Shown one piece after another: positions 1-64,000 of a DNA stretch of 64,000 nucleotides; positions within the stretch are counted from its first letter, which is position 1; the number at the start of each line of letters is the position of its first letter. The position numbers and the translations under genes are program-made. Source of the stretch: Amoeboaphelidium protococcarum X5 (taxonomy: Eukaryota; Fungi; Aphelidiomycota); assembly GCA_023515725.1 (NCBI GenBank), contig JALDTO010000215.1:335053-399052 (forward strand), in the 5' to 3' direction. Under the pieces are notes generated by a model. That model had not been told where the DNA came from. It did not search any database and saw only the letters and a list, made by a program, of their open reading frames with translations.

Positions 1-538
1 AAAAACTATTTTCCCAGATATAGCAATTAGTACTTAAACTTTAGACTTACAATGATCCCATAAGTTATAGCTGAATGCACACGTAAAAATGTTGACTATA
101 TTTGTCTAAACGTTTAGCTAAAAATGTAAAGAAAGGGAGGACAAGGCGCGCGGAAGAAAACTAGAGGAAAATTCTCTGTACGATAATTATCACTCACTCG
201 CTCACTCAGTCAATCAGTCACAGTGCAATGGCTTCAATGGAGATGTAGGAAATAGGAGAGGAAAGACTGACGCGTACATTGGAACGCCTCCAATTGATCA
301 ACTCAAGGAGATATGTTTCATATTGTTAACACTCAGCCTCCCATGCCCACCAAGAATGAGTCTCCAGTATTGTGGATAATGTTGAATGATTGATTGGTCA
401 AGCCTTAGAACATCCCAACAGCCAATCGTAGAATACCATGTAATTGGCATTATTTTTCGGTCACATAAACTATACTTCATGTTACTTCGACTACACAGTA
501 CATTGTCCTTTTTCAACTCAGATACCGTCTTCTTTAAA

Positions 539-2158
539 ATGTAATACCTTGTGTGGAAATTGTGCTCACTTTTAGCGACAGTTGTGATCTTCACGCGGTC
601 GATACCAAGCGAAGATCTGCCGATCAAATGCCGATTGAGAGACAATGCGCCTGCTGGTGAAGGACCAGATAGTTGTGCGTCCTGTACAAGGTAAGCCGTT
701 GTAAGTGAATTACCTTCTATACCCTGCTCTTCTAATGCTATTACTCGGGCATCTTCATCTACTGCATCCTCCACGGTCTAGGTGATTTCTTCTACGCCGA
801 GCACTATTACTTGGGCTGTTGTGAAAAGCACTACTTGCACATCGTCGCAGTTAATCAATACCTTTAGCTAAGATAAGACCTCTGCTATTCCAACTACTTA
901 GCCCAAGTTCACCTAATATACCTCCTCTCAGATCACTAGTTCATAGTCTAAAGCTGTTAAAACCGAGTACGGTTCAACGTCTACACTGTCTACTAATTAT
1001 ACCTCTACTGCAGATTAGATACCCTCGTTAACTAAAACTTCCTCTTGCTTATTAAGAACTTCTGCACAGGAAAGTATTTTTGCTTCAACGTCTACTACTA
1101 TAGCAGTGTCCACTACCACTGTAATATCTACCCCTAGTACAAAGACGCGTCGTAAAATCCGTACATAACGTGTAAATTCGTCTTATTACTCTTCTGCTGC
1201 ATCATCTAGTGCATTGTCTGAGACTAAGACTCGTCCGACTGCATCAACCACGGTGCGTACGACAACACATTAGTCTATTCCTACCTCCAAGCCACTCAGG
1301 TCTTCCGCAAAAGTCTCCAAGACCAAGACCAGGCCTACCACTTCCAAGAAAATGTCTACTACTACTGTTCATCCTCCCAAGACTACCACGAGACAGCCTG
1401 TGATCACGCCTACTCCAGAGAGACCGTAAAACCCAGTCACTGTGCCTGAACCTCCGCCTCCTGCTAAACTGCCTATGCCACTCTCATAAAAACCCTTAGT
1501 TCCCGCATCGCCTCCTCCACCTGCACCGCCAGTTGACGATGTACCAGTGGACAATGGCAGTAGTTGCTGTGCATCCCCTCTGGTGTTTGATGTCAACTAC
1601 GATTGGCGAGTGTAAGTCAAATTTGGCACCGGTATCTGGCTGGATCCTAGTAATGTAACTGAACTGCATGCCGGAGCTGACGGTGGTGATGTGATGCTGG
1701 CAATGCCTGATATGAATGGAAATGGTCAGATTGATATTGAAGAAGTGTTCGGTAATAGAACATTGAGTCCATTTACTAATGTGTCATATAAGGCAGCTAA
1801 TGGGTTTGAGGCTCTGCATTAGTTGGCTATTGAAGCTGATGCATAGCCTTTATGTACAGAGAAGTCTGCCAATCCTAAAGATAAGTCTGTATTGGTGTCA
1901 CTACCTAAACTGAAAGCATGTCTGTAAAAATATGGTCATGATCTTGGCTTCATAAGTGGGGATAATGTGAAGGTATTGTAACCTCTGAATCAAGTGGACA
2001 CTGTTGATGTGGTCGATTACGTTGAGACTCCTGATGATTGTAAAGGTGGTATGAAGCATGCTCAAAAGGGTCATTATTATGATAAAGCTGGTCATGAATG
2101 GCGCGTTGATGATGTCTGGTTCATGACTGGAACTCCGTACAGTAAAGGTTTAATTTGA
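539..2158 (+). CDS. Secreted protein (539 aa): signal peptide, Ser/Thr/Pro-rich stalk, C-terminal FrpC self-processing-module-like Ca-binding domain (copy 1)
   Basis: Open from ATG 539 to TGA 2156-2158 with TAR=Gln. N-terminus MQYLVWKLCSLLATVVIF. C-terminal domain SPLVFDVNYD...DMNGNGQIDIEEVFGN...AANGFEAL...DDVWF. Near-identical paralogous domain at 14161-14745. Confidence 0.85.
1574..2158 (+). repeat. Inverted repeat arm 1 (585 bp), partner at 14161-14745
   Basis: Gap-free alignment to the reverse complement of 14161-14745; differences are almost all synonymous. Confidence 0.95.
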
Positions 2159-2400
2159 GTGTTTTTTCTTTAGCAATATGTTAGTACCAAGCGCCTTTAT
2201 AAGCATGAATTTCTAAACAATATAGTATATCGGTATAAAGGTGCTATTTGCAGGTTCAATCACGTTTACTTTGAATGTATCAACGCGCGGATCTATGTTG
2301 TACTCAGTCAACGTCGTTATGAGTACTAAAATAGCATTGGGAAATCATGTTGACCTCATTAAAAAGACAGAAAAGGATATTCCTATCACTTGTAATAGTA

Positions 2401-2898
2401 ATGATGAACTTTTAGTCCAAAGGAAGACATTGCTGCTGCAGCCATCGCTGTTCACACTCGTGGAGTTTAGCAGAAAAGTCCGAGTTGAAACAACAGAAGA
2501 ATACAGTCAAGTCCGCGATCAATCCGAGTTCATAATAATCATCTGGTCATAAATTATCTGATTATAATCCAGGCATTTACCAGAACATTAGTATTAACAA
2601 TTCATATTTTAAAGCAGATGCTATAAAGTAGTAACAACAGTTTATGGATGGTGATGCAATCACGTTGGAAGGCAAGATTAACAGTCAATCTGAGTCGTCT
2701 CGAGAAGTGCCAATATCGTTTAATCAGGACTATGAATGGAGAAGATATAGAGGGCATCGCGTTCACTGGGATGATGTAATGGTTGACAGAAAGATTATCA
2801 ACATGTATATATAATAAGATCATCAGGTGGGTAGTGCATTGAAGAATTTGCGCCAGCATGTGGACATGATGAAATCCAAGTACTGTGGAAATAGATGA
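2401..2898 (+). CDS. Hypothetical protein (165 aa)
   Basis: ATG 2401 to TGA 2896-2898 with TAR=Gln; Q runs mix TAG/TAA/CAA/CAG; stop lies 13 bp from the convergent SAC2 stop. No recognised family. Confidence 0.5.
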
Positions 2899-2911
2899 TA
2901 GACATAGACTT

Positions 2912-5731
2912 TCATTAACGCTTTTTAAATACAGACATTGCCTACTTTACAAAATTGACAGGAGACTTGATGCTTTACTGCTATTGTTATTCCTCGGCTG
3001 CAGGCATATATTTATTCAACTCGCAATCAAGCACGAAATCCATCTACGAAGACTCCAATGATCTTTCATGGTCAGGTATGCCCAAAACTTGATTAGCGAT
3101 TTTGGCCACCACCTCCTCTGCAGTATTCTAACTTTCCAGAATATCATCAGCGTCTATGAGAATCAGCAAATGTTCTTTACTAACTGAAGTATTAGCAGGT
3201 CGCTTGGGCCTGGGAGAGGAGACGTTAGTTCTCTATACAGATTAGCTAGATTATTAATACAATATTACGACCCCATAGAGATTTTTCACCCGGTTTAAAG
3301 ATACTCCACCTTTAAGCAACTGTGTGATACTAGCCAGAGGAATATTCACCGCCTCTATAACTTTATCAAGGTCCAAATCATAAGTTGCCAAATAAAGAGA
3401 ATCTTGTGTCAAAATTAGACCTCTATCACTCATCACTGGAATATGGCCATGTAAACTAACTCCTTAAACAATCTTCTTGTACATCACAATATCGTCTGGC
3501 GATATGAGGTACTATTCCACAGTAGTTAACATATCGTGTCGAAGCTCTGATGGCTATGAACTTTACTATTCAGGCAAAGTACTCTTGTCAGCTTGAGTTT
3601 ACTCCTTCTGCAGTTTACCATCAAACTATTCGAGTGAAATCACACCTTGTACGTAATCAATAACATTCTGCCTAAAGGAATCTCTGAAATTATTCTGATA
3701 CAGTCGATAGACACTGTTAGAACCGTCTTGAAGAATACCAGTCCACTGTCTCTTATTAGTCCGGGTGATGTCTCCCTTGAGCGCATTCGTGCTAGTATAA
3801 GCTGATGATATGGCATCCCCATTGTCCGCCCACAGGATCTAAAAGCTCTTCTCAAAATCACCAAAATACGCCAATCCCTATTCTGGGGAGGAGTGAATAC
3901 CAAGCTTTAAGAGTTGTTAATTTAGCATCTGCCGCCCAAGAAGAGACTGTACAAGATTAGTTCTGTCGAGACAATCTATGCAATTGGTTCTAAATGTACC
4001 ACATTAGGATGCCAAAACTTTATTCTCATCTTTCCACAGATACTAAAATCTATCTATGAATTGTTAGATAAGGGATACCAATTTACTTAAGTTCTCATAT
4101 TTCATCTTCTTGCACTCCTAATGGACATCGAATTCGATCATGGATAAATGTTGATTAGCCAATCGAGTCATAATCTCTGCAAACTGCGAACCAACTATAG
4201 CCTCACGTCCATTCTATTCCACAAGACTTATGCTCACGATATCTCCGTACAATCGACGCAGTTCATCATAATGACTAGTCAAAGCATCCAGATTCTCCTC
4301 CTAAGAGCCAAACAATTCTGGAATCGGTTTCCGTTATGTGGAATTCTATTTCCAAAATAAAGGAATTGAACCTCTGACTTGAACAAAACTAGCCAAATGA
4401 GATTACTTAGCGACACCAGATGTTGGATTATCACCATCTTCAATGCTTTAATCGCCATCGCTTTCAAAGATTCGTATTCGTTGTTCAGTCTCTACGAAAT
4501 TCGCCACATGTCCATCAGAGTCGATACCACGCCTTTTGTATCTCATCCCAGATCTAAATCTACTCCGCCTGCTAAGAAGTGCCAACTGAAATGGATGACC
4601 TTCAATCTGGCTATCGACAACACCAACAAATCCCTACATGACAGGAATAAGGAATGGCTCCACCAATTTACTGAATTGAAGAGAACCATCATTAGGATTG
4701 AGAAAGGGAGAGCAGAGGTGTCTATTCCACCAAAATCGGTCGTCCAATTAGCCAAAAAGCTTTTAAGAATTCGCTCTCTTGTAAAGCTTGCGCTGCTCCG
4801 AGTTGGTAATGTCAAAATTGCCACTAGAATAGAAAAAGCATCCAGACACAAGTAGGGATTTTAACGTGGCAATAACACTACGATCCTTTAATACGTGCAA
4901 AAGCTAAGCGTCTTTACTCACAGTACTACTGTTATTAGATGCCGATGTCTAAGCCAATTCGTCCTAAGATAGTCTATTTCTATTGCTAAATATTGAAGAC
5001 ACGGTCTATGAGTCAATCTGATTAAACTCTGCGTAGTTGGTGGGCTGCATTTACATATAAGATTTTATAGAGGATGCAAACTAACCACCAACTTTCAGGA
5101 AATAATTCAAACTCTTTTTAATGTAATCAGATGAAGCCTGAGATTACTCAACGGTTTGTATTGCATCTTACATCTCAGTATATCCCATATCAACCTGGCC
5201 ATCACCATCTTATAGCATATCACTCGATTATGTCTTGCTATTCTTCAACTTGTTCTACAGATAAAGACAATCAATATTTGACTCTCAATCACAAATATAT
5301 ACAGCTTACTATGATAGTGACAGACTGAGAAGCTCCACGATGAGATAGAGGGATAAAGTGGACATCAGACACTTTTAGAACGGAGCAGTCATCAATCACG
5401 CCAACACTCTTGGCTTTAGTCACAACAATCAAATATGAGCCTAAACTTGAAAAAGAAAGATAGATTTAAATTTATATGAGATGATAACAATATTACCAGT
5501 GAAGAGCTATATGATACCGAGGATCCCCTCAATGGAGCAATGACAACTATCGGATGGCTAATCAAAACTCTCCTATAGCTACTCTACATCACACGAAAAA
5601 TAATTGTTAGCAGGAAACCAAACAAAATATAAAATACCGTGTACATTGACTTTCAGAGTCTAGAAATATATAGACAGTGAAGAGCATTCACCTGACACAG
5701 CAATATGATCGTCCTAAACACTAAGCTTCAT
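2912..5731 (-). CDS. INPP5F: SAC-domain phosphoinositide phosphatase, SAC2/INPP5F-like (3 introns near the 5' end)
   Basis: DDRFWWN, SRRSRFRSGMRYKRRGIDSDGHVANFVETEQ, catalytic RTNCIDCLDRTNLVQ, WADNGDAIS, and an hSac2-like C-terminal region. Confidence 0.85.
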
Positions 5732-6014
5732 TCTGTTACTGTAATTCCAACCAGCGTGTAAATGAGAGTGAAACGTTCGTTCTATCGCTTTTGAAACGAA
5801 ATGAGAGAAGAGAGTGATCGAGTGATCGACAGTGCGCGGTCTTGCCGTTAGGTCGTTCAAAGTTGGATGAAGACGAGGCGACGCGTAAGTAAGTACTCAG
5901 TCTGAGAGAGAGAGAGAGAAGTTCAAATAGTCACAACAAGATACAAAACCATTCACCTAAGTATGTAGTATATAATAAATTTAAAATGTATAAAATACAA
6001 CACGATTCATGTAT

Positions 6015-6632
6015 TCAGTATGGCGCGTATCCGCCTCTTCCACCGCCACCACCACGACCTCCGCGGTACCCGCCTCCTCTTGATCGACCACCTCTACCGC
6101 GATAGGCGCCTCTGCTCGACGCCCCTCTAGCACCACCACCGCGTCCTCTCCTATTATATCCAGGGATATTAGTCCTCTTGGCGGTGACCTGTAGCATTCG
6201 ATTCCTGAACAGAGTACCACTGAGAATGAGAGCATTTTCAACACTTTTCGCATCAGCAAATTCAACATACGCATGGCCTTTCGGTCGTCCTGTGAACTTA
6301 TCAGCCAGGATAGTGACGCGATTTATAGCACCACAATCTTGGAAATGTGCTTATAACTCTTCAGCTGCAGTCTCATAGTCTACATTACCAACATATATTG
6401 ACCGTTTATCAATTTCTTCCTATGCAGCAGCAGTAGCCTGATTCTCCTATTCCAACTACTCGTGCATCTATCTCACTTTATCAGCCTCTTTCACTAACTC
6501 CTCCACCTTCTACTGTATTTACTCTGGCGTCTACACGGGCAATCCAAAAGAATCTTCCAATTCCATAGCCTTATCATCATTTTGATTATTATTACTATTA
6601 TTATTATAATTAGTGGCTGTATTGGAATCCAT
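6015..6632 (-). CDS. PABPN1: Nuclear poly(A)-binding protein (PABPN1/Pab2)
   Basis: Coiled coil, then RRM ([10 protein letters not shown]...[22 protein letters not shown]...KRTNIPG), then an RGG tail ending YAPY. Confidence 0.93.
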
Positions 6633-6790
6633 TTTGAGAGTCTTTGTCGAATTCTACGAGTTTTTATTGATCAAATCAACACGGCAAAGAGAAGAAGGAG
6701 AAAATTCAGCAAAGATCAAATGAAATACTTCAAGGGACTGCCACCTAGTGCCTATACGCTCTAATAAATTGATGACGATATGAAAGGACT

Positions 6791-7942
6791 TCATTCATTA
6801 GTACTTTGTATCACAGCTCTTATGATTTAGATATTAGATAGAAAGAAGGCGATACTTGATGCGAACAATTCAATGAACGTGTTCTCGCCCTTAATCTCCA
6901 AGCGGTAGGCGAAGTACAACCACACGGCTTGCGACAATACCCAAAATGTTGTGCAAAAGAGTAGCTACTTCATAGACATTCGGACATGCTACTAAATCAA
7001 AGGGATAAAGACCAGGAACCAGATAAAGTATTGAGAGGTTATCACCTTGTTGAAAGATACAAACACAAAGGTGCACAGGAAGACGGCCATTATAAAATCT
7101 CGTGCAGCGTATCGCCACGAAATGACCAACAGTAGAGCAACCTGCGGTAGAAATGTGAGGATTGAAGAGTATCTGATAGTCGTTATGTGATTAGCCGCTG
7201 TGACCTGCATGTACATCAAAGTATTATATACGGCAAAGTTATGACGATGATCTTGTCTCCCAATATGATACAGATAGGCATTGTGTAAGAATTCCATCCC
7301 ATACCGTTAATAAAACACGACAGTCAGTCCACCTAATGAGAGTAGAGAAGCCACGCCAAACTTTAGAGATTAAGTGATACTTGCAGAGAGCGTATTAGAT
7401 CGAGAGTAAATGAACAAAGCGATAGAAGGTGCATAAATCAATGGGTAAATCTTCCAGTGAATTGAGACTCCGTATATCAAGCCAGCCAAGAATAACTTCT
7501 AGTTCTACAGCAGGTATATGGTGATAATGACCAGTAAAACAATGATACACTCTGCATTACCACGAGTAGATATAGCGATTACAAATGGGTTCAGCCACCA
7601 CCACCATACGACCGCATTAGACTATGTACCAGACCGCGCCAGCAGTAATTCCATAAAGCAACCGCATATGATATCACCAGCGACGAATAATAATTTACCA
7701 AATGACTAGTCTAATACGTGGTTCCCTGTCATCATAAGAGCCAGGAGCGGTGTATATCGGTAAGTGGATCTTTCATAAGGACTCTATCCCTAGAGCATGA
7801 ATCGGGCAGCATCAGTAAAAACTTCATAGTCAATGTCCGTGTATCTAATTCCCCATAGTTCTAGTCCAGACACAGCCACCAACAATACTCTGACCAGAAT
7901 AGCAACTATTACCAGCCATCGCTTCATCGCGAGAAGAGTCAT
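6791..7942 (-). CDS. GPI14: GPI mannosyltransferase I (PIG-M/Gpi14)
   Basis: [52 protein letters not shown]. Confidence 0.93.
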
Positions 7943-8200
7943 ATAATTTACAAAGCCGTCAATAGCAGAAGATGGGGCTTTACTGATTCTTCAACCGTAT
8001 GAAAGTCAATATAATTCTATGAAACCTTCAGCGAAAATATTCCAAGAACCGTCGCTCTCTTTTAGTTTTAATTCTTTTCAGACCAACCGCGCGAGTGCTT
8101 TACCAGCTTCATCACAATTTATTTTCGCACTTTCTGTAACGATTTTTCGTATTCATTCCCACGAATATATCACAAAAATCAGTGTAGATAAAAATTCAGG

Positions 8201-9124
8201 ATGGCGTAATAACTCAAATCTTCAGTCATTATTCCGTCGATGCATGCGATCAGTCGAGTAAAGATTCCATTGCTTACCAATAGCGTGCCTGCCGTGTAAC
8301 CGCTCAAGTGGACGCGTGTAGAGGAGCGCACAGGACTACTGGCCATCAAGAAGGGAATGATGAGCGTGTGGGATCAGTAGGGCAGACGCGTACCAGCCAC
8401 TGTTCTGTAATTGGATAAGACTATCGTTTTGGGACACAAGACTGAGCGTCGCGATGGATATGACGCGTTAGTTGTCGGCTGCCGATCAGTTGATGTGGAC
8501 ACTATGGAGAAGTTGGACAAGTATTAATCACACGTTGCCGTATCGCGCCAGGCAGCTATTGGATATTGTGTCAAGCATTTTAGTGAATTCAAAGTATCTC
8601 CTAATGGATTTATCCCGGTTGGCACTTTGTTAAACGCAGCTCACTTTGTGCCGGGTCAATATGTTGATGTGCAGTCGAGATCGAAAGATAAAGGCTTCTA
8701 GGGTGTAGTGAAGAGGTGGGGATTCCATGGTCAATCCGCGTCACATGGTGTCTCTAAAGCTCATCGCTCAGGTGGTTCGATTGGTATGAGAAAGACACCG
8801 GGTAAAGTGTTCAAAGGTAAGAAGATGCCTGGGCACATGGGTGATGAGAACGTTACGGTACACAGCTTGCAGGTTCTTCGCGTCGATCGACTGTTAAATC
8901 TGCTCTATATCAAGGGCAGTATTCCGGGTGATAGTGAGAGCTGTGTTAAAGTATGGGATTCTCTATTCAAAAGTGAGGAACAGTTTGATCCTTACCTGAA
9001 TCCGCCTCCATTCCCAACTATAAATCCTCAATCTTTAGAACTGATGCCTGCTGAGTTGAGTATACAGTCTGGAGATGATGCCGAATAGTCCTTTGCATCA
9101 AAGTACCAATACAAAATAGACTGA
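8201..9124 (+). CDS. MRPL3: Mitochondrial ribosomal protein uL3m
   Basis: [33 protein letters not shown] (Q=TAG), GKKMPGHMG. Confidence 0.93.
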
Positions 9125-9241
9125 TTTTTATTGCATTCAGCGTGTAAATATTTTTATTATATAAGCCAGTTTACACTGTAATTAAGTACAGATTTGAAGC
9201 AAGCTTGCTAAAATTACAGCAGTACACTAATGCAAGAATTC

Positions 9242-11757
<2,516 letters not shown>

Positions 11758-11969
11758 TTTATAGCGATACTCGATATAATAGGGACCAATTATGAGTCAG
11801 TCTGTTAACAGTGAAGACAAGCAAAGAGGAAAGAAATGGACAATGCACAGCAACGTCAAAGAAGAATTCTCTGCTAATAGCGCGATTGTCATCGTCGTCA
11901 TCGTAATGCTTCAACGGGAGGAAACTTTTTGAGGAATATCAACAAGTGAGTGATACCTCGGACATTCTT

Positions 11970-13156
11970 ATGCAAACAGTCAGCAGTACGGCGTTAAAGA
12001 CAATGACGCGATAAATTTTGGCCAGAAATTTTGTGAGATATCAGGGAGTGAACAGTTAACAGCCGTCATCATTGATAAAATAGAGTAAATTAAAAAGTTT
12101 GTACCATCTTATGCGATTGGATAAACCTATTGGCACAAATTTGTTATACATCCCTTGCACATGGTATTTATAGTCTTTGTTACTCTTTTTTTATACATGT
12201 ATGATAACTCTCGTTCTGTAGGTCGATTTTAATGGCTTAGTACTCTTAGAAAGATCACGCTCTGAATAACGTTTAGTCTGGAACGATTGATTATAGTTAG
12301 CAGTTGTATGATGTATTGTCTTGTTCATCAGAGTCGATCAAGATGCTGACACTGTTTGGAGTAGGTGCCGTGGTAATGCGCGGTGCTGGTTGCACTAATA
12401 ACGATATGTGGGATAGAGATTTTGACTCCAAAGTATGTTTTATTGTATTGCTTGTTGTCTGTATACTAACTGATTTGGTATCACCGTATATTGTAGGTGG
12501 AAAGAACGCGTAATCGACCCATTGCCTCAAATCAGATATCAATGAAGGAAGCATGGGGATTTCTTGGGCTTTAATTGACTACTGGTCTTGGCGTTTTGAC
12601 TTAGCTAAATATGAATAGTATTATACTCGGTGCATCGTCTCTACCTCTTGTCGGACTCTATCCGCTGGCTAAACGCGTTACAAAGTATCCGCAGTTCGTT
12701 CTGGGTCTCACATTTAATTGGGGCGCCCTGCTCGGCTGGTGTGCTATGACTGACACCGTGGACTTGTCAGTATGTCTGCCTCTTTATGGTGCTGGAATAT
12801 GTTGGACGCTCATTTATGATACAATTTATGCACATCAAGATAAGCACGATGATGCTAAAGTGGGAATTAAATCTACCGCCTTGACATTTGCACATCGAAC
12901 CAAAACTATCTGCACAGGTCTCAATTGTATGCAAGCTGTACTATTTTTCGGTGCAGGAATAAATAATGATTAAAGTTTTGGATACTTTAGTTCATTAATA
13001 TTAAGCTCTATTTATATGTAGTCTCTTATACAGCGCGTAAATTTAAATAGCGTAGAGTCTTGTAACCAGGCATTTAGAAAGAGTTAATACGCGGGATGGT
13101 TGATTTCTTTAGGCGTTATAGTTGACATACTAATCAAGGCGGTCGTATTAACGTGA
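11970..13156 (+). CDS. COQ2: 4-hydroxybenzoate polyprenyltransferase (2 introns)
   Basis: [25 protein letters not shown]|[36 protein letters not shown]. Confidence 0.93.
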
Positions 13157-13268
13157 TAAATTACGTGACGATGAAATGGAAATATTTTACTTTATCAATT
13201 TTATAATCTATTCATTCAATATTAGTCAACCCTTTTTTAATTGTTTGAACTATCCAGCTTCATAGATA

Positions 13269-13880
13269 TCACAAATTTCTGATGATCACAGCAATAGCGA
13301 CGGACATGAATGCATTGATCAGGGCAAATGATCCAAAGATGGAGTCTGCGTCATTAGTAATGAACGTGGTTGGAGGAGGTCTGTTGCTGCTGCTAGGCAG
13401 AGGAGGCAGATTGTCCTCAGTCTTGGTAGAGTTACTGTTATTATTACGGTTGCCAGACTTTGATGATGGAGGATTCTTCTTCTCTTCCTCCTTTGCCTTG
13501 GCATCATCCTCGGCCTACTGCAGTAGCTATGGATTATCCTTGACGTAGTTACAGCTGTTAGTTGCAGAATCAGTCAGCGCCAGTCTCTGTCCCTGCAGAG
13601 CTAAGTCTTGAGGACACAGTGAGTAACACTGAAGAGCTTTTTGCTGCCCTTCACACAAGCACTGGTAGTACTTGATATCTGGCACTCCAGACAGATCAGC
13701 ACTACAGCCAGCCATAGCATTGTTGGCATCCATGTTACACTGATTGAACTGAACAATCTTGTCACAGATGGCAGGCAGTTGACCATTCACCACAGCCATA
13801 TCATACGCGCTTTGACCAGACGCGAAACTGATCACAGCAGCCAGAGAAGCAATAACGACATTTAACTTGTTTGCAACCAT
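13269..13880 (-). CDS. Secreted Cys-rich, probably GPI-anchored surface protein (203 aa)
   Basis: Signal peptide MVANKLNVVIASLAAVISFASG, 8-Cys domain, S/P/N-rich spacer, hydrophobic C-terminus; TGA at 13269-13271. Confidence 0.75.
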
Positions 13881-14160
13881 ACTTGATATTTAATATTAGA
13901 ATACTTTTAAAATTTTAAGTCTTAATGAGAAAAAGAAGATTATCAGATATAAATCCGCTCTTTTAAGTGATCGGTATATCTCGATTTAGTATCATGCTTC
14001 CCAAAATAGTATCTTGAAGTCTTGGATGGAAACTTCGATAACTATTAATAGCATCAGTGTTAACTCTAAGCTATGGCCAAGTGAAGACAATAAAATAAAC
14101 AACATATTATAAAGATGATTGATAAAGAGAAGATATATTACAACAATATTAGGTAAATGA

Positions 14161-14745
14161 TCAAATAAAACCTTTACTGTACGGAGTTCCAGTCATGAAC
14201 CAAACATCATCGACGCGCCATTCGTGACCTGATTTGTCATAATAATGTCCCTTCTGTGCATGCTTCATACCACCCTTACAATCATCAGGAGTCTCAACGT
14301 AATCAACCACATCAACAGTATCCACTTGATTGAGAGGTTACAATACCTTCACATTATCTCCACTAATGAAGCCAAGATCATGACCATACATTTACAGACA
14401 CGCCTTAAGTTTAGGTAGAGATACCAATACAGATTTGTCTTTAGGATTAGCAGATTTCTCAGTACATAACGGCTAAGCATCAGCTTCAATAGCTAGCTTG
14501 TGTAGAGCTTCGAACCCATTAGCTGCCTTATATGACACATTAGTAAATGGACTCAATGTTCTATTACCGAACACTTCTTCAATATCAATCTGACCATTTC
14601 CGTTCATATCAGGCATTGCCAGCATCACATCACCACCATCAGCGCCGGCATGTAGTTCAGTTACATTACTAGGATCCAACCAGATGCCGGTGCCAAATTT
14701 GACTTACACGCGCCAATCGTAGTTGACATCAAACACCAGGGGGGA
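14161..14745 (-). repeat. Inverted repeat arm 2, partner at 1574-2158
   Basis: Direct sequence comparison. Confidence 0.95.
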
Positions 14746-15666
14746 TGCGCAACAGCTACTACCATTGTCCATAGGTGGCTCTTCAGCTACAGGTGGAGGT
14801 TGAGGTATCGGAGCAGGTACTTAAACAGGATACTGAGGCCGAGGTGCAGACAGAGGAGACTATGGTTTAAAAGACGGCGAAGTTTACATTGGGGATGGCG
14901 ACGGATGAGGATTGGGAGCAGGAGGAGAAGGAGCTTTTGTTGGAGGCTCTTTCGGTGGAGGAGTCTTGTGAGGATATTTATGAGGAGTCTTATGAGTAGT
15001 CAGTGTCGGTGGTGTACCGGTAGGCGGGGATGGAGGTTACTTTGGAGTTGGCGACGGAAGAGGACTGGGTGCAGGATGAGAAGGCGGTTTTGTTGGTGGC
15101 TCTTTCAGTGGTGGAGGGGGAGGATTTTTAGGCTTGTGAGGTGGTTAATGAGGAGTCGGTGTCGGAGATGGAGGCTACTTTGGAGGCTCATACGGTAATG
15201 GAGGCACGGAAGTCGTAATCTCCGGGGTGTTTGTAGAAACACAACTAGTCGTTAGAGTACTTAAAGACGAAGGAGGCACCGACGTTGTTGAATTAGGAGT
15301 TTCCACAGACTGAGACGAGGTTACTATAGAAGTAGATGACTCGGGAGTCTTGGTCTGAACTATACTTCTTTCTACACTAGTGGAGCATGGGGTAGCGGAG
15401 GATTCGCTTTTGTGAACCGCGTCACAGCGGTCACTACCGCAGTTTAAGTAAGACTCTTACGGCATCCCATACTGTTTAGACGCAATCTGACCAGGAGAGC
15501 TACTAGTATCGCTGTTGCTATTGCCATACTGATTTTAATTTAATACTCTCAGACGACACTTGATAATATTAGCACCTTATGGTTCCATATTCTCCGGCAG
15601 AGCCCAAGCAGACGTGACAATCAAAAGCACTAAACCTAAAAATGTAGTATTAGAACTAAAATGCAT
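14161..15666 (-). CDS. Secreted protein (501 aa): signal peptide, Ser/Thr-rich then extensin-like Pro-rich stalk, FrpC-SPM-like domain (copy 2)
   Basis: MHFSSNTTFLGLVLLIVTSAWA signal; IKCRLR motif shared with copy 1; C-terminal 194 aa differ from copy 1 at 4 positions by my reading. Confidence 0.87.
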
Positions 15667-16262
15667 ATTAAATACGGAGCTGGTAAATTAATTTGTAGTG
15701 TAGAAAGAAGTACAACTGTGTCTCACATCTATAAGTAGACTTGTACCAATACATGGAGGTGACTGAAATTCGCCAAGCATTCGAGTCAACCAATCACTGA
15801 CTCAACACTGTTGTACAATTGAAACCATGCGAGTACCTTGATCTATGTGCGACCATTTCATGTAACACATACTGTAGTGAATGCAAATATTAAGAGTGTG
15901 AGACAGCAACCGCAGTAAAGTTATCCTGGACCGCAATACTAAAGGATAACCAAGCGTCTACATTGATATCGCAATGAGAGAATAATGATCAAAGGTACCT
16001 TATTCTCCACTATGACTTGACACTATGAGATGTCCAATGCAATAATACAATTCAAGCTCTACAATTAAGGTAACACTTACCTATCTAATATCTGAAATAA
16101 TCTGCTCAGTATATATGCGTCAATGAGCAAGTTATCAGGCAATTGCAAAGTTTAAGCCGTTAAATGTTCTTACCACAATCTAGAAAGTAAGCTTTAATGA
16201 CGCATACTGATAATAATGAAGATCAAAAGCGCCATATAGCATACAATATTTCTTTATTACAA

Positions 16263-18643
16263 TCACGGTAGAACGGTCAATCATCACAGCAAGTCCAAGT
16301 CAGGACCGACGGGCAACACAAAGTCCTCGTCATGGCGAAAGTCCCAGGTAGTGTCAAACTGCTGGAAAAACTCGTCCAAGTTTGGAATGTAATCCTGATA
16401 AATATCCTTATCCTAACTTCTTGATATCTCCACATTGCGTTCAACTGCAGGAAGATAATCGCGCCTTGTCAGTACATAGACTCTTATGCAGTTGATACAA
16501 TCATTAATGTCTCCCAGTGAATAGCCAGTGCACATCTCGATTCTTTACAGTTCATCCTCCGGATCATTCGACACAGGGAGTCGGCACTCACACGCAACAT
16601 AGAAGGCAGCCGCTGCAACAACACTAGGCGTAAATTCCAGAGACATTTTCAAATGTAGGAATATATCAATATTCTGCAGCGCGTCTCTGAAAATATCAAG
16701 CCGAAAATGATAAGGCTCTGGTGGATAGCATTGCTTACTGCTCTTTACAGCACTTGTCGCTGGAAACAGTTCAGGATACACCATGGTTGCCTTCCGCATA
16801 TATAAACACAGCCAGTCAAAGTACGTAGGCGGCGTAAGTCTCCAGTGCAAACTCTACAATATGGCAATGAACACTCCAAATGTTATATGTATATAAATGT
16901 ACAAAGCAATTAAAACTTACCTAAACAATAGCCAGTTCCACAGCATTAAATTACCCCACACTTAGATTGTTTCCACCTGTAAAGCGAATGATTTCTTTGA
17001 CCGGTGGTGGCTATATTTCCTCCTTCTTTGATGCAATAAAAAGACACGCCGCAGCGACAATCTGATGCAAGTCGTTAGATATCTTTGTTGTAATAGAATA
17101 AAATCTATCCAGATAGTTGAGAGCCAACTAAAACGTTTCCCTATGCAGCTTCATGTCTGTTGAAGTCTCCATCATCCAGTTCACAATAATCATTCTCATG
17201 CCAGGGTTGAGTTCCTAGTACTGAAAGTAATGAGGATTAGGCAGATACGTTTCCTCAACTTCTCTCCACGCAGTCCAAATGTCATTCCGAAATTGAATTT
17301 CTTCAGAAAGCAAAGCTGAGATCTTGGGAAGATTCTGAGGCCAAGGACTTTTTGGGGTCTTCAAAACTCGTCTCAAATCGTACGGAGAAGAGGTGGATAG
17401 CCTTGAAGAGCAGCCGGGAAGATATAGCTCATACTTGAATTTGATCCACTTTCTTGTACATCCATTATCATCCAGTGCATCGTAAAGTTCAAAGTGTTGA
17501 CTCAGATCATCATCTTCGCCGTCGACATCACAGTCAGGATCGAATACATTTTCGTCATCATTGAGCTCATTCAAGATATCTTGCGGTGTCTATAGAGGAA
17601 TTGAGCACAAAGGATAAAAGGCTGAAGAGTGCTTTGGCTTTGCATCATCCACTCCCGCAGAAGCATTTTAGACGGTCTCTCCTTGCAATACTAGAGGAGA
17701 TGTGCCAATAAAAGGATCCAAAGAAATATTTATTGTACCTGATGTAATATACGAGTTGTTGAGATTATTCTGCAGCTTGCCAGCCTATTACTAGAGTAAG
17801 GATGTATCCAAAGTCTCGGAACAGTATAAATCCTTGCTAACATCGAGTTGAGGAGATGAAGCAATAGCATTACAAGGCAAGAGATGTGCCTTTTTAGCGG
17901 TTGGTTTAACAAACACTCCCAATCCACTGTTAGACAGAGAAGCATGTGGTAAAGCTTTAGCGCTTGCAGTACTTTAACTTTACCACTAGCAAAAATCAAC
18001 AGTCCTGTCCCCAAAATTGAAATTATCACCTTTAAAGAATGGAGTATCATCTGGAGAGTTTGAGGCTACAGACAGTGGCTCTTGACATGTAAAAGTAAAC
18101 CCGCTAGTTGCATCTGGTTATTTTTCCACAAAACTAATAAGATTCTCCTTGGCTGATGAACTCCTAGCATTGCCATCGCCATCAGTGTTATCCAGCGACT
18201 CATCATTGATCGATATTTTGGCCAAAGATTCGTTATTGAACATCTCCTTGGTGGACATACGCACTCTATCCAACTTTGATGAAGAGTGACGATTAAACCA
18301 TCTTGGAGATGGCGAACAGTGCGACTCCACAGGAACAAACACTCTAGTATTGTAAGACCAACCAAGCTCAGACTTGATATATTCTGCCGACGATAGAACA
18401 TTTGTACCCATAGAGTCAGCTTAATCCATTCTCAACTTTTTATTACTACTTGGAAGCATAGAACCAGCACGTCTTATATCAGACACTGAACAGTATTTGT
18501 TTGTAGGAGTAAGACTCTCATCATAGCCATCAACTAGCGCTCTCTTCGCCCTCTCCTACACAGTACAAGAATACAAGAATGTAAATAGACGCATTGAAAT
18601 GTACAAGTAGAGACATTATAAATACCTTATTAGAGGCAGACAT
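16263..18643 (-). CDS. Cyclin E-like protein with a long low-complexity N-terminus (2 introns)
   Basis: Cyclin box MRMIIVNWMMETSTDMKLHRETFQLALNYLDRF...AACLFIASKKEEIQPP, then LHWRLTPPT. LHRETF is typical of cyclin E. Confidence 0.8.
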
Positions 18644-19212
18644 TGTATTCAGCTCTTTGAGTGCTGATATTCTTGAGCTATTTAAATTCCTACCTTAATA
18701 GATATTATGATAAAGTTGATGACTGACTGATAAATCGATGTAAAACTTACTCAGAATCTGTTTCAGTCTGGTCCCTCTCAGACTGCACAATAGTCATGAT
18801 ATTTGATATGGCAATAGTCAAACTGAGATTATTTCAATGCACACACTTATAGATATCAATAAAGATAACAAGATTGTGTGTAAATATATGTCACAAATCC
18901 AGTGAATGAAGAGTTTCAAGTCTACTATACAGAAGATACTCAGTCTAGTCTAGTTTCTAAAGCGGAGGAGTTGAAACGAAGAAGCGAGAAAATATCAACG
19001 CGCGTCAAAGTTGGAGAGAACGGGGAGCGAGCGATTTGTTCCGAGCAGTCTGTTTTCGGCAAACACTCCACTATGAAACTGAGTATTTTAAAACGACAAA
19101 GTACCGCGATTTTGATCATAGATTAAAGCAAGACCGATGGTAAGAGCTATTAATACAATGATGGAATTAACATAAAGATGCGTAGGAGACTATTTTATAC
19201 AAAGCTGACTTT

Positions 19213-20712
19213 TCATTTCATGAATCGGCCAAAGAGCTTCTTGATCAACTTTTGTATCAGGCCTTTAAGACCACCGCGACTCGTTTTAGCATCATAAAAA
19301 TCCCTTACCATTAGATTATACATTGACCCAAAGTACAAGGCAATAACTGTGCTAGTCAGTGTTATCACATTGTAAGGCATACTGAAGTCAGGTTGAGCCA
19401 GTGTCATCAAAACATTTTTACTATATACAATCTGATTGTCTGACAATTTTAGCCATGCAGGGCCAATATCGTATCCTCTACTTGGATCAGGCGGATACTC
19501 TGAGTACTACAAAAGTCTTTTATCATAATCAAACGTAATATTCGTATTCCCGCACGGCAGATTAAGGTTCAACTTAATAACAGATGGCTGGACGCGGTCA
19601 ATAGCTTTCTGATACGACATGGGGCCTGGCAGAGCAGTTGGCGGATACACCTTAAGAGTGTGCATCCATAGCATTAGGAACCACGGGTAAACATCATGAT
19701 ACTCAACTTTTTTTGCGGTATTCAATTGATCACTGGTGCAGTATCGGCTGATCTCAATATGCATTTATCCATAGTCGTCCCCACGACCAGAAATGTATTT
19801 AAAGATTTAGATTTAGGAAGTACTCAATTTATCAGCCTATGACTTCGCTGTGCCAGAAATCTAACCAATAACGTCAGATTTAGAGTAGATACATCGTCGC
19901 ATTGACCCAATAGATTTTTAAGTTAAGCATTTTCTATCAAGAGACACGTTATGAAGTGCAGAATCATACTCCACTACAACCACAGTTTATTCAGAGACAA
20001 GGCTCAGTCTTTCAATCTAACCTCCTAGCAACTTTTGCAAATCCCAAACACCATCATGTCCAATTTTATACAGAGATTCAATTTAAATTTCAGCTACATG
20101 CTCATTTATATTCAATTGGAAGGAATGATAATGAGAGTCAAGTATTTTGTAAGGATTTATAATACCACGGACACCAGTTCCTTTGGGTGCGTTGTAAGTA
20201 GGTAGAAGCTTGAGGAGAGGAGTAAGATTTTCAGTACAAACAGCCTCATTTAAACTACTTAATCTATACGTGTGATCGTCAATAGCCACGATGCTATTAA
20301 ATCCAGACTTTCCGAATTAAACGGTACTACAAAAGGCTGAAGACACTCGACTGAACAATTGCTCAACATCGAACATGGATAATTTATCAGGTGAAGTTGG
20401 ACGATACGCTATCAAGAGTCCATTAGGCTAAGGATAAAAACTACCATATCCATCCACACTCTAGGATACAAAGGGATTAACATTTCCTCTGGTGAGAGCA
20501 AGCTGCAGAACGTCTCCATCATCATAAATAAAGCCCTGTCGCAGCATTTAGTCCACCTCCACCCTGAATGTCATTCGAAACCTCACATAATTCTTCTTGA
20601 TAAAATCAATTTTTAACTCTTCAGAATATCCATACACCTGAGAACTAAGTATTATGACCAAGACGCTTAATATTAGCAATACTTTGCTGTATAAATCTGC
20701 AATTGAGAGCAT
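19213..20712 (-). CDS. GPI16: GPI transamidase component PIG-T/Gpi16
   Basis: Signal peptide, EAVCTENLTPLLKLLP, EYPPDP..GYDIG, PDFSMPYNVITLTSTVIALYFGS. Confidence 0.92.
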
Positions 20713-20923
20713 CTTTATTCACTGAATTTCTATTCACACTCAATCTTTACCAAGCAAGCGGCCACGTTCGAAACAATTAGGAAAAGAGAAAGCGCGTCGG
20801 TCTGTCGTTAAAGAGCTTGCCGCAAGTACAGCTAGAAGCATACCGTTTAATTTTGGCATTCTTGCGGGCTTCCCAGTGAGAAACCTCCGCTGTGTTTGAA
20901 ACCAGAAAGTATAAATAATAACA

Positions 20924-21658
20924 ATGCAGTTGAGTAAAGAGGAGATATAGAGACATTTGGATTAGCTTGGATTATCATACACTGAAGAGCTATTGGATTA
21001 GTTTGTAAAAGAATTCAACAATCAGCCAGATTAGATAACTGCTCCCAACGATAAAGTTCCCGTGCCATTTGAATCGTATGATATCTCTACTCCCTCAGTA
21101 GACTCTAAAAATGGAATACAGTATTCATTAAGTGATCAGGATGAATAAATGTAATTTTAATAAAATAATAATTAAATGGAATTCAGTCGATATTAAGTCC
21201 TGGGTGAATTGAAACAGATGGGTTATCATGATGTACCAGAGGATGTTATTGATGATATCCTCTATGATCTCCATCATGAATAGAGAAGACTGCGTGAAGA
21301 TAACATTTATGATGCCTCTGCTCCTCCTCCTCCTCCTCCTCCTCCTCTTGTAAATGGTATAAATTTTAAACGTGCAATTATACAGAATCAAGTCGATTTA
21401 TCATCAGTTAGTCAACTCATAAGAGTGCAACGTTAATAACAGTAATCGACATCAGATTAACGATAAACTTCGACCAAACACTAGAGAGTAATAAATTAAT
21501 CCTCATCTAGGCCAAAGTACAATAACAAGACTGACGTGGTGAAAATGTATCACATGTATCGCAGGATTTGGGATAATGATTAATTTTTATAAAGGCAAGA
21601 GGGGAAACTCAAGCCCAAAAAAATGTTTAATGGTATTGGATACAAAGATGTAATGTGA
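20924..21658 (+). CDS. HYLS1-like centriolar/ciliogenesis protein (244 aa)
   Basis: N-terminal EEIQRHLDQLGLS...LLDQFVKEF motif (a second similar copy follows) and C-terminal KTDVVKMYHMYRRIWD resembling the HYLS1 box. Confidence 0.6.
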
Positions 21659-21756
21659 TACGACTAAATATTTGAGTAAAAGGATGTGTAAATAAAATAG
21701 TCATACGATTAATTTTCTAATAATAATACTCGTGTATAAGATTCAGGGCTATGATA

Positions 21757-22392
21757 TCAAACGTCTTATTGATCAATATTTCTCAGCACAACTCTCTTGG
21801 ATGGGTATCCAGCAGCTGGTGATTCCAGGACTGCATACTGCACTTGACCATTATCGGACATCCAAACACTGATCTGACCATTGGCTATTGATCCGCTGAC
21901 AGAGAAACGCGTAAAAGCCTTGCCATTAGAGTCATACATGATTCCGTGCACATTACTACTGCCTCTATTATGCTGAATGTAACCTTTGATTGGTTCACCA
22001 AGGATAAGCTTGGCGTTCTCATTATCTTTGGCCAGTTGAAGACATTCGTCATAAACTTTGGTGAATGATATATGCCTTTTACCGGTGATGAAATTTCCAA
22101 TAGGATCATAGCCGGATAGTTCACTAAATAACAGGTATCCAATCGTGGCAGTAAGTCCCAATCCTGCAGTAACCAGACCAACGTATGATGTCTATCTACC
22201 AGTGTAAACGACGCGTTATCCCGGTGTCATTTAACTCCATGAAAGATTGTCCAAATTGGCTAGCTCATTTCTCTACTGCAATCGGACCAGCTTTAGAGAC
22301 TTTTACGGCTTATTCCCATTATTTTAAGGCACCGCTTAAGAGTATAAACGTCTAAGTGCAATTGTATACTTTTACTTGAATAATAAATTCAT
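21757..22392 (-). CDS. TIM21: Mitochondrial import protein Tim21
   Basis: Presequence-like N-terminus, TSYVGLVTAGLGLTATIGYLLFSEL transmembrane segment, LGEPIKGY. Confidence 0.88.
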
Positions 22393-22633
22393 AGTGTTCT
22401 ACAACTCGTTTCTAATTCTATTATGATGATATAAATTGATTTTTACGGCAGGCGCGGAAAAAGGCGGAAAACCACACGCGTAGTTCTCGCGCAGTTTTCG
22501 CTGCAATTTGACTCTTTTACACCCTCACTTCTGCTCTGTTCGGTATATCAGGACGGTAAGGTATAAGGCTGTCGCTGCACAATTCAATTATAATTTATTA
22601 GCGTCTTTAGAATTTATCTTTTTAAAAGTAAAC

Positions 22634-23467
22634 ATGGCGTAAGAATACTGGTTCCCAACTCATAAACTCAAAGCCATAGATGAGAGCGATCCTAGGTAGC
22701 CGCTGGTTATCGTTGCATGTGGATCATTTTCACCCGTGACGTATCTGCATATGCGCATGTTTGAGATGGCCAAGGATTTTATAGTGACCACTCTGCCTGA
22801 AAATCCTGTAAACAGTTAATAATAGAACGCTACCATTAGTCAAGTTAATGTAGAAAGCGTCGCCCAGGTGGACACGATAAGCAGAGTGATGAATGTGGGT
22901 GGATAAGGATTCTAGTTACTGGGTGGGTATTTCAGTCCGGTGAGTGATGCGTATAACAAGCATGGATTGGCACCGGCGAAGCATCGCGTCAACATGCTCA
23001 AACTGGCTCTCGATAATGGTGGGAGCGACTGGCTTATGGTGGATGAATGGGAGAGTTAGTAGAGCGTATTTCAGAGGACAGCTATAGTGTTGGATCATTT
23101 CCACCGCGAACTAAATGAGAAGATGAAGCCATCTAGGCCAATTAGACTTATGCTACTAGCTGGCGGAGATTTGATTGAGAGTTTCCAAATCCCTAATCTG
23201 TGGGATGTTCAAGATCTTCATCATATATTGGGAGATTACGGTTGCCTAGTGCTGGAGCGAACAGGGGCAGATACCCATAGTTTCCTGCTGGAAGATGACA
23301 TCCTATACATGCACCGTAAGAATGTGTTTGTTATCAAGCAGTTGATCTAGAATGACATTTCCTCCACCAAGGTTCGTCTATTTGTCAAGAGGGGCTTCAG
23401 CATAAAATATCTAGTACCAGACAGTGTTGTCAAATACATTTACGAGAATCGATTATTTTTAGAATGA
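22634..23467 (+). CDS. NMA1: Nicotinamide/nicotinate mononucleotide adenylyltransferase
   Basis: [44 protein letters not shown]. Confidence 0.95.
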
Positions 23468-23568
23468 ATAAATTATAGGTGAGAGATGTGTCAAGTTATA
23501 ATACAGAAAAAAGATGTTAATAAACGCGTATTTTATTGTACAATATGCATCTTTTTAATACCAGGGCA

Positions 23569-25296
23569 TCAAGTCCTGTTATTTCGCTAGTCAGCAGAGC
23601 TTGAGGACACTGAGCGCGGCCTGGAGCCAGATGAATTCTCAACATCTGGACTTGCCAAATTACCAGCGGCCATCGGGACTTCAAGGTTGCCACTGAGTGG
23701 ATTCACTTGACGCTCCTGCTGAGTTTGTAGCACTTTGGTATTGTATGAGCCACAGCATTGACACTTGTGATAGAGGAAGTGATACTTGGTCTTACTCTTC
23801 TCCTCGCAGTCATTGCACAGGATTACACTGTAAAAGTCTTCATACTCCGCAGGCATGGTATGATTCCCGAGCATCTTATCAATCTGCTAAAAGTACGCGT
23901 TCATATTAGATAGAGATTTCCAGCAGATGGGACACTGATAAGAGTTCTTGATATGTTCATTGTAACATGTTAAATGAATGCTATGCCCACAAGCCATAAA
24001 GATTACTGTACTCGTGCTAGTGAACATGTAATCTTCACAAATCGGGCAATTTTGATCCAAATTACGCTCTATGCAACGATGGTTATCTTTCAGATTCATC
24101 GCCAGGCAGACATTACATTTATCACAGTGAAAGTAATCGATACCAAGTCCTCTACCAATACGACATAGACCACATTTATCACAGTGATAGATACTCTAAT
24201 TAGGATCATTATTCCAGAATTTGCAAACATCGCAATAATACTTGGCCATGGTGGCCTAACAAGGAGGATTGGCGCATTGTTAAGCTGCAGGTTGAACTAC
24301 TTTACAAAGCATGCACATCATATTCACAGTGGCGTGTCTGTTAATTTAATGATCAGTCTCCAACTCATCATGACAAAGTCTGCAAGTCTAGAATTTTCCG
24401 CAACAGGCAGCCTATAATTTACAAGACCTCTGATAATGCTTACATCCCAATAGACGTACAGATTCATCAAAATACGTATTATCAAGAGCTGAGGGGGCGA
24501 CATTGTGCTCAACTCCATGTAAATCACAAACCACCGCGGCAGTATCCTTATCAATCTGATTACCGCTTGTTATTGCTTAATGACTCAGTTGAGATAATCT
24601 CTTAACAGGTGGCTAGTGTGAAAACTATTACATCATCAACTTTTAGATACGACGAGCTTTCTCCGAGTTATCAAGCGCCAAGTCCTTCTGCACTTCCACA
24701 ATCTATCGACGTAATTACATTTACGCTTGATTCTCTGCTTAATCGCTAGAAGAGCTAGTTTACCCATTGATGTCCATATTGTCTCCGCCGCCACCATTAC
24801 TTGGATTCACAATGGAGGATGACTATTAGCCCGAGGCTTAAGATACAGCAGTCATCATTTGATAAGGTGACACTTCGACATACACGCGATGCTCAGCTGC
24901 AGGATCACTTGAAGTATTGTCAGTCATTGAGAAATCAGATATATCATTCGTGGTGGCAGTTGCAGTGGTGGCCATATCGGAATCCATAGCCAAAAGAGAT
25001 GACATACCAGTGGAATTAGTAGCTGCCGACGGATAATGAAAGTGTTGATCGTTGTTACTGTTCAATGCCTGCTAACGATTACGACGACTATTAGACTATT
25101 GCACAGAAGAAGAGGAAGAAGATGGGGCAACGGCAGACAGTGAAGGTGATGCATCAACATCATTACTGCCACCACTTAAATCATCAATCGGAGTGCGTGC
25201 CAAATCTTCCACCATTCTATCAAACTGCTCATCCACCGACGACTGCCCAGCCGAGCTCCCAGACATTTAATTACCATCTCTCCCACCTGAAGACAT
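23569..25296 (-). CDS. RCHY1: CHY zinc finger and RING E3 ligase (RCHY1/Pirh2-like)
   Basis: GCKHYQRSCKL, HCDKCGLCRIGRG, CPICEDYMFTS...CGHSIH...CPIC, C-terminal zinc ribbon CNDC...YHKC..CGSYNT. Confidence 0.9.
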
Positions 25297-25579
25297 TATA
25301 TAATATAGTAACTTTCAAAATTAAAATTGCTGCAATAGAAGATTCTACTAGAAAATAGAGATTGTGAAAGAGAAACAAAGAGATTTCGTTTCAGTTTGAA
25401 CTTGCGAAACAATCCGATAGTGCGCGTGCGCTCTCTTCAATTTACGCGATCAATTTCAATGACCAATCAGGAGATTGATTGGATGGGAAGTCAATGCTTT
25501 CAATGAGAACGCAAGGTTAAGGAAATGCATAAATAACTAAAACAGGCAACAGTATAATAAACATTGCATTCCTACTACT

Positions 25580-26521
25580 TCAATTGAGATAGATTACTTA
25601 CTCGATTTTGTTATAATTTCCATAGTCCTGATCACCATAAACAACTTTTACTATTACGTAGATGGAGAGCATGTATAGAATTTCAACGCCATTACTGAGT
25701 GCCATTCTTAAGAAATTGAACAGCGTCTCCGGATCATCAGCCTTGGGTGGAGTGAGAAACGCGTACAATGCAAACACAGACACGCTGAGATAAAGAGCCA
25801 ACTTTTAGCCCGTCTTGACAGCCACAATTACAGCAAGCACCAGATACAGAATACAAGACAAGATAATGGCGATTAACGCCGGGCTCATCAGTCCAGCCTT
25901 TTGTGCTTTGGTGCTAACAAACAACTTAATTCCATACTTTTCCACGATATGCAGTGATTAACACGGTCTGGTCTCAACAAAGAAATCGTAAGCGCCACAG
26001 AAAGCAGCCAACAAGGCAACACCGTACAACAACTCTTTAATCTTGAGCCATTGCGGGCGAACATTAGTAGCAGTATAATGATGAGATTTATCAATAGCAG
26101 AGTTCTATTAGATTAATACATGCGATGGCGGGAATAATCTGTCGATAATATGATAGGCCGCAGCGAATAGAATGCTAATCGTTGTACCATGCAAAAGATA
26201 CGTCATACATACACCATATTTGAGCATTTGCACAGCAATAGACTATTCTACATCATCGTCAACACCGTCGCCGTTATAGGTAATATAATCCACATCATTC
26301 AATATGGATGGACTGGCACAGCGAAGCACATTATCAAAAATCAACCCGCACACGATGATCAAAATACCATACACAGCCAGTGCAACAGGCGAAAATTTTC
26401 TAAATAGAATACACATCTGTACCAAGAGGATGACATGCACGACAGCATAATTTCCGTGCAAGATTTAAAATATTATTTTGTACAGAGCGGATTGAGTGGT
26501 TGTTGTTGTATTATCCATCAT
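25580..26521 (-). CDS. Uncharacterised multi-pass membrane protein (313 aa, about 7 hydrophobic segments)
   Basis: Single TGA-free frame joining track ORFs 26243-26461 and 25598-25801. Confidence 0.7.
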
Positions 26522-26707
26522 AAATTCCGATTGATTATAAAAATAGCTCTTATGAGAGAGAATAAAGTGGCTGACTTAACGCTGATTGTAAAGCGGAGGC
26601 GAATTTTCATCACGTCTCCTGATTGCCCTTACATAGGTGCAGACAACGGGGAGTGACTTCAAAGCGGCTCAACTCTGTATAAAATTAGTCACTTAATGTT
26701 AAATAGA

Positions 26708-27880
26708 ATGGACTCTCTAATAAATACTTATATTGCTGATTAGATTGCTTTTAATTCGCGACTTTCTGAGATTAGAGAATGGTTGAACTTTAATCAGTTG
26801 CCCGATTAGGAAAACAATTTCACCTGTAACACTAGAGCCAAGTTATGGAAGCTATTACTTGGTGTCGATTCCGTATCTGCCACTGAATACAAGTCGCTCA
26901 TTGGGAGAGGGCCAAGTTCATTTTATGAAAAGATCAAGAAGGACACTAATAGGACGTTTAAAGCTGACAGCGACTTCAAAAGCATGGTTGATGAGGGAAA
27001 GTTGATTCGCGTGCTGAATGCGTTCATTTGGAAGATTGAATCAGATGGCTGGAATGATTAGAAACATAAGTTCACGTACGTCCAAGGTATGAATGTATTT
27101 GCAGGTATATTCTTATATGTAATGCCTGAGCTAGATGCATTCTATTGCTTCTTCAAATTCATTACTCAAGTATGTCCTCAGTATGTTCAACCACAACTTG
27201 ATGGCGTCCATCACGGACTTGAGGTATTTGTGATTGTTTGACTCGCGTTGTTTCTAAATCAGCATTTTTTATCACGTATGTGTAGTTACTTGATGAAGCT
27301 TTAAAGGAATGTGATTATGAAATATGGAATCACTTCAAAGTTCATAAGCTCATACCGCAGACGTATGGGTTTCCAAGTAAGTTTATTCTTTAGCACTTAG
27401 GTTTGATTGGAATTATACGTGATCTGTAGCTGTCATGACTTTTTCTGCGTGTACGGAGCCACTGTCGCAGGCAATTTTTTTATGGGATTATTACATTGCG
27501 AATGGCTTTCACTGTAACATTGTATCTGCAATAGCTCAGTTTCAACTGATGAAACAAGATTTATTAAAGTCCTCAAGGTAAGATATGTTCCTTACATGCG
27601 GTCATTATATTTAAATTCGCGTGCGGGTAGTCCAATGAAGCTGGTTCGCGTGATGCCTTCCCTAGATTCAAAAGCAATCATCGAGCGTATACCGTTAATC
27701 GCAAGTACTATTTCTGATGACTTGTGGAAACGCATTTGTGTGCACATGCGGTAAAGTAAATCTCTCATCAGTTACAAATCAGAATCATCTGTCCATCCTT
27801 CCAGCGATGCGCTTCAGGACATTGATGATTTGGTCATTTAAGACGATGATGACAACGACCAGGATAATGTTTTTGACTGA
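26708..27880 (+). CDS. BUB2: TBC-domain GAP Bub2/Cdc16 (3 introns)
   Basis: RAKLWKLLLGV, KIKKDTNRTF, YVQGMNV, CPQYVQPQLDGVHHG, YGFP|VMTFSACTEPL. Confidence 0.9.
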
Positions 27881-28328
27881 CTAAATTGAAATTTACGTGT
27901 GATTGGAATCTCGTTTAAGTTTAGTGGTGTTTTATTAAGCATAGCTAAAGGAGCGCGCGAATATTTCAAAAATGGTAAACAAACGCTTTGTCATGTATCA
28001 ACTTTTGTATTTCATCTGAAACAAGTAGGATATTTAATAAATTTTCATCTCTATTCCTAGTCGCATAAACTCTCAATTCCATCATTATTGTTGCAACTTA
28101 TACAGTAGCCAATATTCTGTCTGCATCACTCAATCAATCACCATCCTATCCACACGACCGACCGGCAGACGAACCAATAAACAAATCTTCAGCTTCAATT
28201 GTTCTTTCACAACGCCACACAATCTTCAACAAATAATAGCATTTTTATATTATCTATTAGTTGAAACAAGGCTTTATTTCGTAAAATTAATAAAGTCATC
28301 TTTATCAACATCATAATTTGGTTAGAAA

Positions 28329-31300
28329 ATGAGGATTACGGAGTTGAAACCAGTGGTGCCCTCATAGAATCAATAGTAGGCTAATCTCAATAAGTCTGTA
28401 TCAGTTACTAACGGTTCAGCAACAGGAACTAAGGATGATAGTCTGCCTCGTACATCCAACAGTCTATAGAGATCGAATACTTCCAATGATAGTGGATTCA
28501 AGTTGAAACCGACTGGTTTGTTGAAGTAGTACATAGATTCTGATATTGGAGCGTCTACAGAGTCATTGTAAAAGTTGGAAGAGTCCCTATAGTTGAGTTA
28601 GAACAGAAAGCAGTCTGGTAATATCAATGGATCTCAGTCATCCGGTGCTTACGTGGCTCGATCGTCGACTAATTAACAAGGTGCATCAAAGCAATCCCTC
28701 TCCAAGGACGATAGCTCCGTGAGATTGAACGCTGGAGGCACTGTATCGCCTTAGAATGAAGTAAAGTCAAGATTGGCAGGTGGAACCTCTGGAGATAAGA
28801 AGACTTAATCTACACAAGATCGATCTTCTGATGCCAATAATAAACTAGATGGTTCATTGCGCGGTGCTAACAGTGGGAGTTAGTCCAGTATTAATAGTGG
28901 GCGTCAGCGAAGAAACACTGTAGATTCCATCTCTGAGAAGCAGAATGTTCGTACCTTGTAGCAATCTTACCAGGATGAATAGATGCAGAAGAGCAAAGTT
29001 CGTATTCTAGGAGCAGGGTTGAAGGATCATCCGATGTTTGGTAGTTAAAACTTATCTGAAGTCACTGATGAGTATATTCAGAAGCGTCAATCCCCTAAGG
29101 CGTCATAGAAGGATCTAAATTAGTCTTCCAGTTCTGCCGAGTCTACTTCTCAGCAGCAACATTAGAAAAGTCTGTACACTTCAGGCAAGTAGTAGTCGTC
29201 TCCCGTCGATGTTACTGAGCAGGTATCCAAGCGATTACAGGAAGAAGAGAAGGCCAGGTAGTAGCTGTCAGAGTTTAATAAGGTGCGTCAGAAGATTTTG
29301 AAGAAGAGTCGTGACAAGTTGAATGCTGGCTTTGATAGGAAGTCTTAGATTTATGGATAGGCTAATTAGGCTCTGCTTGCAACTCGAACTTCTAATGGAA
29401 AGTTGAATGAAGGTTCTTCCTTTGCTCCTCCTATATCAAGCAAACTGTCACACTCTATCACCAGTCTGGATATCAAAGACAATAAAGATGCTAAAAAGGT
29501 TACCGTTAGCAGTCAAGCTGAGACATTGTCAAAGCCAGTTAATCGCAAGGATTCCCCTAAAGTTGGAAGGCAAGCTAGTGCGAACAACGTTAGGATGTCT
29601 TATGAGTTTATAGCTGAACAGGAGTAATACTAGGAAGTTAAGAATTTGCTCAAGAGTCAGTTCAATATTGCTGCGTCAAGTCTTGAGAATCTACATAATC
29701 GGAAAAACTATGCCGGTAGAACTTTTATTGTGGCCGCTATTGAACGTCAAGTTTCTAGAAAATCCCAAGAGTTAGATTTTGATGAAGGAGACACTATGCT
29801 TGTCACTGACGCTACTCATCCAGAGTGGTGGGTTGCTCTGCATGAAGTCAGTGGTAGAAGTGGATTGGCACAAGCATCGAAAGTCAAAGAGATGGAGTCA
29901 TTTTTTGCAGAGATTGTCGCCCTGGCTGAAGACAATGTTGATCACTTTGATAAACACGTTGCGGAATCAAAGTCATCCATGAGAAATTTAGGTGATAAAC
30001 GTAAAGATACAGAGATTAGTGGCATCATGGATTCTTGGAAGAGCTCTAGTGTGGGTGATGGACAGGCTGCGATGGCGGAGAATCAGTCTTGGGCATCTAA
30101 AGCTGGAGCTGATCTTGTTACCAAACTGGGCAAGGATGAGGTTAAGCGCCAAGAATCTATTAGCGAGTACATTGAGACGGAGAAGAAGTTCTTGGAGGAT
30201 ATGTAGAATGTTCTTACTGGTTATGTTCAGCCTCTGAAGGACTCTCGAGTGCTGAGCAGCTTGGAACTGCAGGAGATATTCTCCAATTTGCAGTAGATTG
30301 TGGATATTGCTCAGGTATTTCATCGCGAACTGACCGAGAGATAAAAGACGTCCGGCATAGTTATAGAGTCTGTGGGAGATATACTCCTCAAGAATTTACC
30401 ATCTCTGCGCGAGTTTGCTCCATTCTGCGCCAACATGTCTCGCTCTATTCAGTACATTTTGGACAAGAAGAAGGTGTCGCAGCCATTCTGTGATAAGCTG
30501 GCCGAGTGCTCAAAGAATAAGATATTCAAGAACATGGATTTGAATAGTTTTCTGTTGAAGCCAATGTAGAGAGTTACGAAAATACCGTTACTGATTAAGG
30601 GTATTCTGAAGTACACAAAGCATGATAGTCCGGATTTCTAGAATTTAATGGAGGCTGAGTCGATTTCGCAGGAGATTTTGCTGTTTATCAACAATAGGTG
30701 TGGAGAATCTGATGAGAGGCGCAAATTAGAAAAGATCCAAGGCAAAGTTAATTTTGATTTGACTAAAGAAATATCGCTGGATTTTTTTGAGCCCAAGAAG
30801 CGTAAAATTTTATATGGTGGTCCTGTGGAGTGCAATGATAAGAAGATTTTTGCATACGTGTTTGATGATGTTCTCTTATTCTTGCAGTATAAGCTAGTCA
30901 ACAAGGTTGAAAGATACACACTGTACCGCCCAATGATGAGTCTGTGGCTGATTGATGCCAGCGACTCCGAGAGTGATGTTGAAGATACTGCCGTATCTCG
31001 AAAGACTTCCCTGAGTGTGGCCAGAAATCTATTTAAGCGTCCATCCTCCGCTAAGCCAATGAAGGATCTTTCAGCAATATTCCATATTCATGACCAATTG
31101 GCTGAAGTGACGTATGAGATATCCTGTCACAATTAGCGTGATAAAGAAATGTGGTTGGCTACGATTGAGGCAGCCTAGAAGCTATTGTAGACGTACTCTT
31201 TTTATAGAGTTGATAGATTGAGATCTCTGCCTAATTTGCCACTCAATTCTTAGAATATCAAGCCCAAGAAATTTATGGAATATGTCAGTTATGTTCAGAT

Positions 31301-32198
31301 TAAAGATTATGTCTTGTTCTCAAGTGTTGAAGGTTTGTACTGCTCCAGGTTTAATTCTAGTAGTAGCGAGTTCTACGAGGTACAAGGTTTTTAACAGCAT
31401 GTGCAGTAGCTTTTGGTTATTGAAGCCGCGAATATGCTTATTCTATAGGATGGTAAGACTGGTAGATTGGAAGGATATCAGATTGACAACATGGTGCTCT
31501 TATTGGACTACCTTCACGATAAGGATCGCAAAGGTAACGTACCTGGTGTCAAGGTTATGAAGTTTATTGAAAGTGACAATTGTCATCACTTTGGCGCTGG
31601 ATTCGTGGATGACAATTTGTATGTTATAGCCGGTACGCCGAGATTTATTTCCATTTATGAGTATATTGCTGCCAATAGAGCTTTTAAGAAAGTGAGAGAC
31701 GTTCTATCAGATGATGCTATTGATTTGACTTCGGTGAAAGAAGTTTATGGCAGGTTGATGATCACGGTGAAGCACAAATTTTATTGGATTGATTATAAGA
31801 GTGGTATTATGCAAGAGTTGATTGATTCTTCCCATGATCTGGCCACTGGATGTTTTATGGCCATCACATGCCTACCTATTAATGCCTAGCAGATGATATT
31901 ATGCTGGTCCAACATGGGTGCAGTGGTCACTTTGAAAGAGAAGAACAAGGTGAAGATTGATAAGATTTTGGTGTGGAGATACAATGCCTTTGACTTTATT
32001 CTCTAGCTCCCATATCTGGTAGTCTACGTGCAGAATGCGATTGAAATATGGAATGTTGAGAGTGGATAGTTGATTTAGCTGATACACGCCCCTCGCTGTA
32101 AAGTTGTTGATGGCACAGAGCATTAGTACTTCACCATTGCTGAGAGTGGAGATTCCACAGAGATTCTGTGCACTCTGCAAGCTCTCAGTGATCGTTGA
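28329..32198 (+). CDS. Rho guanine-nucleotide exchange factor (1289 aa; SH3, DH, PH, CNH-like), intronless
   Basis: SH3 (ELDFDEGD...PEWWVA...GRSGL), DH (KRQESISEYIETEKKF; FLLKPMQRVTKIPLLIK), PH (YVFDDVLLF), CNH-like C-terminus (PYLVVY..NAIEIWNVESG). Confidence 0.88.
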
Positions 32199-32378
32199 AT
32201 TAAATATTGATTATAATACTAATGTCTGCTTTATTGTAGATGTTGAATAATTTATGATGATTGATGTAAATGTGATGCCAATAGATATGCTCGTTGATGT
32301 TGATTCGACTACTTTTAATGAAATGAGTTTAGCGCTTACTGCAGTTTAACCTTTCAATATCCGTGCAGTATTTTCAGA

Positions 32379-33673
32379 ATGTCTACTCTCAATCTTGAAT
32401 AGTATTTTGAAGGTATATATTCAATTTTTAAGTTCAACTAATTCTTCGTATTATATATACTGATCATTGATTTGTAGACGTTGAGGTACAAAAGTAATCA
32501 TGGTGGACAACTTTGTTGCAATAATCAACATTCGCACCATCTGGTTTAATGAAATTGGCGCGGTGCTTCTTTAGTAAAATTTAGTCTGTAATGTTCTCAA
32601 GACATCACGTTAAGACCGTACTGTATGAAGACTTCCTCGTTGACTGTTTAAAGTCTGAATAAGAATGGCTCCATTCTCTAATACCTTTGTCCTTTGGAAT
32701 CGGACGTGCTATATAGCTAATTCTATCATCGATCACTGTTGTTTTTATATCGTGTCACTGGTTGCATTTTCGCGTCATTTGGGTGCTGCCTATTTGTGTA
32801 TTGCATTGCTTTGGAGTCTACTATCTCACTATGTAAATTCAACATAGTGCTATCAGATTTTAAATCTAAACTTTACTAATGACCATAAAGTCGCTCAAGT
32901 AATAGATCGTCGATCGATAGAGCTCGCGGTTCTGTGTGGATTAAGAGAGAAGTCAGCAGATTCAGAATGCTGCTTTAGAAGAGGATAATGAGCTTCAGTA
33001 AATTAGTATCAAGTATCAGGACTTACTGAATCAAGTCATCAACGCAACTAATTAATGCCATAAGTTTTAAATTGATTAATCGCGTTCCAAGTTCAGTGAT
33101 CTGTATCGGGTGAACGCATCATTGATTGATGAAATCCAAAGTTTATCAGACTCTATTTGCAGCGTTAACCATGCACTATTGATAAAGAAGATAATAGATT
33201 TGATGCAAGCATAGAGCGAATCGCGGTATTTGGTGGTAAATTCATAAATACTGAAACTGTGCGGCATGGTTGGTAAGCTGTAACAGACGGACTCTTAGCA
33301 AAAGATTTTTAATTCATAATTGGCATTGGTGATTAGCTAGATTGAACAACTGCTGCATACTTGTCGGAGTATGTAGTAATCTCATGGTGATAATCATTCG
33401 GAAGAATAACATTCTAATTAGATGGATGTTGAGTATAAATAGGATCAATTTGTGTATTGTGCAGAAAAGCAAGACGTTTCCTCAGCGCGTTCAATTCATG
33501 CGGTGAAGAGTAAGCGGATGTTCGATGCAAAGATTCGCAAGTAAGCATCTAGTTAAACATATACTGCAGATTCCACTCTTAATGTACACAAAGATTTGAT
33601 GGCAGAGCTTAGGAATGCTTTACCTGCTTTTAACAATTTGCCGTTGGGTACTGTTAATCCACCAGAGGAGTGA
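32379..33673 (+). CDS. Two-TM coiled-coil protein, possibly vezatin-like (intron 32413-32477)
   Basis: TGA-free frame of about 409 aa; two adjacent hydrophobic segments; LEQYFED N-terminus and LMAELRNAL C-terminus loosely recall vezatin. The family call is weak. Confidence 0.6.
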
Positions 33674-33814
33674 ATGCGTTGTTTGTTGTTCGATTGATCT
33701 GATGCAATAAAACACTGATTAACTTTTAACTCTTCTGTTGCACTTTGATTGATATCCTGGTGATTATAATTGAAAATAAAATTATAGGTCGCATATACTA
33801 AGTCAAAGACAAAA

Positions 33815-34168
33815 ATGAGAAAATCAAGTATCAGTCTGACGGTAGAGTCTCTGTTGCAGAAATCTCTCGCTTTAGAGTAGAAATTGTTGGAGCAAAATCA
33901 CATTAATATCTAGCTGAGGGAACTCTTGGAGATGCAAAGAAGGTCCAGATTTGTTAATACTTTAGAAGTTGGGTGTCAAACAGAATATTCATTATTTGAG
34001 TAACTAGCTGTCCGGCCTGTCTAAACGCGTAGTCTTTCAACCGCTGTACACTTATATAAGTTACCATCCGGTGTGTCAGTTAAAGCTTGGCCCATACTTC
34101 CCGCTATATTCTCATCTATTCTTAGTATAAAAATAATGATTATACTGTTCATAAATATAATGTATTGA
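33815..34168 (+). CDS. Small hypothetical protein with a hydrophobic tail (117 aa)
   Basis: AAAAATG start, coiled-coil-like N-terminus, hydrophobic C-terminus, TGA at 34166-34168. Confidence 0.4.
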
Positions 34169-34195
34169 TTATCATAGACTGGGAATAGTAATTTT

Positions 34196-34742
34196 TCATC
34201 CAGCTTATGCCACCGCTTTGATCTCAATCAGCAACTTTGGCGAGGGAAGCTCTTTCACAGCCACAGTGGTTCGCGATGGTCCTACAACATTGAACGTAGT
34301 TTATAATTTTATGAATTTAATTGCCATAGCGATATTTAAAATACCTGTCTGAGCATCAAAGAACTCATTGTAGACTTGGTTAAATTCCGCGTAATGCTTC
34401 ATGTCCACCAGGAACACGGTGAGATCAACCACATTCTTCAAAGTTGCACCGGCGCCTTTCAAAATAGCTTCAATACTACACACGGAATTTGCATTAAGAT
34501 TACCTTGAGACCAACTCATATAGATTAAGTTACTTTTAGATGACTGCGCGCGTTTAAGCTTTAATGTCCAAAGTGAGAGTACCATCAGCATTCTCAATCA
34601 CACCTTCATACGTATTATCCAGACGGCGTGACGAAATTCCAGATACGTAAATCATTCCATTACAAATTCTAGCGTGCGGATAACGTGCAAGAGCTGGTGC
34701 TCTATCCTGCATAATAATGGCTTTGCCGTTGATTTCACTCAT
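34196..34742 (-). CDS. RidA/YjgF-family protein, 2-aminomuconate deaminase type (introns 34476-34533 and 34282-34344)
   Basis: YPHAR..NGMIYVSGISSRRLDN, DIKAQTRAVI, FLVDM..YAEFNQVYNEFF, GPSRTTVAVKELPSPKLLIEIKAVA. Confidence 0.85.
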
Positions 34743-35047
34743 GATCACAAGTTGATAGATTAGTTCAACTTCAAAGTTGGTAAGCGGTTTCTTTGTAGAA
34801 GAGGCTGCGTTGGTCTAAACGAAAGATACAGTCGACAGAGATGGGCAAAACTTCAAGAATACGCTCATAGCTGTAAGGCTAATAGTCGCTTAGAATAACC
34901 AATTTAATATTTACTCAAATATTGCTGAAGACTGTGATATAGTTAATACCCGATTCCATATAGGTGTTTTCGCAGGGCCTCTTTTGAAACGTTTCCCACA
35001 CGATCAGTTCTCCTTCCCAAAGCAGCAATTCGCGGTGATCAACCAAA
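34743..35047. promoter_or_regulatory. Putative bidirectional promoter between the deaminase and the dehydrogenase
   Basis: 305 bp between divergent start codons. Confidence 0.5.
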
Positions 35048-36602
35048 ATGAGACAATTAAGAAATTTTATCAATAACAACTTTGTGGAACCAAGCAACAA
35101 ATGTTTTATTGACTCTATTAATCCAGCGAATGGAGAGGTAATACTTATGAGTTAAACTTAGAGCGACTGGCATTGCAACCATGATCTTGGAGTGATTGTA
35201 GGTGATTGCTTAGATTCCGGATTCCGATGCTGGCGATGTTGATACCGCAGTATAAGCTGCATCGAGTGCATTCAAAAGTTGGTCCAAGACTACGCGCTAG
35301 CAGCGTTCAGATATTTTGCACAAGATTGCTGATGCGCTGGAGCAGAGATTAGAAGAGTTCGCAATAGCTGAGAGCCAAGATCAAGGTAAACCTGTTACGC
35401 TCGCTCTCAGCGTGGACATTCCAAGGGCAATTTACAATTTCAGATATTTTGCTGGTCGTATCCTCTACCAGGATGATAAGAAGTCTGATTTAGATGGTGT
35501 GGCGATGAGTTACACTCAGCGAGTACCTATTGGAGTGGCAGGCCTCATCAGTCCATGGAATCTGCCGCTGTACTTGCTCACATGGAAGGTTGCACCGTGC
35601 ATCGCTTACGGTAATACTTGCGTATGTAAACCAAGTGAATTTACTAGTGTTACTGCGTACATGCTTTGCGAAGTTCTACAGCAATGTCAACTGCCAGCCG
35701 GTGTTGTGAATATGGTGTTTGGTTACGGACACACTGTTGGGTAGGCCATTGTAACTCATCGCGACATCCCTCTGATCTCATTTACGGGAGGCACAGCGAC
35801 TGGCGAAACTATTGCTAGAAATGCTGCCCCAATGCATAAAAAATTATCATTGGAACTGGGCGGTAAGAACGCGAATATTGTATTTGAAGATGCGGATATG
35901 GACCAGTGTCTTGCTACCACCATACGATCAAGCTTTAACAATCAAGGGGAGATTTGTCTATGTGGCTCTAGGATCTTAGTGCATCGTAGTGTTTACAAAC
36001 AGTTTGTTGAGAGATTTGTAGCCTTGATCAAAGACAATGTGATAGTGGGAGACCCTTTGAACCGCAGTCTGAATAACGGCGGGTAGAAGTTGCACGTCGG
36101 AGCAATCAACTCTAAGCAGCACTTTGATAAAGTTTTGTCCTATATTCAGAAAGCCAAAGATTTGAACGCGTAAATTGTTCATGGTGGTCACTCTATTACA
36201 AATATTCATCCGCAAGGCTTATTCATAGAGCCAACTGTGGTTCTAACTGAGCCATTGGATTCCTAATTCTCAACATTGGATCACCTGTCATGCGCCATAT
36301 GTTAAGAAGAAGTCTTTGGTCCTTATGTTACAATAACACCTTTTGATAATGAGGAACACGCTATCACGCTGGCTAATAGCACCAAGTATGGTTTGAGCGC
36401 TACTGTGTGGACAGAGAATGGCAAGAGACAGAGAAGAGTTGCCGAGCAACTGCAAGCTGGCACCGTATGGGTAAACTGCTGGATGACGCGTGATCTCAAC
36501 ATGCCATTCGGTGGTATGAAGCAGAGTGGACTTGGTAGAGAAGGTGGCGATTACTCAATTGATTTTTTCACTGAACTGAAGACTATTTGCCTCAAGAATT
36601 GA
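35048..36602 (+). CDS. ALDH8A1: 2-aminomuconate semialdehyde dehydrogenase (ALDH8A1-type; intron 35138-35201)
   Basis: AESQDQGK..LA..VDIPRAIYNFRYFA, ISPWNLPLYLLTWK, LELGGKN, NQGEICLC, NCWMTRDLNMPFGGMK. Confidence 0.9.
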
Positions 36603-36726
36603 ACCACTTACTACTACTACTACGAAGTGGGAATACCATCTGAAATGAATTGGGTTATAGCGATTAAGTATATATATCATACTTTTAATTATTAAAAAAC
36701 TCCCTTTCAGATTAGAAGTTATTCAC

Positions 36727-37285
36727 TCAAGCGTAATTTAGTCTAAAGACGTCGTTGAACACGAACCAATTGCCAGATCCATCATTGTTCAGCTGGAATA
36801 CTTGACTGAAGAATTATGGATTAGACTCATTGTCAACCTAAACCACCATGCTCATAAAGATCACACAAACATAAAAGCGCTTTTGATTAACAGTATTAAC
36901 TTACCAGTAGTTATCCAGTTACAGCAACCAAGATTGAATTTCCAGAGGTGTTTCCAGGCTGAACATCCACAGTGGTCACCTTGTGTGCAACTTTTTAAAA
37001 TGGCAGACTCTACACGGATAGTGTGAACTCAATCCATCCAGCAAATACTTAGTATAACCTTACCGAAAGCTTTTCAACAATCTTCTCACTGCCTTAAAAC
37101 TCTTGGCCTTCAAAAGTGAGCATTGACTGGGATTTCTACAGTATACATTGAGCATAAGTGGGAGTATTTTGCGCATCAATGACTAAATCAGCAGTTACGT
37201 ATAGCGGTGCCAAGTTGGCGCGGGATGCATCGAAAGTACTATAGTAGTACTTGACAAATTCGTTAGCGATAGCTTTGGCGTCCAT
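36727..37285 (-). CDS. NTF2: Nuclear transport factor 2 (3 introns)
   Basis: IANEFVKYYYSTFD..RANLAPLY, SMLTFEG, SLPFQKVAH, WFVFNDVFRLNY. Confidence 0.95.
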
Positions 37286-37566
37286 ATTTATTACTTGCGT
37301 TAAAAGTTCAATTCGAGTGCTTATTCAAATATGTGATAAATGCAATAAAAAGCGATTTGACCAAGCGGTCGAGATCTTGACGCGAGCGAGAATTTCATGG
37401 AGCGTAACTTTGAGTTGGGAAACAAATAAGGGATGGAAAGTAATTAACAAGGCAATGATATTTTATTCACTCTGAAAACTGAAGATTATGGCGACATTTA
37501 ATATAGATAATAATCTGCACTCTCTGAAAAGCAGGCAAAACTTCTGCATTAGGACTTTAACTTTGA

Positions 37567-38358
37567 TCATTCAAGCTACTAACCACCAATTTAATCTTGC
37601 ACGTTAGCCTTCCTAATCTGAGCAGAAAATACAGTTTTCATCGAGCACTTCTCGTAAACTTCCATATACCAGTCCAGATCATTAGCGAATATCATGGAGA
37701 AGTCTGAAGTTTGAAACAAATCTCCTAGATTCATGTTGAAAGCGATCGGCTTAGAATTCTATATTAGCATGGACAGTGTGGAAGACTTTATAATAGTCTC
37801 CAACTTATTTTCAGATTCGATAGTACCATCCAGCACGTTGAAACGCGTTATTTTAAAGACGAGCCTGATAGACTTTTCAAAATCATCAGCATTGACAGAG
37901 TAACAGAATATTTTGGCCAATCTTGAATGATCTTGTCGCATCACTTTATTGAAGAATTCAATTTCGCTGATTTGAATGTTGAGATTTGTGATCGAATGAA
38001 TGTTCTATGTGATTTTGACAGATTCCAAGTAGCTCTAGCGCTATTTGGCCACTTTCGCGTCTACAGAACTTGGAGGGTACCAGACAATCTAGGAGCGACC
38101 AGCGAATTCCAGTTTCAGTCGTTAGAACGTGCGCATGTTGCGTGAAGTCTAATAGAAGAGCTCATTCAAATCCAGCGTGATTTTTTTACTTCTAGTTGTC
38201 TAGCTAGCTGAACCGAACTCTTCCAACTCGCGGTATTCTTGCATGCGATTCAGGATTGAGGGAGTTTCAGACTTGATTTCAGTGTCATCCCAATGAGGCG
38301 ATGGATCCATACAATGGATTCCCTGCAATGCTACAATAAATAGAATTAGCCAGATCAT
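37567..38358 (-). CDS. Secreted hypothetical protein (263 aa)
   Basis: Signal-peptide-like MIWLILFIVALQGIHC; TGA-free frame that includes track ORF 37759-37944. Confidence 0.65.
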
Positions 38359-38545
38359 TGTAGAGAAAGAGAATGGAATATATGTAAGTGTCTACTATTG
38401 TTAGACAGAACTGAAGACTAGATGGTTGAGTGGAAACAAAGCACTCTGCGATCAGAATGAGGCGTGAGGCGGCCTCGCGTGAATGAAACAAGTGCCAGAT
38501 AAGATAGGTGGCTGGTGTAATAATAATCAATCTAATGTTTAGAGC

Positions 38546-39474
38546 TCATTTTACCCGCGATTCAGCCAACTTTATCATATCAGAGTAATAAAGTTGTCGT
38601 ATGTTGAAATTCCACATTTCATTATCCTTCTCTACGTCCATAAAATCGGGAATTAGACCAGAATTCTGATGTCGACAAAACAATTCAGCATCGGCTACCA
38701 TGGAACGCGCCACAGTTCGCGCATCAAGTGATTACATTCTAGATGGCAATAGAATTGAAGGTACACACATAATTAATGGAAACATTCTGCAATTTTCTTC
38801 GATCCACCAATGAGCTTTCATAATTGTCTCTTCAAGTTTAGAGCTAGGTGCTTTCTAACCATCCTTATTCATCGCAATCACTCTCTACTGATACTCTTTA
38901 AATGACCGTTTGATCCACGCTGGTTTTACCAAGGTGAGTTGATCAAAATCTAATTCTTTAAGTCCAGCCTCAGCTTATCCTTTCAATTTTAGCATAGTAC
39001 GCGTAGAGGTTGATAAAGTATGAACATAGCTGAGATACGAGAAGTACGGCACTTAAGCATAAAATTTGCACCAATTGGCAAACTACAGCGGTGTTCTCAC
39101 ATCGGCTTCGTACTATTGAATCTCGCTTTATAGATTTGGCTAGCGATTGCCTATAGTACAAAAAGCTACGTTTATCAAGTCGTCATTCCTGGATATCTTG
39201 ACTTTATCAAATGCTTTATTTTGAGTCAGATCTAATTTGTAATGCTCAACTTTATCCAGAGACGCGTCAACAACATCATCAGACTTTTTACTCCACATTC
39301 CAGGCCTTAGGCGAGATATTTGTATTATTTCCGCGCATCTAGTAGATAATTGTAGTTCTTTCACTAAGCACTACCCATCATAAGATATATATTGAATAAA
39401 AGTTTGTAATAATTCACACCTACCTTTCCCACAGCTCCTGTACCTCCCAAAACTAAAGCTCGATATTTCTTCAT
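38546..39474 (-). CDS. Atypical SDR oxidoreductase, HTATIP2/Fmp52-like (intron 39371-39423)
   Basis: ALVLGGTGAVGK|CLVKEL, AFCTIG, KLKGQAEAGLKELDFDQLTLVKP, ARTVARSMV. Confidence 0.82.
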
Positions 39475-39513
39475 TTTAAAGCAGACAGATTGCTGAATTT
39501 CACGAGAACTAAA

Positions 39514-40131
39514 ATGAAGGAAGTAAAGCAGAATCAGCAAATTGTGATTTGTATATGGATGGGAGTTAGTGGAACTGGAAAGAGTACTTTAGCATAATTA
39601 GCAGTCGATAAGCTAGGTACAGACTCGGAGTTGGTGATGATAGAGGGCGACGATTTTCATTCTGAAGCGAACGTGTAAAAGATGCGGACTGGTACACCAT
39701 TGGAGGATGATGACCGGTGGCCATGGCTCAAGAGCATTGGATCCAAAATACTGGAAAATTGTGAGAAAGTTGAGAACTTAGATGGTGTCATTGTGACTTG
39801 CTCATGCCTCAAAAAGTCTTACCGTGATTACTTTCGTAGTCTCGTGGCTGAGTATATGTCTTCACCAGCTTGTGGCGGCAAGTCAATAGAGATATACTTC
39901 TTCTATCTAAAGGGAAGTTTTGATCTTATACTTTAACGTGTAGATAATAGAAAAGGACATTTTATGGGAAGGAATCTACTCAAGTCCTAGTTCCAAACAC
40001 TAGAAGATCCTGAATCTGATGGTACGGCAGACGTAATCACGATTGACCTCGATTAATATTCCGATAACTCGCCTTAGTAGCTTATCGACAATGAATTGAA
40101 CCGCATCAAGTATTTGTTTCAGAAGAATTGA
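39514..40131 (+). CDS. IDNK: Gluconokinase
   Basis: MGVSGTGKST, EGDDFHSEANVQKMRTGTPLEDDDRWPWL, RKGHFM...LLKSQFQTLEDP. Confidence 0.95.
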
Positions 40132-40334
40132 TAATTCATGCATGCGATTTGTTATGAATCTCTATTAGTCTCAGTCTTGCCTTAAATGGTAACGTTTCAC
40201 CACGCGTCATTTGGTCCTGGTTGGAGGCGCTTCTGAAACAAGAAGGTACTCATAGCAAAGATTGCCTATTAGAAATATCAAGCTGGTATTTTACTTCTCT
40301 CTATCGTTTGTGTGATAATTAGCGTGTTGATAAA

Positions 40335-41917
40335 ATGAAAAGCTTGATATATAGTCTATTTTGGCCTCTAGTGTTGTCTTCTCCCCTGTAGCTTATCAGC
40401 ACCAATGGGTAATCCTCCACAAGTTAAGCTGGACTGATGCAAACACTATATGCTTCTGACGTTGCATAGCAGTAGCAATACGACAGTTTTATGGCCACCA
40501 ACTTTTCGATAAATGTCATCGATTACTTCTTTGACGGTGAAGTGCGTAATTTAAACAAGTATCTATCTGCCTAATTTGATTTGATTCCGAAACAGGTATT
40601 ACTCATATCAGTCAGTTGTCTTATAATTTATGCGCTTTATACTCTGTGATGTAGAACAGAAAATTTGTAAAGGTTGAAGATGTGAGTAAATACTATAATC
40701 ATTCTGGATCGCGAAATTCAGAGTGGTCTCAGGGAGATCTTGACTCGATCTGGAGCGAGTTTAAGCTGATGGATCATAATAACGATACCACGGTCACCAG
40801 GAGGGAGTATGTGAATTATTTATCGGAGTAGATACCGAAGGAAGGAGCTTAAGTGGCGCCATCTGTCTGTCTTGCTACAGAAGATCGCATACGACGAATG
40901 TGTCTTGCTACAGTCAACGCGAACAACAATCTTAATGGTTTGAACTTGGCAGTGACCGTGCAGCGATTAAAATGTTTCACCGGAATTTCGTCCGTCTTCA
41001 AGTACACTGCGGAGAGATGTGTTGCGTAGGCCTAGTCATGTTCTGCTGTTCAGAGCTGCTTTGAACATTATTATCTGTCTAATATTCCTGAAGACGTATT
41101 GATGCGCTTACCGAAACTGACTGGTCCGCCAGCTAATGACACAATGAGAGTTGTAGGAGAACACATTGCGATTGGTGGTTATTATGCTGCGTTACTGGCA
41201 ACTTCAATTGCTGGCTTTTTTATTGCCTTCCCATATTCACTGCTCACAATGATTCCGACAACGACTGTTGGTTTGACAGGAATGATAATAGCTATCCCTC
41301 ATCGCGTCAACACCAGGATTGCTAATAAGATGGCCCTCGCAAAATGGGATCCGACTAATGATGGATTCGGAATATTTGACAAGATTGCAAATAAGACCAA
41401 CATTCTTGCTCCCAATCCGCCGCCACCTCCTAAGCCCGAGTGTGACGTGTATCTATACTGGAGCCAGTCATGCGCTGCGGTCTCATCGCCTGAGAGCAGA
41501 GTTTGCAGCGACGGTGGATTATTAGTGGTGCGTGATAGCTGCAAAACTCACTTCTCTGCTGCTAGTAAGTCATGTGGAAAGATGCAAAGCTATGGTTGTC
41601 ATTCTTTGTGTTATAATTCTGAATTGAGATCATGTACTGGGGAATATAATTACATGGACATTCCGTGCTCTGCTGCTATTCCGGACGATCTTGATCCAGA
41701 GATAAATCCAATTTTGACCGTTGGCTCTTTTCGTCAATGTTAACAACTTTGCAATGAATCGTTACAAAAGAATGGTACGTCGTGTGGTGCGTTTACTTTT
41801 ATAGGTAGTGAATGGAATGAGGACACGTCTAAGTGCATCCTCTATGATGAGTCTCGCGCTCCTGATATGTTATCTTATCCTGTAGCCACTGGATGCGTAT
41901 TTGCTGCTCCCAAATGA
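40335..41917 (+). CDS. Secreted or membrane protein (507 aa): EF-hand, hydrophobic hairpin, Cys-rich region, PAN/apple-like C-terminus (intron 40596-40654)
   Basis: Signal-like N-terminus; EF loop DHNNDTTVTRRE; about 45-aa hydrophobic stretch; CQQLC...CGAFTF...CILY. Confidence 0.75.
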
Positions 41918-42333
41918 TGAACAATGAATGAACAATGATACCCAAGAATGTAATGTCTTTTGAATTAAATATTTTTATTATTTTTCTTTTACATACATTG
42001 TTAAATACAAAGTAATGTTAATACGCACACCTTTTGTGTAGACAAAAAGTATTGTAACAATAATAATAATAATAATCTATTTTTACAAGAAGCTGAATCA
42101 CAAGGTTTGCCTTCTACTGATCATATCTATAGAGATTTGGGATCAGCACCGTTTAACGAAAGCAGCTCAGATGCGCTGCTCGTAAGACCAAACAAGCACA
42201 GTGTCTCCACCGAGCCTGGGCAGCTCTTTACGCGCCCAACGTGTTCATCTTCTGCTTTTCTTAAAGATAGTTTATGTATCCTACTCATTCTTTCTCATCC
42301 TTCTTCTACTACAACTACTCGGGATGATGAGTT

Positions 42334-42865
42334 TCACCACGAGACTTGTAACAATGATTCAAGCTAAAACGTCAATGTACATGGGCTTTGACGCATTCGA
42401 CAGAGGACTCTTGATTGCTTCATTTTCTTCAGCCACAGCAGGGTACGACTGAGTTTTGTTGTACGTAGTTCAGGACGTGACATACGTGATAAAGTCTTTT
42501 TTCTCTGGGCTTTAGCAAGTTGTTAGACTAACAACGCGTTAAAGCGTGCCAAAGAGGTGTTTGTCGTAACTAAAGAGGAATTTGCCGCAACCAGTGAGGA
42601 TACAGCAGTAACCAAAGAAGCATTTGACTATTCTAAAAAAGCATTGGTTTTTCCCAGTAACTAGTTCATTTGTTTCATAGTCACTAATTCAGCCTCTAGC
42701 TGGCTCAACTTAATGTGCACCAGATTTGGTTATAAGAATTTATACTGATTATACAGAGGTGGCTATCATATTTTCCCGGTTAGATAATCGAACAAGTCGA
42801 ACCTCCCAAGGCTGTTTTATGCGCCCGAATAAGGCCTAATACTATCCACAGAGACACTGGCCCAT
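42334..42865 (-). CDS. Hypothetical coiled-coil protein with an MGQCLC acylation-like start; gene structure uncertain
   Basis: Heptad-like LEQSNASLVTAVSSLVAANSSLVTTNTSL. Joining it to the MGQC start needs an atypical intron, and the 3' end is ambiguous. Confidence 0.3.
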
Positions 42866-43294
42866 TGGTATCCTTGTGCTATACTTCGAAATTACTGAGC
42901 ATTAAAGCATTATCTTAAGTAGTCGTGTTAATCGCGTTTGATCTAGAAGAAAATGATTGTTTCACTCGCGATAGAATTGATGCGTCATCATTGCGTATGA
43001 CATGGATTTTCGCGTCGTCGTCAAAACGAGTAGTCTTAGGTGCCATGATATTGATATTGATATAACGGCTTAACCGTTATATTAGGAAACGGAAAGAATG
43101 AGGGCGCATATTGCGACATTTTACGTCGAATATTCATCATAAAAACCTCTCCCGACCTGTAATTAGAACGTATAGAGAATAAGCAAATCTTGGGCTTCGT
43201 CAAAAGACTGAACTGAGTGAAACAGGTCGAGACAGTTCTTCCATTCCTTTTAATGAATTACTTCTTTACAGACGCTTAAACATTAACTATCAAG

Positions 43295-44458
43295 ATGTCA
43301 TTCACATCTAAATATCAAGAATATCTAATAACGAATAATGTTAGTGAATTTTCAGAGCTAGTTATTGAGCACAAGAAGTAGATAAAAATGCAAAAGAAGC
43401 CTGCATTGATGGTAAGTTGAGAGTTGAAACTTGTGTGGGTGATATTTGATAACGCAACTTACATGTAGATTGAATTTTTTAAAGAGTGTTTGTAAGTTTT
43501 TACGTCTGAACTAGAATTGAATGATAAATGGCGGACTGTACCTGCATGTTATCTGGAAATTGCAACTTAAGTTAAAGACCATACCAATGCTCTCATGATC
43601 AAGGACGCCCAATTCCAAATTATTCTGGCGTTTCAACTTCTACGTTCTCTCTACACTTTAAGTAAATCTGTAAAGCTTCAGTTCACGTAATCTTTGCTGA
43701 AAGGTCATGGAACTTTGGATATCTTTTTGCCCTACCATATTGAAGAGCTATTTGGAGTTATCACCGCGTACTTTAGTTGCAATTTTGAAGATGCATCTGC
43801 TAGTAATGAGTCTTTGAGTTATGAACACGAGCAATAATTCCTGGATAGAATACTGAAGAATCCTGCATATTCAGAAGGTAGATTGGAGTAGTTGCACCGT
43901 AATTTGGAGAGCAAATTCTCAACAAATCTCTTTTCACCTGCCAAGACACAGCCTGGCAAGAGATTCAAATCTTCAAGCAAGTAGAATCATTCACATAAAA
44001 GAAAGTTATTGGCCGACTCGGATCTAAACTGTTCCATAAATGAGAGTTTAATTGAATCCAATGCTGGTAAGTAGCGCGACACATCAAAGAGTAATTTATC
44101 TAAAGTGTAAACAATTACAATGTCAAAAGTTGTAAAAGCAAAGCATCAGTCTCCCACCGTTAAGAGTAGGCGTTCAGATAAGAAGATGCATTTATTCAGC
44201 GCGTCAAAATTCTATCAAGGCGACCAGGCACAGCATATCAAGAGGAAGCGGCTGTAAGATTTATTCGTTTCTGAGACTCCGGTAAAATTATCAGCCTCAA
44301 AATCTCACTCTAATAACAAGAAATCTCACAGTACATTGGCAAATGAGAATGCTACACCTGATAGAACAAGACCAATCAAGTCTGGGCTCTTTGTTGAATG
44401 CACTCCCATAAAGAGTTTCCAAGAGTTGCTTGCTGCTGAAACGCCGTATGAAAAGTGA
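43295..44458 (+). CDS. Sld3/Treslin-like replication initiation factor (368 aa; intron 43412-43468)
   Basis: KDAQFQIILAFQLL resembles the Sld3/Treslin Cdc45-binding core; basic tail with CDK sites VSETPVK, NATP, VECTPIK, AETP. Confidence 0.55.
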
Positions 44459-44764
44459 TCCCACTGATGATTGAATTGTATACTACTATATCGTACAGCA
44501 TAAGTAATCATTTTACCTCTATCTATCAAGTCCTTGCATCCATACGCTATAGGACGACAAAGCATTGTAGTGACCATACGCCTACCTACCTACCATTCCA
44601 TCTATCCATTCATAAATTCAATCGATCGCGCGCGTCGTTCGCCTTTTCCTGATCGACACGAACAAACGTTGCGACAACAACAGTTTGATTTTGATTTAGT
44701 AATCCGTGTCTAATCTACTCAGTACAACACAGATAAGAGAACCTATTATATTTGTAATAACAAC

Positions 44765-46541
44765 ATGCCCCAGATGAGTACTGAAGCAGTGTAAGTATTC
44801 TTGTATAATTTCACGTTTGTTCAATCTCTTCTATGTGTGAATCTATCGGTGTAGAGCTGATTTTGGTTTAATTGGTTTGGCCGTTATGGTATGCCCACTA
44901 TATTTAACTTGACTGTTCATTATTTACACGCACTGTCAATGTAGGGCCAAAACTTGATTTTGAATATGAATGATCACGGCTATGTGGTATGAATACACGC
45001 TCCAGTTTGGATAATGACGAGAAGTAAAATTGTTGTATGTAGGTGTGCGCTTACAACAGAACCGTGGAGAAGGTTGACCATTTCTTGCAGAACGAGGCCA
45101 AAGGTAATTTTCATTTAAATTATTGACTAAGAATCCAAATCTCAACTTTATACGTTATTGTGTGCGTAGGTACCAAGATTGTTGGCGCGCATAGTATCCA
45201 GGAGCTGTGCAAGAAGTTGAAGCGTCCGCGTAAAGTGATGCTCTTGGTGAAAGCTGGATAACCTGTTGATGACTTTATTTAATAGTTGGTGCCATATTTG
45301 GAGAAGGGTGACATTATTATTGATGGCGGCAACTCGTACTACATTGATACCATCAGACGCTGCAAGGACTTGGAGTCTAAGGGCTTTTTGTTCGTTGGCT
45401 GTGGTGTCTCCGGTGGCGAAGAAGGTGCTCGTTACGGCCCAAGTCTGATGCCTGGTGGTAGTCCTGACGCATGGTACGATATAAATACTCTTATCAGTTT
45501 AATTACAATACGCGCTATTGTATCACTATAACTTCTTGTTTATGTAGGCCTCATCTTAAGCCAATTCTGTAAGCTGTAGCCGCCAAGGTTGATGGAGAAC
45601 CGTGTTGCGACTGGGTTGGCGAGACGGGAGCCGGTCATTACGTCAAGATGGTCCATAATGGTATTGAGTATGGTGACATGCAGCTGACAGCTGAGGCTTA
45701 TCATCTGATGCGCGATGGATTGAAGATGACTTATGATGAGATGGCTTCCACTTTTGTTGAATGGAATAAGGGAGAATTGGATTCGTTCTTGATCGACATC
45801 ACCAAGGATATATTGGCATATCGTAAGGATGGATATCCTTTGGTGGAGAAGATACGCGATGCTGCCGGCTAGAAAGGTACTGGTAAGTGGACCGTGTAGA
45901 GCGCTCTTGATCAAGGCACACCTGTAACGTTGATTGGTGAGGCGGTATTTGCCAGATGTTTATCCTCGCTGAAGGATGAGCGTGTTCGTGCCAGCAAAAT
46001 CTTGAGTGGTCCTGAGACTCAGTTCTCTGGTGATAAGAAGCAGTTTGTGGAAGATATTCGCCAGGCTCTGTTTGCCTCCAAGATCATCTCGTATGCTCAA
46101 GGATTCATGTTGTTCAGAGAAGCTGCTAAGGAGCACAAGTGGAATCTCAACTTTGCCGGTATTGCCTTGATGTGGCGTGGTGGTTGTATCATTCGCAGCG
46201 CTTTCTTGAACGACATCAAGAATGCTTTCATGAAGAATAAGTAGTTGGAGTGCCTGCTGTATGATGATTTCTTTAAGAATGCCATCAATCGCTGTCAGAT
46301 GTCATGGCGCCGCGTGGTGTCTCAGGCATCACTTATTGGTATTCCAGTGCCAGCGTTCAGCACTGCTCTAGCATTCTATGATGGATATCGCACTGCACGT
46401 CTGCCTGCAAACTTGATCCAGGCTCAGCGTGACTATTTTGGTGCTCACACGTTCGAGCTGGTCGACCAACCTGGCACGTATGTTCATGAGAACTGGACTG
46501 GACGCGGTGGTAATGTCTCTGCCTCCACTTACAATGTGTGA
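44765..46541 (+). CDS. GND1: 6-phosphogluconate dehydrogenase (5 introns)
   Basis: [44 protein letters not shown] (Q=TAG), [10 protein letters not shown]. Confidence 0.98.
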
Positions 46542-46647
46542 TTTTATTGGTTGTACTTTGGAATGTCAACAGTAATGTAAGGCTTAAAGTGACAAGAAAT
46601 GAAATAAAAGTCAATCTTATAATTAATTACATGCTATTCTATTAAAT

Positions 46648-47589
46648 TCAAGCGATATTATTTAAACATTAGTTTATTGACAATAATGAAGAGCGACCAA
46701 TAATTCTCCTGCAAAGCATCTAGCTAAGTAAATCAGTCATCTATTAAGAAAGATTAATCTAATTACTGTTAGATCGTAACTAAATCAAGTTGCCAGCCAG
46801 TACATTCTTTGGATTACCATAGGGTGGTTAAGCGTGCAGCATTGTATATAGCACAGTGCCGAGAGCCCATATATCAGCCATTTCTGCAAAGTAAGGAGTG
46901 CCTAGCAGAACCTCAGGAGGAGCAAACTCCAGAGTGCCATAGAACCTGTCGAATGGTTTATTGTGATCAGCGACAATGTGTGCAGAGCCAAAGTCAATTA
47001 GTTTAACTTGGAAATCCTTGTCAACCACAATGTTCTCATCCTTGATATCCATGTGGTAGACGTTCATAGTCTTCAGATATGATAGAGCAGACACCACTTG
47101 ACGCATAATGTGGGCAGCCACAGACTCTTAAAGAGGACCAAGCTTCTCTATACATTCGAATAGGTCAGTAGATGACGTGGAAGACGTTGACGCTACAGAT
47201 TTCTCATCGTCCGAAGCCGACGATGATGATGATTGCGATGACGTATCGCTCTCAGCCAGCTGCTTAAGATTCCACTGGGAACCATGACCATGTAGCTCAG
47301 TGACAATGTAAAAATAGCGATCATCTTCGTGGAAATCAACCAGTTTTATAATGTTTGGATGACTTATCCTCCTAAGAACGTAAACCTCCATAGGCACACA
47401 TCGACAGGTTCCAGTTGACTCGTTCATCTCGATAGCCAGTCTAGAGTCGGGCACCTTGGACTTTCGCACAACCTTGATAGCACATGGAACACCATCAGAC
47501 CGCCGGCAGCCAGCATATACAGCACCAGTAGCACCCTTACCAAGCAGGTGATCAATAGCGTAGAGCTGAGACAAAATAGCAGAAGACAT
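46648..47589 (-). CDS. Ser/Thr protein kinase, PASK/PIM-like catalytic domain only (313 aa)
   Basis: GKGATG, AIK, VPMEV, DLFECIE, HMDIKDEN, LIDFGSA, FYGTLEFAPPE. Confidence 0.88.
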
Positions 47590-48412
47590 GATAAATAACG
47601 GATAATCAACCAACCAATAATAACTAGTGTATAATAATGTATAAATAACGTATATCAGAATCGTTCTCTCAAAGTATACGGAGCAGACTGGATTCAAAGC
47701 CTGTACTGTTTTCGACTATGTGTTTGTACTAAACACTATATGTACGTACACAAACACTGGAGCTATAAACCGAGTGTATGTGTGTGTATACGAGAGGATA
47801 TATATGCAGACTATATAAGTATATATAAATGAATAAATGATGTTCTTGTTCTAAACAGAGAGAGAGAGAAGACTCAGTGAATGAAGATGATGAAAGATGT
47901 GATGAGATGCGGCAGATTTGTTTTGTAAAGATCCATTTTGTGTCGGAGAGATCATTTTCGCCGTTCCAGACTGCATCGGAGATTCTGTGGTGACTCACTC
48001 CGACCAGAAAAGTCCCCGCAGACGATCCATCGCGATCCAAAATCTGCGGTGATTCACAAAAAAGGCCGATCAAGATAAGCGAGTATCTCGATGCGAGTCA
48101 TCTCAGTATGGGCGGACGTTGCGTTGAGGCTGCGGATTGCTGGTCTGGGCTTTCGGCTCGGATATCAGTGTGGGAATTACGTTTGAATATGATCATAGGT
48201 GATGATCATATCCGTGGTGTAATTAATTTCATCATAGTGCGACACGATGAATCACTAACTTAATTTATTCCCGGGCGTTCGTTTGTTCGACGATCGATAT
48301 TGAAGATCACTTGCAGATTGAAACAAGATTTTAGATTTACTTTCATCGCTGGGAATATATAGTGTGATATCATTATTTATTAGCCAAATGTTATTCACTG
48401 TTAGAATATACT

Positions 48413-51031
48413 TCAATTCTCCTGTCTCTTTGCTTTTCTAATCGCGTTTCTGGCCTCATCAACTAGCTTTTATGGCTCCAACTTGTACGTGTACAACTTC
48501 TCATTGGCATCCACGAGATTAAACATTCTCTCAGAGTAATGCATCGCCAAGTAGTATACTTTAGACAACTTGCCTCCATTGAATCTGATACACCTCTTCT
48601 GCATATCCATGGAACCCAAAAACTCCTGATTGTACAGCATTTTTAATGCAATCGACTTGACTTGAGATTCTGACATGTCAAATTTGGTCTAAAGGTCGGA
48701 TACACTCAGGGTGTCATAAAAATCGCCAGCTTTGAGCAGGTAAGTCTTCAGAGCCTGAGTTTTGATATTCTTGGTCAAGTGAGACTTCACTTCATCGCGA
48801 TCGCTTAGGGTATTCCACACCTTGAGACCACATAACAAGTCTGAACAACCGCGCCAGTCGCCATCAGCCAACAGTCTCGCAGCTTCAAATACGGAATCGC
48901 GAAAACTCTCGGCCGGTCCACGCGTTAGTGAAGACGCGTATTGGTCATATAATCTCTTGAAATGTCTGCTGTAGAATCTCTTTCTCAGCTCATAAGATTG
49001 TGCAGACATTTAAGGAATTTCAAGCAGCAGAGTCACAGAGAGCTAGATGACTTCCAACAATTCCAAGTCAATGTGCTGGTGGAATGGAAGAACGCCAACC
49101 TTCTCCCTCTTGGTATCCTACTCCAATGCCAAATACTTGCTCAGCTAAGTACCTTGAGCCAGCAAATCTTTCGTTTTCAGAGAGCCCATAATGTCGTTGA
49201 GAGCATTGTAAGACTCTTGGAAATGGCCCAATCTGAAGGCAGCAATACCAATCTAAGCCATAACACGATTGAACAAAACCTGAGTACTAAGCTCTTGTGT
49301 AGATATGGTATCGCCCAGCTGAAAAGATAATAACAAATTTCTCGCCTGTTAATACTTGCCGTGTAATGCCAGATAGTACGCATGCTACAACAACACCTTG
49401 ACTCTGATTTTATCTTATGAATGACTAATGACGCTAGAACATATTTGGTGGATATAATTATCAGCAGCAGCAGTATCTCTCACTTTCAAATCCAACTTCA
49501 CGATAAGATCATTCTTCTTGTAATACAAGTGATCCAACTTCAGAATCTACAAGAGCACAACATCATCCTTATCCTATCTAGACTGACAGTAGGCTTCAGT
49601 TCTGCAAATCATCTAATACATCGATGCCTCTTCACTCAATCGCTTGATATACTCCGTCAATGTGGATGCACCGGCTTGCAAATTCTTTTCAAACTCATTA
49701 TCCAATCTGCTTATAATTGACACCAGATTTCCCTTTATAACACGACGGTTCTGAGTTGTCTCATCCTCATCTTTCGCTTCAAACCACTCTTCACCATTTT
49801 CACTCAGAGATAAATGCTGATTCTGCTCCAATGCATCCAATAGCTGAGATACTTCCTACTTGATTCTAAGCACATTCTCAACACTCATGTTAACATTGGT
49901 GACAACATTGAAATCAAGCCTGGCAGATATTAGAGAGAGCAAGACTTTCACCTTCTTCACAGGATTGTCAGCCATGGCCAACATCAGTTCCAGCTGCTTC
50001 ATCTATGCAACCTTGTCCGTTCCCTTCTTGCCGCGAGATTCCAGAAGTATACGCAGACGCTCATACAAATTCTCAGGCGTCAATTCTTCAACCTTCTTCT
50101 CCGGCTATTACTATTGCTACTTCTAATCGCCACCTTCCTCTGACTTCTGCGCTGCTGCAGATGGTTTGGTAACCTGCTTAGTCTTCTTAGCGGGTGCGGC
50201 TGATGGAGTCTTTGCAAAAGCAGATGGAGTGGTGGATGTAGTCTTTTTCCATCTAGAAGCTATGCCGCCATCCTACTTTTAACTATCCTTCTACACGGAC
50301 TCATCTTCATCAGACTCCTCTTCCTCAGTCTCTTCCTCTTCATCTTCACTCTCAGTCTCACTAACAGACTTGAAGAAGGCATTGCCACCAGACTGTTTCT
50401 TCTTAGGAGCCAGTTCATCAGCAGAAGTCTCCTCTTCCGATTCAGAACTATCCATCTGACGCGATGATGCACCGGAAGCCTTATAAGACGCAAGTTCGTC
50501 CTCCAGTGGCTACATCACCTTTCTCACCTTGGTCTTGATGGCGACAACACTCTTCTAATCGGCAGAGTTGAGAGAAGACTACTTACTATCCTGACCAAGA
50601 ATATCCTTGGCATACGCATCCAAATCCAAAAGACACTACAGGAACAGTCTAGGATATCCATGATCTCTGATAATGTTATTCAAATGCTTATTGATGAGTT
50701 TCATCAGACGATCAAATTCAGAGACAACTCTGGCGTATTCATCTTCATCCATAGACGCGTCAATACTGCCGACAATGGCTTTGACTTCATCATCAAACTT
50801 GTCTTTGGCACTCTTCACCACTCTCTTTCTACCATCATCAGAGTCATCGTCACTGTCAGCCTCATTGCGGAGAAACTTGCTAAATGCAGAAGTCTTCTAT
50901 GGCTATTGTTGGGATTACTACTACTACTATTGTACTTCTTGTTCATCAACCGAGAATTCGCTCTCAGTCTCGCTCTCAGTAAAACTATCACTCTCAGAGT
51001 CACTAGCACCACCTCTAAAAAATCTTGACAT
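48413..51031 (-). CDS. NIP1: Translation initiation factor eIF3 subunit c
   Basis: MSRFF start, VVKSAKDK, ESRGKKGTD, QVLFNRVMAQIGIAAFRLG, PFHQHIDLELLE, C-terminal PCI domain. Confidence 0.95.
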
Positions 51032-51423
51032 ACTGTACTTCCTATTATTCGGCGACTAAAAGTATTGATAAATGGGAATTAATTATTGAAATATAAGAGA
51101 TAGTTCTCTTTTAGATCACAGATTGATGTCACCAGAACGAGAGAAGTTGCGCGCGAAAAGAGAAAAACGAAAAAGTGACCGAAATCCGTCGACTCACACG
51201 CGACAACAACTTTGATGCTTCTGAAAGTGGATGTGTGTTGAATACCGCAGTCATGTTTGTACTGTACAATTTAATTAACTCTGTTCTCTTTATTAGTTTT
51301 CTCTGTTATAAAAAGGCCGCACCCCGGCTGAACAGATGGAGCTGTTCTGGCTGCAAATGAGCTCGCCTATGTCAACTTAGGCAATCCAATGGATACTAGA
51401 GATATGGCTAATGGGATGTTTAG

Positions 51424-52307
51424 ATGATGAGGGCAGTATTTTTAGATACTGAGTCTGAGTCCGATAGAAGCGGATCACCTGTGGCGCAAAGACAAAGCCG
51501 GTAGTAGTGGAGTAATGATCGCCCGGCAAGTAACTTTAGTAGATGGTAGCCATCGAACTTGGGTCAGGGGAGTTCATCCTAGCGTCAAGCGGCCACTCCT
51601 AGCCGCTCCCCTCTCCAGTAATAAGACGATGTACTTGCTAGATTAGAAGCAGCAGAAAGGTCTGAGTAGGAGGAGAGAGATTCAATCTACGCTGAGAGAG
51701 AGCGTTTAGAGAGAATCGAAGAAATAGAAGACAGATTGAGAGAGAGGGATGAGATAATTTGTCAGCAAAGACTGGAAGATGACGAATCTGTATCAAGTGA
51801 ATTATGGAGGACTCTAACATGCCTATTCATCACTCGTACAATATTCCGCCATCAGATCACATTTGGCATTATCCTGATGAGTGGGCTCTGGAACAAGGCC
51901 TCCGTCGATACGGCATGCATCATAATAAGTATGAAATCATGATGCATGATTATGACCTGGGAGACTTGACCACCTATGAGGTGGAGGAATTGCAGCGCAA
52001 GGCGGTGGAAGTGTTGCGCTAGATGGTGAGTGTTGGCCGCTCTATGGAGCAGATGGGTGGATTCATCGTCGCTGCTAACTGCGTTGATGAATACATCCAC
52101 GACTGCTACTATCCTCGCCAGATGGCGGAGGAGTATAAAGTGTTTGCTGCTGAGAAGGAAGCTTATTTGGCAACTGTTCTCCCTCTAAATGTGGCAAATG
52201 GTGATACTCTCCCCTCTCCGCTGCCTTGGAAATTACCTACTTCTCCTCCTACTCTCTCCGAAATCTAGGAATATATGCAGGGGGAACGTAATATAGAAGT
52301 ATGCTGA
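51424..52307 (+). pseudogene. Two overlapping out-of-frame ORFs (51424-51942 and 51804-52307); frameshifted gene or remnant
   Basis: Protein-like composition switches frame near 51800 and no canonical intron is evident. Confidence 0.35.
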
Positions 52308-53105
52308 CTGGGATACTGATCACCCTTGAATTCGAATATAGTATATGCGTTACTGTATAGATGAAATTATTTTCTTAGAACTTTAGTTCGGTTACTAAAG
52401 CTTCATCAGATTAATCGTTCTATTTGGCGTAAATGACGCGATCATTAATGTCCATGTGCAATCATGTTCTCACAATCAGTCAATTTAAAAAAATTTCTAG
52501 TTACAAATATAAAGAGATAAAACGAACTAGAAAGCTGATCACAGCAGATTCAGAGAGCGAAATTGAATGATAATTTTGTTAACATCTTCTCCTCTGAGGA
52601 CTCTGAATCTGCCTCTGAGGATGAGCTGGTGTCTCCTTCGCGTCCTATGGCTTATCGTCCTTCTCGTCCTTCTATCCGTCTGGAATAGGCGCACCCTTCA
52701 TTGTCGTTGCCGTCCTTCTGGAGAAGGTATGGTAACTAGAAAGGTGACTTTTATATTTACCATTCACCGTAATTAGGAGTCAATCCTACGCGGCCGCCTA
52801 TGAAGGTACGCGCCACTAGAGTGACGATATGAGCACCCACAGCTGCCTACCATCAAATACTAAAAGACGCGCATGATCTTGAACCATCCAATCAGCGTAC
52901 TTGACAGGCTTTCCTTCCTCAATGTTCAAATTTCTTTTCAGTTTCATCTCAGCCAGTCAGTCGCGTAAATTTTAGTCTTTCACAGCCGTCAATCTTTTCT
53001 CTTTATCACAAAATTGTCAGAGAATTAACGCGATTATATCTGATAGGAATTATTATCATTGTCTTTCATTCCATCAGCTCGTAATAATTTAAAGTAATAT
53101 ATTGA

Positions 53106-54272
53106 ATGATGGTGGCGGGTACTAATTACGTTTAGAGTGCAGAAGATGAATAGGAGTGGCTATCTGCGTATTCGGCACTGATGAAAGGTTGGATTATAAG
53201 TGGAGTGTTTGCATGGCTCGCCATTGTGCTCTCTACCATACTCATATATAGACATTTGAAGAATTTTACAAAACCAGAGTACTAGCGACATATAGTGAGG
53301 ATTCTGCTCATGGTCCCTGTATATTCACTCTGTGCGTGGCTCAATTACAGATATGTGTCAATTGGATTGTGGTTGGATTTTATTCGATCCTGTTTTGAAG
53401 CTTTTGTTATTTATGAGTTCTTTGTGCTACTGCTTGCGTATTTGGGGGCAGATGAATAGGAGTAGAGGCGGTTGCTATCTAATAAATCTGAGATGAAGCA
53501 TTTGCCGCCATTCTAGTGTTATTACTATGATCCGTCGCGGCCTTATTTTCTCATGGACATAAAGTTGATGGTGCTCTAGTACGTGGTCATCTAGCCTCTG
53601 ACTGTTGTGATCTCAATATTCTTGGAAGCTTATGGTCTTTACCGGGCTGAATCCATGAGTCCAATGTATGGAAATTTCTGGATAGTCACCATTAACTTTA
53701 TATCCACGTCGCTGGCCATGTATGCTCTGATTATATTCTTTCTCACCATCAGAGATAACATTCGAGAGTATAAGCCCATAACTAAATTCCTATCTGTCAA
53801 ATTTATAGTCTTTATGACATTCTGGTAGTCATTGATTATTGGTGCTTGTGACTTCTTTGGCCTGATTCCAAACTCGATATATTACCCTTCGGCTAACATC
53901 AGTGTTGGTGTGCAGTCTTTATTGCTGTGTGTGGAAATGTTCCTAGCCTCAATTTGGCACCATTCCAATCTCTGCTTTGGTGTCGGCGACTTCAAGATGG
54001 ACAGCCGGAGTGGTGAGGGGACGGACGCGTATGATAGTCTAAAGCAGTGTTTTGATCCCACAGATACCATGAAGGAGATTGTTAAAGGCTCTAAGCACAT
54101 TTTAAGGCGATTCTGGATATACATGAGACGTCCACATACAGAACTCCCTCAAGATGATGTTATAGACTTGTCCATTGCCGTGGATCTGGAGGAGAGGAAT
54201 CTTATGTCGGCATAGAACAAGGAAGTGATGAGCTTGACTAGCAATCCAGTACTTTAAAGAAACTATGATTGA
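53106..54272 (+). CDS. TMEM184/OST-alpha family membrane protein
   Basis: HLKNFTKPEYQRHIVRILLMVPVYS, YKPITKFLSVKFIVFMTFWQ, QSLLLCVEMF. Confidence 0.92.
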
Positions 54273-54402
54273 TTGAAGTTAATTATGTATAAAGTACAAT
54301 TGATTATAAAACATGACTTATATATTAACATGAAATGAATTTTTGAACACTGAATAGCTGTTGCTTGATGGTATATTTTGATAATGACTATAATAAGAGG
54401 GC

Positions 54403-55729
54403 TCAATCCCTGCAATTTCTTACGCATCCTTGACTTCGTTCACAGTAAATCTACATCATTTTAGCATTAGAATATAATTATTCCCAAAGAAAGTTATAAT
54501 CTTACCTCTGAAGACCCACAAAAACCAAATTTACTACAGCATAAGTTATTAGGGCAATCATTAAACTCGTCGCAAGTATATGGCGCAAGAGTACTTTGCA
54601 CATAGTTCACAGTAGATGTAAAGGAGAAGGTGGCACTAAGTTCAGTAGTAATCAAACTAGTCAAAGTGATCAAGGTACCAGAAGGTTCAGGATTAACGTC
54701 TGGCTCTATAGTCGACGTGAATACGAAAGGCACACTAAAAGTAGTGGGAATTTCCAGAACGGTTGTGATGGGCAGCAGAGATCGACTCACGGTACTAACA
54801 ATCGTCTACGTACTCGGTTCCAATGTTACTGTTTACGTCAGAGTAGGAGTGTCAATCACAGGAATATCAGTCTATGTTATCGTAGCAGGAGGCAGTTGAG
54901 ATAATGACGTTGATGTTTATATAACCGTCACCGATACAGTCTGAGTCTGAATTTGAGTTTGAGTCAATGTTTCAGTTGGAAGTTGAGTAGGAGTGGTAGA
55001 GGTGGAGGTCGTGACGGTACCAGAACAGCCACTTACACACCCATTTTCAGGCAGACAATAATCTGGAGTGATTCCACAAAAACCAATAGCGCCACAGCAC
55101 CAACCATTAACATTACATAGCTGATTACCAAACTGAGGTCCGCATTGATAATTGGTAGGGAGACAAGCACCAAAATCAATCTAACAGCCTTGATTGACAT
55201 CACAGTCTGAATCCCCGACACCACATAGATTATCAGCATTACAGCATGTGCCGGGTGGACACTAGCCTTGACCGACACCACATTGCTATGCGACTACAGA
55301 TACATTGCGCGACGATGAAGCGGCTCCAGGAAGTGGTCTGAACACAAGTTGAGTTTTTGGGAAGCAGAAGCCACCGTTCAGCTATCGATCGCAGTTGATA
55401 CCACAAGAGAATGGGTCTGTGGCACAAAACCCAGCAGTATTACAGCAATCTGTCTAACCTCTGCAACTAGTTCCCGCAGCTGTAGCGCTTCCACACTAGT
55501 CCGCATTCTTATAGCTATTACAAAGACCGTACCCAACTTTACAACCTCTGCCGCAGTACGCTTTACCCGTTCCACAGAAACCTCGAGATGAACAGCATTG
55601 AGGAAATTCACATGTCAAGTTGCCACGACCACACTCAGCAGCATCCAAGGAGTGAACAGAAAATAGCAGCACCCACACGCAAGAGACTAGGATAAATCGA
55701 ACAAGTGTCCTGAGTTCCATTATCAGCAT
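54403..55729 (-). CDS. Secreted chitin-binding lectin-like protein with 5 hevein/CBM18 domains (intron 54451-54505)
   Basis: Signal peptide; CCSSRGFCG, CCNTAGFCA, CCNADNLCG, CCGAIGFCG, a Thr-rich linker, then CCSKFGFCG. Confidence 0.88.
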
Positions 55730-56505
55730 TTACTCACTCAGAGGCCAATATTATAAAGGTGGGCTGATTGTTTCAAAATAAAAGCTCATTGTTTCATCTT
55801 GACGCGTTTCACATTAGATAACAAACGATTGTTTTGATGGTCTCGTACGCGTCATGGTGGACCATTCTCTCACTTTGCTATCAAGAATACAACGTACATC
55901 TCACTTTTCAATATCGGCGATTAGAATAAGTGTGTCTGTGCTTGTCGTCATTAAACTAAGATGAATAATAATTGCTCTATATAATGACATATGAAATGAA
56001 CTGAAATGTCTCGCAATTAACTGTTTTATGGTCATATCTGGCGTCTCAAGGTGATACAGATCTGATAAAGTTGAAATGAGCGATTTACTTACTGACACTA
56101 CACCCGACACTTTATTGACAGAGTCAAAGAGCCTATGAATGCTCAACAAGCTATTTGAATAGAATAAACTCAGATATCATTCCCAAGCTGAACATTAGAT
56201 CTGAATTCTTCCAGGTCGTAATTATACCGAGACTACCCGCGCCCACCGAGCGGCGAAAATTCAACCTTAACCAAGAGAACGCGAGCGCGATTTGTTTCTG
56301 CCGATCTTCTCGCTCCGCCGCCACTGGATAGCTGGCTGGCTGGAGATGTTTGTGAGTGTTTTCATCGCCCGATTCCCCTTTCTCTCTCCGCTTTGTAAAT
56401 CAATCAACCGCACGCTTAGAAAAATACAAAAAAAGTAAGAAAATCATTATCATCCTTGTTATTGATCATATCTCACATCATAATATTATTATTTGTCTGT
56501 AGAAA

Positions 56506-58449
<1,944 letters not shown>

Positions 58450-58792
58450 ATCGTTTAGGAGCAGAAGAAGATTTATTTAGAATAATGAAAGCGTTTGGCG
58501 GGAATAAATAATTGAAAATTGAAAGGGAGCTTGACCTTTTCTGTCTTATGTTTTACTTATTTTTTTATTTGTAAACTCTTATAATACGCATATGGCGGTG
58601 TGTTACCGTTATTTACTAACTTACCGTGTTAGCCGCCTGTAATTTTCATTTTTGAATTCTGTTCTGATCCGCTCGCTCCTTTACCTCTTCTTCTATAAAT
58701 TATCTCAGTCTTGCTATAAAGTCAGCGGAATTAACCAACTTTTGTTCGCTACTTCTAAAAAAGCTATAGATTCAGTCCTAAAAGATATAATA

Positions 58793-59215
58793 ATGTCGTA
58801 ATTGTTGAAGAGAATTGGAGAAATGGTGAGGCCATATCTGGTGGTTAACGCAGAGCATGTCGATGCTCACGATGTTCTCAATGCTAGGACTTACCGGCGT
58901 GCATCTGCCACTCTGGAGAAGGTGATGTCTTCAGATTAGTAATCACCTACATACAAGACTGGAACTAATCCGTACGGAAAGCTGGCGAATAATTACTATT
59001 TTAAAAGAGATCTTAGGAGATCATTCCCATAAACTGTAGTGATGAAGAATCCAGATTTCGCCAGTGTTAATGACGGTCAAGTGAAAGCTCTACCAAGTTC
59101 AACTGAAGGTGCAGCGACTGGTGAATTTAATGAGACTGTACTGCCTGGTAAGGAGGTTAAATTAAATTACTCGTCATATCCTTCAGAATATGAGACTATC
59201 ACTTACTTTAAATGA
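58793..59215 (+). CDS. Complex I accessory subunit, NDUFA7/NUZM-like
   Basis: KLANNYYFKRDLRRSFP motif; 140 aa. Confidence 0.7.
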
Positions 59216-59261
59216 TTGATAATAAGAATAAAGAATTGAATTTGTACTGATATAAAGAAGA

Positions 59262-60683
59262 TCACTCTTTAGATTTACTCTTGCTCTTCTTCAACTTTTT
59301 ACCACTAGATTTACCAAGAGAATTGGACTGCTGCACCTGCGCAGGAAATCGTTCAATGTAAGACATCTTACGGGTGGAGTCCATAAACTCGGCCAGGACT
59401 TGATCAGTGACGCGTAATCTGCGCTCCTAGAAAGCAGTGACAAACTAGCTGAGCACTTGAGAACACTTTCCCTTCATCTCTCCCGATGTCCACTCTCCGG
59501 ATCTATACAGCGTACCGATACGCTCAACCTCCGCATCATCATCCAAGAAGAATCTCATATACTAGTACGAGACATCAACTTCAGTATCGCCACCCAACTA
59601 TCTGTGAATCTCCAGCGTTTCTCTTCCACCACTGAAGGCGTACTTTTTAATCTTCTTCTCCACTTGGGAAGGTGTATCAGTCATATAGATAGTACTAGCA
59701 GCCATGGACGCTGACATTTTAGAGTGAGATCCCAGTAGAGATGGAAAGAACTTTGAGTGGATCAGTGCAGGCTTTGGATGATTGAGACGTTTGGATACAT
59801 CACGCGTCAATCTAAAGTATGGATCCTGATCGATGGCACACGGGATAAGACATGGTACATCTGTGCGATCGCCGAATATATGGCTAAAAGTACTGCAAAA
59901 TGCAGGTGCAGCCTACACAGCGACAAATGCCAACTTTCCAATGCTGGCAGAATCATCAAATCCGAAAGCAGACTTGCTCTAATTCGTGTTGATACACTTT
60001 TAGATGCGCACGGTATTACGATAAAATGATCCACCCATGTAGTTCAAGTTGGAGAATATAAACGTAAGTGCAGGGTCAAATCCGATAGCAATTATGTCCT
60101 TGGCATTATCCAAAGCGTACTAATGGCACTGCTCCAGAGTGAGATCTTTGAACAGAAATTTCTCATCGTCCGTCAGCTGAATCACCAGCGGAACTTTAAA
60201 CACTTCCTACAGCCATTTACAGAATAGGAATGGAATCATATGACCAAGATGCATTGATTCGCTGGATGGTCCACGTCCAGTATACAGGTAGAATGGCTCA
60301 TTCTTCTCCACACGGTCCAGAAGTTCAGATAGATCTCGATGAGAGAAGAAGATGCCGCGCGTAAGGAAGTGATGCAATTGAATTTCACTAACATCTGCTG
60401 CTGGTACCTACTCCCCATGACGCTCCTTCACCAACTTGATCGCATTCCTGAATCTCTGCAAAAGCCCTTCATCAATAGCCATAGACCCAAATTCAGATAT
60501 CAGCTTATTGTAATCAATCGCCTATGCAACGCCATCAACCACAGCACCTTTCACATCCCAGGGATCAACCGATTATGACGCCTCCTATTACTGAGGTGCC
60601 AATTCTTTACGCTCATTTGCAATTTCTAAACTCTCCATCGAACTCTGAACAGAGGCCTACAATGAACTGTCTTGCTTCGACAT
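59262..60683 (-). CDS. WRS1: Tryptophanyl-tRNA synthetase, cytosolic
   Basis: [39 protein letters not shown]. Confidence 0.97.
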
Positions 60684-60885
60684 GACTAATCAAATCAACA
60701 CACGCTCTTGTGGAAAAAAAACTACTTTCTTTAGAGAGAAATGGAAAAAGAAAAGGATCTCGTCCGCGTGAACGCAATTTTCTACAAACAATCGAGACAG
60801 TGCGAGAGATTTTCTTTTATTGTTCAGCTTTAGACTTGAGACGAATTTCATCATTAATATACAGTGTAAGGCGGCGAAGAGAGAA

Positions 60886-61453
60886 ATGATCCGTGTCGCG
60901 TTTTAAACAACTGTTGGGGATTTCATGGTGGAGCTGTATCGAGAGCACGCCGCCCAGACTTGTGATGATTTCGTACAATTGATATAATCAAAGTATTACA
61001 ATGATTCTTACATTCACAGAATAGTGCAGGTAAATAATATTATGACGTTTAAACAACTAATTTAAGATTTTGGTTATCTGATTGTACGTGTAGGACTACG
61101 TTTTGCAAGGGGGCATGCGGTTGTAAGACATTGCTCAAGACTCCGATGAGTTTAGAGAGAAAATCGAGTCGTTTCATCTGGGATAAATCAGCAGAGATTT
61201 GAGGCATACAGGAGCTGGTGTATTCGGCCTAGTCAGAGATGAGACTACTGGTAAATTCACTGGTCAGTTTTATATAACGCTTGCCCCGACACCATCGCTG
61301 GATAGAAAGCAGGTGATCATTGGACGCGTCTGTGAGGGGATGAAAGTTGTCAAAAAGCTGTCTCTCCTACAGACTGATGTGAATGATGTTCCTGTTGAGG
61401 AAGTAAGGATCGTATCTGCTGCCATTTCTAATCAAGACACTGATGAACCATGA
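60886..61453 (+). CDS. Divergent cyclophilin, PPIL1-like (intron 61030-61093)
   Basis: TTVGDFMVELY..HA..T, HRIVQ|DYVLQGG, LRHTGAG, QFYITLAPT..LD.K....GRV. Confidence 0.8.
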
Positions 61454-61514
61454 ATATATACAACTTAAAATTCAATTTATACCGAGTTATTACTACAATA
61501 ATAAAAGACACAAT

Positions 61515-63173
61515 TCACATTCTAGATATTCCGTAAATGTTTCCGCCTAGAACTTTGTTGCCATAGCAGACGGAGAGACAGAGGGCAATGACAGTTCTGG
61601 TGTCTCGTGGATCGATGACACCATCATCTAGGCAGCGGGAGGAGGTGTAATAGACATCGCTCTCTGATTCAACCAGTTGGCGGAACATTTCTTTACGCAT
61701 CTCAGCCTGCTATTCCATCTCTGGAGACAGTTTCTTCCCCCTCTTCTGTAGACCGTCCTTCATAATCTAGTCCATCACACCGACCAGCTGATCACTTCCC
61801 ATCACACTACACTTGGACTGGGGCCAGCTGAATAGAAAGCGCGGGTTATACGCTCGACCATTCATAGCGTAGTTGCCAGCACCAAATGACGCCGCCATCA
61901 TGATGGTGATCGTGGGCACCTTGGAGTTGGATACAGCATTTATGAATCTAGAGCCAGCCTTGATTATACCAGCTTCCTCATACTTTCTGCCCACCATGAA
62001 TCCGGTAATATTCTACAGATAAATAATAGGAACATTCTTCATGTTACACAACTGGATAAATTGGACTGCTTTATTAGCATCCTCAGGGAATATAGGATTA
62101 TTGTTTGAGATTATACCCACAGGGAACCCATGAATATGCGCCCAACCAGTAATTAAATTAGGACCATAGAGGGGCTTGAAATCACTAAATCTACTCCCAT
62201 CTACAATTCTAGCTATAACTTCCATCGCGTTAAATGGAGTCTTTATACTGGCAGGCAGGACGCTAAGAATCTCATCCGGAGAGTATACAGGTTCTGAATA
62301 CTGGTGGAATAGATGCTACTACGGCAGCGGGGTCAACTTTTACCAATTGAAATACTTTATAAACTCTCTCACCTTCTTGATAGCATCATATTCATCCATT
62401 GCCAAATGATCAGACACGCCAGACTTTCGCGAGTGCATATCAGCGCCGCCCAGAGACTCATCATCAACCACCTCATTCGTTGCCATCTTTACCAGAGGTG
62501 GACCGGCCAAGAACACCTTTGCCTTATCCTTAACCAACACCGTGTAATCAGCCATACCAACAGTATAGGCACCGCCTGCGGTCGAACTTCCGAAACATAC
62601 AGTGGCAGTGGGAAGACCCATTTTACTTCTCTCAGCCATATGTCTGAACGATGCACCACCAGCATGGAATACTCGAAACTGCTGAGATAGATTAGCCCCG
62701 GCAGATTGAGTCAAATTGATGGAGGGAAGTCTGTTCTCTACACAAATCTAATGCAAACGGGCAGTCTTCATCACTGCAGCTTCATTTATAGCACCACCGG
62801 CCATAGTCGCTACATTAGCACTAATCATGCACTCAACGCCATTAACGAGACCGATGCCAGCAATAACAGACGCTCCGGTTGGAATACCATCTTACCCATG
62901 ACCAGCTAGAGCCAACAACTCCAAGAACGGTGAACCTTCATCAAGTACCAGTTCCACTCTATCTCTAGCGAGCAGCTGATGTCTCTAAAATTAATGTCTT
63001 GACACAACATCAGCCTTTTTGTGCTTTCCACTTCCATCAGAATTAACAGGAGGAGCTTGTAACAATCCCTGCAACAAGTTCTAGTTCAACTCATTAATCA
63101 CACCCAAATGATGTTCCCGATTCTTCTTGCACTACTCGCTACCAACAACAATCTGCGACTTAATCACTGACAT
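61515..63173 (-). CDS. Acyl-CoA carboxylase carboxyltransferase (beta) subunit, geranyl-/methylcrotonyl-CoA carboxylase family
   Basis: [50 protein letters not shown]. Confidence 0.9.
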
Positions 63174-63397
63174 TATTACTTACGGCAACTTTAAATTAAG
63201 TCCTACTAAGTCGACGCTGTGATGATAAACGACAGTAACAGGAACACCGTGGGAACGACTCTAAATGGTCTCTAGCGGAATCGAAAGCGCGTCGCTCTTT
63301 CCTTTGTGCGCATTCGATCACTTAAATCTTCTGCTTTACAACTTGGCGATAGAGTAGAACTTGGAATCTAAAGCATCGAATACTTAATACATACAGA

Positions 63398-63771
63398 ATG
63401 GTATGCTTAGAGATATTTTTGTTATTTTCAATCAACTTAATCATAATTCAATGTAGACTGCTCTGTTTAATTTCGAGTCTCTATTGTTAGTCATTCTGCT
63501 GAGTATATGCACTCTTACGTACGTCAAGTATCAATTCCCCTCTCTCCTCCCAGATTCCAAGTATCGACCTACCTCAAACAGTAATATTATTCTATTCTTC
63601 TTGACATTATTCAACTTTCCCAACATCCTTATGGTTTTTGTAGATGATATTACTAGCACAGGTGGCGTGTTTGGTCTAATGTGGAAGTTGGCGCGTATTG
63701 GTGAAAGATTGTCGTTTTACGTGGCGCTGTGTTGTATTGTAATGTCTGTGCGGATACTTGTGAAAGATTGA
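63398..63771 (+). CDS. KSH1: Protein Kish/TMEM167 (ATG-only first coding exon; introns 63401-63456 and probably 63581-63643)
   Basis: M|TALFNFESLLLVILLSICT.TY...WKLARIGERLS.YVALCC. Confidence 0.9.
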
Positions 63772-64000
63772 TGAGAAAATATGAAGTGAACAACTTCATT
63801 TAGATTATGCGTAGACGTTGCGATTATCGTAAAGAGTTGAAAATCTCAAATTGCAATATACAAATTTCATTACAGTATGAAAACTAGCCATTCAATGATA
63901 AAGAACATCAGCGCAAAAACAACATTGTATCACTTTGTCAGATCCGCGGATCCTCTAGCAATCTCAATCACCACTCCGATTTGGCCTTCAAGATGACTAA

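Follow-up and report, generated by a model that had tools for sequence, protein, structure and literature searches.

What is a domain that resembles the bacterial protein FrpC's self-processing module (SPM) doing at the end of a secreted stalk protein of a eukaryote? The question is raised by a gene near the start of the 64,000-nucleotide stretch of Amoeboaphelidium protococcarum DNA analysed here (the window). The organism is an alga-parasitising aphelid, from the sister lineage of Fungi, and the family to which the gene belongs is a candidate for a role at the cell surface or in adhesion. Three matters have to be settled in turn: whether the terminal head is a relative of the SPM or a chance likeness, what it could do with a serine in place of the scissile aspartate, and how it came to be in this genome.

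The window gene, its genetic code and its paralogs

With TAA and TAG read as Gln, positions 539-2158 of the plus strand form a single intact gene of 539 codons, and no TGA precedes the terminal one at 2156. An earlier note, made from the letters of the window, had described the gene as fragmented under the standard code, and translation with table 6 restores it, with 17 TAR codons read as Gln. These codons stand opposite CAA or CAG Gln codons in paralogs (for example codon 359, opposite Gln in L003 and L004, and the Gln of the EF-hand loop), and the Rpb2 genes of the same genome carry 12 TAG and 2 TAA codons in frame. The window protein was translated with local scripts, and searches used pieces of the gene, a stop-free paralog (L027:1973-2539) and a database ortholog (P0002, KAI3649545.1 of Amoeboaphelidium protococcarum, 97% identical to the window head) as stand-ins.

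The protein starts with a predicted signal peptide, after which come the conserved motif [IV]KCRLR, a Ser/Thr/Pro-rich stalk of about 310 residues and a C-terminal head of about 180 residues. The peptide quoted in the earlier note is exact: the boundary reads C343-C344-A345-S346-P347, the head runs on to VDDVWF (aa 523-528), and a tail of 11 residues closes the protein. From aa 35 to about 340 the stalk is 36% Ser plus Thr and 11% Pro. We read the product as a secreted, mucin-like stalk protein that is probably O-glycosylated. The same layout recurs across 27 paralogs, with KCR present in 21 of the 25 whose N-terminus was recovered, and the motif is also found in environmental eukaryote relatives (four times as KCRP in L100 and as MKCRLR in L103).

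There are about 27 paralogs in the genome, distributed over nine contigs, and a second one lies in the window, where the two copies share an inverted repeat (arms 1498-2158 and 14161-14821). The stalks of the two window copies are only about 22% identical, and comparison of the two heads gave a dS of 0.44 and a dN/dS of 0.026. The heads are thus under strong purifying selection while the stalks diverge. Recent gene conversion between the inverted copies was considered and is ruled out by the dS of 0.44. The features of both genes are collected in Table 1.

Two sequencing runs of unspecified kind (X9 and X10) gave contigs covering 576-2126. The flanks of the gene (1-536 and 2145-2412) have no depth in X10, and in X9 depth is low upstream and absent just downstream, a pattern that hints at a transcript and falls short of evidence for one. 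No joints were seen in the contigs over the gene, and hence no sign of an intron.

Table 1. Features of the window gene and its second copy, in window coordinates
Feature	Position	Strand	Remarks
Complete CDS	539..2158	+	539 aa + TGA; 17 in-frame TAR
Predicted signal peptide	539..601	+	aa 1 to ~21; hydrophobic core LCSLLATVVIF; predicted from sequence; paralog N-termini likewise hydrophobic
Conserved KCRLR motif	626..640	+	aa 30-34, directly past the signal peptide
Ser/Thr/Pro-rich stalk	641..1573	+	ends in a Pro-rich linker and Cys-Cys-Ala
Junction Ser346-Pro347	1574..1579	+	scissile Asp414-Pro415 of FrpC, by HMMER alignment to 6SJW/6SJX
SPM-fold head	1577..2122	+	aa 347-528; paralog E 1.8e-8, AlphaFold, Foldseek, VIA, ESM Atlas
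Ca site 1 remnant D-V-N-Y-D-W	1589..1606	+	against FrpC D419/D421/D423/G424; Trp for Gly in this clade
Ca site 2, canonical 12-residue EF-hand loop DMNGNGQIDIEE	1709..1744	+	aa 391-402; FrpC D462-E474
Segment in place of Ca sites 3 and 4	1853..1921	+	holds Cys439 and Cys461
C-terminal strand VDDVWF	2105..2122	+	FrpC M577-L582, part of the 'narrow port'; contains the D579 equivalent
Second window paralog	14161..15666	-	head 97.5% identical in protein; stalk different, Pro-rich

Kinship of the head with the FrpC self-processing module

Homology to the SPM was established at the level of the family. The stop-free paralog matched PDB 6SJW over its full length (E 1.8e-8, query 12-187 on chain 1-166). 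A profile built from aphelid sequences alone reached the PDB SPM at E 6.6e-7, and a wider profile did so at 7.4e-36; among 1.8 billion sequences the aphelid-only profile also retrieved bacterial RTX proteins bearing SPMs, at E values of about 1e-9 to 1e-10. Searched by itself against the PDB, the P0002 head gave no significant match, so the homology of the window copy rests on the paralogs, the profiles and the fold, heads of this type being tied to the SPM through paralogs 49% identical to them. In precomputed annotation, 'faint' SPM matches are recorded on two eukaryotic relatives (P0008 and P0053); a homologue search with P0008 region 476-669 returned the query alone, owing to the word and length limits of that search.

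Structure prediction leads to the same family. The AlphaFold model of the head (pLDDT 92.1, pTM 0.89) was matched by Foldseek to 6SJX and 6SJW only (E 3e-7 and 9e-7, probability 1.00; next match 0.18). VIA likewise returned only 6SJW and 6SJX (Z 13.5 and 12.3; next Z 2.8), the top match having an rmsd of 3.2 over 145 residues, and in VIA-align the model (residues 10-200) superposes on residues -2 to 174 of 6SJX. By ESM Atlas features, 29 of the 30 top matches belong to the SPM family PF26745; the best fold match there is a Melainabacteria cluster (TM 0.87) with no common Pfam family, and classical SPM clusters score 0.65-0.70. The head is accordingly predicted to have the SPM fold, with its two perpendicular beta-sheets, helix-turn-helix and adjacent N and C termini, which was previously described as a novel fold. 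A paralog at E 1.8e-8, a fold match that is unique (Z 13.5) and the presence of 27 paralogs put the resemblance far beyond chance, and we confirm genuine kinship between the head and the self-processing module of bacterial FrpC. The SPM-like domain that the earlier note had read on this secreted protein is therefore upheld by sequence, profile, fold and tree, and its four blocks fall in the order it gave, along FrpC 415-580 in HMMER alignments; neither the profile search (E 6.6e-7) nor the AlphaFold and Foldseek comparison it had proposed left the head without a significant SPM match. The note knew of no described eukaryotic SPM, and our literature search found no paper describing one. An SPM fold can now be placed in a eukaryote, where it is fixed, has spread to about 27 genes and is strongly constrained by purifying selection.

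The aphelid head shares with FrpC the adjacent N- and C-terminal strands, the Pro that comes first in the module and, around the junction, the 'port' residues F-G, N/H-G-F/Y and the equivalent of D579, a residue whose role in FrpC is described in PMC7078468. Within VDDVWF, the D, W and F are nearly invariant (alignments A2 and A3). The Ca sites of the FrpC SPM comprise D419-G424 with D456, D462-E474, D499-D511 and D521-E532 (PMC7078468). In the alignment, site 2 is intact and site 1 keeps D, N and D of its D-x-N/D-x-D pattern, whereas D499-D511, D521-E532 and W519 have no counterpart in aphelid heads, in agreement with the earlier reading that the two central Ca loops are replaced. The W451/W519 pi-pi pair is missing, and the alignment has Ala and either Arg or Leu, or gaps, at its positions. 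These Trp residues and Ca sites 3 and 4 give way to a segment with two cysteines kept in every paralog tail read, Cys439 and Cys461, from which we infer a disulfide. The aphelid proteins also differ from FrpC in having Ser (or Cys) for the scissile Asp and in carrying the module terminally, not internally. FrpC-type modules sit within RTX proteins that Gram-negative bacteria export through a type I system, whereas the aphelid proteins are nuclear-encoded and eukaryotic, with a Sec signal peptide and a stalk of mucin-like composition. A type I secretion signal is absent from them, and Pfam recognises no RTX repeats in P0002.

The nearest relatives are C-terminal domains of Melainabacteria (Vampirovibrionia), such as MDD3237842.1 of Candidatus Gastranaerophilales, which are 40-47% identical to the aphelid head and are matched by the aphelid-only profile at E 1e-40 to 1e-50. 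They share with it GDKMLAM (G-D-K/V-M-L-A-M) before the EF loop, EVFG-x-x-T, NGF-x-AL, the DDVWF ending and, in three quarters of the bacterial members, Ser-Pro, and they have likewise lost Ca sites 3 and 4. In both, the module is at the extreme C-terminus, with a tail of 11 residues in the window gene and of 0-28 in about 105 cluster representatives. The bacterial passengers differ, consisting of Gly/Asn/Asp-rich repeats, with DUF3060 and RTX repeats in one. The bacterial proteins lack the signal peptide, KCRLR and Ser/Thr/Pro stalk, about a quarter have Asp-Pro, and they usually have one Cys where aphelids have the pair. This donor-type family is now identified, and current Pfam barely detects its members.

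The Ser-Pro junction and the role of the head

As the earlier note had stated, the scissile Asp is replaced by Ser after Cys-Cys-Ala. Among the aphelid paralogs the residue before Pro is Ser in 21 of 27 and Cys in 6 of 27, and the Pro is conserved. The counts are Ser 86, Asp 27, Cys 1 and Thr 1 in the Melainabacteria type, Ser 13 and Cys 1 in the nearest RTX-internal modules, and Ser 10, Cys 3, Thr 1 and Ala 1 in the eukaryote clade; Asn and Gly never occupy the position in any of these four sets. Ser-Pro is thus the majority state in the bacterial relatives sampled, and Asp-Pro, the sole state that has been studied, is the less common one. At least 11 switches between Ser and Asp occur on the tree, each requiring at least two base changes, and one Melainabacteria genome carries a Ser-Pro and an Asp-Pro copy side by side in its set (loci L042 and L047). 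In raw counts Val or Ile two residues before the D579 equivalent goes with Ser, and Ala with Asp, the figures being 104+18 of 153 as against 29 of 37. Covariation between this position and the pre-Pro residue is not established, as there were only five independent pairs on supported branches (sign-test p about 0.5).

In FrpC, D414A abolishes cleavage (PMC7846742). The aphelid heads lack the Asp carboxylate that forms the anhydride, and therefore, judged from their residues, the known Asp-Pro clip-and-link chemistry is excluded; a head incapable of it should remain attached to its stalk. SPM fusions pre-cleave inside the Ca-rich mammalian secretory pathway (PMC12538545), and we propose that eukaryotic copies with Asp before Pro are not found because such a module would fire prematurely in the ER.

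Our best explanation, in which we place roughly even confidence, is a secreted stalk protein whose transferred SPM-fold head does not cleave, stays attached and most likely serves in binding or adhesion. The head would fold in the Ca-rich secretory pathway around its two kept Ca sites, the Cys439-Cys461 disulfide probably standing in for the lost Ca loops, and would form a stable terminal unit, held out by its flexible stalk from the cyst wall or the surface of the parasite.

Two features of the junction sit uneasily with a non-cleaving head. Although it is not part of the folded module, the residue ahead of Pro is limited to Ser or Cys throughout the paralogs and, in nearly every relative, to Ser, Asp, Cys or Thr; conservation extends to Pro+1 and to the 'port' residues of EVFG, NGF and DDVWF. 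This is what one would expect of a junction that has kept a chemical role.

The chief rival to a non-cleaving head is accordingly a Ser/Cys-Pro module that still processes itself by other chemistry, a strained junction being attacked by the Ser or Cys nucleophile, for example through an acyl shift (N-to-O or N-to-S) at the bond ahead of that residue. The ester or thioester so formed would, by analogy with Hedgehog and inteins, free the head and activate the stalk C-terminus for attachment to the cyst wall, the algal host wall or a partner. We regard self-processing of this kind, and the attachment it would serve, as possible but unlikely. The confinement of pre-Pro side chains to potential nucleophiles across the counted sets, their repeated interchange on the tree and the conserved Pro+1 and 'port' residues speak for it, as do the position of the module, always where a leaving group would be, and the model, in which the residues just before Pro belong to a block (11-20) of mean pLDDT 96 and are hence predicted to be ordered. 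However, no Ser-Pro or Cys-Pro SPM is known to cleave, and the strain in FrpC sits on the X-Pro bond, where attack by Ser on its own carbonyl would form a four-membered ring; the bond before Ser is not known as strained. Ser, Thr or Asp before Pro may also be explained as an Asx/ST-turn cap, conservation is lacking two residues before Pro, in contrast to most autoprocessing sites, and a Ca-triggered reaction would go off in the Ca-rich ER before export.

Autoprocessing domains with a Ser, Cys or Thr nucleophile (the Hedgehog/Hint C-terminal domain, inteins, SEA and GPS) offer analogies only: a terminal module has Ser or Cys as its boundary residue, and its removal in those families can activate the passenger C-terminus. 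They have no sequence or fold kinship with the aphelid head and cleave before the nucleophile at conserved motifs that the aphelid family lacks. A testable question follows from the prevalence of Ser-Pro, namely whether a strained SPM junction can support chemistry besides anhydride formation. A broader conjecture, less probable again, is that Ser/Cys-Pro SPMs constitute a second, undescribed class of fold-triggered self-processing with a hydroxyl or thiol nucleophile, which in aphelids would graft some 27 mucin-like stalks onto the cyst or algal host wall. If true, bacterial protein-ligation chemistry has been domesticated by a eukaryotic parasite.

Horizontal transfer from Melainabacteria-type bacteria

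The history of the head was read from an LG+C20 tree rooted on RTX-internal modules, a split supported at 100/100. Bacterial loci number 66; nearly all belong to MAGs of Melainabacteria, and the contigs that carry them are in some cases 0.4-1.2 Mb long. The strong C-terminal type is patchy: among 201 genomes sampled from the donor class it occurred in 4, and among 251 from the phylum in a single one, the centre genome. The eukaryotic copies form one clade (support 100/98), nested within the bacterial C-terminal type in 200 of 200 bootstrap trees, which indicates a single bacterium-to-eukaryote transfer predating Amoeboaphelidium. Environmental eukaryote contigs with the standard code also carry the family, one of them with an Rpb2 64% identical to that of this genome, so the acquisition was not recent and the family is not limited to this organism. 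The results show that one horizontal transfer brought in the head from a bacterial family of Melainabacteria (Vampirovibrionia) type, whose module was already C-terminal, already lacked the Trp pair as well as Ca sites 3 and 4, and mostly had a Ser-Pro boundary. After its arrival in the eukaryote the module became joined to a Sec signal peptide, the KCRLR motif and Ser/Thr/Pro stalks, and it expanded to about 27 genes. The horizontal acquisition suggested in the earlier note is borne out by this phylogeny, which included both bacterial and eukaryotic sequences and placed the eukaryotes inside the bacterial radiation. One correction to the note is that Ser-Pro and the lost Ca loops are no eukaryotic novelties, since both are shared with the donor group and hence inherited.

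An old, vertically inherited eukaryotic domain, or passage from eukaryotes to bacteria, would suit the presence of the family, KCRLR included, on the standard-code environmental contigs, given how poorly the eukaryotic range is sampled. We consider it very unlikely in view of the nesting in all bootstrap trees, the several phyla covered by bacterial SPM diversity and the single clade into which eukaryote-like sequences fall among the best 150 of 652 matches in 1.84 billion representatives.

It is scarcely credible that the head is an unrelated eukaryotic Ca-binding domain sharing with the SPM just an EF-hand-like loop. Pieces of the window gene and P0002 alone do yield nothing above sub-threshold EF-hand matches in Pfam and the PDB (PF00036 and PF13202, best 20.5 bits against a gathering cut-off of 25.4), and no NCBIfam model matched, XopAW being weak (E 0.07). 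Against this stand the full-length 6SJW alignments of the paralog and the profiles, the unique match to a novel fold and the retrieval of RTX SPM proteins. The head has one perfect 12-residue loop in common with canonical EF-hand proteins, which in the aphelids lies in a beta-rich SPM fold and not in a helix-loop-helix pair.

Bacterial contamination or mis-assembly, for which the bacterial affinity of the head and nothing more would speak, has a negligible chance of accounting for a gene that needs 17 TAR codons read as Gln, carries its head in frame behind a stalk and a signal peptide of eukaryotic kind, has 27 copies on nine contigs with eukaryotic gene neighbours and recurs in independent DNA runs. 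The locus offers a clean example of a bacterial gene moved into a genome with a reassigned genetic code.

Gene structure and homology of the head

The gene at 539-2158 on the forward strand comprises 540 codons, of which 17 are in-frame TAA or TAG, and its sole TGA is the last codon. Paralogs carry the Gln codons CAA or CAG at several of these TAR (TAA/TAG) positions, the reverse is also seen, and conserved Rpb2 genes at other places in the 23.6-Mb genome contain 12 TAG and 2 TAA codons in frame. The TAR codons of the gene are sense codons read as Gln, as an earlier note on this DNA had assumed, and the peptide quoted there matches our translation exactly. Two public runs, a biofilm metagenome of 2013 (X5) and a freshwater metagenome of 2024 (X13), contain parts of the gene, within 300-2400, at 90-99% identity, so the sampled biofilm and fresh water hold related strains. 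The contig layouts of public runs are only a hint of expression.

Features of the stalk protein gene and of its second copy in the window
Feature	Position	Strand	Remarks
Predicted signal peptide	N-terminus	+	hydrophobic, typical of such peptides
KCRLR motif	aa 30-34, 626-640	+	
Stalk, ~310 aa		+	36% Ser+Thr, 11% Pro
Pro-rich linker		+	ends Cys-Cys-Ala-Ser346-Pro347
Head, ~180 aa		+	ends VDDVWF, then 11-residue tail
Second copy	14161-15666	-	Pro-rich stalk
Inverted repeat, 661 nt, around 12 kb	arms 1498-2158 and 14161-14821		between the two copies

Translation with table 6 was confined to local scripts, and homology queries consisted of stop-free pieces of the gene, a paralogous head lacking TAR codons (L027:1973-2539, minus strand, 49% identical to the head studied here) and a database ortholog, P0002 (KAI3649545.1, a hypothetical protein of Amoeboaphelidium protococcarum whose head is ~97% identical). 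[quoted passage not shown] The paralog aligned end to end with the FrpC SPM (6SJW, E 1.8e-8; 6SJX, 4.2e-8; query 12-187 on chain 1-166). A profile built from aphelid paralog fragments only matched the FrpC SPM at E 6.6e-7, and one including bacterial relatives at 7.4e-36. The AlphaFold2 model of P0002:355-559 was confident (pLDDT 92.1, pTM 0.89), and the Foldseek comparison suggested in the earlier note returned only 6SJX (E 3e-7) and 6SJW (9e-7), the runner-up lying at 0.18. Alignment of the same model with VIA-align gave Z 13.5 over 145 residues (rmsd 3.2 Å), and 2.8 for the runner-up. This unique match carries weight because the SPM fold is without likeness to anything else in the PDB (Kuban et al., PMC7078468). 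In addition, 29 of the 30 top matches by language-model features were "SPM domain-containing" clusters with PF26745 (Pfam 38.1). These alignments, the predicted fold and the language-model features confirm the head as an SPM homolog on a eukaryotic stalk protein, as first proposed from the sequence.

The SPM domain family is already known, and our literature search found no published description of a eukaryotic member. What is new is the eukaryotic form: transferred, expanded, with a Ser/Cys-Pro junction, two Ca sites and a staple of two Cys that we infer to be disulfide-bonded.

Bacterial relatives and origin

The aphelid-only profile, run exhaustively with HMMER against 1.84 billion representatives, matched 652 proteins at E < 1e-3, 101 of them below 1e-30. 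The first tier of matches is Amoeboaphelidium itself, and the second a handful of environmental proteins that look eukaryotic. A third comprises ~90 proteins from bacteria in which the module occupies the extreme C-terminus (tail 0-28 aa), and the last, at E about 1e-9, consists of long proteins with RTX repeats whose four-site module lies internally. The bacterial C-terminal type shares derived features with the aphelid head, namely the absence of Ca sites 3 and 4, GDKMLAM and DDVWF. Its named examples and 66 reference-genome loci are almost all from Melainabacteria/Vampirovibrionia MAGs (Gastranaerophilales, Vampirovibrionales, Caenarcanum, "Cyanobacteria bacterium"), a few carrying other automatic labels. 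In the ESM Atlas, too, the top match by structure was a Melainabacteria cluster, at TM 0.87, versus 0.65-0.70 for classical SPM clusters. The strong C-terminal type is patchy within the donor class (4 of 201 sampled genomes), and this sister family of the aphelid heads is hardly covered by Pfam.

In a careful tree of 76 rows (IQ-TREE, LG+C20+F+G4, 200 bootstrap trees), RTX-internal modules split off at 100/100, and the eukaryotic sequences formed one clade (100/98) that fell inside the bacterial C-terminal type in 200/200 bootstrap trees. Within it, the aphelid paralogs (98/82) were sister to the environmental eukaryotes (98/88); a quick tree of 151 rows agreed. The environmental relatives adjoin IFT80/122/172 and Rpb2 genes and are read with the standard code; they have Thr-rich stalks and also KCRP or KCRLR motifs. 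One of their contigs has 59% GC, and their Rpb2 is just 64% identical to that of this genome. Given the nested clade and these environmental relatives, the simplest history is one transfer from a bacterium to a eukaryote before the lineages split, after which the module was joined to a signal peptide and stalk and then multiplied. The phylogeny thus upholds the horizontal acquisition first suggested from the sequence. The 17 TAR codons, together with a eukaryotic N-terminal part in the same frame, rule out bacterial contamination.

Several bacterial loci lie on contigs of 0.4-1.2 Mb, and they are often multi-copy; Melainabacteria arrays include one locus with four copies (L072), L060 and L078. 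Many of the bacterial proteins (P0012, P0016, P0018, P0022, P0024, P0026) share an N-terminus, M-S/G-L/I-I/V-D/N-A-L-Q/K-x-G, which may be a secretion signal, followed by Gly/Asn/Asp-rich repeats. Another, P0013, combines DUF3060 with RTX repeats.

The junction and the conserved sites

Sites were defined from PMC7078468 and mapped through the alignment of L027 with 6SJW. The head keeps the module's first residue, Pro; the Asp, Asn and Asp of Ca site 1, with Gly424 of FrpC replaced by Trp in the window clade; Ca site 2, as a perfect 12-residue EF-hand loop (aa 391-402); and, as EVFG, NGF and VDDVWF, the counterparts of the junction "port" of FrpC (F476-G477, G491, D579). It differs from FrpC in lacking Ca sites 3 and 4 and either Trp of the W451/W519 pair. 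The segment replacing these Ca sites holds C439 and C461, kept in every paralog read, and we infer a disulfide between them. The scissile Asp414 is Ser in the gene, and the alignment bears out the earlier note both here and on the replaced central Ca loops; among 27 paralogs, Ser precedes Pro in 21 and Cys does so in 6. Four environmental relatives (P0008, P0009, P0010, P0021) lack the Cys439/Cys461 pair and have another conserved pair, in LAM-C-D before the EF loop and in x-C-D-LGF; these sequences suggest that disulfides evolved separately after transfer in aphelids and environmental eukaryotes.

Residue before Pro at the junction
Group	Ser	Asp	Cys	Thr	Ala
Melainabacteria C-terminal type	86	27	1	1	0
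Nearest RTX-internal modules	13	0	1	0	0
Eukaryote clade	10	0	3	1	1

In correction of the earlier note, Ser-Pro did not arise in the eukaryotes, as Ser already predominates in the Melainabacteria type. Asp-Pro is taken as the defining SPM site, and is the only one described, in the literature we found, yet Ser-Pro was far commoner among the bacterial modules sampled (P0011-P0150, L034-L097), RTX-internal four-Ca-site modules included; the search profile carried Ser or Cys at this column, a slight bias of the sample despite which Ser-Pro modules are clearly common. Ser and Asp switched at least 11 times on the tree, and both kinds occur in single genomes (e.g. L042 with Ser and L047 with Asp). 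In an alignment of 212 heads, the residue two before the D579 equivalent (aa 523 here) is Val or Ile with Ser-Pro and Ala with Asp-Pro (29/37), a pattern suggesting that the junction residue packs against the C-terminal strand; this covariation was not significant in an independent-contrast test with 5 independent contrasts.

In FrpC the Asp carboxylate acts as nucleophile in anhydride formation (PMC7078468), and D414A abolishes cleavage (PMC7846742). SPM fusions with Asp-Pro undergo premature cleavage in the secretory pathway of mammalian cells, which is rich in Ca (PMC12538545). Lacking this Asp, the aphelid head cannot form an anhydride. At roughly even odds, we propose that it would fold early in the eukaryotic secretory pathway around two Ca2+ and a disulfide and would stay on its glycosylated stalk as a stable head, at the cyst wall or the surface of the parasite, probably serving in binding. 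The complete lack of Asp-Pro copies among eukaryotes fits such a stable head; it has no statistical weight because the eukaryotes are one clade. The main alternative, which we regard as rather unlikely, is a Ser/Cys-Pro junction that has stayed reactive. In its favour, only Ser, Cys, Thr or Asp is allowed at the position just outside the fold, Pro+1 is conserved, as are the port residues, the module is terminal in every case, and the model is confident around the junction (mean pLDDT 96 for residues 11-20). Against it, no reaction of this kind is known, the bond under strain in FrpC is X-Pro itself, and a plain turn-capping role would also suit a Ser or Asp ahead of Pro.

The paralog family

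Six-frame searches of the genome found ~27 copies on 9 contigs, all on one plan: a signal-like N-terminus, then a stalk of 170-416 aa (24-41% Ser+Thr, 11-31% Pro), with the head closing the protein at its far C-terminal end. The motif [IV]KCRLR, near residue 30 in most copies (loci L003-L033), sits 5-10 residues past the predicted signal peptide and may be a disulfide anchor or processing site. KCRP occurs four times in the environmental relative L100 (612-2633), and MKCRLR lies upstream of 1595 in the 59%-GC L103.

The two window copies have heads 97.5% identical in protein and stalks only ~22% identical. Their heads differ at 44.5 synonymous versus 5.5 non-synonymous sites (dS 0.44, dN/dS 0.026); the head is under long-term purifying selection, and these values reject recent gene conversion between the copies. 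A third copy of the same sub-clade, whose junction reads CCAS-P, is encoded on the minus strand some 10.5 kb upstream of the window (G000:C214:322806-326009), and the locus is therefore a small cluster. Near-identical family pairs also occur on separate contigs (C146/C155, C207/C233, C214/C264) and Rpb2 is present twice (C192 and C221), the pattern expected of two diverged haplotypes or subgenomes.
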